Shown piece after piece: positions 1 through 64,000 of a stretch of DNA of 64,000 nt (the stretch's first letter is position 1; each line of letters opens with the position of its first letter). Made by a program: the position numbers and the translations under genes. The notes below the pieces were generated by a model. That model saw only the letters and a list, made by a program, of their open reading frames with translations. It was not told the DNA's origin and ran no database searches. Source of the DNA: Candidatus Termititenax persephonae (lineage in GTDB: Bacteria > Margulisbacteria > Termititenacia > Termititenacales > Termititenacaceae); assembly GCA_003864475.1 (NCBI GenBank), contig BGZO01000003.1, forward strand, positions 1,789 to 65,788, read 5' to 3'.

Positions 1-876
1 CACTGAGGCAAGGAGTTTGCCTTTACCGACCAAAAAATCATAGACATTATTATATAAATTAGGCAGGGCGCAATCTAATTGCGTTTTACATTTATTATCT
101 AGGTTTAAAAACTTATAACCTCTATATTTTTTAGAATTGGTCAAGCCATATATCTCCACTTCCGCACCACTATTGACAATTCTTATCCTAGCTTTTTCAA
201 AAAACAAATCCAACTCAAATACCGTATAGTTTTGACAATCCACGCCCTGCATAAAAAACTCCCCGCCCCTTGGTAAAATCAAGCGAACCGTTTTAGTGGG
301 GTCATGCTTATAAAAATCCACAAAATTATTTAATCCCTGCACACACTTAATTTGCAATCCAAAAAATTTCAACAAATCCACCAGGTGCGAACCGTTATGA
401 ATAAACCCCTTGCCATAAAAACCGCTCCCGGTTTGTAATCGCCCGTGTTTTCCTTTTCTGATTTCTAAAGCTAGTTTTTGCAACTCTGGCACAAAGCGGC
501 GGGTAAAGTTGACTTGCATCGGGATTTTCTTAGCCAGTTTTGTTATTGCCCTAGCGTCAGCCAAATCAGCGGCCAACGGCTTTTCCAAAATTATCAATCT
601 CGGATGCGCGGTGGCAGCTTGCCGCACATTTTCTAAATGAATTTTATCAGGAGTGGCGATAACAATCACATCCGCTTTTGGCAAACTGGTATACGCATTC
701 ACTTGCCATTTTTGGGCGGCCTGATTAGCTTTGGCAAAATCAACATCATAAAAACCCAATAAATTAAACCTAGATTGCTTAAGCACCGCATGGGCATGTG
801 TCAATACTTCAAGAGAATTAGGAAAATCAAGGCCGCTGGCAATCTGTCCCGCGCCGATAATTAAAACATTATACAT
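1..876 (-). CDS. Gfo/Idh/MocA-family NAD(P)-dependent oxidoreductase (C-terminal end runs off window start)
   Basis: Own reverse-strand translation from ATG 876-874: MYNVLIIGAGQIASGLDFPNSLEVLTHAHAVL...IATPDKIHLENV...RLIILEKPLAADL. It has an N-terminal Rossmann GxGxxA and the EKP motif. The frame stays open to position 1. Its start overlaps the stop of the upstream gene (ATGTATAA). It is absent from the ORF track because it is truncated. Confidence 0.75.
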   Translation of the reverse strand, partial: MYNVLIIGAGQIASGLDFPNSLEVLTHAHAVLKQSRFNLLGFYDVDFAKANQAAQKWQVNAYTSLPKADVIVIATPDKIHLENVRQAATAHPRLIILEKPLAADLADARAITKLAKKIPMQVNFTRRFVPELQKLALEIRKGKHGRLQTGSGFYGKGFIHNGSHLVDLLKFFGLQIKCVQGLNNFVDFYKHDPTKTVRLILPRGGEFFMQGVDCQNYTVFELDLFFEKARIRIVNSGAEVEIYGLTNSKKYRGYKFLNLDNKCKTQLDCALPNLYNNVYDFLVGKGKLLASV

Positions 877-1561
877 TATATAGAATCTTATACTTCATCT
901 CCGCTATCTTCCAGTCCTCTTCTGTGTCTATATCCTGAACCTCACTCTCAGGCAGAATCAAAGGCAAGGTATTTTTGCCATTCATCTTCTGCTCTCTCAG
1001 CAGGAATTCTGTCTTCGTAAAATAAAACTGTCCCGCATCATGATAGTATGGCTCCAAATCCTGTGAGCGCACATTGTAATTTTCTGGGTGCAGAAAATAC
1101 GCCTGCCCCTGTCGAATAACAAAACAACGCTGGGGCGGGTAGGAGAATCTTACCAATGGCAGGAGATTATCAAATTGCGGTTGTCTCAACAATAAAGCCA
1201 ACCCTTCTTGCAATCTCCCCGCTCTAATAAATGGTGCGCAAGGATAAACACAACACACGTGTTCAAACTTGCGACCACGTTCTTCATATTCCTGCAAAAC
1301 CTCTATCAAGACCGGTGCAGTCATCGCCATATCACTGGACATCTCCGGGCTACGATAAAAGGGGACTTGCGCCCCATATTTTTGGGCAATCTCCGCAATT
1401 TCTTGGTCATCCGTGGAAACCATCACTTCATCAAACACGCCGCTCCGCAACGCCGCTTCTATAGAGTAAGCAATGATGGGCTTACCCAAAAACTCTTTAA
1501 TGTTTTTCCTCGGTATCCTTTTACTGCCGCCGCGCGCGGGAATAATGGCAATTTTAGTCAT
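869..1561 (-). CDS. pseF: CMP-nonulosonic acid synthetase (pseudaminic acid cytidylyltransferase-like, NeuA/PseF family)
   Basis: N-terminus is MTKIAIIPARGGSKRIPRKNIKEFLGKPIIAYSIEAA...VMVSTDDQEIAEIAQKYGAQVPF, the acylneuraminate cytidylyltransferase signature. It is flanked by a Pse-associated methylase and a Gfo/Idh/MocA oxidoreductase, with overlapping start/stop codons. Confidence 0.75.
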   Translation of the reverse strand: MTKIAIIPARGGSKRIPRKNIKEFLGKPIIAYSIEAALRSGVFDEVMVSTDDQEIAEIAQKYGAQVPFYRSPEMSSDMAMTAPVLIEVLQEYEERGRKFEHVCCVYPCAPFIRAGRLQEGLALLLRQPQFDNLLPLVRFSYPPQRCFVIRQGQAYFLHPENYNVRSQDLEPYYHDAGQFYFTKTEFLLREQKMNGKNTLPLILPESEVQDIDTEEDWKIAEMKYKILYNV

Positions 1562-2187
1562 CTAACTTTTCCAGTAAAAACCAATTGAGATCATCATTGC
1601 AGTAATAATTGTCACGGTGATAGGTAAAACCATAATCCACCAGTTTAAGATTAGAAAATTTATCAAGCATTTCCCCTGCAAAATCCCGCTTAAATAACTT
1701 GCTACTATGCCCTCTATACAAGACTTCCACGGGTGTAGGATTATAATACTCAGCAATCATTATATATTGACTTGAAGCATCATATAATTTCTGATAAACA
1801 TTCTGCAATTCTTCGGGGTTAATATGAATCAAAACAGTCTTGATAAACACAAAATCTCTTTTATAATCCACATTAAAATCTAAAATAGATTGATTATACA
1901 CTTTAAAACCTTTGCTATGTAATATTTGTGTGGCCTTTTTATTAATTTCTACGGCACTAATTTCACAATCTGGCAACAATGATTGTATCGCCGTCAGATT
2001 GTTACCTGCGTTAGCACCAAATTCAATAATGGAATTTACCCCCCCCCCTCCCCGTTAAGCAATACTTAAAAATCTTAGAAAAAAGATTAATGTTGCCGCA
2101 AACATACGTCCTGCTGTCATTTCTAGAAATATAATCATCACCAAATTCACCAGACCAAAATTCTTCTTGTTCTGTTTTATATGTCAT
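1554..2187 (-). pseudogene. Pseudaminic-acid-biosynthesis-associated SAM methylase, frameshifted in a G10 tract (possible phase-variable OFF allele)
   Basis: ATG at 2187 reads MTYKTEQEEFWSGEFGDDYISRND...KYCLTGRGG and stops just after the G10 run. One G fewer joins it in frame to ORF 1554-1979, giving VNSIIEFGANAGNNLTAIQSLLPDCEISAVEIN. The SAM-binding glycine-rich motif lies in the part upstream of the annotated ORF. Confidence 0.7.
2039..2048. repeat. Homopolymer C10 on the plus strand (G10 on the coding strand), followed by T then C4
   Basis: Counted directly: ggaatttaCC CCCCCCCC t cccc g. Confidence 0.95.
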
Positions 2188-2337
2188 ATTACACCTCTCC
2201 TTAATAGGCTTTATTCACTAATGCCATTATTATTACTACAATTATAAGATAGGTATTTTAACCACGTTTAGTATTTTTGTACACTGTCAACGCTGGGAAT
2301 TTATCAAAAATAATATCGGAGGATGCAGCGGTTTACC

Positions 2338-3234
2338 CTAAAACATTTTTCTTGTACACGTTAATAGCGGAATCTTACCAAACAAATAATATCTGATGGT
2401 ATCGCCAATCACTTCTTTTGTAATCAATAATATTTTCCAAAATTTATAAATATATCGCTTGCGCAAAGACTTTTGTGGAAGTGGAATTGGGACATAATAA
2501 TTATACACATCGTCGTAAATACCGTGTTCCCGGCTAAATTCAAACATTTTCTCAGTGTAATATTGATTGCTTTTTTGAAGATAATCCATCGTTGCTTTAT
2601 CTCTCTGTATTCGAGTAACAGATTTTTTATTTTCTCTATAAAAATAGAAAACATCCGGAAGACAAACAGATTTATCAGCATAATAATAACATTGCAAATA
2701 GAAAAACATATCTTCTCTATATCCGATTTTAAATGTTGTATCCCATACTATATTATGTTTATCAAGCAGTTTTTTCTTAATCAAAGGACGGTGAGTATAA
2801 AGTTTTTCCCTAAAATTAACGCCGATTATAGCCTGTGAATGACCAATCTGTGTCTGCAAACTAAAATTATTTTCACAGACAACATTTCCACCTACCAAAT
2901 CAGCATCTATATGCATCGCATACCATAGCAACTTTTCATAGTAATCCATGGCCAACAAGTAATCATCGGCATCAACAAAATGCAAATAATCCCCTGTCGC
3001 CTGCGCCATAGACGCATTGCGTGCTGCGCTTTGCCCGGAGTTTTCTTGTGAAAAAACTTTTACCCTCTTGTCTAAATCCACATAATGTTTGGCAATTCTT
3101 TCTGTACCGTCTGTTGAGCCGTCATTGACCACTATAATTTCCAGATTTTTATGCGATTGCCATAGGATACTTTCCAGGCATTGAGCTAAATATTTTTCGC
3201 AGTTATACGCCGGTATGCAAACCGAAACGCGCAA
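2338..3234 (-). CDS. Family 2 glycosyltransferase (GT-A fold)
   Basis: (TTG start) RVSVCIPAYNCEKYLAQCLESILWQSHKNLEIIVVNDGSTDGT...FVDADDYL: the classic GT2 N-terminal motif and DxD. Confidence 0.85.
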   Translation of the reverse strand: MRVSVCIPAYNCEKYLAQCLESILWQSHKNLEIIVVNDGSTDGTERIAKHYVDLDKRVKVFSQENSGQSAARNASMAQATGDYLHFVDADDYLLAMDYYEKLLWYAMHIDADLVGGNVVCENNFSLQTQIGHSQAIIGVNFREKLYTHRPLIKKKLLDKHNIVWDTTFKIGYREDMFFYLQCYYYADKSVCLPDVFYFYRENKKSVTRIQRDKATMDYLQKSNQYYTEKMFEFSREHGIYDDVYNYYVPIPLPQKSLRKRYIYKFWKILLITKEVIGDTIRYYLFGKIPLLTCTRKMF

Positions 3235-3270
3235 CCTATTAACAGTCTGTTGTCGCAGTTCCAGTTGTTC

Positions 3271-3292
3271 GGGGGGGGGGGGGGGGGGGGGG
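3271..3292. repeat. Homopolymer G22 in the divergent intergenic region
   Basis: Counted directly: 22 consecutive G between gttc and taactcc. It lies 36 nt upstream of the TTG start of the GT2 gene (minus strand) and 81 nt upstream of the ATG of the methyltransferase (plus strand). Confidence 0.95.
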
Positions 3293-3373
3293 TAACTCCT
3301 TTCTTCGTTTTTACCAAGGAGAACATTCTGCCGGATTATTAGAAATTAAGATGAATAGCCAAGGGATGCTGTC

Positions 3374-4108
3374 ATGACCCTTGACTATAATATGGTCTAT
3401 AAAAAACAGTGTGAAACTTCTCATAAAAAGAAAATTTTTTGTCCCCTGCGTTATGAAAGACAAATGGATTATTTATTCGGATTGCTAAGGAAAGATTTTC
3501 GCGGGCGAACGGATTTGCGAGTGCTGGATGCTTGTTGTGGTTATGGGCGTTTGGTTTATTTTCTCAATAAGTTTAATAGTTTGCAGTCTTATACCGGGCT
3601 TGATTATTCTGCCGTACTGATTAACGAAGCCAGGAAAATGTTTAAGCAATACAGTAATATTAATTTTAAAACTGGCAATATCTTTAGATTAAGCGAGAAA
3701 TATAGTAAATATTTTGACTATACAATTAATTATAAAACTTTATCTTGGCTGCCTTATTACGAGCAATGTGTGCGGGGACTTATGAAAGCAACAAAAAATA
3801 AAATTTACCTAACGTCGTTATTTAATGATGGTGATTATGATTCGATATGTAAAGTGTATTCTCAGGCCAGTCGAACTACCGATTTTACTTATCTGAATAC
3901 TTATTCTTTGCCAAAATTCCGGCACTTTTGCCTTATCAATGAGGCAAAACAAGTAAGGGCTACCTCTATGAAATTAAGTATAGATTTAAAGAAGCCTCGA
4001 GATAAAAATAAGATAATGACCTATACGCAACGTTTGGCAACTGGGTATAATTTGGAGATTACGGGCAACACACTTTTAAATTGGAAGTTGATAGAAATTG
4101 TGCTTTAA
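3374..4108 (+). CDS. Class I SAM-dependent methyltransferase
   Basis: Motif I region is LRVLDACCGYGRLVYFL. The size and context (glycan locus) fit. Confidence 0.6.
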   Translation: MTLDYNMVYKKQCETSHKKKIFCPLRYERQMDYLFGLLRKDFRGRTDLRVLDACCGYGRLVYFLNKFNSLQSYTGLDYSAVLINEARKMFKQYSNINFKTGNIFRLSEKYSKYFDYTINYKTLSWLPYYEQCVRGLMKATKNKIYLTSLFNDGDYDSICKVYSQASRTTDFTYLNTYSLPKFRHFCLINEAKQVRATSMKLSIDLKKPRDKNKIMTYTQRLATGYNLEITGNTLLNWKLIEIVL

Positions 4109-4133
4109 CCATATATAGTCTATGATGTGAATT

Positions 4134-5159
4134 ATGTTTGATTATTCTGGGTTTTCAGAAAAAAAACTATTAAAATTGTGTGATGATTCTAGTGTTGTCA
4201 TAAATCCTTCCGACTGGCAATGCCATTGGACGGCTGGAATTTATTCTATAGGCAAGTGTTTGCGTGATTATGCTGGTTTTCCAGATAAATTACCATTAAA
4301 CATTTGTACGGAGCATGGGCCGGGGCATAGGATGTATGACCATATAGACAAACATGAAATTAATAACACAACTTATAGTTTTCTTGTTTCTACCAGCAAG
4401 ACAATGAATTTATATAAAACAAAGTCAGCCAAGAAAGTGTATCATTGTGTGTATCCGGTAATTGCTTACCGTAGAAAATATAATATAGAACAGACAAAAA
4501 CAGCGCGAGGAACGATTGTTTTTCCCGCACATTCCTTGCCTGAGGTAGATACTGTTTTTGATCTAGATGACTTTTGCCGGCAATTAAAAGCTTTGCCAGC
4601 AGAATTTCAGCCAATATGTGTTTGCTTGCATCAGCATGATGTCAATAAAGGACAACATAAGGAGTTTATTAAACGTGGTTTTCCAGTTTATACTGCTGGC
4701 AACAGTAAAGACAAGAATTACATTGATAGATTTTATTCTATACTGCAAAATTTTAAATATTCTATGTCAAACTCTTTCGGTTCTTATGTGTATTTTTCTG
4801 TGGAAATGGGCATACCTTTTTCTATTATAGGGACAGGCGTTGATTTTACTAATGTTCGCGACTCATATACTCATTTGCAGGATTGGGGCGGAGATTTCTG
4901 GAAAAACTATCATGTTTATTGTGAGATTTTTCATAATAAACCGCGTACATTGATAACTCCAGAACAAAAAGAATTTGTAGAAGCCGGAGTGGGTTTGACT
5001 AGTTCTATGACTCCTAGAAAAATGAACTTTATTTTATGGCGTGCTTACCGGTCGTATTTATTGTTTGATTATGGTTTATGGAGAATATTTAAAGATATTG
5101 GGCATAATATTAAAGATAAACTATATATGTTTTTTGCGAAAAAAATGAACAATAAGTGA
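4134..5159 (+). CDS. Hypothetical protein (no family recognised)
   Basis: A 341-aa ORF with no competing frame, tightly spaced after the methyltransferase gene in an AT-rich segment. Confidence 0.6.
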   Translation: MFDYSGFSEKKLLKLCDDSSVVINPSDWQCHWTAGIYSIGKCLRDYAGFPDKLPLNICTEHGPGHRMYDHIDKHEINNTTYSFLVSTSKTMNLYKTKSAKKVYHCVYPVIAYRRKYNIEQTKTARGTIVFPAHSLPEVDTVFDLDDFCRQLKALPAEFQPICVCLHQHDVNKGQHKEFIKRGFPVYTAGNSKDKNYIDRFYSILQNFKYSMSNSFGSYVYFSVEMGIPFSIIGTGVDFTNVRDSYTHLQDWGGDFWKNYHVYCEIFHNKPRTLITPEQKEFVEAGVGLTSSMTPRKMNFILWRAYRSYLLFDYGLWRIFKDIGHNIKDKLYMFFAKKMNNK

Positions 5160-5471
5160 TTGATTTGTTATTGAAAAATCTTTGACAATGTCTTATACCA
5201 GAATTTGTTAGATATGATAATTTATTTCAAAAAAAATATTGGGAATGGGAGTATATTATAAGATGCATAGAGTTTTTTGTAAAAAAACAAGAATGTATAG
5301 AGATTATTTATTTCCAGAAAAATTTATGATAAACTATCAAAATTAAGTATTTACAGATTATTTGATTTATTTAGAGATAGAGACATCAATTTGATGTATC
5401 TAATGAAATATTAGATGATATTTTCTTGATTACTGAAACGCAAAGAAGAGTAGAGACGTAGGGGAATAATT

Positions 5472-6515
5472 ATGATGCAAAAGTGTTTGCTCTGTGGCGA
5501 GAAGGCTGAATTAACAGAGAAAAATCATCCAGGGTATCAAGAACCTGACAAATTTGATATATATCATTGTCCCTGCTGTGATGTTAGTTTTTGTTGCCCG
5601 CAGCCAGAAACGCAACATATGTACGAATGTATATATAGTCAAACAGAGAAAATACCCGAATATGATAGATATGTTAAGTATGCTGCAGGTATAAAAAAAC
5701 AGAAACAACAGCTACGATGGCTGTCTGAGCAGGAGGAAACTTACTGGGCTGTAAATAAAGTTTTATCTAAAAAAGGGAGGAATAAAAAAGATTTAAAAAT
5801 TGTAGAAGTAGGCTGCGGTTTAGGCTATTTAACCTATGCCCTTGTTCAAGGTGGCTATTATACTGTTGGCTTGGATGTTTCACAAAACGCTATTGATAAT
5901 GCTATTAGTAATTATGGCAACCATTATATTTGCGCTGATATTTTTGAATTTTCAAAACAACATATTGGAGAATTTGATGTTGTTATATTGACAGAAGTTA
6001 TAGAGCATATTAGTAATCCATTAGATATGCTAAAAACTTTAGTGCAGTTATTAAAACTAAACGGACATATTGTTTTAACTACTCCGAATAAATCTTTTTT
6101 TTGCAAAGAACAGATTTGGTTTAGCACTATTCCACCAGTACATTTATATTGGTATAGTGAAAAAACGATGCGTTATATGGCAAAAAAATTAAGTGTAGGA
6201 TTATCTTTTGTAAATTTTTCTCGATATTATAAAGCGCATCCCTTTAGTATTAAACGATTGTCTCTCTATCCTAAATATCCTGTTTTAAATTCTTTAGGAC
6301 AAATAATTACACAACGCCGATCTCCCATAGGAAATGTTAATGTCGACAATGCCGACGCGGTAAAAAAATGGAAAATATTTGTCAAAAAAATCATTCCGCA
6401 TGCCTGTTACGATATATATATATATATACGAAAACAAATAGAAAGACGTATAGAAATAGCAGATTGCGGTAAAAGAGGATTAGTTATGGCTGTCGTTCTT
6501 AAAAAAAGAATATAG
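5472..6515 (+). CDS. SAM-dependent methyltransferase with N-terminal Cys4 zinc-ribbon
   Basis: N-terminus has CLLCGEK...HCPCCD (CxxC...CxxC). Motif I is KIVEVGCGLGYLTYAL, and DVVILTEVIEHI is the post-II/III region. Confidence 0.7.
   Translation: MMQKCLLCGEKAELTEKNHPGYQEPDKFDIYHCPCCDVSFCCPQPETQHMYECIYSQTEKIPEYDRYVKYAAGIKKQKQQLRWLSEQEETYWAVNKVLSKKGRNKKDLKIVEVGCGLGYLTYALVQGGYYTVGLDVSQNAIDNAISNYGNHYICADIFEFSKQHIGEFDVVILTEVIEHISNPLDMLKTLVQLLKLNGHIVLTTPNKSFFCKEQIWFSTIPPVHLYWYSEKTMRYMAKKLSVGLSFVNFSRYYKAHPFSIKRLSLYPKYPVLNSLGQIITQRRSPIGNVNVDNADAVKKWKIFVKKIIPHACYDIYIYIRKQIERRIEIADCGKRGLVMAVVLKKRI
6412..6428. repeat. (AT)8A dinucleotide microsatellite inside the methyltransferase coding region
   Basis: Read directly: g atatatatatatatata cg. 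It encodes DIYIYIR near codon 315 of 347. Confidence 0.9.
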
Positions 6516-7799
6516 GTGCTTAGTGAAAAAACGAGTATTAATAGGCGGGAAGGATATAGTACTTTCAAGATGAAGTACTCAATAATGTTGCCTTGCTACA
6601 ATGGTGGCAATTATCTGCGTGTAGGCATACAGACAATTATCTCCCAGAACTATACTGATTACGAGTTACTTGTCAGTGATGACCATTCTACGGATGGCAC
6701 AGCGGAATATATAGATACGTTAAAACACCCCAATATCAGAGTTTTACATACACCGCAAAAGATGAGCATGACGGAGCATTGGGAATGGCTATTGGCACAG
6801 GCATACGGCGAATGGCTTATTTATGTGGGACAGGACGATGGGTTGCAGGGATATTTTTTTGAATTGGCAGATATTTTGACTGAGCAGGCCGCGCGGAAGA
6901 AAATAAAAGCGATTGCTTCAGCTAGGGCATATTATTTTTGGCCTGGGTGCAGTTCGACCTATGGACATCGACATGTTGAATATGATGCCACATTTAAGTT
7001 AAAAATATGCAACAGTAGGATTGGATTGTTTAAAGCCCTTTTACTGCACAAAGGTTTTAATTATTTTTGTTTGCCGCAAATGTATACCACATCGATTTGG
7101 CATAGAAGTCTTATTGAACAGGCGCGAGCCAAGCAAAATAGTAAAGTTTTTTCCACACACCCGCAGGACGCTAATTTGGCGGCGCTTGCTTGCAGTATGA
7201 CCAAGTGTTATCTGTATTCACATGTTCCGCTAGGCTGGGTGGGTACTTCGCCCAAGAGTGCCGGACTAGCGGTTTCGAACAGAGAAAATATGGAGTTGAA
7301 AGCTGACTATCTGGCTAAGATAAAAAGCAGTAAGTTGAATTATTGTTCTAAGATAGGCAATTTTGAGGTGGGGTCGACGGTTTTGTATTTTTGGGGTGCG
7401 TTGCTTGAAACGAAGTGTTTGCAGAACTTTTTTTGGCGACATATTATTTCTTCTAGATTTATGACTTATTTAGTGGTTGCTTCTGCGAAAAAGGAACTAT
7501 ACCAAATTAAACAATTTAAGAAAAATTTGTTTACCGAAGTGGAACAAATTAATCGCTTAAATAAGCATATTGCAGAATTATTTTTTTGGTTTCTAGGAGT
7601 TTTTGAACGATTGAATGATTGCTGGCATTATCGGGTTATTGACAGAATAAGCAGGTTAAAAACTCATAAGCGAAAATTAAAGTATAATCTCTATACTGAT
7701 TCTTCTCAAGAAGAAGAAACCAGAAGTTTACCTGAGTTTTCAAGGGAAATAATGCTGAAAGTTAAAGCGATGAATATTCTAGAAGAATTGAGCAGATGA
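6516..7799 (+). CDS. Family 2 glycosyltransferase with long C-terminal extension
   Basis: YSIMLPCYNGGNYLRVGIQTIISQNYTDYELLVSDDHSTDGT...GQDDG. The track start is GTG 6516; the true start may be the internal MKYSIM. Confidence 0.75.
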   Translation: MLSEKTSINRREGYSTFKMKYSIMLPCYNGGNYLRVGIQTIISQNYTDYELLVSDDHSTDGTAEYIDTLKHPNIRVLHTPQKMSMTEHWEWLLAQAYGEWLIYVGQDDGLQGYFFELADILTEQAARKKIKAIASARAYYFWPGCSSTYGHRHVEYDATFKLKICNSRIGLFKALLLHKGFNYFCLPQMYTTSIWHRSLIEQARAKQNSKVFSTHPQDANLAALACSMTKCYLYSHVPLGWVGTSPKSAGLAVSNRENMELKADYLAKIKSSKLNYCSKIGNFEVGSTVLYFWGALLETKCLQNFFWRHIISSRFMTYLVVASAKKELYQIKQFKKNLFTEVEQINRLNKHIAELFFWFLGVFERLNDCWHYRVIDRISRLKTHKRKLKYNLYTDSSQEEETRSLPEFSREIMLKVKAMNILEELSR

Positions 7800-7837
7800 C
7801 TGTTTTAAGTATTATTTGTTTATGAGATAATACTAAG

Positions 7838-8563
7838 ATGTTTAATAAGCCGATTTTGTTCTTGATTTTTAATCGTTTGAATACTGCCAAGCAAGTGTTT
7901 TCAGTTATCAGACAAGTTCAGCCCAAATATTTGTATGTAGCTTCTGATGGTCCGCGCGTTGACAAGGAAAGCGAAAAAAAAGAAGTTGATAGCGTGCGGC
8001 AATATGTGTTGGCTAATGTTGACTGGGACTGTGAAGTAAAAACATTGTTTAGAGATAAAAATTTGGGTTGCGGCAGGGCAGTGTCTAGTGCGATTACGTG
8101 GTTTTTTGAGCAAGTGGAGCAGGGGATTATACTTGAAGACGATGTATTACCTTCTAAAAGTTTTTTTACTTATTGTGCTGAATTATTGGATAGATATAGA
8201 GATGATGAGAAAATTTATCACATTGCGGGGTGTAATGTTTTGGAGGATGTTGGCTTGAAAGATTCTTATTACTTTGCGCTTATGCCTGGGGTTTGGGGCT
8301 GGGCAACTTGGCGCAGAGCTTGGCAGAAGTATCAATATGATGTTGATGTACAAAGCCTGACAGAATTTATTAAACAAAGAAAAATAAACAGCGTATCCCC
8401 ACGACGTTGCGACCGCAGGCATTGGTTAAATATTTTTAAAAGTATGCAAGAACATAAAATAGACACTTGGGATTATCAATGGGTTTATACGGTTTTTAGA
8501 AGTAAAAGGGGTTATTTGAAGATGTATATACAAAATCATATTTGGCAGAGCATCATGAATTGA
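7838..8563 (+). CDS. GT-A nucleotide-diphospho-sugar transferase (GNT-I/HlpA-like), probably C-terminally truncated
   Basis: PILFLIFNRLNTAKQVFSVIRQVQPKYLYVASDGPR...GIILEDDVLPS...WGWATWRRAW. It is roughly 60 percent identical by eye to the N-terminal domain of ORF 21257-23203, but stops about 25 residues after WDYQW where the paralogue continues. Confidence 0.65.
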   Translation: MFNKPILFLIFNRLNTAKQVFSVIRQVQPKYLYVASDGPRVDKESEKKEVDSVRQYVLANVDWDCEVKTLFRDKNLGCGRAVSSAITWFFEQVEQGIILEDDVLPSKSFFTYCAELLDRYRDDEKIYHIAGCNVLEDVGLKDSYYFALMPGVWGWATWRRAWQKYQYDVDVQSLTEFIKQRKINSVSPRRCDRRHWLNIFKSMQEHKIDTWDYQWVYTVFRSKRGYLKMYIQNHIWQSIMN

Positions 8564-8687
8564 AGGACGTGAAGGTTGTCGATTAGATTCAGTAGAGTAT
8601 GTTTTGTGTCCGGGTGGGAGGCTTAAATACAATGACTAATCATGATTGGTGATTTTCGAAGCCTTATAAAATTCATAAATCATTATA

Positions 8688-9665
8688 ATGTCCTGCAAAT
8701 TGGTAGAACTTGTGGATTTGTGTAATAATAAATTTATGTCTAGTTTAGCCCCAATAATTGTTTTTATTTATAACCGCCCAGAGCATACCCGCCAGACAGT
8801 TGAAGCATTGCTTGCTAATGAATTGGCTGATAAATCAGATTTATTTATTTATTCCGATGCCGCCAAAGATGATTTAGCCATAGATAAAGTGCGAGAAGTT
8901 CGAGAATATATTAAAACAATAAAAGGTTTTAAATCTATAAATATTATTGAGCGTGAGAAAAATATAGGACTTGCTCATTCGATTATTGATGGGGTAACAA
9001 CTATAGTCAATGAATATGGTAGGGTTATCGTATTAGAGGATGACCTAGTAACATCGCCGTATTTTCTGAGCTATATAAATGATGCCTTGGAATTGTATGA
9101 ACATAATGAGAGTGTTGTAAGTATTCATGGATATATGTATCCGGGAAGGGAAAAATTGCCAGACTATTTTTTTCTGCGCGGGGCGGACTGCTGGGGCTGG
9201 GCTACCTGGCAGCGTGGCTGGAGTTTATTTAATCCTGATGCACAGTATTTGTTAAATGAGATTAAAAAACAAAACTTGCAAGAATTATTTAATTTTTCTA
9301 ATACTTATAACTACACAGGCATGTTGCAGAATCAAATTGACGGCAGGATTTCTTCTTGGGCTATCTGTTGGTATGCTAGTGCTTTTTTGGCTGACAAATA
9401 TACCCTGTATCCGAGGAAAAGTTTTGTACAGAATATTGGCATGGATGGCAGTGGGACTCATTGCGGGATAAATAACTTTTATAAAAAAGGAAAATTGTCT
9501 GCTACTTATAAGCCAATTAGGCTTATTCCGGTGGTAGATTCTAGGCAAGGCAGAAAAAAGATAGAAAAATTTTTAAAAAAAAATGCAGAGAGAAATATTG
9601 TTTTTCGGGTGTTGCAGAAAATATGTAAAAAAATAAAGCGATTATTATCTCCCAAAAATGGTTGA
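8688..9665 (+). CDS. GT-A nucleotide-diphospho-sugar transferase (same superfamily as 7838 and 21257)
   Basis: APIIVFIYNRPEHTRQTVEALL...VIVLEDDLVTSPYF...CWGWATWQRGW. The likely true start is the internal MSSLAP (about 8736). Confidence 0.7.
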   Translation: MSCKLVELVDLCNNKFMSSLAPIIVFIYNRPEHTRQTVEALLANELADKSDLFIYSDAAKDDLAIDKVREVREYIKTIKGFKSINIIEREKNIGLAHSIIDGVTTIVNEYGRVIVLEDDLVTSPYFLSYINDALELYEHNESVVSIHGYMYPGREKLPDYFFLRGADCWGWATWQRGWSLFNPDAQYLLNEIKKQNLQELFNFSNTYNYTGMLQNQIDGRISSWAICWYASAFLADKYTLYPRKSFVQNIGMDGSGTHCGINNFYKKGKLSATYKPIRLIPVVDSRQGRKKIEKFLKKNAERNIVFRVLQKICKKIKRLLSPKNG

Positions 9666-9982
9666 AATATTTTTGGACCGACACAATTTAAGACAGATTG
9701 CTGAAACGGCTTGAGAAAAAAAACAAGAACTATATAGCTTATCTAGAAATTAAGAGGGAATGTGATAAAGCCTGTCAAGAGGGTTTTGCGTGGCATCAAA
9801 ATGAAGTTAAGAATGATTCAGACTTATTAAAATGGGTTTTGAAAGAAAATTACTTGGACGACTAATTCCCAGAATTATTGACAGCTTTCTGATAGCTGGG
9901 ATGCAAATAGTCAGAGACTTGGTGTTGGATATTTTGTATAATAGCCTCAAGTAAACCTAGCCGCCTAGGGAGCATTTAATTA

Positions 9983-10747
9983 ATGGCTAATTTCAGTAAT
10001 CTTTATTCTCGATACTACGACCTGCTCTACCAGGACAAAGATTATCTTGGCGAGTTTCAATATGTTCAAAACCATATTGCGGCGTTTGCCAAAATCCCGG
10101 TCAAGTCAGTTTTAGACATAGGTTGCGGCACAGGCAAAACTTTAAAGTTATTTAAAGAAGCCGGATATGCGGTGGCCGGAGTGGACTTGTCAGAAGGCAT
10201 GTTGTCTGCGGCGCGGCAGTATTTGGGACAGGAAGAAGATTTAGTCTGTGCCAGAGCGGCGGATTTTAAGTTTGAGAAGAAATTTGATGTAATAACTTCT
10301 CTGTTTCATGTGCTGAGTTATCAGACGGAGAATGGCGAGTTGGAGAAGGTATTCGCGAATGCGGCTCAACATCTAGCCGAGGGCGGCGTGTTTTTATTTG
10401 ATTTTTGGTATGGACCAGCCGTGCTGTCGGATTTGCCAACCACGCGCACCAAGAAATTGGAGAATGCCGAGATAAAAGTTACACGGCAGACCACCCCAAT
10501 CATGCATTATAATGACAATATTGTGGAGGTAAATTTTGATCTTGCGATTTAGGACAAGAGAACTAGGCAAATTCAGCGGCTACAGGAAACCCATAAAATG
10601 CGGTATTTGTTTTGGCCAGAGATTAAATATTTGGCTGAAAAAGCTGGACTTGACTTGTTGGGCGCATACAAATGGCTGACAACTGAGCCGTTGTCGGAAA
10701 AAGCTTGGTATGGATTTGTGATTTGCGGCAGGAAATCCTTGGTTTAA
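9983..10747 (+). pseudogene. Class I SAM-dependent methyltransferase interrupted by one in-frame TAG (10550-10552)
   Basis: VLDIGCGTGKTLKLFKEAGYAVAGVDLSEGML is motifs I/II. After the TAG the same frame continues for 64 codons (DKRTRQIQRLQETHKMRYLFWPEIKYLAEKAGLDLL...WYGFVICGRKSLV) to TAA 10745-10747. That matches the usual C-terminal part of this fold. Confidence 0.7.
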
Positions 10748-10961
10748 GTTTTTACATTATACCCGCTAAAACTTGTTAATTTTATGAAGTTTTTACATTG
10801 TAATACATACAAAATAATGAGAAATTTCGTACCGAACTGGTTGCCTTGGATACCTAAAGACAGGTATAATTATTATAGTATTTACTGTAGAATTGTTGTT
10901 GTATATAGTGTATAATTGTGATAGTATGTAATGTAAAATCATTATAGTTTGCGGAGTTAAT

Positions 10962-12266
10962 ATGATAAATACGGCCAAAAAAGCTTATGCCAAGAGGATT
11001 ATAGAAGCCGAAATAACGGAACTGCTGGATATGTTGCCCGCGCTGGCAATTAATGGGGCAAAAGGTGTTGGCAAAACAGTTTCCGCTTCCCGGCTGGCTG
11101 GTTCTAGATTACAGCTTGATGAGCCAAACACTGCGGCCGTGATAGCGGCGGACTTGGAAGTTATTGCTAGAAATAAAAAACCCGTGCTGATTGATGAATG
11201 GCAAAAAATTCCTGTGGTCTGGGATTTTGTCCGGCGGCAGGTAGACGCTGATTTTTCTCCAGGGAGATATATTTTAACGGGCAGTGCTATGCCGCCTAAA
11301 GGAGTGTCCCTGCACAGCGGGGCGGGCAGAATAGTCAATGTGCGTATGCGACCGTTCTCTTTGCAGGAGAGGGATTTGGCTAGACCGCTGATTGGGATAG
11401 GTGATTTGCTGAAACATAAACCAGGGTTAGATTTTTCTGGCGCGACAAAAATTACGCTGAGCGACTATGCGGAAGAAATTGTAAGTTCTGGTTTCCCGGG
11501 CATTCGTCCGCTGGCACGCAGAGCGCAAAAGGCACAATTAGACGGTTATATTGAAAATATTATTACTAAAGAATTTGCGGAGCAGGGACGGGAATTGAGA
11601 AGGCCAGACACTTTTCGGCGCTGGCTGCGCGCTTATGCGGCGGCGACTGGCGGCACGGCTAGTTATGAGACTATCCTCCGCGCGGCGACCGGCGGGCAGG
11701 CCAATAAACCTTCTCCAATTACGACGCTGGGTTACAGGGATATGCTGAGCCAACTCTGGATACTGGATCAAATCGAACCGTGGTTGCCTTTGGCCAGTCC
11801 GTTTTCCGGTCTGGGGCAAAGCCCGAAACATTTTTTAGTGGATCCCGCGCTGAGTGCCCGCGTTTTGAATATAACCGTCGACCAGTTGGTCAAGACTCCC
11901 GACGCATTGTCTGCTGCGCTCGGACCGCAAGATGAGAAAATTATGCTTGGTCGGCTTTTTGAAAGCTTGGTCGCGCTGAGCTTACAAACTTATGCCAGAG
12001 CAAATGAAGCGAAGCTTAGCCATCTAAGAACTGCGAACGGCAGACATGAAGTTGATTTTATTATTGAAAAAAATAACAAATTAATTGGGCTGGAAGTAAA
12101 ACTTTCCGCTACCCTAAATAAAAATGATGTCCGGCATTTGAATTGGCTGGCGGAAACTTTTACGGACTATGAGGTGGTGAAAGTTGTTCTGACCGCCGGG
12201 CAGCATGCTTTTTACCGCAAAGAGGATGATATTTATGTTATTCCCGCAGTTCTGCTGGGTGTCTAA
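10962..12266 (+). CDS. AAA-type ATP-binding protein, COG1373-like (AAA_14 + DUF4143 architecture)
   Basis: Walker A is INGAKGVGKT and Walker B-like is PVLIDEW. The ~430-aa length and C-terminal GRHEVDFIIE...IGLEVK (restriction-endonuclease-like tail) are typical of this family. Confidence 0.65.
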   Translation: MINTAKKAYAKRIIEAEITELLDMLPALAINGAKGVGKTVSASRLAGSRLQLDEPNTAAVIAADLEVIARNKKPVLIDEWQKIPVVWDFVRRQVDADFSPGRYILTGSAMPPKGVSLHSGAGRIVNVRMRPFSLQERDLARPLIGIGDLLKHKPGLDFSGATKITLSDYAEEIVSSGFPGIRPLARRAQKAQLDGYIENIITKEFAEQGRELRRPDTFRRWLRAYAAATGGTASYETILRAATGGQANKPSPITTLGYRDMLSQLWILDQIEPWLPLASPFSGLGQSPKHFLVDPALSARVLNITVDQLVKTPDALSAALGPQDEKIMLGRLFESLVALSLQTYARANEAKLSHLRTANGRHEVDFIIEKNNKLIGLEVKLSATLNKNDVRHLNWLAETFTDYEVVKVVLTAGQHAFYRKEDDIYVIPAVLLGV

Positions 12267-12390
12267 AATGTGCTTTATCAAACAAATTTACGCTCTGGAC
12301 TGGCTGCTTGATAAATATTAAACTCATGCTTCCCAAGAGTGCCTTATTCGGGCAATAGGAAAAACACTTGAAATTAGGTAAAATAATCCA

Positions 12391-12804
12391 ATGATTGAAA
12401 ACGTAACCCATGATAATCAACTACTCGCAATCATAGTCAGGCATGATTATTATAAGGATGGCATTGAGTTTTTTACACCCGGCGATTTTTCCCAGCAATT
12501 GGCCTACATGAATCACAAAAAAGGTTACGTGATTCAGCCCCATGTGCATAATGTCGTGAGGCGGGAGGTTCTGTATACCAAGGAAGTTTTGGTCGTTAAG
12601 CGGGGCAGAATGCGCACGGATTTTTATACGGACGACCGGGAATATGTCTGCTCGCGGGAGCTGGCGACGGGCGATGTTTTATTGCTGGCCGCGGGTGGTC
12701 ATGGTTTTGAGATGCTGGCAGACACGGAGATGTATGAGATTAAGCAGGGGCCTTATGCGGGAGATAATGATAAGACCAGATTTATGCCTAAAATGCCAAA
12801 CTGA
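12391..12804 (+). CDS. Cupin-fold protein (polysaccharide-biosynthesis-associated; possible sugar isomerase or epimerase)
   Basis: The protein is 137 aa. KGYVIQPHVHNVV...GDVLLLAAGGHGFEML is a two-motif cupin pattern. It sits upstream of a sugar aminotransferase. Confidence 0.5.
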   Translation: MIENVTHDNQLLAIIVRHDYYKDGIEFFTPGDFSQQLAYMNHKKGYVIQPHVHNVVRREVLYTKEVLVVKRGRMRTDFYTDDREYVCSRELATGDVLLLAAGGHGFEMLADTEMYEIKQGPYAGDNDKTRFMPKMPN

Positions 12805-12871
12805 TGACGTATAATACATTATATATTTTGCTTATTTTTATTATTTATGTATAATATACTGCGCATGTTAA

Positions 12872-13237
12872 TTGAAAGTGGTTTTTGTGCAAAAAACCTT
12901 AAATAGACCGGAATATTTAACCAGACTAATCAGCTGGCGGGGTAAGTCAGACCTGATAAAGATAGTTACTGGAGTGCGCCGTTGCGGCAAATCCACTTTA
13001 TTTAAGTTATATCAAAATTATTTGCACAAATCCGGTGTCAGCCGGAAAGCAGTGCAGACTTTGAATCAGGTGGCGCAAACTGTACAGACTCAAGACACGC
13101 TGACGCGCGAGTTAAAATCTCTGCGGGGAGTTAAAGATAACTTCCGTAAATTTTTGTTGACACTGGATTATGGCCGCGTTTCGTATGACGGCATACAGCA
13201 CCAAAATGCCTTGAAGTGGCTGCTAGGACAGGAGTGA
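12872..13237 (+). pseudogene. Internally deleted remnant of a second COG1373-type ATPase
   Basis: The N-terminus RPEYLTRLISWRGKSDLIKIVTGVRRCGKSTL (Walker A) is joined directly to a short C-terminal tail. It is 121 aa against about 400 aa for the family, and the track start is TTG. Confidence 0.5.
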
Positions 13238-13243
13238 GATTTT

Positions 13244-14368
13244 ATGTATAGATTTATTCCCGTCTGCGAGCCGCTACTGTCCGGTAATGAATTGAGATAC
13301 GTAACCGAGGCCGTCTCGACTGGCTGGATTTCTTCGTCCGGCAAATATGTGACGAAATTTGAACAAGCTTTTGCGGATTATTGTGGGGTAAAATATGCCG
13401 TGGCTGTCTGCAACGGCACGGTCGCCCTGCATCTCCTGCTGACCGCCGCTGGTCTGGGCAAAGGCGACGAAGTGATTGTGCCGTCTTTTACGATGATAGC
13501 TTCGGCTTTTGCGGTGTGTTACACGGGTGCGCTGCCTGTCTTGGTGGATGCGGACAAAGACACTTGGAATATTGACACAGCCAAGATAGAAGAAAAAATT
13601 ACACCGAAAACCAAAGCCATAATGCCGGTGCATATATTTGGCAATCCCTGCCGTATGGCGGAAATCCAAAGAATAGCGCGGGAGCATAATCTGCTGGTTT
13701 TAGACGACGCGGCGGAAGCACACGGAGCCGAGTATGCTGGAGTAAAGGCCGGGAAATTAGCTGACCTCACGGCGTTCAGTTTTTTTGCCAATAAAAATCT
13801 GACGACCGGGGAAGGTGGCATGGTCGTTACCGACAGCCCGGAATACTATGACAAATTGCGCTATTACAGGAATGTTTGTTTTCCGCTGGACGCGCCGCGG
13901 GTCTACCAGCATGAGGATATCGGCTTTAATTATCGGATGTCCAATCTGCACGCGGCACTTGGGCTGGCGCAGGTGGAGAAGGCGGATTATTACCGCGGCT
14001 TGCGGATAAAAAACGCCGCTCTGTACCAGAAATACTTGACAGACATTGAGGGGATTCGACTACAGCGAGATGAGCCGCAGGGGCTGAATGTTCATTGGAT
14101 GAACGCCGTGCTGATTGAGCCGCGAGTTTTTGGCAGAACAAAAGAACAGGTTATCGAATATTTGCAACAAAATGGCATAGAAACACGTTTGTTATTTACG
14201 GGTATGCATCAACAAAATTCCTTGAAAAAATACGGCTGTGATTGTACTGGAGAATATCCTGTCTGTGATAAACTCACGGAAAACGGTTTTTATCTGCCGT
14301 CAGGATCTAATCTGACCGAGGATGAGATTGAGTTTGTTTGCGCGAAAATTAGAGAGGCGAGGGGTTGA
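13244..14368 (+). CDS. DegT/DnrJ/EryC1/StrS-family PLP sugar aminotransferase (perosamine-synthase-like)
   Basis: IPVCEPLLSGNELRYVTEAVSTGWISSSGKYVTKFEQAF...NGTVALHLLL...FSFFANKNLTTGEGGMV (the PLP lysine region). Confidence 0.85.
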   Translation: MYRFIPVCEPLLSGNELRYVTEAVSTGWISSSGKYVTKFEQAFADYCGVKYAVAVCNGTVALHLLLTAAGLGKGDEVIVPSFTMIASAFAVCYTGALPVLVDADKDTWNIDTAKIEEKITPKTKAIMPVHIFGNPCRMAEIQRIAREHNLLVLDDAAEAHGAEYAGVKAGKLADLTAFSFFANKNLTTGEGGMVVTDSPEYYDKLRYYRNVCFPLDAPRVYQHEDIGFNYRMSNLHAALGLAQVEKADYYRGLRIKNAALYQKYLTDIEGIRLQRDEPQGLNVHWMNAVLIEPRVFGRTKEQVIEYLQQNGIETRLLFTGMHQQNSLKKYGCDCTGEYPVCDKLTENGFYLPSGSNLTEDEIEFVCAKIREARG

Positions 14369-14393
14369 GATGCGGGTAGGGATATACGCGGGA
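14204..14393 (+). repeat. Copy A of a ~190-bp junction repeat (aminotransferase 3' end, stop, and the first 8 codons MRVGIYAG)
   Basis: Aligned by eye to 16266-16449. There is a perfect 38-nt core, tctaatctgaccgaggatgagattgagtttgtttgcgc, and overall identity of roughly 85 percent. Confidence 0.85.
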
Positions 14394-16067
14394 AACAATC
14401 TTAGTTTGAGTTTGTATAAAAAATGTTTTGCTATTACTTGGTTAGTTGGTTGCTTTTTGCTTATATTTCCTTCCAGAATATTCATTATAAAATATGTGGA
14501 AGTATTATTTTTACATAGAATGTTAGAAATGCCTTGGTTATGGCATGGACTGTTAATTTCTTGTGGCTTAGGCGGTGTGCTGATTTTCATTTTGCTTCAA
14601 TTTTTAACAATTTTATTTAAAGACAGAATATCCTCTAAAGCAAATAAATTAGCTTTGCTTGTTTTCGGGGTAATACAAATTTTAATTGTCTGCCTTATTT
14701 TGTATAAAGCAAATTGGGTGTTTGGTGATGACCACATGTTTATCTCAACTACAGCGATAGGTAAATATTTTGGTCTTGACTCATTAAGCGGCGGACGATT
14801 TTATCCGTTAGGACATTTCCATTTTAATTTGCTTGTCTGGATTGCTAATATTTTGAAAATTAAAAATGCTATTTCTGTTGTCCCGCATTTTATTCTGATT
14901 GTTTTTTTCTACTTATTGACCGCGAGCGGCTTGTATCTGTTATTTCGAGAAATATGCGGTGATAGACTTAACTTAATTGCCGTATTTTTTGCGGCGGTTT
15001 TTCCTCTGCTGGTATCAGCGTTTCAGGTTGTTTTCATGGAACTCATTTATCCCGAATCCATTGTTATTCCCTTGCTGATTTTTTTGCTGTACTTGCTGTA
15101 TAAAGGACAGATAACAGATAAAACAAAGTATTATATTGGGGCGGGTATTGTTGCGGTTTATGTACTTTATTGTAAAGAGCCGATTTCTGGTTCGTTTTTG
15201 GTTGTTGCTTTGACTAATCTTATTTTTTGTTTCAAGGAACAGACTACTAAAGAGAGAGTTTTTCATTTTCTGCTACTAATTAATACTGTGCTATATTTGG
15301 GATTATATTATTTTCTGGTTTTTAGGGATACAACTAGTTTTTATAATGTTGGACGTGTTAATTTTGATACGGCATTTTTTCTACCATTTTTTAATCCCAT
15401 ATACATCATGGGGTTTATACTGGCATTGGCGAGGGTGTTTTATGTCTTAGTTCGCAATGATAAGGCGCATTTATATTATGATAGTTTTTTGTTTGCCGGG
15501 GTAGCCTATCTGTTTGCTTATATATTATTACGATTAAACGGTGATTATTATTTATTGCCAGCGGTAATTTTATTTTTGCCATCTTTAGTTTATTGGACAA
15601 AGTATTTATATGTTAAGAAAAGAAATATAGCTTTGCTTTGGTTAATATTATTAATATTGATTTGTGGATTGAACTATCGCTGGGTAGTAAAAGGTGTGAT
15701 AAATATCCTGCAGGAGAGACGTACGTTTGTCCCATATGTTAGAGGACTTTGCGGACTACATGAGAAAAGGGAATTTATCTGGTATGAATCGGATAAGACG
15801 CTTGATGATAATAAGTTTTCTCAAGTTGTGCGGGATTATCAAAAATATGTTTTCAATGTTTTCCTAAATTATGTTATGGTCGATAAAGCAATGGATGATT
15901 TTTTTCTAGTAACACGGGATATTTCTTTTCTTAGCAGGAATGATATTGTTTTCTTCTATTCTAATCAGAATAATCAAGGGTCGCCGATGCCAATAAATTA
16001 TTTGGCCGAACAAGGATTTGAGTTGTATGCGGATTTATATGGAGTGCAAATATACGCCCAAGAATAG
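14370..16067 (+). CDS. Polytopic membrane protein, putative GT-C-type glycosyltransferase or polymerase (AT-rich cassette)
   Basis: A 565-aa protein with many hydrophobic segments and an early loop WVFGDDHMFISTT...GGRFYPLGH. The start ATG 14370 is preferred over track start 14322, which lies inside the aminotransferase gene. Confidence 0.55.
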   Translation: MRVGIYAGNNLSLSLYKKCFAITWLVGCFLLIFPSRIFIIKYVEVLFLHRMLEMPWLWHGLLISCGLGGVLIFILLQFLTILFKDRISSKANKLALLVFGVIQILIVCLILYKANWVFGDDHMFISTTAIGKYFGLDSLSGGRFYPLGHFHFNLLVWIANILKIKNAISVVPHFILIVFFYLLTASGLYLLFREICGDRLNLIAVFFAAVFPLLVSAFQVVFMELIYPESIVIPLLIFLLYLLYKGQITDKTKYYIGAGIVAVYVLYCKEPISGSFLVVALTNLIFCFKEQTTKERVFHFLLLINTVLYLGLYYFLVFRDTTSFYNVGRVNFDTAFFLPFFNPIYIMGFILALARVFYVLVRNDKAHLYYDSFLFAGVAYLFAYILLRLNGDYYLLPAVILFLPSLVYWTKYLYVKKRNIALLWLILLILICGLNYRWVVKGVINILQERRTFVPYVRGLCGLHEKREFIWYESDKTLDDNKFSQVVRDYQKYVFNVFLNYVMVDKAMDDFFLVTRDISFLSRNDIVFFYSNQNNQGSPMPINYLAEQGFELYADLYGVQIYAQE

Positions 16068-16265
16068 GAACTGAAAACAAAGAATATGTTACAATCAACT
16101 TGCAATGCAGAAAGATATATCAACACTGTTAGACGCCTATAATAGAAAAGACTTTCGATTATGCTGACGGAAATTTTGGTTTTAAATTGCAGCAAGCTTG
16201 GTTCGAGTAAAATAGTCTATGCTGGATTTAAATATTTTGGTAAAATTATAGTAGATGATTCTCAA

Positions 16266-16427
16266 ATGCATCAAAATGCCTTGAAAAAATGCGGACATGA
16301 TTGTATGGGAGCATGTCCTGTCTGTGACAAGTTTGTGGCGAACGGTTTTTATCCGCCGTCGGGGTCTAATCTGACCGAGGATGAGATTGAGTTTGTTTGC
16401 GCAAAAATTAGAGAGGCAAGAGGTTAA
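16266..16427 (+). pseudogene. Orphan 3' fragment of a DegT-family aminotransferase gene
   Basis: MHQNALKKCGHDCMGACPVCDKFVANGFYPPSGSNLTEDEIEFVCAKIREARG aligns with the last ~55 residues of ORF 13244-14368. No upstream aminotransferase body is present. Confidence 0.8.
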
Positions 16428-16449
16428 GATGCGGGTAGGGATATACGCT
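16266..16449 (+). repeat. Copy B of the ~190-bp junction repeat
   Basis: See copy A. The offset is 2059-2062 bp (one 3-nt indel). Confidence 0.85.
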
Positions 16450-17601
16450 GGGGTTACTTTCCCCAAGGCTGGCGGCGAGTTTACTTTATTATCTACGGTT
16501 ATACGTGATGTAGTTGTTTCTGCTTGTCCGTACGAATTGATTGTATTTATCGAGGACGAGGCAAGGCCATCGAGAATTAGAGAAGATAATATTTTATATG
16601 TTAATTTGATAGAACCACCGTCATTATTATTCCGAATCAGACGTAAAATCCTACGTTGGTTGCGTTATTATAGAGAACCAGTTTTAAATGACTTTTTTGA
16701 CAAAGTATTATGGCGGGAAAAAATAGATTTGCTCTGGCTGTTAAAGCCTTATAATTTAGATTTGAGTGTTCCCTATGTTTTTACAGTTTGGGATTTGGGA
16801 CATCGTATGTTGCCATGTTTCCCTGAAGTGGGCTTGCCTGCAGAGTGGAAAATGCGCGAAACGATGTATCAAAAAATGCTTTTACGCGCAACTTATATTA
16901 TCACGGGTAATGAAGTCGGCAAGCAAGAGATTTTGGCAAATTATCCTATTAATGCAGACAAGATAAAAATAATCCCCTTTCCTATTTCAAGTTTTTGTTT
17001 TGAGAAGCTGGCTGTTCCAGCTGATTTAGGTAATATAAAAAAACCGTTTGTCTTTTATCCTGCCCAATTTTGGGCGCATAAAAACCATGTCGCGCTGGTG
17101 GAAGCAATTGCTTGGTTGCGTGATAAAAAAAAGACAATCATCAACTGTTACTTTGTTGGGTCGGAGAAAAATAATCTTAATCAAGTAAAATATGCAATAA
17201 AAAAACATAATCTTGAAAACCAAGTTTTTATTTTAGGCTTTGTGGAATACGCGGAGCTTCGTTATTTGTATCAAAATGCCTTGGCAATGGTGTATATTTC
17301 CTTGATGGGTCCGAATAATCTGCCTCCACTGGAAGCTATTGCCTTGGGTTGTCCTGTGATTATTTCTAATATCCCTGGGCACATCGAGCAAATGGGTAAG
17401 GCGGGTTTATTTGTCAACGCATTTGTCCCGCAAGATATTGGGCGGGCAATTTTAACTCTTTATAAAAACCCAAAACGTTGTCGAGAGTTAATATCAAATG
17501 GTTTGATTTTGGCAAAGAAGTATAAGAATTATTCGTATTTTCAAGAAATGTTACGAGTTATCGAACAATACGCTTTGCAGTATAAAACATGGGCGGTTTG
17601 A
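16429..17601 (+). CDS. GT-B fold glycosyltransferase (GT4/GT1 family)
   Basis: FVFYPAQFWAHKNHVALVEA...LGFVEYAELRYLYQNALAMVYISLMGPNNLPPLEAIALGCPVIISN is the typical C-terminal GT4 domain. The start ATG 16429 follows stop 16427. Confidence 0.8.
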   Translation: MRVGIYAGVTFPKAGGEFTLLSTVIRDVVVSACPYELIVFIEDEARPSRIREDNILYVNLIEPPSLLFRIRRKILRWLRYYREPVLNDFFDKVLWREKIDLLWLLKPYNLDLSVPYVFTVWDLGHRMLPCFPEVGLPAEWKMRETMYQKMLLRATYIITGNEVGKQEILANYPINADKIKIIPFPISSFCFEKLAVPADLGNIKKPFVFYPAQFWAHKNHVALVEAIAWLRDKKKTIINCYFVGSEKNNLNQVKYAIKKHNLENQVFILGFVEYAELRYLYQNALAMVYISLMGPNNLPPLEAIALGCPVIISNIPGHIEQMGKAGLFVNAFVPQDIGRAILTLYKNPKRCRELISNGLILAKKYKNYSYFQEMLRVIEQYALQYKTWAV

Positions 17602-17603
17602 TT

Positions 17604-18419
17604 ATGTCCAAGTTTTCTGTCATTACCGTCTGCCGCAATGCCGAAAAAGATATTGGGCGTACTATAAATTCCGTGCTTAGTCAGGATTCCCGAGATTATG
17701 AATATATTATTATCGACGGGGCATCGACGGATAATACTATCTCCATAGTAAAACAATATGGCAAGAAGATAGCTAAATTTATTTCCGAACCAGACACGGG
17801 GATTTATCAAGCGATGAACAAAGGCATCGGGCTGGCGACTGGGAAATATCTTTTGTTTTTGAATGCTGGGGATTTATTCTTGCACGAGCGGATACTTAGT
17901 GTTATGGCCGGACAAATTGAGCAAAATCCAGCGGATGTGTTATATGGAGATTTGCTGATAACGGATATGCATAAAGGCAGTACTCTCTATAGAAATTCGG
18001 TCAGAAACATGCATAAGTTTTGGTTGTATCGCCATAATATTTTTCATCAATCCGCATTTATACGGAGAGAGTTGTTTGCTCAGGCGGGATTGTATGATGA
18101 ATCTTTTTCTTTAGCTGGGGACCATGAGTGGTTTGTGCGGCTGTTCACGCATTACAAAAATATTTGCCCATATTATTATGATTTTTGTGCCGCGCTTTTT
18201 GCGGTGGGGGGGCGTTCGGCGGGCGGTTTGCAGGACAAGAGATTATGTAAAGAATTGGCTTTGATTAGGGACAAATATTATGGTTTAGGTGCAAAGATTT
18301 TATGTTCCCAAGGCTGGTTATACCAAGTCTGGTGGCTGGGGTATAGAATTTGGCGGAGATACAAGTTAAAAACCAGTAATCTGGCAAAATGTTCTCATTC
18401 CGAAGGTCAGACGGTATGA
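17604..18419 (+). CDS. Family 2 glycosyltransferase (tandem paralogue 1)
   Basis: MSKFSVITVCRNAEKDIGRTINSVLSQDSRDYEYIIIDGASTDNT...FLNAGD. Confidence 0.8.
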   Translation: MSKFSVITVCRNAEKDIGRTINSVLSQDSRDYEYIIIDGASTDNTISIVKQYGKKIAKFISEPDTGIYQAMNKGIGLATGKYLLFLNAGDLFLHERILSVMAGQIEQNPADVLYGDLLITDMHKGSTLYRNSVRNMHKFWLYRHNIFHQSAFIRRELFAQAGLYDESFSLAGDHEWFVRLFTHYKNICPYYYDFCAALFAVGGRSAGGLQDKRLCKELALIRDKYYGLGAKILCSQGWLYQVWWLGYRIWRRYKLKTSNLAKCSHSEGQTV

Positions 18420-19186
18420 CAAGGTTTTCTATAATTACCGTTTGCCGCAATGCCGAACGGGATATTGAGCGTACTATAAATTCTGTGCTTGGTCAGGATT
18501 TTCCAGATTATGAATATATTATTATTGACGGTGTGTCGACAGATAATACTGTTTTATTGGTAAAACAATATGGCGAGAAAATAGCTAAATTTATTTCCGA
18601 GCCGGACACAGGAATTTATGACGCGATGAACAAGGGTATAAAATTGGCGGAAGGACAATATTTACTTTTCTTAAATGCCGGAGATACCTTGCTGCATGAA
18701 AATGTTTTGGCTATTGCGGCGAAACAACTGGCTGGACATAAAGTGGATGTGTTTTTTGGACAGATTGTCAGGCTAAATAGACAAACTGGCAAAGCGACAA
18801 TCAATCAACAGACAGCCTATTTAAATAAGCTGACATTGTTGGCTAATCAGCCCCAGCATCCCGCTTCCTTTATTGGCAGAGATGCTTTTGCCAAAGTTGG
18901 TTTATATGACACAACCTTGCGGATTTGCGGCGATTATGAATGGTTTTTGCGCGCTTTCTTGCGGTATAAATGTAGTTACCGTTATTATGATTTGCTCTGT
19001 TCGGTTTTCTCTCTTGGTGGTATCAGCACCACGGATGGTTATGTGCATGAGGAGACAAAAATTGTGCGAGAAAAATATTATAGTAAGTTTTGGCTGTTTA
19101 TATATGCGCATGGTTTTCTTTATTGGCAGACTTGTAAACTATCTATTTTTGGGGCAAGGTTATTAAGATTGTTTAAAAAAATATAA
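18416..19186 (+). CDS. Family 2 glycosyltransferase (tandem paralogue 2)
   Basis: MTRFSIITVCRNAERDIERTINSVLGQDFPDYEYIIIDGVSTDNT...FLNAGD. There is an ATGA overlap with the preceding gene. Confidence 0.8.
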   Translation: MTRFSIITVCRNAERDIERTINSVLGQDFPDYEYIIIDGVSTDNTVLLVKQYGEKIAKFISEPDTGIYDAMNKGIKLAEGQYLLFLNAGDTLLHENVLAIAAKQLAGHKVDVFFGQIVRLNRQTGKATINQQTAYLNKLTLLANQPQHPASFIGRDAFAKVGLYDTTLRICGDYEWFLRAFLRYKCSYRYYDLLCSVFSLGGISTTDGYVHEETKIVREKYYSKFWLFIYAHGFLYWQTCKLSIFGARLLRLFKKI

Positions 19187-19277
19187 CAGAACTGAAATAA
19201 TTTTTTAGTTGATTAAACATTTTTTTAAGAAAAGACGCTTTTTTATTGCAACATGTAATCCATGCTACAATAAATAT

Positions 19278-20282
19278 ATGGCAACTATTAAGAATTTGCC
19301 GCAAGTTTCCGTAATTATTCCTGTATATGGGACAGAGAAGTATTTGCCACGTTGCTTGGACAGTATTTTGGCGCAGACTTTTTCGGACTGGGAGTGTATT
19401 TTAGTTGACGATGTTTCGCCGGATAATTGCCCGCGCTTGTGCGATGAATATGCGGTAAAAGATAAGCGATTCAAAGTTGTCCATGAGCAAGAAAATTTGG
19501 GAGCTCCATTGGCTCGAAAATCTGGGATAGTTGTGGCATCGGGGGATTACCTTATTTGCATTGATAGCGACGATTGGATAGAGCCAACGATGCTGGCAAA
19601 AATGTATGCCCAAGCGGTAACTGGAGATTGTGGTGTGGTTTGTTGTGATTTTGTCAAAGAACGCCATGGACAGGTTGAAGGGTATTTGAAACAAGGGGCT
19701 TTTTGTGTGGATAAACCAGTAAATATCAAAAATCTATTGGGCAACAGAACCCTGCACAATGCCGCTAATAAATTGGTTAAGAGAGAAATATATAATCAGA
19801 TTATTTTTCCTAGATATTATGCCTCCGATGATTGGGTAATGGCGATACAGTTTGCCTACTATGCGGATAATATTGGCTATGTACCGGAGGCTTTGTACCA
19901 TTACTGTTTTAGCGCAGAGACAGACAATAATACTTGGAAGAGAAGCGCGGATAAAATCAGTCTAGACCATTATGAAAATTTCCGAATTATCGTAAGATTT
20001 TTAGAAGATAAATTTGGCACTAATATTGAAGTCTTAGAACCGGAATTGAGCGACGCGGTAAACTTGGTTAAATATCCTTTTGTGGAAAACAGAAAAATCC
20101 GTGACCTTAATAAATTAGTTGAACTGTATCCGCGTTCCAATAAGTTTATTTTTAATCGGACCTTAAAAATATCTTGGGCGGCTAGGATTGTTTTCTGGCT
20201 GGCGGCAAGGCGGATAATAGTCCCTTGGGCTTTTGAATTGAGAAGTTTGTATGAGAAAATTGTCAGTCTGGTAAAAAAATAA
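19278..20282 (+). CDS. Family 2 glycosyltransferase
   Basis: MATIKNLPQVSVIIPVYGTEKYLPRCLDSILAQTFSDWECILVDDVSPD...CIDSDDW. The internal ATG 19278 is preferred to track start 19209. Confidence 0.8.
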   Translation: MATIKNLPQVSVIIPVYGTEKYLPRCLDSILAQTFSDWECILVDDVSPDNCPRLCDEYAVKDKRFKVVHEQENLGAPLARKSGIVVASGDYLICIDSDDWIEPTMLAKMYAQAVTGDCGVVCCDFVKERHGQVEGYLKQGAFCVDKPVNIKNLLGNRTLHNAANKLVKREIYNQIIFPRYYASDDWVMAIQFAYYADNIGYVPEALYHYCFSAETDNNTWKRSADKISLDHYENFRIIVRFLEDKFGTNIEVLEPELSDAVNLVKYPFVENRKIRDLNKLVELYPRSNKFIFNRTLKISWAARIVFWLAARRIIVPWAFELRSLYEKIVSLVKK

Positions 20283-20296
20283 TTGGAGTTATAACC

Positions 20297-21256
20297 GTGA
20301 ATAAGTTATTGGAAACATCTTTAGAATTAAGCCGTAAAGTTTGTCGCCGCCTGCATTTGCAGAAAACTTATAAATTATCCTATGACTTATCCGGGCAGGT
20401 GGTGTCAGACTATCTGCGTGATTTATTGACGGCAGACAAACCCTGTATGATTGCCCGCCTAGGCGCGACGGAATTGAATTATCTAGCCAATTATCTAAGT
20501 GTGCGGGATAAACGAAATATTCTAGTAAAACTATATAAGTATTTGACTAATCAAATGGAGGAATTTTGGTGGTCGGCAGAACGCCGCCGGAAAATGAGCC
20601 TTTGGTCTGGTTTTTTTCCGTCTGACCAGGATAAGTTAAGCAAGTTTGCGGAACTCATGCTGGCTAGTCTGCCGCAGATTGATATGCTTGGTTCTTGGCT
20701 GCCTGAGGAACGCTATTTTGCCAAAGAACTGCGCGGCGCTAAGAAGGTTCCGCTGATTGACTTGGAGCCGTATTATCATGCTGAGCCGTGGACGATTGCC
20801 TTGCGCGGCAAAAAAGTTTTGGTCGTTCACCCCTTCAGCGCGACCATCGAGAGCCAGTACCAAAAACGCGAGAAATTATTTATGAATCCGGATGTCTTGC
20901 CGGAGTTTCATTTAGAGACTATCCAGGCCGTGCAGTCTATTGCGGGTACGCAGACCAAATATACAGATTGGTTTGCGGCCTTAGATGATATGAAAAAGCA
21001 AATTGCGCTGAAAGATTTTGACGTGGCGATTTTAGGTTGCGGCGCGTACGGTTTTCCGCTGGCGGCGTATATTAAAGGTCTCGGCAAAAAAGCTGTGCAT
21101 CTGGGCGGGTGCAGTCAGTTGCTTTTCGGGATTAAGGGCAAACGATTTGACCCTTACCTTTATATCAATCTTTTGTATAACAAGCACTGGGTGCGTCCGT
21201 CGGCGGAAGAAACGCCGCCCCGGGCAGAAATCGTGGAGGGAGGCTGTTACTGGTAG
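20297..21256 (+). CDS. Hypothetical protein, possibly a non-classical (GT-D/DUF1792-like) glycosyltransferase
   Basis: A 319-aa ORF in the operon (GTG start). KKVLVVHPFSATIESQ and ILGCGAYGFPLAAYIKGLGKKAVHLGG suggest a Rossmann-like sugar-modifying enzyme. The family assignment is uncertain. Confidence 0.4.
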   Translation: MNKLLETSLELSRKVCRRLHLQKTYKLSYDLSGQVVSDYLRDLLTADKPCMIARLGATELNYLANYLSVRDKRNILVKLYKYLTNQMEEFWWSAERRRKMSLWSGFFPSDQDKLSKFAELMLASLPQIDMLGSWLPEERYFAKELRGAKKVPLIDLEPYYHAEPWTIALRGKKVLVVHPFSATIESQYQKREKLFMNPDVLPEFHLETIQAVQSIAGTQTKYTDWFAALDDMKKQIALKDFDVAILGCGAYGFPLAAYIKGLGKKAVHLGGCSQLLFGIKGKRFDPYLYINLLYNKHWVRPSAEETPPRAEIVEGGCYW

Positions 21257-23203
21257 ATGAGTTTTGCCACACCAATATTATTTATTGTTTTCAATCGGCT
21301 GGACACGACGCGGCAGGTTTTTTCTGTCATTCGGCGGATTAAACCGAAATATTTGTATGTCGCTGCGGACGGAGCGCGTGCGGATAATGAGGGAGAAAAA
21401 CAAGCCGTGCAAGAAGTGCGCGATTATGTGTTGCAAAATATTGACTGGGCTTGCGAAACCAAGACTTTATTTCGCAATGAAAATCACGGCTCCGGACGCG
21501 GTGTGGCCGAGGCGATAACTTGGTTTTTTGCACAGGTCGAGCGGGGTATAGTTTTAGAGCATGATTGCCTGCCGTCTTTAAGTTTTTTTTCTTTTTGTGC
21601 GGAGCTTTTAGAAAGATATAAGAACGATAATAGAATTTATCATATTACCGGACATAATCCGCTGGGAAAAACAGAGACGGACGGCGCGAGTTATTATTTT
21701 GCCAGAGTGGAGCATTGCTGGGGTTTTGCGACTTGGCGGCGGGCTTGGCAGAAATACAGTTATGATATTCAGGGTTTGGACGACTTTATCCGGCAGAGAA
21801 AAATAACAAAAATATTCCGCCGCTCCTGCGACCAGAAATATTGGCTGGGGATTTTTCGCAAAATGGAGAAACATTGCTGGCAAACTTGGGATTATCAATG
21901 GACTTACACGATTTTTCAAAATGATGGCATTTGTATCAATCCTGCGGATAATCTGATTTCCAACATTGGTTTTGGGCAAGGCGCGGTGCATACTACTAAT
22001 TTAGCCTCGCCGTTTAATAACCAAAAGAGATACGAAATTACCGAGATTAAGCATCCATCCAAAGTGCAAGTAAATGAGCAGGCAGTCGAGGTTATCCAAA
22101 ATTTTTTGTTCGGCGTAGAGCCATTGTGGCGGAAGATAGTTTGCTGGCTACCGCGGAAAGCCCAAGGCTTATGCCGCAGACTTATCCAAGGGAACGGCAA
22201 GGTGATTTATTGGCTTTGGAAAGCTTTTATTTTTCCGCACCTTATTCTAAGGGAATTAAGAATTAGGGAACGTAAGGTAAGCTATGGACAAGAAAACCCA
22301 GACAAAACTTTTTATGTGATTGGCTGGGGAAAGTCTTGGGGCAGTTCCGGCTTGTTTTGTATGGTGCAAGCCACTTTCGCTTTGCTGGTTGACGCGGTGG
22401 AACGCGGGTTTGTCCCGGTGGTGGATTGGCAAAATTATCCCAGCCAGTATCTGCCGTCCAATTTGTTGCATAGAGAAAATGCTTGGGAATATTTTTTTGA
22501 ACAGCCAGGTGGGTATACCTTAGCAGATATTAGCAAAAGCAAGAATGTTATTTTAAGCCCGAAAGAATGTTTTAAGGCATATGGCAATTTTGCTGACATT
22601 AATATTGTTTATTACCGTAAATTGTTTAAGCAATATATTCGTTTTAACAAAGAGACTGCGGATTATCTAGCGGCGGAATATAAAGAGATTTTACAAGATA
22701 AAGGCAAGGTGTTGGGTGTGCTGTGCCGCGGTACTGATTACACTTTGAAAAAAACTGCCAGACACGCTATCCAGCCGGAAGTAACAGAGGTTATCAGAAG
22801 GGCTGCTTGGATTATGGCGGAGAGAAATTACCAATACATTTATTTGGCTACGGAAGACAAAAATAATTTTGAATTGTTTAAAGAGTATTTTGGTGCCAAA
22901 TTATTGGTCAATAAGCAAATTCGGTTTTCTCAGCAAGATTTGAGAGATGTGCGCTATATTTCAGAAATTGCTTTTTCTGCAAGGGCTGATATTAGAGGGG
23001 GTAAATATTTATTGGGACTACAGTATTTATCATCGCTTAATCTCTTGGCGCATTGTGCTGGCTTTGTCGGCGGCATCACTGCAGGCACATGGGGCGTACA
23101 TTTGTTGGCCACTGGTTTTGAATATGATTATGTTTATAATCTTGGCTCATATCCAGAAACATCTTGGCGTAGTCGGGTAAAAAGAATTCTAAGAATAATC
23201 TAA
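21257..23203 (+). CDS. Two-domain glycosyltransferase: N-terminal GNT-I/HlpA-like GT-A domain plus a C-terminal domain with a fucosyltransferase-superfamily-like RGxDY motif
   Basis: The N-terminus PILFIVFNRLDTTRQVFSVIRRIKPKYLYVAADGAR...GIVLEHDCLPS is paralogous to 7838. The C-terminal ~320 aa contain VLGVLCRGTDYTLKK and YIYLATEDKNN. Confidence 0.6.
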   Translation: MSFATPILFIVFNRLDTTRQVFSVIRRIKPKYLYVAADGARADNEGEKQAVQEVRDYVLQNIDWACETKTLFRNENHGSGRGVAEAITWFFAQVERGIVLEHDCLPSLSFFSFCAELLERYKNDNRIYHITGHNPLGKTETDGASYYFARVEHCWGFATWRRAWQKYSYDIQGLDDFIRQRKITKIFRRSCDQKYWLGIFRKMEKHCWQTWDYQWTYTIFQNDGICINPADNLISNIGFGQGAVHTTNLASPFNNQKRYEITEIKHPSKVQVNEQAVEVIQNFLFGVEPLWRKIVCWLPRKAQGLCRRLIQGNGKVIYWLWKAFIFPHLILRELRIRERKVSYGQENPDKTFYVIGWGKSWGSSGLFCMVQATFALLVDAVERGFVPVVDWQNYPSQYLPSNLLHRENAWEYFFEQPGGYTLADISKSKNVILSPKECFKAYGNFADINIVYYRKLFKQYIRFNKETADYLAAEYKEILQDKGKVLGVLCRGTDYTLKKTARHAIQPEVTEVIRRAAWIMAERNYQYIYLATEDKNNFELFKEYFGAKLLVNKQIRFSQQDLRDVRYISEIAFSARADIRGGKYLLGLQYLSSLNLLAHCAGFVGGITAGTWGVHLLATGFEYDYVYNLGSYPETSWRSRVKRILRII

Positions 23204-24121
23204 AGTTTTTTTCGTAAATAATCGTGCCTCGCGGTGATTGCGCCAGTTGAGGTAAGGAATATACAAGCCTAATTTCATTAGAATATAAAACCATAACCGT
23301 CGAAGTTTATTAGCTTTGTTTAAGAAATCACAATGCAAAAACGAACAGTCTTTAGCAATTAATTGTTTTAGGTTTTTAGCGTACATGAAATTATTGGCTC
23401 TTTGCTCAAAGCTTGCACCCTGTCCATAGGTGGGATACCCTTTTGATGTTGTATGCAGAGGATGGTTATATATTTTTTGTTGAAAATCTTTGCTCTTTAA
23501 CAAAAAACAATTATCTGTAATATAAAATCGTCCGACGTAAAAATTACCGATAATTTTGTTGGAACGCCACTCTTGACGATTATAATTGCGGACAGGATTG
23601 GCAATCAAGTAATCGGGATTTTGAGTGAGCAATTCACAGGCCTCTGGTATCCAGAGACCGTGTTTTGGATTTGGCAAAAAAACGTCAAGCATTAGATGCA
23701 ACACAAATTCAGTCTTAGCTAAATAAATGCCCGTAAGTGCGCCGAACAAATAATGCTGTCCTTGTCCCGGAAAATCCGGCTGGATTTCCAACTTTTCTGC
23801 TATTTCTGCTCTGTAATCGTCAACAAAATAAAACACATCCAATATACCTGCGTCAACTTTTTTCTGCGCGTATTTGCGGACTATCTCTGGGTGTTTAACA
23901 TTATTGATGATGAGTTGGCGGTAGGTAAATTTTATGCCGCAGTTTTTAATCATCTGGTCGAGATAGCTGGTTTTTAGCACGTAAGCCCAGTCTTTTTCCC
24001 AGCAGAGGGTTTGAAAAGTAATTGAGCGGGATGCGGCGGAATTGAGAAATGCCTTCTTTTTAGCTATCATGTTAGAAAATATTAACATAGAAGGAAGTTT
24101 TTTGAAAATTCTGCTCCTCAA
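23189..24121 (-). CDS. Hypothetical protein (only minus-strand gene within the 13-29 kb plus-strand block)
   Basis: A 310-aa ORF in an AT-rich segment, with no family recognised. Its start is uncertain (M1, M12 or M18) because the 5' end overlaps the divergent GT4 start region. Confidence 0.55.
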   Translation of the reverse strand: MRSRIFKKLPSMLIFSNMIAKKKAFLNSAASRSITFQTLCWEKDWAYVLKTSYLDQMIKNCGIKFTYRQLIINNVKHPEIVRKYAQKKVDAGILDVFYFVDDYRAEIAEKLEIQPDFPGQGQHYLFGALTGIYLAKTEFVLHLMLDVFLPNPKHGLWIPEACELLTQNPDYLIANPVRNYNRQEWRSNKIIGNFYVGRFYITDNCFLLKSKDFQQKIYNHPLHTTSKGYPTYGQGASFEQRANNFMYAKNLKQLIAKDCSFLHCDFLNKANKLRRLWFYILMKLGLYIPYLNWRNHREARLFTKKTLDYS

Positions 24122-25358
24122 TTATTCTGACACAGGCGGCGGCGCGGCCGTGGCGGCGGTCAGACTGCTTGCTGCTTTGCGCCAGCGCGGTGTGGATGCG
24201 GATTTGGGTGTGGTGGAAAAAAACACCAGCCAGCCCAGTATAATCTGCTTGAAAAAAGATAATTTGTTAAAAAAAATATTGCGCCGCTGGCGTGCTTATC
24301 TGCTACGTTTTGCTTTTCGTACGACAAACCCGATTCTGCACTCGGAAAACAAACAAACTTTGCTGGATATTGAGCGGATTAATAATTCAGATTATGACTT
24401 GGTGCATCTGCACTGGGTTAATTACAATGCGCTGGCCATAGAGGACATGGCGAAAATTAAAAAGCCGCTGGTCTGGACGCTGCATGACCATTGGGTTTTT
24501 GCCGGAGCGGAACATTATGCCAATATCTGGGAGAACGATGAGAGATTTATGGTTGGCTATACGCGGGCTAATCAGCCGCCCACAACTAAGGGCTTAGATA
24601 TTTGCCGTTGGACTTGGGAACGCAAGAAAAAATCTTGGGCGAAGGTAAAAATAGATTTTATTGCGCCGAGTAATTATGAGCAGAATTTGTTTGCGCAAAG
24701 CGCCTTATTTAAGGGGGGGGATAATCCTAGTGCGGTGATTCCCAATATTGTGCCGGAAGATATTTTTAAGCCTTTGGCTAAGTTTGCCTTGCGGCAGAAA
24801 TATGGCATACCGCAGGATAAGAAAGTTATTGGTTTTGGCGCATTGGATATTTCCTGCGAGAAGTCTGTCAAGGGCGGTCATCTGCTCTTAGAGGCTTTGC
24901 GGAAGATTCCAGAGCCGCAGGATTTTCACTTAGTGATTTTCGGCAGGGTGGATGCTTCTTTTAGCCGCGCGGTGGCGATGCCGTTGTTTTCCGCAGGCTG
25001 GGTAGACAAGCAAAATGTTCTGGCAGAGTTGTACAATCTTTGCGATGTTTTTGTCTGTCCGTCCGTACTGGAGAACCTGCCCAATGTCTGCCTAGAGGCT
25101 TTGTTTTGCGGAGTGCCTGTCGCGGCTTTTGCGACGGGCGGTATCCCGGACATAGTGGAGCATCGGCGGACGGGTTATTTAGCGAGACCGTTTGCGGCGG
25201 AGGATTTGGCCCAGGGCATTGCTTACTGCTCGGCCCAGGCGCCAAGATTATCCGAAAATTCTTTGCTCAAAGCCGGACAAGATTTTAACAATCGAGCCGT
25301 ACTGGAAAAGCATATCTCATTTTATGAAAATGTTTTAAAATGCCGTCCAGGAGCGTGA
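24102..25358 (+). CDS. GT-B fold glycosyltransferase (GT4 family)
   Basis: KILLLNYSDTGGGAAVAAVRLLAAL...VFVCPSVLENLPNVCLEALFCGVPVAAFATGGIPDIVEH is the E-x7-E type region. TTG 24102 is preceded by AAGGAAG. The track start ATG 24042 and ATG 24069 are alternatives. Confidence 0.8.
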   Translation: MKILLLNYSDTGGGAAVAAVRLLAALRQRGVDADLGVVEKNTSQPSIICLKKDNLLKKILRRWRAYLLRFAFRTTNPILHSENKQTLLDIERINNSDYDLVHLHWVNYNALAIEDMAKIKKPLVWTLHDHWVFAGAEHYANIWENDERFMVGYTRANQPPTTKGLDICRWTWERKKKSWAKVKIDFIAPSNYEQNLFAQSALFKGGDNPSAVIPNIVPEDIFKPLAKFALRQKYGIPQDKKVIGFGALDISCEKSVKGGHLLLEALRKIPEPQDFHLVIFGRVDASFSRAVAMPLFSAGWVDKQNVLAELYNLCDVFVCPSVLENLPNVCLEALFCGVPVAAFATGGIPDIVEHRRTGYLARPFAAEDLAQGIAYCSAQAPRLSENSLLKAGQDFNNRAVLEKHISFYENVLKCRPGA

Positions 25359-25361
25359 AAC

Positions 25362-26237
25362 GTGAGTTGTCTGGTCAGTGTCGTCCTCGGTTCTTATAAC
25401 CGCCGTAAGTTTTTGCCCCGTTGCCTCGACAGTGTGCGCCGGGAGTTGGCGGATGTGCCGCACGAGATTATCGTGGTGGACGGCGGCAGCACGGACGGGT
25501 CGCTCAGCTGGCTGGTCAAGCAGAAGGACATCCTGACCATAGTCCAGCACAACCGCGGCTCTTGGCGCGGGCGGCCAGTCCGGCGACGTTCTTGGGGCTA
25601 TTTTATGAATCTGGGATTTAAAGCGGCGCAGGGCAAGTATATCTGTATGCTTAGCGATGATTGCCTGGTGGTCCCCGGCGCGGTCAAGAAAGGCCTGGCG
25701 CTTTTTGAGCGGAAGCGGCGGGCGCGGCAGAAAATCGGTGCGCTGGCTTTTTATTGGCGCGACTGGCCAGTGGAAAATTTTTACGCCGTCTATGCTTTTG
25801 CGGGCGGGGTCTTAAATGTCAACCACGGCCTGTATCTGCGCGCGGCTCTGCAGGAGATTGGTTTTTTGGACGAAGAGACCTATCGGTTTTATGCGGGCGA
25901 TATTGATGTTTGTCTTCAACTTGCCGCCGCGGGATACAAAATAATACCTGCGGAAAATTCTTATATCGAGCATTACGCGCACGCTAATTTCCGCGCCCGT
26001 TTTGCCAATAACAAGCAAAATCAAGAGCGGGACAAGCGGGCGTTAATCAAGAAATGGAGTTTTAAGTACGGCACCAATCCTGAAAATTATGCCCGCCAGA
26101 CTTGGCCCAAAGATTTTCACGATTCTACGCGGACGATTCGTAAATTTTATTTATGGCATTTTTTGAACGGCTGGGAATATTTGCTCTGGGCTTATAAATT
26201 CTGCCGCAAAACTTTTGCGAAAGGTTCAGTAGGATGA
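25362..26237 (+). CDS. Family 2 glycosyltransferase
   Basis: LVSVVLGSYNRRKFLPRCLDSVRRELADVPHEIIVVDGGSTDGS...MLSDDC. GTG start. Confidence 0.8.
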   Translation: MSCLVSVVLGSYNRRKFLPRCLDSVRRELADVPHEIIVVDGGSTDGSLSWLVKQKDILTIVQHNRGSWRGRPVRRRSWGYFMNLGFKAAQGKYICMLSDDCLVVPGAVKKGLALFERKRRARQKIGALAFYWRDWPVENFYAVYAFAGGVLNVNHGLYLRAALQEIGFLDEETYRFYAGDIDVCLQLAAAGYKIIPAENSYIEHYAHANFRARFANNKQNQERDKRALIKKWSFKYGTNPENYARQTWPKDFHDSTRTIRKFYLWHFLNGWEYLLWAYKFCRKTFAKGSVG

Positions 26238-27586
26238 AAAATCGCAAGTGGTTGTTGGTTTTATGGTGTCTGGCTCTTTTGGCGTTTTTTCGTCTGGAAA
26301 TTTTCATCTCGCCGCTCGGACAAGATGAGTCAGTGTATGCCTATATGAGTCAGCAGGTCGGGCAGGGTGCGGTTTTGTACCGCGACGTTACCGACAATAA
26401 ACCGCCGGTGCTTTTTTGGCTGGCCGCCGCGGTAACGCGCTTGCCGGGCGTGAATCAAATCAACATCTTGATTTTAGATACTTTAATTGCCGCCTTGAGC
26501 GTTTGGCTATTCTACTTGCTGGCGTGTAAATTTACTGCAAATACTTTTTGGCTGACTACGGCCTTTATTATTTTTACCAACGCGCATCGTCTTTCCCAGG
26601 GCGGGTTTTTGACCGAACATTACGTGGTATTTTTTGTTTTGCTGGCTTGGTGGCTGTGGCTGCGCGACAAGCCGCTACCAGGGACGGATATTTTGGCGGG
26701 CGCATGTTTGGCCTTGGCCTTTTTGTCCAAACAGACTGCCTTGGCGACTTGCGCGGGCTGGGGTCTGTATATACTCCTGTATCTGCGCCGTGATTTTAAT
26801 CTTTTTTACCGCGGTCTGCGGGTCTTAGGTGGATTTCTGTCCGTACTGGCTTTAAGTTTGTTGTATCTGTATGCGCAGGGTGCGCTGGCTTATTTCTGGC
26901 AGGACTGTGTGGTTCATTTAATGCAGTACCGTGTGCAACAGGGACGCAATCCTTGGGGCGATTTTCTGGCAGTTATTGTGGATAATCTGGCCTCCGTGGC
27001 CTTGCTTTGGTTTATGCTGGCGCTGGCCTTATGCCAGCGCGGGACACAGAACACAAAATATAGAACCCTTATGTTGATTTGTTTATTTTTAGAATTTCTG
27101 GCTTTTACTGCGGGTAAGACTTTTTACGGACATCAGATTTTGCCGCTGGCTCCGGCGCTCGGTTTGCTTAGCGCTTTGTCTCTGCCTGAAAAATTTTATC
27201 TCAGATACGAAAAAGTTTTGTTAGCGCTTTTAGCGGTGTCTCTGTTGCTACAAACCTACTATACTTGGCGGGCTTTCAGGCAATTTCCTGACTTATTAGA
27301 TGATTATCGTGCGGCCAACTATATCGCACAAAACACCGCGCCGGAGGATTTTCTTTACGCGGCTTATGGTGATGCGCGTATCGCTTTCTTGTCCCGCCGT
27401 CGGCATTTTTATAAACGCGCGTATCTGGCACATGCCTATTCACCAGCGGAACAAATTTTTATGCAGAAAGAATTTGACCGATTGCGGCCGCTGTATTTGC
27501 TTAACGGCTGGCCGGCTTATGCTAATCCCGCCGCTTACCGTTTGGAAAAAGAGATTGGGCGGTATAAAATCTACAAACGCCAATGA
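26234..27586 (+). CDS. GT-C fold membrane glycosyltransferase (ArnT/PMT_2, GT39/83-like)
   Basis: The first loop is SPLGQDESVYAYMSQQVGQGAVLYRDVTDNKPPVLFWLAA, followed by about 10 hydrophobic segments. It overlaps its neighbours by 4 nt on both sides. Confidence 0.65.
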   Translation: MKNRKWLLVLWCLALLAFFRLEIFISPLGQDESVYAYMSQQVGQGAVLYRDVTDNKPPVLFWLAAAVTRLPGVNQINILILDTLIAALSVWLFYLLACKFTANTFWLTTAFIIFTNAHRLSQGGFLTEHYVVFFVLLAWWLWLRDKPLPGTDILAGACLALAFLSKQTALATCAGWGLYILLYLRRDFNLFYRGLRVLGGFLSVLALSLLYLYAQGALAYFWQDCVVHLMQYRVQQGRNPWGDFLAVIVDNLASVALLWFMLALALCQRGTQNTKYRTLMLICLFLEFLAFTAGKTFYGHQILPLAPALGLLSALSLPEKFYLRYEKVLLALLAVSLLLQTYYTWRAFRQFPDLLDDYRAANYIAQNTAPEDFLYAAYGDARIAFLSRRRHFYKRAYLAHAYSPAEQIFMQKEFDRLRPLYLLNGWPAYANPAAYRLEKEIGRYKIYKRQ

Positions 27587-28755
27587 AAGTCTGGTCAATC
27601 TTTTACGGTAACCTCTCGCTCAATCAAGGGCCGACGACGCATTTTACGGAGTTGACCAAATGCCTGACCAACGCCGGAGTTGAGGTAACCGCTTATGCGC
27701 CCGCGCTTGGCCGATACAGCGGACAAAATCAAAACTTCCCGCTGAAATATACTTGGACACTCAAGCTACCATTTGTCCGGGTAGTGGTCTATGACTTTTT
27801 ATTGGCCTTAAGATTGTTATTTACTTTTCCGAAGCCCGATATTTTTTATGTGCGGGTCGCTTATTTTTCTTTATTTACGCCGCTGTTGGCCAAAATTCTG
27901 CGCCGCAAATTGGTTTTGGAGATTAACGGTTTTGTCGTTGACGATGTTTTGTCTAAGGGCTGGCCTGCTCCCCTGCGCTGGGTCTCCATAAGTTGCGAAA
28001 AGTTTCTGCACAAAATTGCTGACGCGGCGATTTGCGTGTCCGCGACTATTAGCGAGGCCGTACAGCAATCTTTTGGCATCCCCCGGCGTAAACTGGTCGC
28101 GCTGGAAAACGGCGTGAATATTGAGCATTTTCGTCCGCTGGACAAGGCCAAGTGCCGGGCGGAGCTGGGTTTTGACAGCCAGATTAATTATATCGGCTAT
28201 GTCGGCTGTTTTACAGGCTGGGACGGGATTGAGCATATTGTTCACGCTTTGCCCGGGATACAGAAAACTTTTCCGCAGACCAAGGTTTTATTGGTCGGCG
28301 ACGGGGAACAAAGGAAATTCGTGGAGAGTGAAGTGCGCAGACTCAATTTGGCAAAAGAAGTTATTTTTACGGGCTATGTGCAGTATGCGGACTTGCCAAA
28401 ATATCTAAATGTTTTTACGGTGGCGGTCGCGCCCTACGGCGGCAGCGAGTCTATCCAGACGCGGAATAAAAAAGGCGGTCTGTCCTCGCTGAAAAGCAAA
28501 GAATATATCAGTTGCGGCTTGCCTGTGGTGGTGGCGGATATTTCCGGCGTGGCCTATCTCGCTGGTTTGGCGGGCTATGTCATCCCGCAGGGCGATAGGC
28601 AAAGTTTGACAGAAAAGGTTAAAATACTGCTGAGTAGCAAAAGTTTGCGCGAAAAGTTTGCCCGGGCAGGGCGTGAATACGCGGTCAAGAATTGTTCTTG
28701 GCAGAATGTCGCGGATAAAACAAAAGAAATATTGGCAGGAGTTCTAAAAAAATGA
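27583..28755 (+). CDS. GT-B fold glycosyltransferase (GT4 family)
   Basis: GYVGCFTGWDGIEHIVHALPGIQKTFPQTKVLLVGDGEQ...FTGYVQYADLPKYL...EYISCGLPVVVADISG. Confidence 0.8.
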   Translation: MKVWSIFYGNLSLNQGPTTHFTELTKCLTNAGVEVTAYAPALGRYSGQNQNFPLKYTWTLKLPFVRVVVYDFLLALRLLFTFPKPDIFYVRVAYFSLFTPLLAKILRRKLVLEINGFVVDDVLSKGWPAPLRWVSISCEKFLHKIADAAICVSATISEAVQQSFGIPRRKLVALENGVNIEHFRPLDKAKCRAELGFDSQINYIGYVGCFTGWDGIEHIVHALPGIQKTFPQTKVLLVGDGEQRKFVESEVRRLNLAKEVIFTGYVQYADLPKYLNVFTVAVAPYGGSESIQTRNKKGGLSSLKSKEYISCGLPVVVADISGVAYLAGLAGYVIPQGDRQSLTEKVKILLSSKSLREKFARAGREYAVKNCSWQNVADKTKEILAGVLKK

Positions 28756-29882
28756 CGGCGGATTTGGCGAGGCAAAATTTTACTTTATCTTTAATTATTC
28801 CTTGTTACAATGAGGAGAGGACTATCGCCGCCTGTCTCGAAAAAACGTGCAGTGTCGCGCAGGGGCAAAATTTTGCTTTGGAATTGATTGTGGTCGATGA
28901 TGCTTCGACTGATAACAGCCTGCGGGAATTGGCAAAAGTCGCACAAAAATATCCTAGGATTCGTGTCTTAAAACATCCGGTCAACCGCGGCAAAGGCGCG
29001 GCCTTGCGTACAGGCTTGGTGCAAGCGGTGGGTGATTTTGTCGGTATCCAAGATGCGGATGACGAGTACAATCCGCGCGAATACTTGACCTTGCTTCAAC
29101 CCTTGCTGAATAACCAAGCCGATGTGGTTTTCGGTTCGCGCTATCTGTGTCAGGACTCGCGTTATGTCTTGTACTTTTGGCACACTTGGATGAATAAATT
29201 TCTGACTTGGGTTTCTAATATGTTTACCAATCTGGATCTGACCGACATGGAAACCTGCTATAAATTATTTCGCCGGGCGGTTATCCAAAAAATTGCGCCG
29301 CAGTTGAAAGAAGAACGTTTCGGCTTTGAGCCGGAGATTACTGCCCGTGTCGCGCAGCTTGGCTGCCGTGTTTATGAATGCGCAATTTCCTACAATCCGC
29401 GTTCCTACGAGGAAGGCAAGAAAATCAATTGGCGGGACGGCATCCGGGCTTTGTACTGCATCCTGCATTACAGTGCGCATACCGCGCCCTTGCCGATGCA
29501 GATTATCTTGTACTTTTTTATTGGCGGGGTCTCGTTATTTGTCAATGTGTTTTGTTTTTACTTGCTGGGGCGTTTTGCTTGGCCCTTGCCTCACGCCATC
29601 GCGGGGTCTTTTGCCGCGTCGGCTTTGGCTAATTATTTGTTGTGCATCCATATCTTATTTCAACATAAGGCGCGTTGGAATACGCTGGGCGAGATTGTTG
29701 TTTATATTTTGGCGGTGGCGGTCATGGGTGTCATCGATTACGGTATTACTGGTGGTTTGCTGGCCTTGTTGTGGTCTCCACTGCGGAGCAAGTTTTGGGC
29801 GGCGGCGGTCGGCTTTGTTGGCAACTTTGTTTTGCGGCGCTGGGTTATTTTTCCTGAAAAGAAGAGGCCGATTTTAGTTTGA
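28752..29882 (+). CDS. Polyprenyl-phosphate glycosyltransferase-like GT2 (Dpm1/PpgS-like) fused to a C-terminal GtrA-like 4-TM domain
   Basis: LSLIIPCYNEERTI...LIVVDDASTDNS...IQDADDEYNP...GSRY...EEGKKINWRDG. The last ~125 aa, ILYFFIGGVSLFVNVFCFYLL...GFVGNFVLRRWVIF, are GtrA-family-like. Confidence 0.7.
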   Translation: MTADLARQNFTLSLIIPCYNEERTIAACLEKTCSVAQGQNFALELIVVDDASTDNSLRELAKVAQKYPRIRVLKHPVNRGKGAALRTGLVQAVGDFVGIQDADDEYNPREYLTLLQPLLNNQADVVFGSRYLCQDSRYVLYFWHTWMNKFLTWVSNMFTNLDLTDMETCYKLFRRAVIQKIAPQLKEERFGFEPEITARVAQLGCRVYECAISYNPRSYEEGKKINWRDGIRALYCILHYSAHTAPLPMQIILYFFIGGVSLFVNVFCFYLLGRFAWPLPHAIAGSFAASALANYLLCIHILFQHKARWNTLGEIVVYILAVAVMGVIDYGITGGLLALLWSPLRSKFWAAAVGFVGNFVLRRWVIFPEKKRPILV

Positions 29883-31509
29883 GTACATAAAAAAACAGAT
29901 TATTGGTGCCGTTGCTGTTCCAGTTGTTCGGCTCTAGTTCAATAGAGGAAGTGCTTATTTTTTCATACACCACTTCGTATTGCGCATAAGTATTTGTCCA
30001 CGGCGGTACGCTTAGTTTTTTCTCATTCCAGAAATCTTGGCAATATTGAAATTTCTGTTCGTCCAGCGGGGCATAAGTATCCAGAAAAGCAATGGTTTGA
30101 AAATCTGCCGGACGGTTCGGCAGATAATTAACACGGTCGGCGTATTTGTATTTTTGGCGGATATTTTTGAGCAGCGGCGCGTTAACATTGTCGTATTCGC
30201 CAATCAGATAGGGCTGATAGTGTTCGATTATTTTGACAAGTTCTTTTTCGTTCAGCGGAGTTTGCCGTCCGCGCAGGAAGCTGGGAAAGAAGAACAGAAA
30301 TATACCTGTATAGGCGGACAGTAGATACGCCAAGGTTTTGGTTTTTAGTTCGGGCAGGCTTTGGGCGATAACGTAGATAAACAGCGGCAGATAAACCAAA
30401 GCATTGCGCGTGGGAGTCAGGGTTAATTTTTGAGTAAAAACTAAACCGAGATAAGTCAGCAAACTGAAAACGACAAATAACCCTTCCGGTGTTTTGTAAC
30501 ATTTACGCAAGCCGAGAACAAAACCAGCCGTAAACAGGCCGCCGAAAATCCAGTAAAAAAAATTATCTGCCGCGACTGGGCTTAAAGTGTGCGTCAAAAC
30601 TAAAAACCCGTTGCGGAGCAGAAACCAAAAAATATTTTTATCCGGCGTGAATAAAAACTCGCCGTGCAGTCCGCTATTGTAAATTGCCGCGCCGGCGGTC
30701 GGCCTGACGAGCAGGATATAACACAGCGCGGGCAGACCAAAGGCTAAGTTTAGCAAACCACTGTAAATAAGTTTTTTGGCTTCTGGATAAGAGAAACGTT
30801 TAAGCCAAAAATTGACTAAATAATACGCGGGCAGTAAAAAAAATAGTTGATAATGTGCATAAACAAATAAAGTTGTCAGCCCGGCGGAAGTCAGCCAATG
30901 CTGGCGAAAAAAATTTTCCTGCCGGCTGTGCTGCAACAGCAGCAATAAGCCCGCCGCCGCCAGACAGCCGATAGCGTAGCTGTAGGATTGTTTGGCGAAA
31001 ATAATGTTTTCTAGAGACAAGGCGCCAATGAGAACGCCGAGCAGTAAGGCGGTGTGGTTGTTTTTTTTTAAAATAAAGCACAGCAATAAAATGGTCAGCA
31101 GGCTAAAGACACAAGACGGCAAACGTCCCATAAAAAGCAGAGTGTTGTAGTTTTGCTGGTCGTTGATTAGAAACGGTGTGATTAAAAATTGTAGCGGCGC
31201 ATTGCTGTTGGTCAGCGGGACAATCAGAAAACGGGCAAGATAAAAGGTTGCGTCAAAAATAAAGCGGGTCTGCGGATTTTCGTAAATATTTTTGATTAAG
31301 GTTTTTTGTCGGGAATGATACGCCGCGTTGAGCGGGTTGTCGATGATGTCCAGCAATTCTTGGCGATAGTCCGGGTGTTTGGCGCGCAGAATATCGATAA
31401 TAGTTATGGCATCGTCTAAGTGGACAAAATGCGTCCCCAAATCTGCCAAGCGCACGGCACAAGCCAGAAGGAGAATTAAAAGCAAACAGACTTTTTTTAA
31501 TTTACCCAT
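29845..31509 (-). CDS. Large polytopic membrane protein with C-terminal soluble domain (paralogue of 32474-34147); putative lipid-carrier-dependent glycosyltransferase, family not recognised
   Basis: A 554-aa protein with a signal/TM N-terminus, then GTHFVHLDD and a ~90-aa loop, about 11 hydrophobic segments and a C-terminal ~140-aa domain ending NGTNNLFFYVLKL. It is the last gene of a three-gene minus-strand operon with a GtrB-like GT2. Confidence 0.55.
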   Translation of the reverse strand: MGKLKKVCLLLILLLACAVRLADLGTHFVHLDDAITIIDILRAKHPDYRQELLDIIDNPLNAAYHSRQKTLIKNIYENPQTRFIFDATFYLARFLIVPLTNSNAPLQFLITPFLINDQQNYNTLLFMGRLPSCVFSLLTILLLCFILKKNNHTALLLGVLIGALSLENIIFAKQSYSYAIGCLAAAGLLLLLQHSRQENFFRQHWLTSAGLTTLFVYAHYQLFFLLPAYYLVNFWLKRFSYPEAKKLIYSGLLNLAFGLPALCYILLVRPTAGAAIYNSGLHGEFLFTPDKNIFWFLLRNGFLVLTHTLSPVAADNFFYWIFGGLFTAGFVLGLRKCYKTPEGLFVVFSLLTYLGLVFTQKLTLTPTRNALVYLPLFIYVIAQSLPELKTKTLAYLLSAYTGIFLFFFPSFLRGRQTPLNEKELVKIIEHYQPYLIGEYDNVNAPLLKNIRQKYKYADRVNYLPNRPADFQTIAFLDTYAPLDEQKFQYCQDFWNEKKLSVPPWTNTYAQYEVVYEKISTSSIELEPNNWNSNGTNNLFFYVLKLKSASSFQEK

Positions 31510-31517
31510 GGGCAGAA

Positions 31518-32474
31518 TTATTTATTTAATAATTTTTCGATAATATATCTTGGCCGCTGTTTGGTTTCCAGATAAATCTTGCCAATATATTCGCCAATGA
31601 CCCCGATAGAAAAAATAATCAAGCCGCCGATAGCCCAAAGCGAAACTGCTAAACTAGCCCAGCCGACTATGGTATGTCCAGAGAAATAACGGTAGATAGA
31701 CCAGACAATCATGGCCAAGCTGACCAAAAGCAACAATATGCCGAGTAAGGTAATCAGACGGATAGGTTTAATAGATAGAGACGTGATGCCTTCGAGCGCA
31801 AAATTCAGCATTTTGTAGAACGGATATTTGCTTGTGCCTGCCAGGCGTTTGGCACGCGTGTAATACTCTACGCCGGTTTTATACCCCAGCAGGGGAATAA
31901 TCCCGCGCAAGAAAAGATTTACTTCGCCATACTCTGCCAGCGCGTCTAAGGCTCGTCTGCCCATTAGACGAAAGTCCGCGTGATTATAAATGGTCTGGAC
32001 CCCCAGCAGGCTCATAAGTTTGTAAAAAGCCTGCGCGGTTATTTTTTTGAAGAGACCGTCTGTTTGGCGGTTATTGCGCACGCCGTAAACTATTTCACAG
32101 CCAGCTAGGAATTGCCGAACCATGCCGTCGATAACAGTGATGTCATCCTGCATATCGGCATCAATAGAAATAACCGCGTCGCAGGAGTCTTTGACGGTCA
32201 ATAGCCCGCAGAGCAAAGCGTTTTGGTGGCCGCGGTTTTTACTTAGTTTGATTCCGCTAAAAATTTGCGGACAACGGCGATGCTGTTCGGCAATCAATTC
32301 CCAGGTTTTGTCTTGTGAGCCGTCGTCGACAAAAACAACCTTAGATTTTTTCGAGACTAGCCGCGCGGACTGCAGAGCGCGGATTTTCTGCGCCAATTTT
32401 ACTGCGGTTTGCGGAAAAATTTCCTCTTCATTGTAGCAAGGAACGACAAGAGCTAGAGTAAGCATATTTGGCAT
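31518..32474 (-). CDS. Polyprenyl-phosphate glycosyltransferase (GtrB/ArnC-like GT2 with two C-terminal TM helices)
   Basis: LALVVPCYNEEEIF...VVFVDDGSQDKTWELI...KLSKNRGHQNALLCGL...ISIDADMQDD, plus two C-terminal hydrophobic helices. Confidence 0.8.
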   Translation of the reverse strand: MPNMLTLALVVPCYNEEEIFPQTAVKLAQKIRALQSARLVSKKSKVVFVDDGSQDKTWELIAEQHRRCPQIFSGIKLSKNRGHQNALLCGLLTVKDSCDAVISIDADMQDDITVIDGMVRQFLAGCEIVYGVRNNRQTDGLFKKITAQAFYKLMSLLGVQTIYNHADFRLMGRRALDALAEYGEVNLFLRGIIPLLGYKTGVEYYTRAKRLAGTSKYPFYKMLNFALEGITSLSIKPIRLITLLGILLLLVSLAMIVWSIYRYFSGHTIVGWASLAVSLWAIGGLIIFSIGVIGEYIGKIYLETKQRPRYIIEKLLNK

Positions 32475-34147
32475 TATAACTGAAGAATGTAGAAAAATAA
32501 ATTATTCGTACCGTTGGTGTTCCAATAATTCGGTTCGTGTTCGATATTGGTAGTGCTGATTTTCTCGTAAATTACTTTATATTGATTATACGGTGTTTCC
32601 CAGCGCTGATTGGTTCCAGCGTTCCAAATTTGCTGGGAGATATTGAAATGCGTCTCATTGAGTTCTTCCCACGTGCTGTAAAATAAGACTGTTTTATAGT
32701 TACGCGTTGGCTGATTTAGAAAAATATTATGGTCGCCGTCAACGTAATTGTATTGCCGGCGCACCTGCGGGAACATCGCCAGATGCAGAGAGTGTTCATA
32801 GCCCGCAATTAAATTCGGCTGATAGGTCTCAATAATCTTCAGCAATTCTTTTTCGTTAATCGGGTCGCGCCTGTCCTGAACAAATCCGGGGAAGAAGTAT
32901 AAAAAAATTCCCGTATAGACGAGCAGCAACAGATAGATAATGCTGTCCTTTAATTTTAATTCGGAGATGCTTTGGGCGATGGGATAAATGAAAAGCGGCA
33001 GGTAAACCAAGGATTGGCGGGTCGGGGTCATGGCCAGTTGCTGAATAGCAATCAACGCCAAATAAATGCCAAAGCAAAGTGTTAAGTAGAGAAATTCCGG
33101 CTGTCTGCGGATTTTGCCAAGCCCGCGCCAAAATGCCGCAAAGAACAATAGGCCAAACAGCCAGTAAAGAAGTTGGTCCGCGGTAACTGGGCTGAGGGTG
33201 TGCGTGATTACCAAAAAACTATTTCTGATAAAAAACCAAATGGGATAAAACAAAATATTTTGGCCGCTAGGCGTAAATAAAAATTCGCCGAATTTGCCTA
33301 TAACATAACGCCCAGACTCGACTTGGGCGCCGTGAATGAACAGCAGGAACAATAAAGTGGGCAGGCAGAGCAGAAAACTGACCGCACAGCTTTGCTTCAC
33401 TTTGAGGCTTTCCGCCGGATTATGGCGTTTTAGCCAAAAATTGGCCAAGTAATAGGCAGGCAAAAGAAACGCCACTTGATAGTGGGTGTAAGCGAGGACG
33501 GCGGCTAACACGCCGGAAGGCAGCCAGTATTTTTGGAAAAATTTATCTTCCTGACTGCGCTGAAACAAAAGTAGCAGGGTAGCCGAAGCCAGACAGCCGA
33601 AAGCGTAAGCGGGCGCAAATTTGGCTTGGATAATGCTCTCCAGCGACAGTGCGCAAATTAACATTCCGCCTAATGCGCCCGCGGTATTTGTTTTGCGGCG
33701 CAGAGTCAAAAAAATCAAACAGACGGTCAGCACCCCAAAAATAAAAGACGGCAGACGGCCCATCAATAAATTTAAGCGATAGCTATAGTTTGGCGAAGTA
33801 ATCAAGGTAAACAAGGTAGGCTGGATAGGGGCAATGTTAGAATCCAAAGGCAGAATCATAAATCTGGACAGGTACACCCCGGCCTCGAAAATAAATCTGG
33901 AGCGAGGATTGTCATATATTTTACGGATAAGTTTTTTTTGCCTGTCGTCATGATGCGGTCTGGCGGGGTCGTAAAGAGAGGTTAATAATTCTTGGCGAAA
34001 GCGCGGCTCCTGAGTACGGAAAACATCCGCGAACATAAAAACATCGTCATAGTGGGCGAAATGTGTGCTTAAATCGACACCCCGCGCGAAAAAAGCCAAA
34101 GCAAATATGAGCAGAAAACCGAGATGGCGCAGATATTTGGGCGGCAT
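32474..34147 (-). CDS. Large polytopic membrane protein with C-terminal soluble domain (paralogue of 29845-31509)
   Basis: A 557-aa protein with STHFAHYDD and the same loop, TM and C-terminal architecture, ending NGTNNLFFYILQL. Its stop shares nucleotide 32474 with the start of the GtrB-like gene. Confidence 0.55.
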   Translation of the reverse strand: MPPKYLRHLGFLLIFALAFFARGVDLSTHFAHYDDVFMFADVFRTQEPRFRQELLTSLYDPARPHHDDRQKKLIRKIYDNPRSRFIFEAGVYLSRFMILPLDSNIAPIQPTLFTLITSPNYSYRLNLLMGRLPSFIFGVLTVCLIFLTLRRKTNTAGALGGMLICALSLESIIQAKFAPAYAFGCLASATLLLLFQRSQEDKFFQKYWLPSGVLAAVLAYTHYQVAFLLPAYYLANFWLKRHNPAESLKVKQSCAVSFLLCLPTLLFLLFIHGAQVESGRYVIGKFGEFLFTPSGQNILFYPIWFFIRNSFLVITHTLSPVTADQLLYWLFGLLFFAAFWRGLGKIRRQPEFLYLTLCFGIYLALIAIQQLAMTPTRQSLVYLPLFIYPIAQSISELKLKDSIIYLLLLVYTGIFLYFFPGFVQDRRDPINEKELLKIIETYQPNLIAGYEHSLHLAMFPQVRRQYNYVDGDHNIFLNQPTRNYKTVLFYSTWEELNETHFNISQQIWNAGTNQRWETPYNQYKVIYEKISTTNIEHEPNYWNTNGTNNLFFYILQL

Positions 34148-34232
34148 AGACGGTAATTAAAGCATAGAAATATAAATAAAGCAGTAAACCTAGTCTAGGA
34201 AAAATCCTAAGATAGAGATAAAATAAACGCCA

Positions 34233-34595
34233 ATGCCTAAATTAATATCATTGCCGACTTACCGGGACGGCCGCGGCAGTTTGACTGTGGTGGAAAAAAT
34301 CCTGCCTTTTGAGATTAAGAGGATTTACTATATTTATAATTGCGCCGATTTGCCGCGCGGCGGGCATCGACATAAAAAAGCGATACAAGCCTTGATTTGC
34401 CTGAAGGGTTCTTGCGCGGTCGACTGGAATAACGGCCAGGCCAAAGGCACGGTTGACTTAAACCAGCCTGACCAAGTATTGATTGTGTTGCCGGAGGATT
34501 ACCATGTCATGCGTGATTTTACACCCGAGGCCGTGTTACTGGTAATTTCGTCGGAATATTTTGCCGCCGAGGATTATATAGACGAGGATTATTGA
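34233..34595 (+). CDS. FdtA/QdtA (WxcM C-terminal)-like dTDP-4-keto-6-deoxyhexose 3,4-ketoisomerase
   Basis: YRDGRGSLTVVEKILPFEIKRIYYIYNCADLPRGGHRHKKAIQALICLKGSC...EYFAAEDYI closely follows the FdtA pattern (RGxL..E...PF.IKR.YYI....RG.HAHKK..Q.L.CL.GSC). Confidence 0.8.
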   Translation: MPKLISLPTYRDGRGSLTVVEKILPFEIKRIYYIYNCADLPRGGHRHKKAIQALICLKGSCAVDWNNGQAKGTVDLNQPDQVLIVLPEDYHVMRDFTPEAVLLVISSEYFAAEDYIDEDY

Positions 34596-35680
34596 TGCTG
34601 GAATACGAAAATCTGGCGCGGCTTAACGCTCCCTTTCTAGCGCAATACCAAGACAAGTTTGCCGAGATTGCCCAAAAAGGCTGGTATATTTTGGGCAACG
34701 AAGTTTCCTTGTTTGAGCGGGAGTTTGCCGATTATTGTGGTGCGCGATACTGCGTCGGGGTCGCCAACGGTTTGGACGCGCTGACCTTATCTTTGCGGGC
34801 GTGCGCTTTCCCCCCCCAGTCAGAAATTCTTGTTCCCGCCAATACTTATATTGCGACAATTTTGGCGGTCTTGCAGGCCGGGCATATTCCCGTGCTGGTC
34901 GAGCCGGACATCCGTACCTATAATCTTGATGACAAACTTGTCGAAGCTAAAATAACCGCTAAGACTAAAGCCATTATGCCTGTGCATCTCTACGGACGGC
35001 TGTGCGCCATGCCCGAAATTTTATCTCTGGCGCAGAAATACCAGCTGAAAATAATCGAGGATGCCGCGCAGGCGCACGGCGCGGCCTTGAACGGGCGCAG
35101 GGCCGGGGCGTGGGGAGATTTGACAGCTTTTAGTTTTTATCCGACCAAAAATTTAGGGGCATTGGGCGACGGCGGCGCGGTAACCACAGACAACGCAGAG
35201 TATGCGGAGAGATTAAAAGCCCTGCGCAATTACGGCTCATCCCAAAAATATTATAACGCAATGCTTGGCGTGAATTCCCGTCTGGACGAAGTGCAGGCGG
35301 GTTTTCTGCGGATTAAATTAAAATCTCTAGACAAAATCAACGCGCATAAAAATAAATTGGCCGCTATTTATCAAGCGGAACTGCCTGGCCAATTCATCAA
35401 GCCTTGGGTCGCGCCGGAGTATTATCATGTCTACCACATTTACAATATCCGCCACCCTGAGCGCGACCGCCTGAAAAAATATTTGGCACAGCAGGGCATC
35501 AAGACGGAGATTCATTATCCCGTCGCGCCCAATAAACAACAAGCCCTGCGCGGTATCTTGGCTCAGCTAGCTACGCCGTTGGCGGAAGAAATCCACCGCA
35601 CGACGCTGACTTTACCGCTGTCCTATGCCCACACGGAGACGGATATTTTGCACGTCTGTAAAATCTTAAAAAAGTTCTAG
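34592..35680 (+). CDS. DegT-family PLP aminotransferase (FdtB/QdtB-like, dTDP-3-amino-3,6-dideoxyhexose forming)
   Basis: GWYILGNEVSLFEREFADYCGARYCVGVANGLDALTLSL...FSFYPTKNLGALGDGGAV. There is a 4-nt overlap with the isomerase gene. Confidence 0.8.
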   Translation: MMLEYENLARLNAPFLAQYQDKFAEIAQKGWYILGNEVSLFEREFADYCGARYCVGVANGLDALTLSLRACAFPPQSEILVPANTYIATILAVLQAGHIPVLVEPDIRTYNLDDKLVEAKITAKTKAIMPVHLYGRLCAMPEILSLAQKYQLKIIEDAAQAHGAALNGRRAGAWGDLTAFSFYPTKNLGALGDGGAVTTDNAEYAERLKALRNYGSSQKYYNAMLGVNSRLDEVQAGFLRIKLKSLDKINAHKNKLAAIYQAELPGQFIKPWVAPEYYHVYHIYNIRHPERDRLKKYLAQQGIKTEIHYPVAPNKQQALRGILAQLATPLAEEIHRTTLTLPLSYAHTETDILHVCKILKKF

Positions 35681-35717
35681 ATGGTTTTGCCGCGCGATTT
35701 GTAGTAAGATTTTGGCA

Positions 35718-36656
35718 ATGACTGGACAAAAAATATCTTTTGTTATTCCTTGTTATAACTCGGAGCATACGTTGGAGGCGGTAGTGGCCGATATTTTTAC
35801 GGCGATGCGCGGACACGGCTATGCCTTTGAGATTATTTTGGTTAATGATGCTTCCCAAGATAATGTTTGGCACAAGATTGAGGCCTTGGCCGCCCAGCAG
35901 GACAATATTATCGGTGTTTGTCTGGCGAAAAATTTTGGCGAAAATGCCGCGCTGATGGCGGGTTATGCGCAGGTCAGCGGCGATATTGTGATTTCGCTGG
36001 ACGATGACGGGCAAAATCCGCCGTCCGAGGCGTTCACTTTGCTTAATAAATTGAACGAAGGCTACGACGTAGTGTTTTCCGCTTATGCCAAGAAACAGCA
36101 TGGTATTTTCCGCAATATCGGCAGCCGGATTAATGATTTCATGGCGGAGATTTTGATAGGCAAGCCGCGTAATATTCAGGTCTACAGCTATAATGCCGCG
36201 CGCCGTTACATCATTGACGAGATTGTGAAATATAGCGGGCCGTATCCTTATATTACGGGCTTGTTTTTCCGCACGACCCGCAATGTGGCGAATGTAGTGG
36301 TCGAACATCGCAAACGCGCTCATGGCAAATCCGGCTATTCATTTGGTAAATTGGTTGGTCTCTGGCTGAACGGTTTTACAGCCTTTTCGGTCAAGCCTCT
36401 GCGCTTGGCTTCGCTCTTGGGCTTGCTTTTTTCTGCTTTGGGCGTTTTTTATATGGTTTTTTTGCTGTGGGAACGCCTGCACAATCCGCAAATGGTCATG
36501 GGCTACACTTCACTGATGGCGGTAATTATTTTTGTCGGCGGTGCGCTGATGGCAATGCTGGGACTTATCGGCGAGTATATCGGGCGGATTTATATTTCAA
36601 TCAATAACGCGCCGCAGTATGTTGTCAAGGCCATAAGCCGCCAGACAAATCAATAA
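35718..36656 (+). CDS. Polyprenyl-phosphate glycosyltransferase (ArnC/GtrB-like GT2 with two C-terminal TM helices)
   Basis: ISFVIPCYNSEHTL...IILVNDASQDN...LAKNFGENAALMAGY...ISLDDDGQNPP, then two C-terminal hydrophobic helices. Confidence 0.8.
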   Translation: MTGQKISFVIPCYNSEHTLEAVVADIFTAMRGHGYAFEIILVNDASQDNVWHKIEALAAQQDNIIGVCLAKNFGENAALMAGYAQVSGDIVISLDDDGQNPPSEAFTLLNKLNEGYDVVFSAYAKKQHGIFRNIGSRINDFMAEILIGKPRNIQVYSYNAARRYIIDEIVKYSGPYPYITGLFFRTTRNVANVVVEHRKRAHGKSGYSFGKLVGLWLNGFTAFSVKPLRLASLLGLLFSALGVFYMVFLLWERLHNPQMVMGYTSLMAVIIFVGGALMAMLGLIGEYIGRIYISINNAPQYVVKAISRQTNQ

Positions 36657-37793
36657 CGGTTCGATAGGAAAGCGGTAGACCAGCGACCCGGCAAAAACTA
36701 AGTGAATCGCGTTGAGCTGTACGATATAGAGCAGAGGATAGGTGAGCAGGACATAGTTTTTAGCTTGGCGAAAAATCCACAGCGTGTAAGCGGCGAGCAA
36801 GACCAGCGGCACGAAGCTACAGAAAATCACGGTGCTGGTCAGTGGATTGGTATATTGCGGGGCGCGCGGATACGGTCGCCAGAAGATATACATTTTTTTG
36901 ACTGCCAAGATTAAAACTTGCCGGGGATTTTCGCGGACAAATTTTTTCACTTCATCTTTGTACCAAGTCTGGCGTTTGTCCGGCGGCAGAGAGTTCATTA
37001 TCTTGTAGATTTCTTCCAGCGGCGGGGCCTCTTCGCCCCAAATGCCGCCGCCGGTCTTATTCAGAGGATTCAACCCGAGATAAAGGTTGTGGTCGGCATT
37101 GCCGCCCGTAAATGACCATTCGCCGCCGCGGCAATAATTATAAGTTCCCCAGCTCCCGATAAAACAAAGAACCAGCAGGCCAACCATGACGATTTTTGGC
37201 CAAGGAATTTTACGGAACAGAAAGAACGCGACTGCCAGCACAACATAAGGCAGAAACACCGTGCGCACCCAAGAGGTAAACCCAAACACCAGTCCCAGCA
37301 GGACGGCGGACGGCCAATCGCGTTTTTGGTCAAAAATTATGGAACAATAGATTGACAAAACCACCCAAAAAACAAACCAATGCTCCATGGACAACTGCGT
37401 CGCATAAAAAATCAGCCACGGATAAAATGCGCCAAGACCAGCCGCCCAGCGTCCTGCGGTCTCGGAGTTAAAAATCGCTGTTGTGATTTTGTACAAAAAA
37501 TAACAAAGCAAAAGCGCCACAACAGACTGGACTAATATTGACGGATAAATATAGCTGGTTTGACCGAAAATTTTAACTAAGGCCGCCAAGAATAAAATAA
37601 ACCCTGGCGGTTTGGCCATGCCGTAGCCTAGTCCTGCGGCCAAAGCCTCGGCGGTCGGAGCATACTGGCTGTGATAATCCGGTAATTGCTGATGCTGCCA
37701 ATACAGGCCTGCCAGGGCGCGCAAGAAAAAACCGCCGAGTAAAATAAACAGCCAATAATACTTATGATTTACCAATTGTTTGAAAAAATTCAT
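36597..37793 (-). CDS. GT-C fold membrane glycosyltransferase (PMT_2/ArnT-like)
   Basis: Multi-TM protein with the early loop ...GYGMAKPPGFILFLAAL. The internal start MNFFKQ (37793) is preferred. The 3' end overlaps the convergent GT2 gene by 60 nt. Confidence 0.55.
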   Translation of the reverse strand: MNFFKQLVNHKYYWLFILLGGFFLRALAGLYWQHQQLPDYHSQYAPTAEALAAGLGYGMAKPPGFILFLAALVKIFGQTSYIYPSILVQSVVALLLCYFLYKITTAIFNSETAGRWAAGLGAFYPWLIFYATQLSMEHWFVFWVVLSIYCSIIFDQKRDWPSAVLLGLVFGFTSWVRTVFLPYVVLAVAFFLFRKIPWPKIVMVGLLVLCFIGSWGTYNYCRGGEWSFTGGNADHNLYLGLNPLNKTGGGIWGEEAPPLEEIYKIMNSLPPDKRQTWYKDEVKKFVRENPRQVLILAVKKMYIFWRPYPRAPQYTNPLTSTVIFCSFVPLVLLAAYTLWIFRQAKNYVLLTYPLLYIVQLNAIHLVFAGSLVYRFPIEPLLICLAAYGLDNILRRVID

Positions 37794-37821
37794 GACCTTA
37801 AAACTATAGCATAAAACTAAC

Positions 37822-39120
37822 TTATTGGGGCAGAGCTGCGTCCTGTTCTGTAAAACCAAAATATTGCGCGGTATTTATAATCGCGCAGGCGGTTAATAAC
37901 GCAAAAAATGGTGCGCGAAAACGACTGTCGCCCATAATCGCACTTGTTGCCGCCAGATAAGCGCTCAAAAGAATAAGCGCAAGCTGTGCCAAGTGGAAAG
38001 TTTTCTGGTAATTAGCGATTAAGCTAAAAATAAAAATCAAGTAAACAAAAGCTAAATAAACCGCGTACAAGCCGGAAACAACATAGGCTAAAGTACTCGG
38101 CAAGATACTAAAAAGATAAGTCTGCGACGGGCCAAACAGCAGGACGAACAAACCACTGAAACTGCACCAAAGATAAGCGGGAAAGTTTGCCCGGATAAAG
38201 TTCCAGCCGTATTTTTTCTGTAAGACACTTAATTGCGCGGCGTTCAGGTTTGCGGCCTGCGGATATTGCCGGGTAAACAACTGGTCGTGGTAAGTCTGCG
38301 CCGCTTTTTCGTCTAGGCTACTTTGTGCCATCGTGATAATCGGCGCGTAATATTTTTGCATATTGTAATTGGCAATGGTCGAGAAAATAAAAACTCCCGA
38401 GTGTGTGTAATTACGGTATGACCAACCGCCGAACATGACGACAAAGCAAATTAAAAATAACAGCGGGCCGAACAAGGAAATCTTTCTGAAGCTGAAAAAT
38501 AAAAATAATAGAACAATAACCAACAGATTGAAGTACATTAAAATCGGGCGTGTCCAAAGCGCATAATTAAGCGCCAGACTAAAAAGCAGAAAGTCGCTGG
38601 GCCGCTGGCCTTGCGTGCAGAAGCGGATTAGAAAATAAAAAGCCAGAATCAAGCAAAATTCAAACAAAGTTTCGGGAGCGATATTCCAAGAGTGAATATA
38701 AGAGGTTAGATTGGGCAGCAAGGCCGCTCCGCCCAGTGCGGCAAGGCTAGGCGTTACGCGCAGCAGGATTAACGCGCGGTACAGCAAATACAATCCCCAC
38801 GCCGCCAATAAAATTTGTCCCAGCACAACGGCGGTATTATTTTGACCAAGCGCATAAATCGCCGCCAAGAATAACGGATAGCCGGGCGTGCGGTTGTAAT
38901 CCGGCGTAGCGCCGTCGATGCTGAAAAAAGCGTGCAACCGGAGGTTTTGTGCGGTTTGCACGTAATCAGCCGTGTCATGACTGATAATCGGTTGCCCGTG
39001 ATTTAGCGTAAAAAACAAAAGTACCGAGACGCAACAATAGGCCGCGCAAATATAATAAATCTTATTTTTATTGAGAAATTTGAGCATAAATTTATTTACT
39101 GCCAACGAAATTAAATTCAC
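37822..39120 (-). CDS. GT-C fold membrane glycosyltransferase (PMT_2/ArnT-like)
   Basis: A 432-aa multi-TM protein with the first loop HDTADYVQTAQNL...YNRTPGYPLFLAAIYAL. The start is GTG 39120 or the internal ATG 39087. Confidence 0.55.
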   Translation of the reverse strand: MNLISLAVNKFMLKFLNKNKIYYICAAYCCVSVLLFFTLNHGQPIISHDTADYVQTAQNLRLHAFFSIDGATPDYNRTPGYPLFLAAIYALGQNNTAVVLGQILLAAWGLYLLYRALILLRVTPSLAALGGAALLPNLTSYIHSWNIAPETLFEFCLILAFYFLIRFCTQGQRPSDFLLFSLALNYALWTRPILMYFNLLVIVLLFLFFSFRKISLFGPLLFLICFVVMFGGWSYRNYTHSGVFIFSTIANYNMQKYYAPIITMAQSSLDEKAAQTYHDQLFTRQYPQAANLNAAQLSVLQKKYGWNFIRANFPAYLWCSFSGLFVLLFGPSQTYLFSILPSTLAYVVSGLYAVYLAFVYLIFIFSLIANYQKTFHLAQLALILLSAYLAATSAIMGDSRFRAPFFALLTACAIINTAQYFGFTEQDAALPQ

Positions 39121-39234
39121 AGCTTGAACAAGTATATCAGAAAGATTTAGATTCGAGAATATGGACAGGGAATACCTTTAAGACCGTCGCGCAGGGGGAG
39201 AGTTGGCTGTTGCTGGCGTTTAGTTGGATGAGAA

Positions 39235-39975
39235 ATGTGTGTTATAATTTTTTACTTTAATGGGGGGAATATTTTGAAGCTCAGTGTCATCATACCGATT
39301 TACAATGAATACAATAATATTGACGCAGTTATTCAGGCTATCAAGGCAGTGGCTTTGCCGGAGCAGGTTGACGCGTTGGAATTGATTTTGGTGGACGATG
39401 GGTCGCATGATGGCACGGCACAAAAATTGGCAAGCTACAAAAATGATAAAATGATAATCGTCCATTCCTCGCGCTTTAATTTTGGCAAAGGCATGGCGAC
39501 ACGTATCGGCTTGACTTATGTAACTGGCGACATAGTTTTGATTCAGGATGCGGATTTGGAATACGACCCCAATGATTATCCTGTTCTGCTCAAGCCGATT
39601 ATTGAGGATAATGCCGCGATAGTTTACGGGTCGCGGTTTCTCAAAAAATCTCGGCCCCGCGGTATGGCTTTTCAGAATTGGCTGGCCAATCAATTGTTAA
39701 AAATTGCCGCCAATATTTTGTATGGGGCAAGGTTGACAGACGAAGCCACCGCCTACAAGATGTTTAAGACGGAAGCGATTAAGGCGCTCAATCTCAAAGC
39801 CAAGCGTTTTGAACTTTGCCCGGAACTGACGGCCAAGGCTTTGAAAAAAGGCTACAAAATCGTGGAAGTGCCTATTAACTACAAAGGACGCACGGTGGAA
39901 GAGGGCAAAAAGATAAAATGGCATGACGGTTTTGCGGCGATTTGGACCTTGTGCAAGTACCGATTTGTCGATTAA
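39235..39975 (+). CDS. Dpm1/PpgS-like GT2 (soluble; paralogue of the catalytic domain of 28752-29882)
   Basis: [16 protein letters not shown]...[12 protein letters not shown]...[13 protein letters not shown]...GSRF...[11 protein letters not shown]. The true start may be TTG 39274. Confidence 0.75.
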
Positions 39976-40051
39976 GCGGAAACTGCCGCGCACCAGCGGG
40001 CGCGGCCAGACTAAACATCAGACTTTTTTTCTGCTAGAATATCCCGCGCAA

Positions 40052-40127
40052 GCCGAGATAGCTCAGCTGGTAGAGCAGCGCATTCGTAATGCGCGGGTCG
40101 CAGGTTCAATTCCTGTTCTCGGCTCCA
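40052..40127 (+). tRNA. tRNA-Thr (anticodon CGU), CCA encoded
   Basis: GCCGAGA-TA-GCTC-AGCTGGTA-GAGC-A-GCGCA-TTCGTAA-TGCGC-GGGTC-GCAGG-TTCAATT-CCTGT-TCTCGGC-T-CCA folds by hand into a cloverleaf. The anticodon loop is TT-CGT-AA. Confidence 0.9.
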
Positions 40128-40216
40128 GAAATTAAGATTTGGTGTAGATTTACGAAAAAATTATAAAGTTATAATTTTTCTACCCAATTATCTTAAAGAA
40201 AATACGAGGGAGTTAA

Positions 40217-43200
40217 ATGTCGATGAGAAAAAAATCAACCAAAACCAAACAACCTGCCAAAAACAAAAGAAAGCTGGGGGCAGTTATTTTAGGCGGTGTG
40301 GTTTTAGCGGCAGCTGTTTTCTTGGTTTACCATTGGTCAGGCCAATCCATTCCCACCCCGGCGGAAACGTCCGCCGCGGTTCACCTAAAAAGGACAACCA
40401 AAATCTTGGCAGTCAATGATACCCTGTCCAATCTGACCTCTAATTACAAATATCCCCAGCCCGTTGAGGTCAAGACAGTAAAGATTCCCTACCGCTTGGG
40501 CGGAGTAAAAATCACTTCCATAAATCCGAATGGCTTTTTGTTTACTGACACGCTGGCTTTTGTTTTCGCTAGGGACATTTTTGCCGCTGGCGAGGAAGTA
40601 TCCGCGGAAAAACTGATTTCTCTGCCGGGCTTGGACGGTGCCGAGCGGAGATTGAATGCCAATACCGTAAAGTATTTTATCGAAACGGATTTAAAGTACG
40701 GACAAACTTACCAGGGCAGGCTCACGTACGGCGGACAGAGTTTGGATTTTTCTTTTGTTAAGCCGTTGGTGATTGGGGCTTATTACCAAACTATTGAGCA
40801 GAAACCCCATTTTATAGTCAATGTTTTTTTGGGCGACCAAGGTCAAGATGAAAGTAAACATCCCCGGTTTGAGGAGATAAAAGAAATATTGGCAGAACAG
40901 CTTTACCTTGAGGCCGTCAAGGACAATAAAACTGTGCGGTCGAGCGTAACCGTTGAAAAATATAACTCCGGCAGATATTTGATTAAACCCAGCTTGGCTT
41001 TTTCTAAAAATGTTGCTTTAACTTTAAAGTCTTTTGAGAACGGCATCGTGAAGAACCGCAGTGGCGCTGCCTTAGCCGTGGAGAATGGTTATATAGCCCA
41101 AGACTTTACGCTGGAGAGCATATCTTCCGCCAATAGAATATTAGCTGCTATTGATTTTAATTTTTCCAAAAGAGTTACTTGGCCGGAGTTTATTCGGCAC
41201 CTGAAAATTACCCCTTGGCCGACCGGGCTGAATTTGGAAAAGTTATATGCCGATGATTATTATTATTCACGCTACGGCTCGACCACGATGACTCTGCCCA
41301 CCGACTTGTTCCAGCAGGGGGTAACTTATAATTTTCTGGTTTCCGCCGCCCTAGAAAACACCGACGCGGAAAAGTTAAACGAAGAGATTGAGTTTGCTTT
41401 GGTTCTGGCGGAAGCCGCCCCGCTGCTGGAGTTGGAGACGGGCATCAATGTTGTCGAGGCCGATTTTCCTTATTATTCTTTTAAGTCTAGGAATATCCAT
41501 GCCGTCAATGTTGCGGTGTTCGAGGCCGATAAAAATAAGATTGTCGAGGCGCTGCAGAGCAATCTGTTTAGCAGCACAGCTAAAGAAGCCCAGCCCCAGG
41601 CCAAGCTGTCTAAACTCGGCAAATTAACTGGCAATTATCGTGTTACCGGCAATCGGGACAATTACCTGTGGTATCATAAAATAGACTTGGCGCGGCCAGG
41701 AATATATTTTGCCGCGCTAACCCCGTCCCCGGAGGACTTGGCGCGGCTGGGCAGGATGTCCCCGCGCGCTCAGAGTACCATTATCAACGTAACTAATCTG
41801 GGTTTAGTCGTCAAAAAATCCCTGCAGAATATTGCCGTCTGGACGACGGAGCTTAGCAGCGGCCAGCCGGCGGCGGACGTGGTGCTGGCTTTTTATGACA
41901 GGCGCGGCAAAAAAATAGCTTCAGCCCAGACTAATGCGGACGGTTATTGCGCTATTCCCTTGGCCATCGCTAAATTAAAAGCGGACATTTATATTATCGC
42001 CAGCAAAGGCGACGACACTGCCATACTGGCCACCACCGCCAGCCAGTTTGACTCCAATTTGGAGGCTTGGGAATTTGGGATTAATCAGGTTGATTTTGAC
42101 ACTTTTTTGGCAGGGGATAACAAGCGTTATTTTGTCGTTTCCGACAGCCCGATTTATAAGCCGGGAGCGGAGATTAATTATAAACTCTATGTCCGTGAAT
42201 ACAATGAAAATAATCTGGCCTACAGCCGAGGCCAGGCCACGGTTGAGATTAGGGATGCGCAATGGGATATTGCTTACAAAAAAGAACTCCAGCTAAAAGA
42301 CGCTTCCAGCGCCGCGGACAGCTTTAGATTGAAGAGCAATGGTAAGCTGGGGGAATATACTATTGGGATAAGAACGCAGGACGATTATTTTTTAAGAGTC
42401 GGCAGTTTTGTGGTGGCGGATTACCGCGCCCCGAAAACTAAATTTAGAGTCAAACCGGAGCGCAGTTTTACCTATCCTAATGCCGTCGAAACTGTCGCTA
42501 TTTCCGCCGATTATTATTCCGGACAGCCCATCAAAAACGCTCCCATCACCTTAGCCTCCAAATATCATAACGGCAGTTATTACTATGGAGAATGGGACAG
42601 CCCTTATAATAATTATACGTTTTATCAGCCTGATTATTTTACTTCGCTGACCCGCCAAGAAAGCCTGAGTAGCGGCTCGACAGGCCGAACCGTTTGGCGG
42701 CAAAACATTCTTAATCAACAGTTAAAACACCCCATTGCCTTGAGCCTAGAATTCACTCTGCAGGACGGAGGCCTGAATGAAAAGATTTCACAATATCTTG
42801 ATTACACGATTTATCCCGCGGAGTTCAAAATCGGCATTAAACAAAAAGGCTTTAGCAATAAAATCAATGAGGTCAATGAATTTGATTTTATTACCTTGAG
42901 CCATGACGACAAATTAGTGTCAGAGCAAATCACCTATGCCATTTTTCTGGATAAAATTTACACCGTCCGGGAAAAAGGCGTGGGTAATTCTTTCGAATAT
43001 CTCAACAGTATCACGCCGGAAAAAGTGGCGGAAGGCGTGCTAACCACTTCCCTGCGTGATTCCGTAACCCTCAAAAAATCTTTGGCCAGAGCCGGGCATT
43101 ACTATATTCTCGCCAGGGGCGTGGACCGCAGCGGGCGCGTTACCACTACCAAGCTGGATTTTTATGTCAACAGCGGCGACTATAACTGGGGACGCTACAA

Positions 43201-45922
43201 CCATGACCGTATCGACATTCTTACGGACAAGAAAACTTATGCGCCCGGCGATGATTTAAAAATATTGATTAAGTCTCCTTACCGCACGGCGACCGGCCTA
43301 GTTACTATTGAAACCAATTCGCTTAAAGAATATCAGCTGATTGAGATTGATAATAACGCGCCGCTCATCACTTGGAAAGTCAAAGAGGAATATTATCCCA
43401 ATTGTTATATTTCGGTTTGTCTGGTGCAGGGCAGGGTCGGTCAGCCGATTAAAGTAGCGGAAAACGGGCAACAGCAAATTGATTTGGGCAAACCGTCATT
43501 CAAAATAGGCTATCAACAGATTAAGGTTACTAAAAAAGAGCGGGATATCCAGGTGCAGGTTCAGGCGGAAAAACGGGAATATTCTCCTGGGGACAAGGTA
43601 AATGTCAAGGTCAACTTTAGCAACACCAAATATGCCCAGCCGACCAATTACTGCGTCTTAGTGGTCAATAACGCGCTGTTTGATTTGGCTTCCTTGCGCA
43701 CCAATATCGGCGAGGTAATGAACCCGGACATCCCCTTGCTGGTCAAGAATTATACTACTTACAATCGTCTGGTCGGTCGCAGGCTTTTTGGCAAAAAAGG
43801 CGCGGTCGCCGGGGGCGGCGGCGGATTGCTGGACGAGTCCGGACAGATGCGGAAAGAATTTAAGGATATTATTTATTTTGCGCCTTATCTAAAGTCCACC
43901 GCCGAACAGACTGGTTCTTTTAGCTTTACTTTGCCTGACAATGCCGGAGAATTTAAGGTGCTTGTCTTTGCCGACCAAGGGCCGGATATGTTTGGGCAGG
44001 GGCAGTTAATTTTAAAATCCAGCCAGGCCTTGCTTATCGAGAATGCCCTGCCCAATTTCCTCCGAAGCGCCGACAAGACCCGCAGTGGAGTGCTGGTTTT
44101 CAATAATACCAACGTGGCGCAATCAGCCAGCCTAGAGGCGCGCTGGAGCTTAGACGAGACGGCGCTGGACAGGACGACCCAAGACTTTACGCTTGCTGAC
44201 CAGCAACGCCTTGATTTTGACATCTCTATCCCGGAGTTTTATCAAGAGGCGGCCAAAACTCTCAACGTGCTGGTCGCCGCCCAAACCAAGCAAAACCAAG
44301 ACAGGGTAAAATTTTCTCTGCCAGTCTATCGGAATACTGTCCAAAAAGTAACCGCCCTGAATAAGTTGATTTTAACTAATCAGGACGGTGTTTTTTCCGG
44401 CACGGCCAATCTGCGGCTGACGGAACCGCCGGAAAACTTGCTGGAAAATCTTAGCCAAGTCAAGGTCAGTTTTGACCGCGACCTGGCCGCTTTATTAAAA
44501 GCTCCGGCGGAATATCTAATCTACTATCCGCATGCCTGCTGGGAACAAAAGCTGGGCATGTTAATCGGCAATGCGGCAATATCTAAATCGCCTGAATCTT
44601 CCGCGGCACAAAAGAAAGTAGCCCAAAAAAATATCGACCTGATTTTGGCGGAGCATAATAAATATCAAGCAGGCAATGGCCTATATGGTTATTGGCCGGG
44701 CGGACTCAGCCACTCGCATTACCTAAGCATCTATACTTTGTCCGCGCTCAATTATGCCAAAAGCTTAGGGCTGGCCATAGATGAAAATATGCGCCAAGAA
44801 CTGGTAAAAACTTTACGAAAGGCTTTGGTTCAGGATAACCCGGACGCTTATCGTGCCAAGCCAGTTAGGCACTATTTGCTTTATGAGCTGAGCCGGGCGG
44901 GAACAGACGTGCTTCCTTTCCTTGAGCAACGGGATGCCAATTTGACTATTGAGGACAAGCTCTACAGATTGTTTTTGCTGCATAAATATAATGTTTTTCC
45001 TCAAGAATTGGCAAGTCTGAAGCAGGAAGTTATTGCCAATATTTATATCGACCAGTCTGACCGAGCGGCGCTTAAACCTGCTCAGTTTGCTTTATGGCAG
45101 CACGCCACGCCGGTCAAACTTACGGCTCTGGCTCTGCGCCTCCTCGCGGACATCCCGGACATGGAGCCATATACTTTGCGCCTGCTGAATTATCTTCTTC
45201 AGGAAAAGAGGCATGACAACAGGTGGTACAATACGCATGACAATGCGCAGGTCATCATGTCGATTCACAATATCGGGGACAAGTACTTTAGCGGCAATTT
45301 AAATGGTGTCCTGACAGTTGCTGGCGAGGAAGTTTATTCCGGCAGGGTGGATAGCAAGACTAAACCAATAAAACTGGCTAGCGCCAAGCTGACAGGCGAA
45401 AAAACTATCACGGCCGCCATAACCGTCCAAGGGAGCGCCTCGGCGGCGGCCTTTTATAAACTAGAGGTTACCCAGCACCTCAAACAGCTGGCCCAGCATG
45501 ACGACAAATCTTTTAAAGTCAGGACAGAATATTTTGATTTGAATCGGCGCCGGGTCAATTCTTTTAAAAAGGGCGAGAGTTATATTGTGAGAATAAACTT
45601 TAGTTCCTATGAAGACAATACGTTTGTGGTTTGTTCCGATGAACTGCCGGCCGCGCTGCTGCCCGTGGATTTTAACCAACTAAATACTTCCAGCGTTTTG
45701 GCGGACAGCTTAAAAATGAATGTGCGGCCCTCTTATCAGGAAGTCAGACAGAATCGAGTGAGTTATTATTTTGATACACTGCCGCGCGGCAATTATTATG
45801 TGGAATACGCCGCCCAAGCCGGCGCGGCGGGAGACTATTTTGACCCCGGAGCCTTGGCCGAAAACATGTATGCTCCCGACGTGCGCGGCACAGAGAAGGC
45901 TAGCCGAATAATTTGTGATTAA
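40217..45922 (+). CDS. Bacterial alpha-2-macroglobulin family protein (YfhM/ECAM-like), N-terminal membrane anchor, thioester motif present
   Basis: A 1901-aa protein. The N-terminus is basic, followed by the hydrophobic helix LGAVILGGVVLAAAVFLVY. CWEQ (CxEQ thioester) is at nt 44537-44548 in YYPHACWEQKLG. A GAGGGAG ribosome-binding site lies 5 nt upstream. The gene is followed by pbpC. Confidence 0.85.
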   Translation: MSMRKKSTKTKQPAKNKRKLGAVILGGVVLAAAVFLVYHWSGQSIPTPAETSAAVHLKRTTKILAVNDTLSNLTSNYKYPQPVEVKTVKIPYRLGGVKITSINPNGFLFTDTLAFVFARDIFAAGEEVSAEKLISLPGLDGAERRLNANTVKYFIETDLKYGQTYQGRLTYGGQSLDFSFVKPLVIGAYYQTIEQKPHFIVNVFLGDQGQDESKHPRFEEIKEILAEQLYLEAVKDNKTVRSSVTVEKYNSGRYLIKPSLAFSKNVALTLKSFENGIVKNRSGAALAVENGYIAQDFTLESISSANRILAAIDFNFSKRVTWPEFIRHLKITPWPTGLNLEKLYADDYYYSRYGSTTMTLPTDLFQQGVTYNFLVSAALENTDAEKLNEEIEFALVLAEAAPLLELETGINVVEADFPYYSFKSRNIHAVNVAVFEADKNKIVEALQSNLFSSTAKEAQPQAKLSKLGKLTGNYRVTGNRDNYLWYHKIDLARPGIYFAALTPSPEDLARLGRMSPRAQSTIINVTNLGLVVKKSLQNIAVWTTELSSGQPAADVVLAFYDRRGKKIASAQTNADGYCAIPLAIAKLKADIYIIASKGDDTAILATTASQFDSNLEAWEFGINQVDFDTFLAGDNKRYFVVSDSPIYKPGAEINYKLYVREYNENNLAYSRGQATVEIRDAQWDIAYKKELQLKDASSAADSFRLKSNGKLGEYTIGIRTQDDYFLRVGSFVVADYRAPKTKFRVKPERSFTYPNAVETVAISADYYSGQPIKNAPITLASKYHNGSYYYGEWDSPYNNYTFYQPDYFTSLTRQESLSSGSTGRTVWRQNILNQQLKHPIALSLEFTLQDGGLNEKISQYLDYTIYPAEFKIGIKQKGFSNKINEVNEFDFITLSHDDKLVSEQITYAIFLDKIYTVREKGVGNSFEYLNSITPEKVAEGVLTTSLRDSVTLKKSLARAGHYYILARGVDRSGRVTTTKLDFYVNSGDYNWGRYNHDRIDILTDKKTYAPGDDLKILIKSPYRTATGLVTIETNSLKEYQLIEIDNNAPLITWKVKEEYYPNCYISVCLVQGRVGQPIKVAENGQQQIDLGKPSFKIGYQQIKVTKKERDIQVQVQAEKREYSPGDKVNVKVNFSNTKYAQPTNYCVLVVNNALFDLASLRTNIGEVMNPDIPLLVKNYTTYNRLVGRRLFGKKGAVAGGGGGLLDESGQMRKEFKDIIYFAPYLKSTAEQTGSFSFTLPDNAGEFKVLVFADQGPDMFGQGQLILKSSQALLIENALPNFLRSADKTRSGVLVFNNTNVAQSASLEARWSLDETALDRTTQDFTLADQQRLDFDISIPEFYQEAAKTLNVLVAAQTKQNQDRVKFSLPVYRNTVQKVTALNKLILTNQDGVFSGTANLRLTEPPENLLENLSQVKVSFDRDLAALLKAPAEYLIYYPHACWEQKLGMLIGNAAISKSPESSAAQKKVAQKNIDLILAEHNKYQAGNGLYGYWPGGLSHSHYLSIYTLSALNYAKSLGLAIDENMRQELVKTLRKALVQDNPDAYRAKPVRHYLLYELSRAGTDVLPFLEQRDANLTIEDKLYRLFLLHKYNVFPQELASLKQEVIANIYIDQSDRAALKPAQFALWQHATPVKLTALALRLLADIPDMEPYTLRLLNYLLQEKRHDNRWYNTHDNAQVIMSIHNIGDKYFSGNLNGVLTVAGEEVYSGRVDSKTKPIKLASAKLTGEKTITAAITVQGSASAAAFYKLEVTQHLKQLAQHDDKSFKVRTEYFDLNRRRVNSFKKGESYIVRINFSSYEDNTFVVCSDELPAALLPVDFNQLNTSSVLADSLKMNVRPSYQEVRQNRVSYYFDTLPRGNYYVEYAAQAGAAGDYFDPGALAENMYAPDVRGTEKASRIICD

Positions 45923-48158
45923 CTGGCGCTGGTTACTTTTCGCTGTCCTGTGCGGGGGTATTTTACTGTTTGGCGGCTGGCGGTTTTATAATCCGCTGTC
46001 CGGTCGAGAGTTGAAGACTTATAGTTTTTATGACCGGCAGGGTCGGCTGATTGGTATCCTGTCCGCGGACGGCGGCCCCGTCAGGACTTGGGTTGCTTTA
46101 GACAAAATCAGTCCGGCGGCGCAAAATGTTTTTATCAGTCTGGAAGACCAGCGGTTTTACCGCCACGCGGGTATAGATTTTTGGGCAGTCGGACGGGCCA
46201 TGCTTGAGAACGGCAGGCAGGGAAAATTAACCTCAGGCGCTTCAACAATTACCCAGCAGTTGGCCAAAAATATTCTGAATAACCAAAAGAGAAATCTCTG
46301 GCATAAAATGGTCGAGGCTCTGCTAGCGGTTTATCTGGAGATAAAATATTCCAAGGCGGAGATTTTAGAGAATTATTTTAACCGTATCTATTACGGCAAC
46401 TTAATCGGCGGAATCAATACCGCCGCGAGATTTTATTTTCAGAAAACCCCGCAGGAATTAAACGTCAAAGAAGCTGTCGCGCTGGCTTTGTTGGCCAAAT
46501 CCCCGGTCGTTAATCAGCAACGCTTATTTGACCATACGCTGGCCAAGGAGATTGACCGCGGATTGGCTTACTTGGCTGACCGCGGCGTAATCACCAAAGA
46601 AGAGCAGGACTACTACCAAAAAGTGCCTCTAGCGGTCAAGCCAGCGCTCAATGAAAAAATATTGGCTCCCAATTTTTTATATGCCGTTTTAAAAGCAGAG
46701 GCGCGGCAGAAAAAACAGAGAACTAAAATTACCACCACCCTCGACTATGAATTACAAGCCGCCGTTGTCAATATTATCAAGGAAGAGTTGGCGCGGCTAA
46801 AAGATAAGCATATCAATAACGCGGCGGCCATCGTCATTGAAAATAAAAGCGGCGAAATATTGGCCTATGTCGGTTCCGCAGACTTTTATGATTCCAGCCA
46901 TGCGGGACAGATTGACGGGGTATTGTCTTACCGACAGCCTGGTTCGGCCCTCAAGCCTTTTTTGTATTATCTGGCGCTGGAGAATGGCTTTTCTCCCGCA
47001 ACCATCCTGCCCGACATCAAAATGTCTTTCCCTGCCGGGAATGGTGTCTATAATCCCCGCAATTATGATGACCAGTATCACGGCCCGGTAACTTTGCGGC
47101 ACGCTCTGGGCAATTCTTTGAATATTCCGGCCATTTATTTGCTCTCTCAAGTAGGGGGCGGCAAGTTTTTAGCGCTTTTACAGCAATTAGGATTTAAGAA
47201 TCTGACCCGCAGTCCGGAGCATTACGGTCTGGGCTTGGCTCTGGGCAATGGAGAGGTCAGTTTATTTGAAATAAGCAAGGCCTATGCTTGCTTGGCCAAT
47301 GCGGGGATTTATTTTAAGAATTTGCTGTTTACCAAGGAGGAGCAGTTGGAGCGTCTGGGCTTGCTGGCGGCGGACAAAGTTTTTCTTATAACTGACCTGC
47401 TGAGCGATAATGCCGCGAGGGAAGCCGCTTTCGGGCCAAACAACAGCCTGAAGCTGCCCTTTCCGGCGGCGGCTAAAACTGGCACCACCAAAGATTTCCG
47501 GGACAACTGGGCTGTCGGTTACACTACCGAGGTTACTGTGGGTGTCTGGGTCGGCAACCATGACCAGAGCGAGATGCGTAATAGCAGTGGAATTACCGGA
47601 GCCGGCCCGTTGTTTCGAAAAATACTTCTGAAAACCAGTGCAAAGTATCCAGCCGGAAAATTTGCCCAGCCCGCGGAGATAGTCAGCCGAAATATTTGTC
47701 TGGAGTCCGGTCTGCTGTCCGGGTCAAATTGCCTCAAAACAAGGTCAGAGTTTTTTAGTCCCCATAATTTACCTCCGGCAGTCTGCGCCCAGCACGCCAT
47801 CCTCCGGGGGCGGCCAACATTTATTTATCCGGCAATTTATCGAGACTGGCTGGCGGAAAATTTCCCCCGGCAAGAATATGCCCTGCAGGAAGACCGTCCG
47901 CTTAAGCCAAGTAAATTCCACATCTTGTATCCGCCGCACGATGCTTACTTTGCTGTCGACCCTGTGCTCAGTCGGGAAGACCAGCGGCTGACCCTAAAAG
48001 TAGACAATGAATTGGCGACCGAGTGGTACGTGGACGGGCAATTTATTGGGCAGTCTGGTTTAACTAAAAATGTCGCCTGGCAGTTGGAGCAGGGGACGCA
48101 CACCATCGAAGCTTGGCAGGACAAGCAGGGTACGGCGGTCAGGATTAACGTCTATTAA
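45915..48158 (+). CDS. pbpC: Penicillin-binding protein 1C (bifunctional GT51 transglycosylase / transpeptidase)
   Basis: EDQRFYRHAGID and GASTITQQLAKN are GT51 motifs. GSALKPF (SxxK), SLN and KTGTT are transpeptidase motifs. It has a C-terminal PBP1C-type domain. The GTG start overlaps the A2M stop by 8 nt. Confidence 0.85.
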   Translation: MINWRWLLFAVLCGGILLFGGWRFYNPLSGRELKTYSFYDRQGRLIGILSADGGPVRTWVALDKISPAAQNVFISLEDQRFYRHAGIDFWAVGRAMLENGRQGKLTSGASTITQQLAKNILNNQKRNLWHKMVEALLAVYLEIKYSKAEILENYFNRIYYGNLIGGINTAARFYFQKTPQELNVKEAVALALLAKSPVVNQQRLFDHTLAKEIDRGLAYLADRGVITKEEQDYYQKVPLAVKPALNEKILAPNFLYAVLKAEARQKKQRTKITTTLDYELQAAVVNIIKEELARLKDKHINNAAAIVIENKSGEILAYVGSADFYDSSHAGQIDGVLSYRQPGSALKPFLYYLALENGFSPATILPDIKMSFPAGNGVYNPRNYDDQYHGPVTLRHALGNSLNIPAIYLLSQVGGGKFLALLQQLGFKNLTRSPEHYGLGLALGNGEVSLFEISKAYACLANAGIYFKNLLFTKEEQLERLGLLAADKVFLITDLLSDNAAREAAFGPNNSLKLPFPAAAKTGTTKDFRDNWAVGYTTEVTVGVWVGNHDQSEMRNSSGITGAGPLFRKILLKTSAKYPAGKFAQPAEIVSRNICLESGLLSGSNCLKTRSEFFSPHNLPPAVCAQHAILRGRPTFIYPAIYRDWLAENFPRQEYALQEDRPLKPSKFHILYPPHDAYFAVDPVLSREDQRLTLKVDNELATEWYVDGQFIGQSGLTKNVAWQLEQGTHTIEAWQDKQGTAVRINVY

Positions 48159-48189
48159 CTAGCCGCCGCTTAACTTAAACTGCAGCGTA

Positions 48190-48218
48190 TTCTACGGCGC
48201 AGATTATCGATGTATAAT
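48190..48218 (+). promoter_or_regulatory. Sigma70-like promoter candidate (TTCTAC, 17-nt spacer, TG-TATAAT) immediately upstream of uvrB
   Basis: Read directly. The -10 hexamer ends 8 nt before the uvrB ATG (48227), and there is no Shine-Dalgarno sequence in between. Confidence 0.35.
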
Positions 48219-48226
48219 GCCGGCCT

Positions 48227-50167
48227 ATGTTCCAGCTGCGCTCTGAATATCAGCCGGCGGGCGACCAGCCCCGCGCCATAGCCCGTTTGACAGAAATAAT
48301 GTCCGGCGGCGGGGCGGCTGTGCTGTTAGGCGTGACCGGCTCCGGCAAGACTTTCACGGTTGCCAACGTTATCCAAAATATCCAAAAACCGACGCTGGTC
48401 ATAGCCCACAATAAAACTTTGGCGGCACAGCTCTACAGCGAGTTCCGGGAGTTTTTTCCCGATAATGCTGTGGAATATTTCGTCAGTTATTACGATTATT
48501 ATCAGCCGGAAGCCTATATCCCGGCGACGGATACTTATATCGAAAAAGACGCTTCTATCAATCAGGAGATTGACCGCCTGCGCCACTCCGCGACCAAGGC
48601 CTTGATGACCAGACAGGACGTGATTGTGGTCGCTTCGGTTTCCTGTATCTACGGTCTGGGTCTGCCGGAGGAATATTTCCAAACGGTGTTTTATTTGCAA
48701 CAGGGCAGGTCTATCTCGCGCGAGGCCGTCATCAAGCGGCTGGTGGAGATGCACTATGAGCGCAACGATGTCGATGTCAGCCGCGGCAAATTTCGCGTCA
48801 AGGGCGACACTATTGAGCTGGTGCCTCCTGACCAGTTCAACAGCATCCGGCTGGAATTTTTCGGTGATGAGCTGGAAAAAATCACGGAACTAAATGCGGC
48901 GGACAAAATGCCCCGGCGCAATCTGACGGACATTGCTATTTATCCCGGCAAGCATTACGTAACCGACCAAGAAAAACTGGCGATTGCTTTGCAAAATATT
49001 CAGCGGGAGATGGAGGAACAGGTGGCCGCCTTTGAAAAGGCAAAAAATCTGGTCGCCGCCCAGCGCATCAAACAGCGTACGCTCTATGACCTGGAGATGA
49101 TTCGTGAAATCGGTTATTGCAGCGGCATTGAAAATTATTCACGGCATCTCGACAGGCGTTTGGCCGGCTCGCCGCCCGGCACTTTGCTAGATTATTTCCC
49201 GCAGGACTTCCTCTTAGTTGTTGACGAGTCGCACGTTACCGTCTCACAGATTGGCGGCATGTCAGCCGGGGATAGGGCGCGTAAGGACAGGCTGGTGGAG
49301 TACGGTTTTCGCCTGCCCTCTGCTCGAGACAACCGCCCGCTGACTTTTCGTGAATTTAACGCAAAAATCAAGGACGTGATTTATGTTTCGGCGACACCAG
49401 CGGAGTATGAACTGGCGCAGGCTGGCCGGGACAATATAGTGGAGCAGATTATCCGCCCGACTGGCTTGGTCGACCCGCAGGTGGAGATTAAGCCTATTGC
49501 GGAGCAGGTGCCGGACTTGATAAAAGAGGCGGAAAAAGTTATCGCGCGGCGGGAGCGCGTGCTGGTAACCGCCTTGACCAAGCGCATGTCCGAGGAACTG
49601 AGCCAGTTTTTGCTGGGCAAGGGTTTTAAAGTCTGTTATCTGCATTCGGATATTGAGACGCTGGAGAGGGTCAGAATACTCAACGACTTGCGGGCGGGCA
49701 AATACGATATTTTGGTCGGGGTAAATCTTCTGCGCGAGGGTTTGGATTTGCCGGAGGTGTCGCTCATCGCCATACTTGACGCGGACAAAGAGGGTTTTTT
49801 GCGCTCCGAGCGTTCACTGATTCAGACTATTGGCCGGGCGGCGCGTAATATCAACGGGCGTGTGATTCTCTATGCGGACACGCTGACCGAGAGCTTGGAT
49901 ACGGCGGTCAAGGAGACCAACCGCCGCCGCGCCATTCAAATGGCCCACAATCAGGAGCAGGGGATTACACCGGAAACCATCAAAAAGAATATTAAGAAAT
50001 CGGTCGTCGCAGACGAGACCGTCTTGACTCAAAAACCGCCGCTCAAAAATCCGCTGGAATTATTGGAGTACGTTGAGCATTTGCGCCAGGAAATGTTCGG
50101 CGCCGCCGAGCGGCTGGATTTTGAGCGCGCGGCTCTGCTGAGGGACAAACTGAAAGAATTGGAGTAG
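48227..50167 (+). CDS. uvrB: Excinuclease ABC subunit B
   Basis: [17 protein letters not shown]...[12 protein letters not shown] (Walker A)...DESH...and the C-terminal UVR domain [15 protein letters not shown]. Confidence 0.95.
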
Positions 50168-50180
50168 AATAACGCGCACT

Positions 50181-51434
50181 ATGGGCATGACCATTACCGA
50201 AAAAATTCTAGCGCGCGCGGCTGGGCGCAAGCAGGTTTCGCCAGGCGAGGTTGTTTTTGCCAAGGTCGACATCGCCTTGGCGCATGATGTAACTTCGGAT
50301 TTGGCGATTGACATTGTGGAAAAAGATTTTGGCGGTAGGATTTGGAATCCCGCCAAGATAATTGTTTTACCCGACCACGGCGTGCCGAATAAAGACATTC
50401 AAGTCGCGACGCTGGTCAAAAGACTCCTCGATTTTGCGGAACGGAAAAAAATTAAAAATATTTACAGCGTGGAGACTGGCGACTATGGAGTTTGTCATAC
50501 CATGCTGGCCTACCGTGGTTTTGTGCGGCCAGGGCAGGTGATTGTCGGCGCGGACTCGCATACCTGCCAGCATGGCAGTCTGGGCGCCTTCTCCACCGGC
50601 ATCGGCTCGACGGAGCTGGGCAATGTTTGGGCGACCGGGAAGCTGTGGTTTCGGGTGCCGGAGACGATTAAGATAGAGGTCAACGGGGAATTGCCGCGGG
50701 AGGTCATGGCCAAGGATTTGGTCTTGCGCGTCATCGGCGACCTCGGCGTGGACGGAGCCTTGTATCTGGCTATGGAATGGACAGGCTCCGCTATCGCGGC
50801 GCTGTCTATCGACGAGCGGATGACGCTGACCAATATGGCGATTGAATGCGGCGCGAAGTCGGGAATCATCGCGCCCGATCAAAAAACCATGGATTTTGTC
50901 CAAGCGCGGACTAAGGAAAATTTCGCGCCGCTGTATTCCGACGCGGACGCTAATTATGCCCGGACGCTGACTTATCAGGCGGAGGATTTCGTGCCGCTGG
51001 TGGCGAAGCCTTATCTGCCGTCCAATGTCGCGCCCGCCCGGGATTGCCAGGACGTGCTAATCCAGCAAGCCTATATTGGCTCCTGCACGGGCGGCAAGTA
51101 TGAGGATTTTGTCGCGGCGGCGGAAGTTTTAAAGGGGCAGAAAAAGGCCCCGCATGTCCGTTTGCTCATCGTGCCAGCGACCACGGAGATTCAACGGCAG
51201 ATTATCCAAGACGGCTTGTATGATATTTTTATGGCGGCGGGCGGCGTGCTGGTTTCGGCGGGCTGCAACGCCTGTCTGGGTTATCATGGCGGGGTTTTGG
51301 CGGCGGGCGAGACGGCTGTCTCCACCACCAACCGCAATTTTCGCGGACGGATGGGGCATGTGGATTCTAGGGTTTATCTGGCCTCGCCACGGACTGCCGC
51401 GAAGTCCGCGGTGGCGGGGCATATTACTGCTTAG
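50181..51434 (+). CDS. leuC: Aconitase-family dehydratase large subunit (3-isopropylmalate dehydratase LeuC type 2, or homoaconitase-like)
   Basis: MTITEKILARAAG...DIALAHDVTS...GADSHTC...GSCTGG...TTNRNFRGRMG (Fe-S cluster cysteines). 417 aa. Confidence 0.8.
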   Translation: MGMTITEKILARAAGRKQVSPGEVVFAKVDIALAHDVTSDLAIDIVEKDFGGRIWNPAKIIVLPDHGVPNKDIQVATLVKRLLDFAERKKIKNIYSVETGDYGVCHTMLAYRGFVRPGQVIVGADSHTCQHGSLGAFSTGIGSTELGNVWATGKLWFRVPETIKIEVNGELPREVMAKDLVLRVIGDLGVDGALYLAMEWTGSAIAALSIDERMTLTNMAIECGAKSGIIAPDQKTMDFVQARTKENFAPLYSDADANYARTLTYQAEDFVPLVAKPYLPSNVAPARDCQDVLIQQAYIGSCTGGKYEDFVAAAEVLKGQKKAPHVRLLIVPATTEIQRQIIQDGLYDIFMAAGGVLVSAGCNACLGYHGGVLAAGETAVSTTNRNFRGRMGHVDSRVYLASPRTAAKSAVAGHITA

Positions 51435-51443
51435 GAGTTTTAG

Positions 51444-51956
51444 ATGGCTGACATAATGGGCAGAGTATTTGTGGTCGGGGACGACATCGACACGGACCAG
51501 ATTATCCCGGCGCGCTACCTGACGACCATGGACCCGCAGGAACTGGCGCGGAACGCCATGCGCGACCTTGACCCCCGCTACGGAGCCTTTCTCACGGCGG
51601 ACAATAAATGTGTTTATCAGATTATCGTGGCGCGGCATAATTTTGGCTGCGGCTCGTCCCGCGAACATGCGCCGATTGCCTTAGCGGCGGCGGGTATCCG
51701 GGCGGTCATCGCCAATTCTTTTGCCCGGATTTATTACCGCAATTCGGTCAACGGCGGGCGGAGCATTTATCCGCTGGAGACTGCCGATGATATTGCCGCG
51801 CAGGTTAAGACGGGCGACGAGCTGGAAATTGATTTGGACAAATTGCTGGTCAGGAAGTTGGTCAACGGTCAGACATTTGCGCTCAAAGATTTCGGGCCGC
51901 TCAAGGAGATTATCGATTGCGGCGGCCTGACCGCTTATAATAAGCAACACCCCTAA
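51444..51956 (+). CDS. leuD: Aconitase-family dehydratase small subunit (LeuD type 2)
   Basis: VFVVGDDIDTDQIIPARYL...NFGCGSSREHAP.AL...GI.AVIA.SFARIYYRN. 170 aa. Confidence 0.8.
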   Translation: MADIMGRVFVVGDDIDTDQIIPARYLTTMDPQELARNAMRDLDPRYGAFLTADNKCVYQIIVARHNFGCGSSREHAPIALAAAGIRAVIANSFARIYYRNSVNGGRSIYPLETADDIAAQVKTGDELEIDLDKLLVRKLVNGQTFALKDFGPLKEIIDCGGLTAYNKQHP

Positions 51957-51994
51957 CACATTGTCTCACTTTTTTTATTTACGCTATTTTGCCA

Positions 51995-52074
51995 ATGTCT
52001 CGCTACCGCGAGACACCCCTCAGGCAAAAATCTGCCGCGCAGATTTTTGCCAGCTCCCCTTGTCAAGGGGAGCT
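51995..52074. repeat. Left hairpin array (modules a-b-c) flanking the DUF559 gene
   Basis: Module a is GTCTCGC-tacc-GCGAGAC followed by ACCCCTC (51997-52021). Module b is GGCAAAAATCTGC-cgc-GCAGATTTTTGCC (52023-52051). Module c is AGCTCCCCTTG-t-CAAGGGGAGCT (52052-52074). Confidence 0.85.
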
Positions 52075-52081
52075 AACTTTT

Positions 52082-52456
52082 TCAGTTGGACAGGCTGTCT
52101 TTTATAGACTTCAAGACGGCTGTTAAATTGTGCTTTATTTGTTCGTTTGTGAAACGCAGGAATTTTATGTCGAGATTTTCGATAATCCGCTGGCGGTCTT
52201 TGTCTAGCGCCGACTGCCTGTCTGTTTGGTGTATGCCGCCGTCCACCTCGACAGCCAGTTTCCGCGCCGGGCAATAAAAATCCAGCACAAAAGCTTTCAC
52301 ACCATACTGCCGCCTGAATCTAAGGCCTAATTTATTGTTTTTAAGCGCCGTCCAGAGAATAAGTTCCGCAACGGTCATGTTTTTCCGCAAACGCCTGCGC
52401 GTGTCGATGTGTCTTTTCATGTTGTATATCTTCGTCACGTCCCGATTATACATCAC
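52082..52456 (-). CDS. DUF559 (Vsr-like) endonuclease domain protein
   Basis: RRRLRKNMTVAELILWTALKNNKLGLRFRRQYGVKAFVLDFYCPARKLAVEVDGGIH...RQRIIENLDIKFLRFTNEQI matches the DUF559 pattern. Confidence 0.8.
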   Translation of the reverse strand: MMYNRDVTKIYNMKRHIDTRRRLRKNMTVAELILWTALKNNKLGLRFRRQYGVKAFVLDFYCPARKLAVEVDGGIHQTDRQSALDKDRQRIIENLDIKFLRFTNEQIKHNLTAVLKSIKDSLSN

Positions 52457-52466
52457 GTAATTGGTT

Positions 52467-52590
52467 ATCTCCCCTTACTAAGGGGAGATGTCTTAAATCT
52501 GCTTGAAGCAAGCAGATTTAAGACAGAGGGGTGTCTGCGCTAGCAGACATGACGAAGCTGCCGGAGGGGTGTCTTGCGTCAGCAAGGCAT
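52467..52590. repeat. Right hairpin array (modules c-b-a-a), mirror image of the left array
   Basis: Module c is ATCTCCCCTTA-c-TAAGGGGAGAT (52467-52489). Module b is GTCTTAAATCTGCTTG-aag-CAAGCAGATTTAAGAC (52490-52524). Module a is GAGGGGT-GTCTGC-gcta-GCAGAC-AT (52526-52550). The second, weaker a copy is GAGGGGT-GTCTTGC-gtca-GCAAGGC-AT (52564-52590). Confidence 0.85.
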
Positions 52591-52731
52591 CACAGTGCGC
52601 AAAAAAGGCTTTGCCCCAAGCTGTTTTACTGTGTCATTGTGCAATATTGACCAGCTTTTTGACAAAAATTATTTAGAAATTGGCATAAAAAGTGTTTCTT
52701 TAATCTACACCACTTGATAAAGGAGCGCGGA

Positions 52732-53193
52732 ATGGCCACAAAAACTAAAGTAAACAGGGTTTCGAACATAACGAAATACCTGAAAAAAAACACCAAAGAG
52801 CAAAACCCCCAGAAGTTCTTATTGGAATTGGACGACATTGTTAATCATGAACTGGAAATGGTTGAGAATACTGCCAAGGAAGAGTCCGTCAAAAACACGA
52901 TTCGCGAGATTAACCGCGGTGTGGTCAAAGCGCAGGTCGCCAAGCAGTACCGGGAGGCTTTCAAGCGCCTGGAATATTATCTCAAGGGCAAGCTTTTTTA
53001 TATTGCCTATAAGGAATCCCGGAAATTCATCAAGTTTAAGGAAATCGATGCCATTGTTGACAAGGCGACCTTGTTCAGTTTCGTTAATGAGATTGAGACA
53101 GGGCAGGAGTACGCTTGGAAATTGATTGACAACCTTGTCGATGATTATCTGCGTAATTTCTTGTACGGAATTTTTACATATCTTTATTTCTAA
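52732..53193 (+). CDS. Hypothetical protein
   Basis: A 153-aa ORF from ATG 52732, preceded by AAAGGAG. It is lysine/glutamate-rich and predicted helical. No family recognised. Confidence 0.5.
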   Translation: MATKTKVNRVSNITKYLKKNTKEQNPQKFLLELDDIVNHELEMVENTAKEESVKNTIREINRGVVKAQVAKQYREAFKRLEYYLKGKLFYIAYKESRKFIKFKEIDAIVDKATLFSFVNEIETGQEYAWKLIDNLVDDYLRNFLYGIFTYLYF

Positions 53194-53207
53194 GTTATCA
53201 TGCGCGG

Positions 53208-54287
53208 GTGAAATTTACCGTCGTCAAAAAGTCCGTGAAGTCCGCGGCGCGTGCTGGTTTATTGGAGACCGCGCACGGCGTGATTGAGACCCCGGTTTTT
53301 ATGCCGGTGGGGACGCTGGGTACGGTCAAATCGCTGACCCCGGACTTGGTTGCCGAGCAGGGAGCCCAAATCATCTTGGCCAATACTTATCATTTATTCT
53401 TGCGTCCCGGCGCGGACTTGATAGCCCGGGCAGGCGGTTTGCACCAATTTATGCATTGGGACAAGCCTTTACTGACGGACTCCGGCGGGTTTCAGGTTTT
53501 TTCGCTGGCCAAACTGCGCCGCATAGACCGGGACGGCGTGGAGTTCCAGTCGCCCTTGGACGGTGGCGCGCGGCATAAATTCACGCCGGAATTGGTCGTG
53601 GACATTCAACGCCAGCTCGGCTCAGACATTATGATGCCGCTCGATGTCTGCTCCAATCCCCATGACCCGAAAGAAAAAATCGCGGAAGATTTGCAAATCA
53701 CGCTCGCCTGGGCGCGGCGGGCGCGTCTGGCGGCCAGGAATGGCGAAGCCGCCGGGCGGCCAGCGCTTTTCGGCATAGTCCAAGGCGGTCTGCACGAGGA
53801 CTTGCGGCAAGAGGCGGCGGCGCGGCTGCGGGAATTGGATTTTCCCGGATACGCCGTCGGCGGCGTGTCGGTCGGCGAGCCGGAGGAGGACTTGTACCGT
53901 ATCGCCCAGTCCACTGCCGCGCTTTTACCGGTGGAGAAACCGCGTTATTTGATGGGCGTGGGGTTGCCGCAAAATTTATTACAATGTGTGCCTTTTGGCA
54001 TCGACATGTTTGACGCGGTTTTGCCGACACGTTTGGCGCGGCATAATTCTTTTTTCACACCGCTGGGTTTGGCAAGCATACTGAACGCCGCTTATGCGGA
54101 GGATTGGGCCCCGCTGGTGGACGGCTGTGATTGTTATGCCTGCCGCCATTTTTCCCGCGCCTACCTTAGACATCTGGCCAGGGCCAAGGAGATTCTGGCG
54201 ATTGTCCTGTTGACTATGCATAATATTCGATATTTGGTAAACTTAATGCGTGATTTGCGGCAGAAAATTTTGTGCGGCGAAGTTTAG
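53208..54287 (+). CDS. tgt: tRNA-guanine transglycosylase (queuine tRNA-ribosyltransferase)
   Basis: ARAGLLETAHGVIETPVFMPVGT.GTVK...ILANTYHL.LRPG...LTDSGGFQV...and the zinc site CDCYACRH..RAYLRHL. Confidence 0.95.
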   Translation: MKFTVVKKSVKSAARAGLLETAHGVIETPVFMPVGTLGTVKSLTPDLVAEQGAQIILANTYHLFLRPGADLIARAGGLHQFMHWDKPLLTDSGGFQVFSLAKLRRIDRDGVEFQSPLDGGARHKFTPELVVDIQRQLGSDIMMPLDVCSNPHDPKEKIAEDLQITLAWARRARLAARNGEAAGRPALFGIVQGGLHEDLRQEAAARLRELDFPGYAVGGVSVGEPEEDLYRIAQSTAALLPVEKPRYLMGVGLPQNLLQCVPFGIDMFDAVLPTRLARHNSFFTPLGLASILNAAYAEDWAPLVDGCDCYACRHFSRAYLRHLARAKEILAIVLLTMHNIRYLVNLMRDLRQKILCGEV

Positions 54288-54315
54288 TGAGCCGCAGGGG
54301 GGCAAGGGCGCTTTA

Positions 54316-55632
54316 ATGAACAAGACTCTCCAGAACAAACTGATTATGACGGCGATTTTTGTCCTATTTTTGGCGGCGGCCTTGGTTGTCTGGAAAATTC
54401 CGATTCGCTACGGTCTAGACTTGCAGGGCGGCACGCGCTTGGTCATTGAGGCGCAGGACACGGATACCGTCAAGGTCAATCAAGATGTCCTCACTGGCGT
54501 GATTAACGTCATCGACAGCCGCATCAATGGTTTTGGGATTACCGAGCCGACCATTCAAGCCAAGGGCAGCCGCCAGATTGTCATTGAGATACCCGGCGCG
54601 AGCGCGTCAGAAAATGCCCGGGCGATTGCTTTGATTGGCGAGACGGCCCTGCTGGAATTCAAAGAAGCGGAGCGGGTGCCGGGCGATCTCTCGCTTTTGA
54701 GCGAAAAAGAGCGCACGGATTTTATCGGCGACGGAGAATTGGCAGAATACGAGCAGTATGACCAGCGGGGCAATCTTGTCCGTACCGAGCAAATCATTTT
54801 GCGCAAGACCGTGCTGACGGGCAATGATTTGAAATTTGTCGTGCCTAGCACGGGCGAATACAATCAGCCCGTGGTCTCCTTGGAGTTCACGCCGGAAGGT
54901 GCGCGAAAATTTTATGCGGCGACTTTGCGCTCGGTGGGCAAACCGCTGGCCATCCTGTTGGATGGCCGGATTATCTCCGCGCCCAATGTCAATGAGCCGA
55001 TTGCGGGCGGGCGGGCGCAAATCTCCGGCTCTTTTACGGTGCAGGAGATGCAGGACATGGTAATCAAGCTCCGCGCCGGGTCGTTGCCCGTGCCAATCGA
55101 GCTGGTCGAAAATAAAATGGTCGGGCCGAGCCTGGGCGCGGACGCGGTGGCGCGTTCTATCACGGCGGCTTGGGTGGCTCTGTTGCTCGTGGCGCTGGGA
55201 ATGCTAATCCTTTACCGTTTCAATGGCTTGATTGCCTGCGCCGCGCTGGTTATTTACGCGACCTTGGTTTATGCCGCGTTGGTTCTGCTCAACGCGACGC
55301 TGACCCTGCCGGGTATCGCTGGCTTGATACTCTCGGTTGGCATGGCTGTTGACGCTAATATCATCATCTACGAACGGTTGAAAGAAGAATTGCGCGGCGG
55401 GCTGGCTCAGTCGGCGGCGATTAGCAAGGCCTTCGATAAGTCGCTCTCGGCGATACTGGACGGTAATATCACGACGATTATCGGGACACTTTTCCTCTTT
55501 ATCCTCGGCACGGGGCCGATTAAGGGTTTTGCTGTAACGCTGTTGATTGGCGTAATCTTGTCGATGTTCAGTGCGCTGGTCGTAACGCGCCTGTTGATGC
55601 AGAATATTTATGCCGCCAAGGAGAGTAAATGA
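54316..55632 (+). CDS. secD: Protein translocase subunit SecD
   Basis: GLDLQGG.RLV.E...P1 periplasmic domain...the C-terminal six-TM region with GIAGLILSVGMAVDANIIIYERLKEE. ATG 54316 is preferred over track start 54250, which overlaps tgt. Confidence 0.9.
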   Translation: MNKTLQNKLIMTAIFVLFLAAALVVWKIPIRYGLDLQGGTRLVIEAQDTDTVKVNQDVLTGVINVIDSRINGFGITEPTIQAKGSRQIVIEIPGASASENARAIALIGETALLEFKEAERVPGDLSLLSEKERTDFIGDGELAEYEQYDQRGNLVRTEQIILRKTVLTGNDLKFVVPSTGEYNQPVVSLEFTPEGARKFYAATLRSVGKPLAILLDGRIISAPNVNEPIAGGRAQISGSFTVQEMQDMVIKLRAGSLPVPIELVENKMVGPSLGADAVARSITAAWVALLLVALGMLILYRFNGLIACAALVIYATLVYAALVLLNATLTLPGIAGLILSVGMAVDANIIIYERLKEELRGGLAQSAAISKAFDKSLSAILDGNITTIIGTLFLFILGTGPIKGFAVTLLIGVILSMFSALVVTRLLMQNIYAAKESK

Positions 55633-56471
55633 TGGACTTTATAAAACTCAGCAAGTTTTCTTTCGCGCTTTCCTTTTTGTTTATTGCCGCCAGCCTGGTC
55701 GCGATTGGCTTCCAGGGTTTCAATCTCGGCATTGATTTTACGGGCGGCACGTCTTTGATTGTCAATTTTGCTGAACGACCGAATCTCGACCAGCTGCGTA
55801 CTGTTTTGTCCGCGGAACGGGTGCAGATTACCACGCTGGAAAATGATTTTGTGATTAAAACTGCCGCTTTTTCGGAACAGCATAAAGATGAACTGCTGCA
55901 AATCTTGGACGATAATTTTGGTGAGACGCGGTTGCTGGATTATGAGGCTATCGGCCCGTCGGCGGGCAGTGAGTTGCAAAATCAGGCCTATCTTTTGACT
56001 GTTTTGGTCTTGGCCGGGATATTGATTTACATCACTTTTCGCTTCGAATTGTGGACGGGTCTGGCGGCGGTGGCGGGACTTCTGCATGACGTGATTATCA
56101 CGCTGGGTTTTGTCTCGTGGCTGGGTCTGGATTTTAATATCTCTATGATTGCCGCGATTTTGACGATAATCGGTTATTCCATCAATGCGACGATTATCAT
56201 TTTTGACCGGGTGCGGGAAAATCTCGGCAGTAAAGAATATGCGGGCGCGGACTTGGCGTTGATTGCCAATCAAGCCCTGTTGAGCGTTCTGGGACGCTGT
56301 ATCAATACGTCGGTAACAACGATTTTGGCGGTTTTGGCGGTCTATCTCTTTGGCGGCTTGAGCATTAAGGCTTTTGCGCTGACGATGCTCATCGGTTTCA
56401 CTGTCGGCGCCTACTCCTCAATCTTCATTGCCGCGCCGCTCTATGTTTTCTTGCGGCGGCGGCGGTTCTGA
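55629..56471 (+). CDS. secF: Protein translocase subunit SecF
   Basis: GIDFTGGT...LLHDVIITLGF...IAAILTIIGYSINATIIIFDRVREN. It overlaps the secD stop. Confidence 0.9.
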   Translation: MMDFIKLSKFSFALSFLFIAASLVAIGFQGFNLGIDFTGGTSLIVNFAERPNLDQLRTVLSAERVQITTLENDFVIKTAAFSEQHKDELLQILDDNFGETRLLDYEAIGPSAGSELQNQAYLLTVLVLAGILIYITFRFELWTGLAAVAGLLHDVIITLGFVSWLGLDFNISMIAAILTIIGYSINATIIIFDRVRENLGSKEYAGADLALIANQALLSVLGRCINTSVTTILAVLAVYLFGGLSIKAFALTMLIGFTVGAYSSIFIAAPLYVFLRRRRF

Positions 56472-56475
56472 ATAT

Positions 56476-56943
56476 ATGATGACTTTTGTCCATTGGCAGG
56501 TTTTTTTACTCTCTGTCATCCCGTTGCTGGAATTGCGCGCCTCGATACCTTACGGTTTTTTGGCAGACTTGTCGCCGCTGGTCGTTTTGCTTTTGAGCAT
56601 TATTGGTTCTTGGCTGCCCGCTTTTTTTGTCGTATTCGTCTTGGAACATATCGAGCCGTTTTTGCGTAAGATAAAATTACTCAACGCTTTTCTGGACAGA
56701 CTCTACGCCAAGACCCGTTCCAAGAGCGAGAACATTCGAAGATGGGAGTTTTGGGGTCTGGTTTTGTTTATCGGAGTGCCGTTGCCCGGGACTGGCGTAT
56801 GGACAGGCTCGCTGGCCGGGTACTTGCTTGGTCTGGACAAAACCAAGGTCATCATTGCGTCTCTGCTCGGCACGACGCTGGCCGGGACTATCATGGCCGT
56901 CCTGATGTCTACCGGAGTTTGGGTCATACATTCCGTTACTTAA
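56476..56943 (+). CDS. Small membrane protein (COG2426-like putative small multidrug export protein)
   Basis: LLSVIPLLELRASIPYG...GVPLPGTGVWTGSLAGYLLGL. About 155 aa with 4 hydrophobic segments. Confidence 0.5.
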   Translation: MMTFVHWQVFLLSVIPLLELRASIPYGFLADLSPLVVLLLSIIGSWLPAFFVVFVLEHIEPFLRKIKLLNAFLDRLYAKTRSKSENIRRWEFWGLVLFIGVPLPGTGVWTGSLAGYLLGLDKTKVIIASLLGTTLAGTIMAVLMSTGVWVIHSVT

Positions 56944-56967
56944 TCGGCAGATATTTTTAGCCTTATT

Positions 56968-57408
56968 TCACGTAATTTTGAATTCTCGTTGTAATTCACG
57001 CTCAATGTCTTTTTGTTTCTTCTTTTCCTTCTTGTCATACATTTTTTTTGGCTGACCCAGCCCCAGCAACACTTTCACATAACGATTTTTTTTAATGTAA
57101 ACTTTGAGCGGCACGAGCGCCAGTCTTTTTTGCTGAATCCGCCCGACGAGCTTGTCAATTTCGCGGCGTTTGAGGAGGAGTTTTCGTTCCCGGGTTTCCG
57201 CGGGGTTGTGCCGATTGCCCTGCGCGTACGGCGCGACATACATATTGACCAGATAGAGTTCGCCGCCTTTGACCCGGGCAAAACTTTCCTTGATGCTGGC
57301 GCTTCCCGCGCGGATAGACTTGACCTCACAGCCGACCAGCAGGATGCCCGCCTCTAAGGTTTCCAAAATGGCATAGTCAAATCCAGCCTTGCGGTTTATA
57401 ATTTCCAT
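56968..57408 (-). CDS. smpB: SsrA-binding protein SmpB
   Basis: NRKAGFDYAILETLEAGILLVGCEVKSIRAG.ASIKESFARV..GELYLVNMYVAPY...RERKLLLKRREIDKL. Confidence 0.95.
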   Translation of the reverse strand: MEIINRKAGFDYAILETLEAGILLVGCEVKSIRAGSASIKESFARVKGGELYLVNMYVAPYAQGNRHNPAETRERKLLLKRREIDKLVGRIQQKRLALVPLKVYIKKNRYVKVLLGLGQPKKMYDKKEKKKQKDIERELQREFKIT

Positions 57409-57481
57409 TTAGTTAATATAGCATAATTAATAAGAACAGTGATTTAAATCAGTAAATCAAGTGAATGAGCGGAGGCGCGGC

Positions 57482-57694
57482 ATGGCGGAGTTTATTTTTA
57501 TCAAATGCCCCAATTGCCAAATGCCCATCAAAATCGACCGCGCCAAAAAATATCACGATTGCGAGGAGTGCAAATATGAGTTTCGGCTGGAGCAAGTCGA
57601 GGGCTTGGCCGCGGAAACACCCTCCAAGCCAAGCCAAGACGGCGCTAAGGAATCCTTGCTGGCAAGACTGAAAAAATTGCAAAACCCCGGCTAA
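57482..57694 (+). CDS. Small zinc-ribbon protein (hypothetical)
   Basis: MAEFIFIKCPNCQMPIK...HDCEECKYEF (CxxC...CxxC). A GGAGG ribosome-binding site lies 6 nt upstream of ATG 57482. The gene is divergent from smpB. Confidence 0.45.
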   Translation: MAEFIFIKCPNCQMPIKIDRAKKYHDCEECKYEFRLEQVEGLAAETPSKPSQDGAKESLLARLKKLQNPG

Positions 57695-57713
57695 AATCTG
57701 GTATAATCGCCAA

Positions 57714-60017
57714 GTGCGGGGGGTATTCACAGCAGCGGCTTGGGGTCTAGTCCTGACGGCGTTTTTGGCCGCCGAGAAAATGCCTGTCTCCCTGCGGGGC
57801 GACACGCTGATTTATCAAGGCGATAGTCTGTTTGCTTCCGGTAACGCGCGGCTGGTTTACGACGAGCGGGAAGTGCTGGCCGACACTATTCTTATCGATA
57901 CCCGCACCAACCGCGTCGAAGTTACGGGGTTAAGGGCGCCGCTGTTGCCGGAGACCAGTGCGCAGAAAATTTTTATTAATTTTTACGAGGGCGGCAGTGT
58001 CTTGACCGACCAGCGCTGGCAGGGCAGGCAGGCCGGCTTGACGACCTGTGATTTGTTGGAACCGCATTACCGCCTCGCCGCCCGGGAGTTCCTTTACTAT
58101 CCTGACGACAAAGTGGTTGCCTATCATTTGACCGCACATTTTTGGTTCTCGCCCGTGCCGCTTTTTTACACGCCGTATTATGCTTTTTATACCGGGCCGC
58201 GGCGGGTGGTTTTTACTTTTCCGAAAATCGGTTCTAATACGGTCGAGGGCAATTTTATCAAGACTGAGACCTTATATTTTCTCGATGCGCACAATGAGGG
58301 CGGTGTGCTGTGGGACGCGATGTCGCTCAAAGGCAATGGCAGCGGGTGGTGGCACCGTTATGATTATGGTCAGCCTGGCTTTTTTTACCTCTACCATGTG
58401 CCGGAGCGGGAGCAGCGTCCCCTGCGGGAGAGCGTCGTCCTGCGCTGGCAACAGAAATTATCTTTTGCTGAGCAGCAGTTGGAGCTGGACCACCGTTACC
58501 GCAAGATGTACCTGTTGCCGCAGGGTTATGACGACACGCTGGCGGACACTTTGCGTTACAGCTACCGCCAAGACAAGGATTGGCTGCAGACCGAGTATTC
58601 TTTTCGCGAGGATTATCAGGCGGAGCGCGAGTCCCAGCATTTGCAGTCCAATTCGACTATCGGAGCGCAGACCAATCAAACCGTCTGGCAAAAAGACTTT
58701 CGCCGCGCTGACGGCTACCGTTATGAGGCCCTGAATATCGACGAGCGCTATCAGCTGAGCGACGAGTGGCAGTACCGTATCAATCCAGTTTATTACCGGG
58801 TCAAGACGACGCAGGATGAATTTTATGAACAGCGTCTGGACTTGGCGCATACTTTGGAGCTGTCGCCGCAGGAGAAGAAGTATTTTGAGAAAATGACCGT
58901 CGAGGCCAATTATTATTATGACTTGGACCAAGGCACGGTAACGACGGACACGCTCTCCGCCGAATGGCTGGAGAAAACGCCGCAGATTACCGTCAAGGCG
59001 GTGCGGCAGAATATCGGAGGTGCGGATGAGGACGCGGCGTGGTTTTCGCTGGACTCCAGCTACAGCAGTGGCTGGATACGCGAGTCCAAATATTTTGGCT
59101 ACGTCAACGGGCGCGAACGGCGGAGATTTTTTGAGACCGCGAAATACACGGCAGACTACGCTTGGCACAAAACTTTTCGGTTGCCGGGGGCGCAGCTTAC
59201 CCTGCTCGAAAGTTATGCCCAGACGGCTTACGCCACCCAGGATCAACACTATCAATTCTCCGACCGCCCGTATCTGCTGACCGATTGGTGGGGGTTTTTC
59301 AAGAACAAATTGGAGTATGAACGGACACAGGGCGAGGGCGGCTCGCCGTTCTTTTATGATGACCCGCGGCAATACTTGACGCGCCGCGGCAAACATACCG
59401 CCGGGCTGTATCAAAGCTCAAGGTGGGAGCTGACCGCGACGCTGGCCAAAGATTTTGAGAACAATCTCTACGATGACGATCTCTACAATCTGCGCGTCGA
59501 CCCGTGGGAAAACGGCAGGGCGCTCTTCAATCTGGCGACCGGGCAGAGCCGCTACACCGCATTGTACCGCGACTTGGTTGGCAGTATGCAGCTGCGTTAC
59601 GGCCAGAGTACGGGGCGTTTGAGCTTTACCAAGGATATTAACCGCAATGTCGAGGACAATGAATACGCTGGCAAGCTGAAAACTGCGTCCAGCGAATTGG
59701 ACTTTTATCTTGGCGAACCTTATACGGAGGGGTCAGCTTGGAATTTCTGGCTTAGGGAATGGCATTTTTTAATCAAAAATACTTATGATTTTAACACCGC
59801 CTATTACAATCTCGACACTTTTGGCCTAGGCAAGGACTTGCATTGCTGGTACATGCGCTATCATTTCACGCCGCTGCGCAAGGAGTGGTATGTGGTCTTT
59901 TCGCTCAAGGCCTTTCCCGAACAGGAATTCAAGCTGACGGGCAATGAGGACAATGAATTTAATTTTGACGCGTTCTCCGACACGCTCAGCGCGACTGAAG
60001 TAAGGAGATATGAATGA
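57714..60017 (+). CDS. LptD/OstA-like outer-membrane protein
   Basis: A signal-like N-terminus is followed by an OstA-like segment, LRGDTLIYQGDSLFASGNARLVYDEREVLADTILIDTRTNRVEVTG. A ~650-aa Tyr/Trp/Asp-rich region follows, compatible with a large beta-barrel. GTG start. Confidence 0.55.
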   Translation: MRGVFTAAAWGLVLTAFLAAEKMPVSLRGDTLIYQGDSLFASGNARLVYDEREVLADTILIDTRTNRVEVTGLRAPLLPETSAQKIFINFYEGGSVLTDQRWQGRQAGLTTCDLLEPHYRLAAREFLYYPDDKVVAYHLTAHFWFSPVPLFYTPYYAFYTGPRRVVFTFPKIGSNTVEGNFIKTETLYFLDAHNEGGVLWDAMSLKGNGSGWWHRYDYGQPGFFYLYHVPEREQRPLRESVVLRWQQKLSFAEQQLELDHRYRKMYLLPQGYDDTLADTLRYSYRQDKDWLQTEYSFREDYQAERESQHLQSNSTIGAQTNQTVWQKDFRRADGYRYEALNIDERYQLSDEWQYRINPVYYRVKTTQDEFYEQRLDLAHTLELSPQEKKYFEKMTVEANYYYDLDQGTVTTDTLSAEWLEKTPQITVKAVRQNIGGADEDAAWFSLDSSYSSGWIRESKYFGYVNGRERRRFFETAKYTADYAWHKTFRLPGAQLTLLESYAQTAYATQDQHYQFSDRPYLLTDWWGFFKNKLEYERTQGEGGSPFFYDDPRQYLTRRGKHTAGLYQSSRWELTATLAKDFENNLYDDDLYNLRVDPWENGRALFNLATGQSRYTALYRDLVGSMQLRYGQSTGRLSFTKDINRNVEDNEYAGKLKTASSELDFYLGEPYTEGSAWNFWLREWHFLIKNTYDFNTAYYNLDTFGLGKDLHCWYMRYHFTPLRKEWYVVFSLKAFPEQEFKLTGNEDNEFNFDAFSDTLSATEVRRYE

Positions 60018-60817
60018 TGTATAATCACTTAATGTGGCGGAGACATTTTAAAACACCGATTTATTCCCCGGAGCAAGGGGGATTGTCCAAAATCTTGGCC
60101 AAGCTTAGGCGGGCAGGTTCTGTTTTGCTCCTCTGCCCGCTCCTACTTTTTTTCTTGCTTGGCTGTGCGCGGGTGGTTACGGACAAGTCTTTGACTGACC
60201 CTAGCACCGGGCAGACGCTAACCGTTACCGAGGCGCAATTTACTTTTACCTTTGCCTCTCCGCCCGCGCAAAATCCCGGGCAAAATTACTACCTTATTCT
60301 GGCCGCCGACCCGCTGACCGAGCCGGTCAATAAGGTGCATCCTTACGATGTTGGCAGCGGCGGCGGTAAATATTTTGCTTCGCCCGAGGCTGCGGATTTG
60401 GTTTCTACCAATCAAAATTTACGCAACACTTATTTTAACGGACAGACCGCCGAGGAAATCAATCTCGATGACATTTATGCGGCTCATTTTAATCATTGGC
60501 GGCAGTATTATCTCTACAATCATTCCGGCCCACAGCGGCTGTACCAAGCCCCTTTTGTGTCGGCCAACGTTCCCAGCCTGACGGTCATCAATCATCCTGC
60601 GCCGCGCGTTTCCGGCGGAGTTTTATACTGGACTATTTCTTTGCCGCCCGGCCTGCGTAATTTTTATTTTGCGCTGGTTGCCGTGCAGGACGAACGTAAA
60701 TATACGGACAGCGTGATTGAGGAGTCGCAGATTGGGGTGAACGCCCAGCGGCATTTGTCCCGTGCGCCCAGCAATCCGGCCATTCAAGCCTATACTGTCG
60801 ATTTGGTGGAGTACTGA
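60014..60817 (+). CDS. Putative lipoprotein (lipobox LLGC), unknown function
   Basis: LLLCPLLLFFLLGCARV is a lipobox. ATGA overlaps with the LptD-like gene upstream, and TGATG overlaps with lnt downstream. Confidence 0.55.
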   Translation: MMYNHLMWRRHFKTPIYSPEQGGLSKILAKLRRAGSVLLLCPLLLFFLLGCARVVTDKSLTDPSTGQTLTVTEAQFTFTFASPPAQNPGQNYYLILAADPLTEPVNKVHPYDVGSGGGKYFASPEAADLVSTNQNLRNTYFNGQTAEEINLDDIYAAHFNHWRQYYLYNHSGPQRLYQAPFVSANVPSLTVINHPAPRVSGGVLYWTISLPPGLRNFYFALVAVQDERKYTDSVIEESQIGVNAQRHLSRAPSNPAIQAYTVDLVEY

Positions 60818-62385
60818 TGCTGACGGCTCTTAATATTTTCTTGGTGTGCGGCTCGGCTTGGCTGACCACGCTGGCTTTTCCGCCGCACAATCTCTTTGGG
60901 CTGGCCTTTGGCAGTCTGCTGCCGTTTTTTGGGGTTATTTACCGTGAGCCTTCCTACAAAAATACTTTTTTGTATGCGCTGTTGTTCGGCTTGGTTTTTT
61001 ATCTGCGCCTGCTGGTTTCACTGCTGGAGCTGAGGTTGTATGTCTCGCCAGTTTTGATTTTTTGCGGCTGGCTATTTCTGGCTTTGGCGCAGGCCTTATT
61101 CATCGCCGTGGCCATTCTGCTCGGCAAGTTCATTCAGCGGCATCCTGTTTTTAAAGGTTTTCCCGCCAGCCTGACGGACATTCTCGGTTATGCTTTTGCT
61201 TGGGTCTTCTTGGACTGGCTGCGCTCGCTGGGCGGCTCCGGCTTCACGCTGGGCGGTCTGGCTTATTCGCAGTATTTATTCACGGATTTTATCCAATTGG
61301 CGCGGCTGACCGGGCCTTACGGCTTGACCTTAATTCTGGTCCTGCTTAATGTTTTCTGGGGCGTGCTGTTGGCGCGGCTGATTGACCAGAGGCAAAACCC
61401 CAAAATAACCCGCGCCGAGTGGATTGATTGGGGCATTGCCGCGTCCGTCCTGCTCTTGGCCACAGGGTTAATCATTTTGGGCGGCGGCCTGACAATTTAT
61501 TTTCAAAATCGGCAGACCGCTAAGCCTGTTGAACGCAAGCTGGTTACGGTTTTTCAGCCCGCCGTGCCGCAGGAAGATAAGCTCTCGCTGGCCGCCCATG
61601 CGGACTTAAAGACACAATATTTGGAAGACATCCGCGCTTTCTCGCAGACAGCGACGACCGACTTGCTGGTCTTGCCCGAGACAATCCTCGGCGAGTTCTT
61701 GCTCAATAACAAAGAGTTTATGTTCGCGCTACGCGACGCTTTGGATTTTTCGATTATTTTCGGGGTGCCGCGGCAGGACGAGTTGTCGCCGGATTTTCGT
61801 TACTATAATTCCGTGGCGCTGGTCAACCGTTATGGCGGCGTAACTATCCTGCATGACAAAAAATATTTAGTGCCTTTCGGCGAGTACCTGCCTGGCAAAT
61901 TTTTATTTTCTTGGCTGGTTGCCGCCTCGGGTTTTTTTGACTCCGAATACACGACGGGGCGCAAGGACAGCAGCCGGGAGACTGGCTACGCGGCGGCGAT
62001 TTGTTTCGAGTCGACTTTTCCCTATCAAACCCGCGACCAAATTGGCCGCGGCGGCAGGCTGTTGCTCGTCCTGACCAACGACGCTTGGTTCGGTCAAGCG
62101 CCTTTTCTGGACATGCACCTGTCCTGCGCCGTCCTGCGCGCCGTGGAGAACAACCGCTATGCCGTGCAGTCCGCCAATACAGGCCGTTCCGCCATCATTG
62201 ACAATCACGGGCGCATCCTGCGCCTCTCCTCCCTCAATGCCAAAGAGTGGCTGACCGCCGAGACCGTCCTGCTGACCCGCAAAACCATTTACACTTATTT
62301 TGGCGAGTTGGCGGTCTACCTCGCCTTGGTCTTTTTTTGTCTCTATTTTTACCTGCTCTTGTTCAAGGAAGGGAAGGGGCGGTAG
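60817..62385 (+). CDS. lnt: Apolipoprotein N-acyltransferase
   Basis: An N-terminal multi-TM domain is followed by a CN-hydrolase domain with VLPETIL (Glu), HDKKYLVPFGEYLP (Lys) and AAAICFESTF (Cys). Confidence 0.85.
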   Translation: MLTALNIFLVCGSAWLTTLAFPPHNLFGLAFGSLLPFFGVIYREPSYKNTFLYALLFGLVFYLRLLVSLLELRLYVSPVLIFCGWLFLALAQALFIAVAILLGKFIQRHPVFKGFPASLTDILGYAFAWVFLDWLRSLGGSGFTLGGLAYSQYLFTDFIQLARLTGPYGLTLILVLLNVFWGVLLARLIDQRQNPKITRAEWIDWGIAASVLLLATGLIILGGGLTIYFQNRQTAKPVERKLVTVFQPAVPQEDKLSLAAHADLKTQYLEDIRAFSQTATTDLLVLPETILGEFLLNNKEFMFALRDALDFSIIFGVPRQDELSPDFRYYNSVALVNRYGGVTILHDKKYLVPFGEYLPGKFLFSWLVAASGFFDSEYTTGRKDSSRETGYAAAICFESTFPYQTRDQIGRGGRLLLVLTNDAWFGQAPFLDMHLSCAVLRAVENNRYAVQSANTGRSAIIDNHGRILRLSSLNAKEWLTAETVLLTRKTIYTYFGELAVYLALVFFCLYFYLLLFKEGKGR

Positions 62386-62408
62386 GCGGGTACAACAATC
62401 ACCCGCCT
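62384..62408 (+). terminator. Stem-loop overlapping the lnt stop codon (8-bp GC-rich stem, 9-nt loop, no U-tract)
   Basis: AGGCGGGT-acaacaatc-ACCCGCCT, read directly. Confidence 0.3.
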
Positions 62409-62454
62409 TGCGAACATATAAGCCCAACTACGCGGGCAATTAAAATATCCTCTA

Positions 62455-62545
62455 CGCGGCGGGAAATTTCAGAAAAAATTTGCATCGATTTTTTAGAACT
62501 GCCGATAAATCAATTATGTTTATTCCGGGAATAAATCCGCCGCCT
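62455..62545. repeat. Copy 1 of a direct repeat (HEPN gene 3' end plus downstream region)
   Basis: 82 nt (62464-62545) are identical to 63919-64000. One extra G in copy 2 lies just upstream. The offset is 1455 bp. Confidence 0.9.
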
Positions 62546-62918
62546 GTTTTTGGAGAAAACTTTTTAGAGTCTTGGCATCCTGTATGGCCTGCAATACATC
62601 ATCTTTTTCTATAGCCATATCCGTGGGATATTTTGACTGCACCCCGTACTCTGTTAGTTCAGAGCAGGCATAGAGAATTTCTGAAAACACTGGATTTATT
62701 TTTTCACAAAGCTTACATAAAACAGCCAAATCATGAATATGCGGCGGCTCTTTGGCTGTACGTGCGATTAGAAAACCTTTTAAATATTTTTCTGCCGCTT
62801 GCTGACAGAGGTAACAGATTATTTCGTATGGAGCAGGGTGCATGTTCAATAAATGCTCTGCCGCATATAAATCCTTTTCGGCAAATTCGCGCCAGCGGCG
62901 ATAATCTAAGCTATCCAT
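62520..62918 (-). CDS. HEPN domain protein (putative toxin of an MNT-HEPN pair)
   Basis: A 132-aa protein. ...AEKYLKGFLIARTAKEPPHIHDLAVL contains an R-x6-H motif. There is an 8-nt overlap with the upstream nucleotidyltransferase gene. Confidence 0.75.
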   Translation of the reverse strand: MDSLDYRRWREFAEKDLYAAEHLLNMHPAPYEIICYLCQQAAEKYLKGFLIARTAKEPPHIHDLAVLCKLCEKINPVFSEILYACSELTEYGVQSKYPTDMAIEKDDVLQAIQDAKTLKSFLQKQAADLFPE

Positions 62919-63234
62919 ACAAAAGTATTCCCTCTCTGGCTACCTGGCGTTCCAGCGTTGGCGCCGCTTGGCGCTGTCGAAAAACACTTTGTTTGCTGGT
63001 CAATATGTCTGCCGGCATTTCTTTCTTTCGGTCAATCGCCTTGCGTATCTTGATTGCCGCGTCGATGTTGCGCAGTTCGACCTTATCGTCCAGCACCACG
63101 TAAAAATCCAGGTCAGAATCTTGATGCGGCTTGCCGTAAGCATACGAGCCGAACAGATATATCTGCTCGACAGGCAGGGTGGCGACGATGATGTTTTTTA
63201 TCAAGTCGATTTGTTCTTGCACTTTAGGGTTCAT
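62911..63234 (-). CDS. Minimal nucleotidyltransferase (MNT) domain protein (putative antitoxin)
   Basis: IYLFGSYAYGKPHQDSDLDFYVVLDD is the GS-x10-DxD polymerase-beta-type NTase motif. Confidence 0.8.
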   Translation of the reverse strand: MNPKVQEQIDLIKNIIVATLPVEQIYLFGSYAYGKPHQDSDLDFYVVLDDKVELRNIDAAIKIRKAIDRKKEMPADILTSKQSVFRQRQAAPTLERQVAREGILLYG

Positions 63235-63265
63235 GGGTTAATTTTAACATATTTTGCCCCGCCGC

Positions 63266-63568
63266 CTAATTTCCGCCGCTTACCGTTTCGCCGTTTTCGT
63301 ACAGGCACTCTGGAGCAAGGTCTATCTCGCCATTGTTCCAGACTGGTGCGCCGTATTTTATCCGCACACGTTCAAACAATGCTTTGTTTTTTAGCGGACG
63401 AAAAACCGGGTATTTGAGCAACGGCTTAAAATCATAGTTTTTTTCCTCGCCAGTAGAAAAACGCACCCGCAGTTTGTAATCAGCAAGAGCGCGAATTTTA
63501 GTAACGGTCAGCACTTCCTGATGATTGTCCGGCGTGCCTGCATAAACGATGCCATCAACTTCGTACAT
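63266..63568 (-). CDS. DUF2442 domain protein
   Basis: A 100-aa protein. ...VTKIRALADYKLRVRFSTGEEKNYDFKPLL...GAPVWNNGEIDLAPECLY is typical of DUF2442. It is paired with a DUF4160 gene. Confidence 0.65.
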   Translation of the reverse strand: MYEVDGIVYAGTPDNHQEVLTVTKIRALADYKLRVRFSTGEEKNYDFKPLLKYPVFRPLKNKALFERVRIKYGAPVWNNGEIDLAPECLYENGETVSGGN

Positions 63569-63579
63569 TTCCTAAACTC

Positions 63580-63840
63580 CTAGGGCTTTATTTTTCCAAA
63601 CTTTTCTTTGCGGACTGCCTTGTTCCACGCCGCGTACAGCTCATCTTCGCGCAGGATTATCCATGCCAAAACGCGCCGCATTTCTTTAACAGGCAAACTA
63701 CCACCCAATAACTCTCCATCTATAGCGATTGTCGCTTTGTATTTATTATAAATAACATGGATATGCGGTTTATGATGACGTTTGATATCTTCAAAGTACA
63801 TCTGAATAATAACGCCCTGAAACCTGCACAACTCCGGCAT
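63580..63840 (-). CDS. DUF4160 domain protein
   Basis: MPELCRFQGVIIQMYFEDIKRHHKPHIHVIYNKYKATIAIDG... is typical of the DUF4160 N-terminus. Confidence 0.7.
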   Translation of the reverse strand: MPELCRFQGVIIQMYFEDIKRHHKPHIHVIYNKYKATIAIDGELLGGSLPVKEMRRVLAWIILREDELYAAWNKAVRKEKFGKIKP

Positions 63841-63908
63841 CGCTAATTCCTTTCATGTTAGCCTCTTAGAATTATATCACACCGGAATAGTAAATAACCG
63901 TAGCGCGG

Positions 63909-64000
63909 CGCGGCGGGGAAATTTCAGAAAAAATTTGCATCGATTTTTTAGAACTGCCGATAAATCAATTATGTTTATTCCGGGAATAAATCCGCCGCCT
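63909..64000. repeat. Copy 2 of the direct repeat; includes the last 26 nt (63975-64000) of a second HEPN-type gene running off the window
   Basis: Identical to 62464-62545 over 82 nt, including the stop codon (TTA at 63975-63977 on the plus strand). Confidence 0.9.

Follow-up and report, generated by a model that had tools for sequence, protein, structure and literature searches.

A DUF559 gene enclosed by inverted triplex-type repeats in Candidatus Termititenax persephonae, a candidate selfish cassette

A small DUF559 gene in Candidatus Termititenax persephonae lies inside an inverted pair of composite, triplex-type repeats, and the same block recurs between unrelated neighbors in two other Margulisbacteria contigs. 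In the window analyzed here (the whole 64-kb stretch of DNA), the gene occupies the intergenic region between leuD and a conserved 159-aa ORF, and with its repeats it forms a unit of ~0.6 kb (51995-52590). We favor, at roughly even confidence, the reading that this unit is a selfish cassette, REP/RAYT-like or homing-like, encoding a nuclease for which the unit's own folded repeats are the substrate.

The earlier note had described hairpins of three kinds, a, b, and c, on both sides of the gene, and all were present in mirror order, as a'-b-c on the left (51995-52074) and c-b-a-a on the right (52467-52590). The left set is the downstream terminal of the gene. Its outermost element is module a' (51995..52021, minus strand; ATGTCTCGC-tacc-GCGAGACA-CCCCTC), which comprises a hairpin (TGTCTCGC/GCGAGACA, 51996-52015) and a G-rich head, GAGGGGTG, read on the minus strand from 52021 to 52014. 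The outer edge of a' is the terminal ...ACAT end of the unit, and homology with the cassettes of the other two contigs (L001 and L002, described below) stops exactly there. Module b of this terminal (52023..52051) is a perfect 13-bp hairpin, GGCAAAAATCTGC cgc GCAGATTTTTGCC, that forms the spacer between c and the head, and module c (52052..52074) is a palindrome, AGCTCCCCTTG-t-CAAGGGGAGCT, with 11-bp arms and a 1-nt center. The upstream terminal begins with c (52467..52489; ATCTCCCCTTA-c-TAAGGGGAGAT) and continues into b (52489..52525), a perfect hairpin of 17 bp; the range of 13-16 bp first given for the b stem thus fits the left copy but not the right. The first module a on this side (52526..52549, plus strand) has the head GAGGGGTG, the hairpin TGTCTGC/GCAGACA, and a final T. 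A second head-plus-a unit (52564..52590, plus strand; GAGGGGTG TCTTGC gtca GCAAGG CAT, with one G.T pair) is the outermost element that aligns with the ends of L001 and L002. Between both a modules is an inverted, plus-strand copy of the gene start region (52546..52557, copying 52430-52441; 12 nt, 11/12 identical), which may be the remnant of a second, truncated copy.

No copy of modules a, b, or c was found in the 64-kb window outside this locus. The pattern GAGGGGTGTCT matched three times against 0.3 expected, and the c and b patterns matched twice each against 0 expected, with every match at the DUF559 locus. Perfect stems of at least 8 bp numbered 14 in the window once overlaps were removed, and 4 of these 14 were at the locus, where a fifth, the right-hand c, had been removed for its overlap with b. 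DNA folding z-scores were -8.7 for the right set and -10.5 for the left, and the GAGGGG head was left unpaired in both minimum-energy DNA folds, computed with tools that use Watson-Crick pairs only. A generic triplex-motif detector reported two sites only in the window, both flanking the DUF559 gene.

The three kinds of hairpin did not hold up as independent types. Instead, hairpin c (CTCCCCTT/AAGGGGAG) and the 5ʹ head of module a (GAGGGGTG) together form a single mirror-repeat motif, b is a variable spacer hairpin within it, and a alone is an extra. Outward from the gene, each repeat therefore reads as the pyrimidine/purine hairpin c, the spacer hairpin b, the G-rich head mirroring the purine arm of c, and the hairpin a (...ACAT). 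Between AAGGGGAG and GAGGGGTG, seven of eight positions fit triplex rules, and, judged by sequence, c plus head bears the hallmark of a purine-motif intrastrand triplex of the TM/TMECO/BoxC kind. The pair has the homopurine-arm hairpin and the mirroring third segment that define a class II purine TM in sequence terms, with a second loop that is not short but 31-39 nt long and contains hairpin b. Only Margulisbacteria and a few other lineages have the a hairpin; in copies from across phyla, the 30 nt that follow the head formed little more pairing than shuffled sequence (3.8 versus 3.3 bp). As to which strand folds, the mismatches comprised two G.T, no A.C, and one other, which is very few cases.

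Across 85 distinct copies, the base adjacent to c covaries with the base adjacent to the head in the manner of triplex rules (A with A or T, G with G, C with T). An A was matched by A in 11 copies and by T in 4, a C by T in 15 of 17, and a G by G in 42 of 49, with a mutual information of 0.67 bit that none of 10,000 permutations reached. The length of the C-run in c also changes in step with that of the G-run in the head, at five and five beside a related DUF559 gene (L201) and three and three in a gene-less Margulisbacteria doublet (L122). In 43 of the 85 copies, where ~5 were expected, the b spacer contains a perfect stem of 5 bp or more, and these stems have 37 different sequences, such that sequence varies while pairing is kept. 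Mirror covariation, joint run lengths, and kept b pairing indicate that the structure of the repeat is under selection.

Such structure could in principle belong to a whalefall-1-like small RNA whose transcription runs outward from the gene. Matches to Rfam whalefall-1 (RF01762) do cover c-b-head in the outward direction on both sides and in L001 (17.8, 14.7, and 19.8 bits), and the layout of two hairpins and a G-rich tail is shared. These scores are all far under the gathering score of 37, however, and none of 19 other motif-bearing loci reaches it. There is also no evident promoter, and mirror covariation is not a feature of RNA secondary structure. We regard a small RNA as very unlikely.

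It is also quite unlikely that the hairpins are expression signals only, serving as terminators, insulators, or mRNA-stabilizing structures for the gene and its neighbors. The left set had been proposed as a bidirectional terminator; this survives for left c only, which together with AACTTTTTC scores as a leuD terminator through a T-run on the plus strand, and not for the rest of the set. The downstream terminal does directly follow the stop codon of the DUF559 gene, and the upstream c is where a −35 element would be expected. Yet no T-run follows b or a, the right-hand set lies between divergent genes, and gene-less doublets and solo copies of the repeat exist. A terminator role would moreover leave the c/head covariation, which is of the mirror and not the complementary type, unexplained.

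The gene itself (52082..52438, minus strand) encodes 118 aa from a GTG at 52438 that is conserved in relatives; the 124 aa of the earlier note correspond to the longest ORF, which extends to 52456. The protein belongs to Pfam DUF559 (PF04480; E = 1.8e-26, 92.6 bits against a cut-off of 20.6), and its Pfam matches are DUF559 and MTES_1575 only. Compared with L001 and L002, dN/dS for the ORF is 0.085-0.13, and the ORF is under purifying selection. Residues D53, E64, D66, and H70 are invariant across 38 sequences. An AlphaFold model (pLDDT 89) was compared using Foldseek, and the predicted fold best matched 3HRL (TM-score 0.86), followed by the homing endonuclease I-Bth0305I (3R3P, TM-score 0.75), at a probability of 1.0; it also matched Vsr, and a sequence match to 3HRL was obtained at E = 1.7e-10. 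By its dN/dS, invariant catalytic-type residues, and predicted fold, the protein looks like a functional Vsr-like PD-(D/E)xK nuclease. DUF559 is, to our knowledge, a very large family of unknown function, and we know of no member with known nuclease activity or substrate, which weighs against a selfish cassette. T. persephonae has the paralogs NO2_0684 and NO2_0858.

A TATAAT box (52445..52450, minus strand) is situated 6 nt upstream of the GTG start and is invariant in the alignment of the window, L001, and L002 cassettes. A simple promoter scan did not call this box and found no −35 match; the box is nonetheless likely to be the gene's own promoter, and its placement may give rise to a leaderless mRNA. 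The position of this putative promoter bears on a further possibility, namely that the gene undergoes inversion, programmed or occasional, with its inverted terminals as substrates. DUF559 is 14-fold enriched among predicted inversion targets (PMC9881135), and the A-type terminal, which stands upstream of the gene in the window and L002, is found on its downstream side in L001. With the promoter inside the segment and moving with the gene, inversion would switch nothing, and no recombinase gene is nearby. A single flip across species is also explained by entry of the gene into a doublet in either orientation. An invertible segment is accordingly very unlikely in our estimation.

The earlier note had suggested a small mobile or homing-type unit, and recurrence of the block upholds this. 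L001 has the arrangement a'-b-c, gene, c-b-a between a MucB_RseB-like gene and FtsX, and L002 has it between CoaE and an unknown gene. Homology among the three cassettes begins and ends at ATGTCT...AGACAT, the outer ends of the a modules. A sister species, Ca. Termititenax dinenymphae, has a leuD site without the cassette, where leuD is followed by 214 bp and then by the ortholog of the next ORF (76% amino acid identity); the cassette was likewise absent after leuD in two further Margulis contigs. The T. dinenymphae locus nonetheless falls short of a clean empty site: ~110 unrelated bases stand in place of the cassette, such that insertion and replacement are indistinguishable there, a point against a selfish cassette. 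The lineage also contains gene-less doublets (L135, L126, L122, and L119, the last in the same MAG as cassette L001), of which L135 folds into one long hairpin, and solo terminals (L004, L128, and L129). L117, which is syntenic to L004, has one c palindrome with b-head-a arms outward on both sides. Some of these observations count against a selfish cassette: the L004 and L117 copies occupy the same position in two species and so are stably inherited, not visibly mobile; the three cassettes are only ~77% identical and are thus old copies; and no target-site duplication was seen at any of the three.

In a sample across phyla, the motif is strongly enriched next to DUF559 genes. In 119 motif-selected loci of 8 kb each, five DUF559 ORFs were found, all within 100 bp of the motif, and the closer relatives that we sampled (L201, L202, L206, and L207) were all flanked by triplex-type motifs, with L206 and L207 encoding an identical protein in two different gene contexts. 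Escherichia coli ycjD, a DUF559 gene whose product is 38% identical, has a TMECO-type motif ~170 bp downstream. Against a selfish cassette, ~95% of triplex-type copies sampled across phyla had no DUF559 gene in their 8-kb block, and 1 of 58 distant DUF559 genes on viral contigs had triplex-type flanks. The latter rules out such flanks as a general feature of DUF559 genes. Around DUF559, the repeats also differ between phyla in polarity and arrangement, with heads pointing inward in L043, direct repeats in L047, L095, and L202, and a one-sided repeat in L017, which again speaks against that reading. The earlier note had named as contrary outcomes that the modules would be ubiquitous REP-like repeats without enrichment near DUF559 genes and that the mirror order would be unique; c plus head is indeed widespread and mostly found without DUF559, but DUF559 enrichment is strong and the mirror order is reproduced. 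A literature search on DUF559, including its combination with palindrome or hairpin, returned no description of this gene-repeat arrangement.

These distributions raise the possibility, which we consider doubtful, that the gene is a passenger at a fragile site. Doublets of triplex repeats would then be hot spots of recombination and instability that capture or keep small selfish genes, and DUF559 would have no specific relation to the repeats and act elsewhere, for example in restriction, defence, or repair. Holder et al. 2015 (PMC4666352) tie TM repeats to local genome rearrangement with no mobility genes nearby, and the prevalence of motif copies without DUF559, the variable repeat geometry around the gene between phyla, and weak PADLOC hits (a methyl-directed restriction enzyme and DpdF) all fit a passenger. 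A hot spot should take up many kinds of gene, however, whereas every DUF559 ORF in the 119 motif-centered loci adjoins the motif, the motif flanks every close relative sampled, and the gene-plus-repeat unit has identical boundaries at three unrelated loci.

Under the selfish-cassette reading, the unit would be one member of a small family in Margulisbacteria, in which a nuclease gene with its own putative promoter is carried inside inverted composite repeats. The nuclease may recognize either the repeat in its folded form or the junction within a doublet. A nick or cut at the repeat could then lead to copying of the gene into gene-less doublets, in effect homing by way of the ~85 bp of homologous repeat at either end, or alternatively to the spread and upkeep of the repeats. 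Such a scheme would resemble that of RAYT with REP/REPINs, with an unrelated enzyme. More tentatively, small DUF559 nucleases could be the missing enzyme partners of TM/TMECO/BoxC/PIT repeats in general, recognizing the triplex- or hairpin-folded strand, cutting it, copying themselves into doublets, and spreading or homogenizing the repeats. We know of no origin, function, or partner protein for triplex-type repeats (BoxC/TM/PIT), which have been known in bacteria for decades. If this wider proposal were true, structure-specific mobile elements would gain a new class, with a Vsr-like nuclease in place of a transposase, the local genome instability that has been reported at TM sites would have a cause, and there would be a repeat-enzyme partnership analogous to REP/RAYT yet mechanistically different. 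The case is compact, with a 118-aa protein, 85-nt repeats, and a series of cassette, doublets, solo copies, and cassette-free orthologous site. Because of this series and the covariation that follows triplex rules, action of DUF559 on folded triplex repeats is testable with oligonucleotides and one small protein.

Among known systems, the repeat is comparable to TM, TMECO, BoxC, and PIT, which are described as bacterial intrastrand triplex motifs (Hoyne et al. 2000, as cited in Holder et al. 2015, PMC4666352). It shares with them the one-strand order of pyrimidine arm, purine arm, and G/T-rich mirror segment (class II purine motif), intergenic location, multiple copies in many phyla, and frequent occurrence as inverted pairs of two subtypes, here an A-type with a C-type. 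It differs in its long second loop with hairpin b and in the extra terminal hairpin a. Published TM searches, which allowed loops of 0-10 nt (Hoyne et al. 2000) or 1-6 nt (Holder et al. 2015, PMC4666352), would miss the repeat because its second loop exceeds these limits. The pair in the window also encloses a nuclease gene, whereas the account of Holder et al. (PMC4666352) reports no mobility function.

The predicted catalytic fold is that of 3HRL and of I-Bth0305I, a Vsr-like EDxHD homing endonuclease (3R3P), and presence or absence at an orthologous site may be a further likeness to the latter. Unlike I-Bth0305I, the gene described here stands alone between genes, outside any intron or intein; its 118-aa product has no extra DNA-binding domain; and the gene occurs at unrelated loci with structured inverted repeats as its bounds. 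Sharp-ended terminal inverted repeats (here ATGTCT...AGACAT) and gene-less derivatives with the same ends are shared with MITEs and small TIR transposons, but the cassette has no DDE or serine/tyrosine transposase, and no target-site duplication was seen at the three copies. REP/REPIN-RAYT systems (REPtrons) have tens to hundreds of repeat copies in the genome of the enzyme gene. As in the Margulisbacteria unit, one enzyme gene lies between inverted hairpin repeats that also occur as gene-less doublets or solo copies, and a doublet folds into one long hairpin, as does L135. In the unit described here, however, the enzyme is a predicted Vsr-like PD-(D/E)xK nuclease in place of an HUH (IS200/IS605 TnpA-like) tyrosine transposase, and the repeats carry a mirror, triplex-type element.

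The DUF559 gene of the window, read on the minus strand at 52082–52456 (Pfam DUF559, E = 1.8e-26), was described in the earlier note as framed by three types of hairpin module in mirror order, and this layout was found as claimed, with a′-b-c on the left and c-b-a-a on the right. To the left of the gene lie a′, the inverted form of a (51995–52021), b with a perfect stem of 13 bp (52023–52051), and c, a 23-nt palindrome (52052–52074); to the right are a second c (52467–52489), a b with a perfect 17-bp stem (52489–52525), and two a modules (52526–52549 and 52564–52590). Each of the three patterns was far more frequent than in shuffles, with all matches within the 64 kb falling at this locus. Of the 14 perfect hairpins that the window holds at stem lengths of 8 bp or more, overlaps removed, 4 are also here (the right-hand c is a fifth, left out for its overlap with b). 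Folding of the two module sets as single-stranded DNA gave z-scores of −8.7 and −10.5, and the GAGGGG head, the G-rich 5′ part of a, was left unpaired between b and a in the predicted folds. That these hairpins are terminators is among the less likely readings. Between the two a modules, 52546–52557 (GACATGACGAAG) matches the start region of DUF559 (52430–52441) in inverted orientation at 11 of 12 positions and may be the remnant of a second, truncated cassette. Elsewhere in the window, two identical stretches of 66 bp or more, which contain the palindrome TTTATTCCGGGAATAAA, stand in direct orientation at 62480–62545 and 63935–64000, 1455 bp apart, with the second copy running past the window end.

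The order a′-b-c, gene, c-b-a was found again on two other Margulisbacteria contigs, L001 and L002, encoding proteins 79–82% identical to that of the window. The L001 cassette has a MucB_RseB-like gene on one side and FtsX on the other, and that of L002 has CoaE and a gene without assigned function. In the three-way alignment, homology starts at ATGTCT and stops at AGACAT with unrelated flanks, which supports the suggestion of a small mobile or homing-type unit; no target-site duplication was seen at the three cassettes. In Ca. T. dinenymphae (L122), 214 bp separate leuC-leuD from an ortholog of the ORF that comes next in the window (76% amino acid identity), and alignment shows conservation to the leuD stop, resuming at about window position 52637. 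Nothing there corresponds to the stretch from 51957 to ~52630, cassette and every hairpin included; the orthologous site is cassette-free but not clean, as ~110 unrelated bases are present. Such an alignment fits gain or loss of the unit. No cassette was found after leuD in two further Margulisbacteria contigs. At the position of the window's cassette, L122 carries a long inverted repeat of ~90 nt 3′ of leuD (5137–5226, TTTAGTGAAGTATATTTTAC...AAAATATACTTCACTAAA).

The purine arm of c reads 5′-AAGGGGAG and the head 5′-GAGGGGTG, such that the head mirrors the arm and is not complementary to it. Because of this mirror relation, c and head carry, as judged from sequence, the hallmark of an intrastrand triplex of the purine-motif type (class II), with hairpin b placed in the connecting loop. 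A scan of genome contigs for CCCCTTNNNAAGGGG-N16-46-GAGGGGTG yielded at least 119 loci in many phyla. We then pooled 85 distinct strict copies (c of the CTCCCCTT...AAGGGAGG type) from the window and all loci examined, the genome-scan loci being those among the matches listed. Across these, the nucleotide just 3′ of the purine arm changes in step with the one just 5′ of the head, following triplex rules: A is matched by A in 11 copies (by T in 4), C by T in 15 of 17, and G by G in 42 of 49, with a mutual information of 0.67 bit that was reached in 0 of 10,000 permutations. Within single elements, the two ends differ in concert: those of the window, L001, L002, and the gene-less locus L135 each pair an A/A end with a C/T end. 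The C-run of c and the G-run of the head also match in length, at five and five or three and three (L201, L122). Perfect spacer stems of at least 5 bp were present in 43 of the same 85 copies vs ~5 expected, comprising 37 different sequences. The a hairpin, of the form TGT(C/T)T..N..A(G/A)ACA, covaries within Margulisbacteria and is not a general module across phyla.

Weak matches to the Rfam motif whalefall-1, all below the gathering threshold, cover c-b-head read outward on both sides of the gene (window 52465–52535, plus strand, and 52016–52076, minus strand; L001 6362–6423). The whalefall-1 consensus shows this same arrangement, with two hairpins followed by a G-rich tail. Whalefall-1 has been catalogued among orphan RNA motifs (PMC2864571), and this "RNA" may in reality be a DNA repeat of the triplex type. 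We regard a small RNA as a less likely identity for the hairpins. Triplex repeats of bacteria (TM/TMECO) were described by Holder et al. 2015, together with their inverted A+B pairs and the local instability around them; no mobility function was found nearby, and the text makes no mention of DUF559 (PMC4666352). Loops of 1–6 nt were permitted in that search, and c-b-head would therefore have escaped it.

From a metagenome scan under stricter settings we obtained 17 loci, which, pooled with the genome scan, revealed three kinds of Margulis-type element. Doublets of the form a′-b-c-[16–31 bp]-c-b-a, without a gene, occur at L135, L126, L122, and L119, the last in the same MAG as the L001 cassette. 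Their spacers have a TCCGTATT-like core that also occurs in the part of the cassette separating c from TATAAT, and a doublet is predicted to fold as a single long hairpin. Solo terminals (one c-b-head-a set) occur at L004, L128, and L129, and at L117 (120–240), syntenic with the L004 terminal of a second species, one c palindrome has outward b-head-a arms on both sides, so that two terminals share a single c. In the window and L002, the A-type terminal, with A beside the purine arm, is found upstream of the gene, and in L001 downstream of it; either the gene segment was inverted between the palindromic c's, or the gene entered a doublet either way round. DUF559 appears in a 2023 survey with a 14-fold enrichment among predicted targets of inversion, on which the survey does not comment (PMC9881135), and we consider an invertible switch a less likely explanation of the cassette. 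No description of DUF559 with such repeats was found in the titles and abstracts of the papers examined that mention DUF559, or in the text of that survey.

The closest proteins to the window's DUF559 come from Candidatus Termititenax and other Margulisbacteria. Ca. T. persephonae NO2_0684 and the truncated NO2_0858, on contigs other than the window's, are 97% and 95% identical to it, which suggests that a number of recent copies exist, whether in a single genome or among very close ones. As a TATAAT 6 nt upstream of the conserved GTG is invariant in the three-cassette alignment, a promoter internal to the cassette is suggested; the mRNA would perhaps be leaderless. Purifying selection acts on the ORF (dN/dS 0.085–0.13), and D53, E64, D66, and H70 are invariant among 38 relatives. 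The AlphaFold model (pLDDT 89) best matched the DUF559 structure 3HRL, followed by the Vsr-like homing endonuclease I-Bth0305I and then Vsr-type restriction/repair nucleases.

Using our own DUF559 profile on six-frame ORFs of the motif-selected loci (8-kb blocks), we detected a DUF559 ORF in 5 of the 119 among the matches listed, all five within 100 bp of the motif (probability roughly 1e-6 under random placement in the blocks). The proposed association of modules and gene held for these ORFs and for the closer relatives described below, but not for the motif at large: with so few loci encoding DUF559, ~95% of the copies among the matches listed are solo REP-like repeats. Some genomes have many copies. 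The Oscillospiraceae MAG SIG471 has at least nine (L029, L031, L054, L073, L082, L083, L088), including a tandem run of three spaced at 107 bp. The copies of this genome share a conserved tail (GTGTAGGGCGTAGCCCGTCTATTTAAT), and no DUF559 was found in these blocks. Fragile repeats that carry DUF559 as no more than a passenger are the main alternative, which seems to us rather improbable. Triplex-type motifs flank every closer relative of the window's protein whose locus was read, with a geometry that differs between phyla: a Margulisbacteria locus (L201, protein 52% identical) has the heads-out architecture of the window, Mariniphaga (L202) has compact direct copies around DUF559, and two Armatimonas metagenome contigs (L206, L207) encode an identical 125-aa protein with the same flanks in two gene contexts, ABC transporter/DUF6785 in one assembly and glycosyl hydrolase 38 in the other. 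At distant DUF559 genes on viral contigs, such flanks were seen in 1 of 58. E. coli K-12 ycjD (38% identical) has a TMECO-type motif ~170 bp downstream, where a partial duplicate of the ycjD 3′ end precedes the motif CCCCTCGCCCCTCTGGGGAGAGGGTTAGGGTGAGGGG (L208 4040–4430); the end of the ycjD ORF is itself a degenerate C-rich/G-rich palindrome. In a Myxococcota MAG (L095 4790–5574), each of three tandem 187-bp repeats consists of a DUF559 3′ end and a triplex-type motif.

Collectively, a nuclease-family gene and structured repeats form a conserved unit with sharp ends, present at unrelated loci and accompanied by gene-less forms, and selection acts on the protein as well as on the structure of the repeats. 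We give about an even chance to a model in which the substrates of the nuclease are its own repeats in folded form, or doublets; such action would copy the gene into doublets, or spread and maintain the repeats. The enzyme class and the absence of an intron or intein and of target duplication exclude the cassette from membership in the REP/RAYT or homing endonuclease families; in its proposed working, it would nonetheless be similar to both of these systems.
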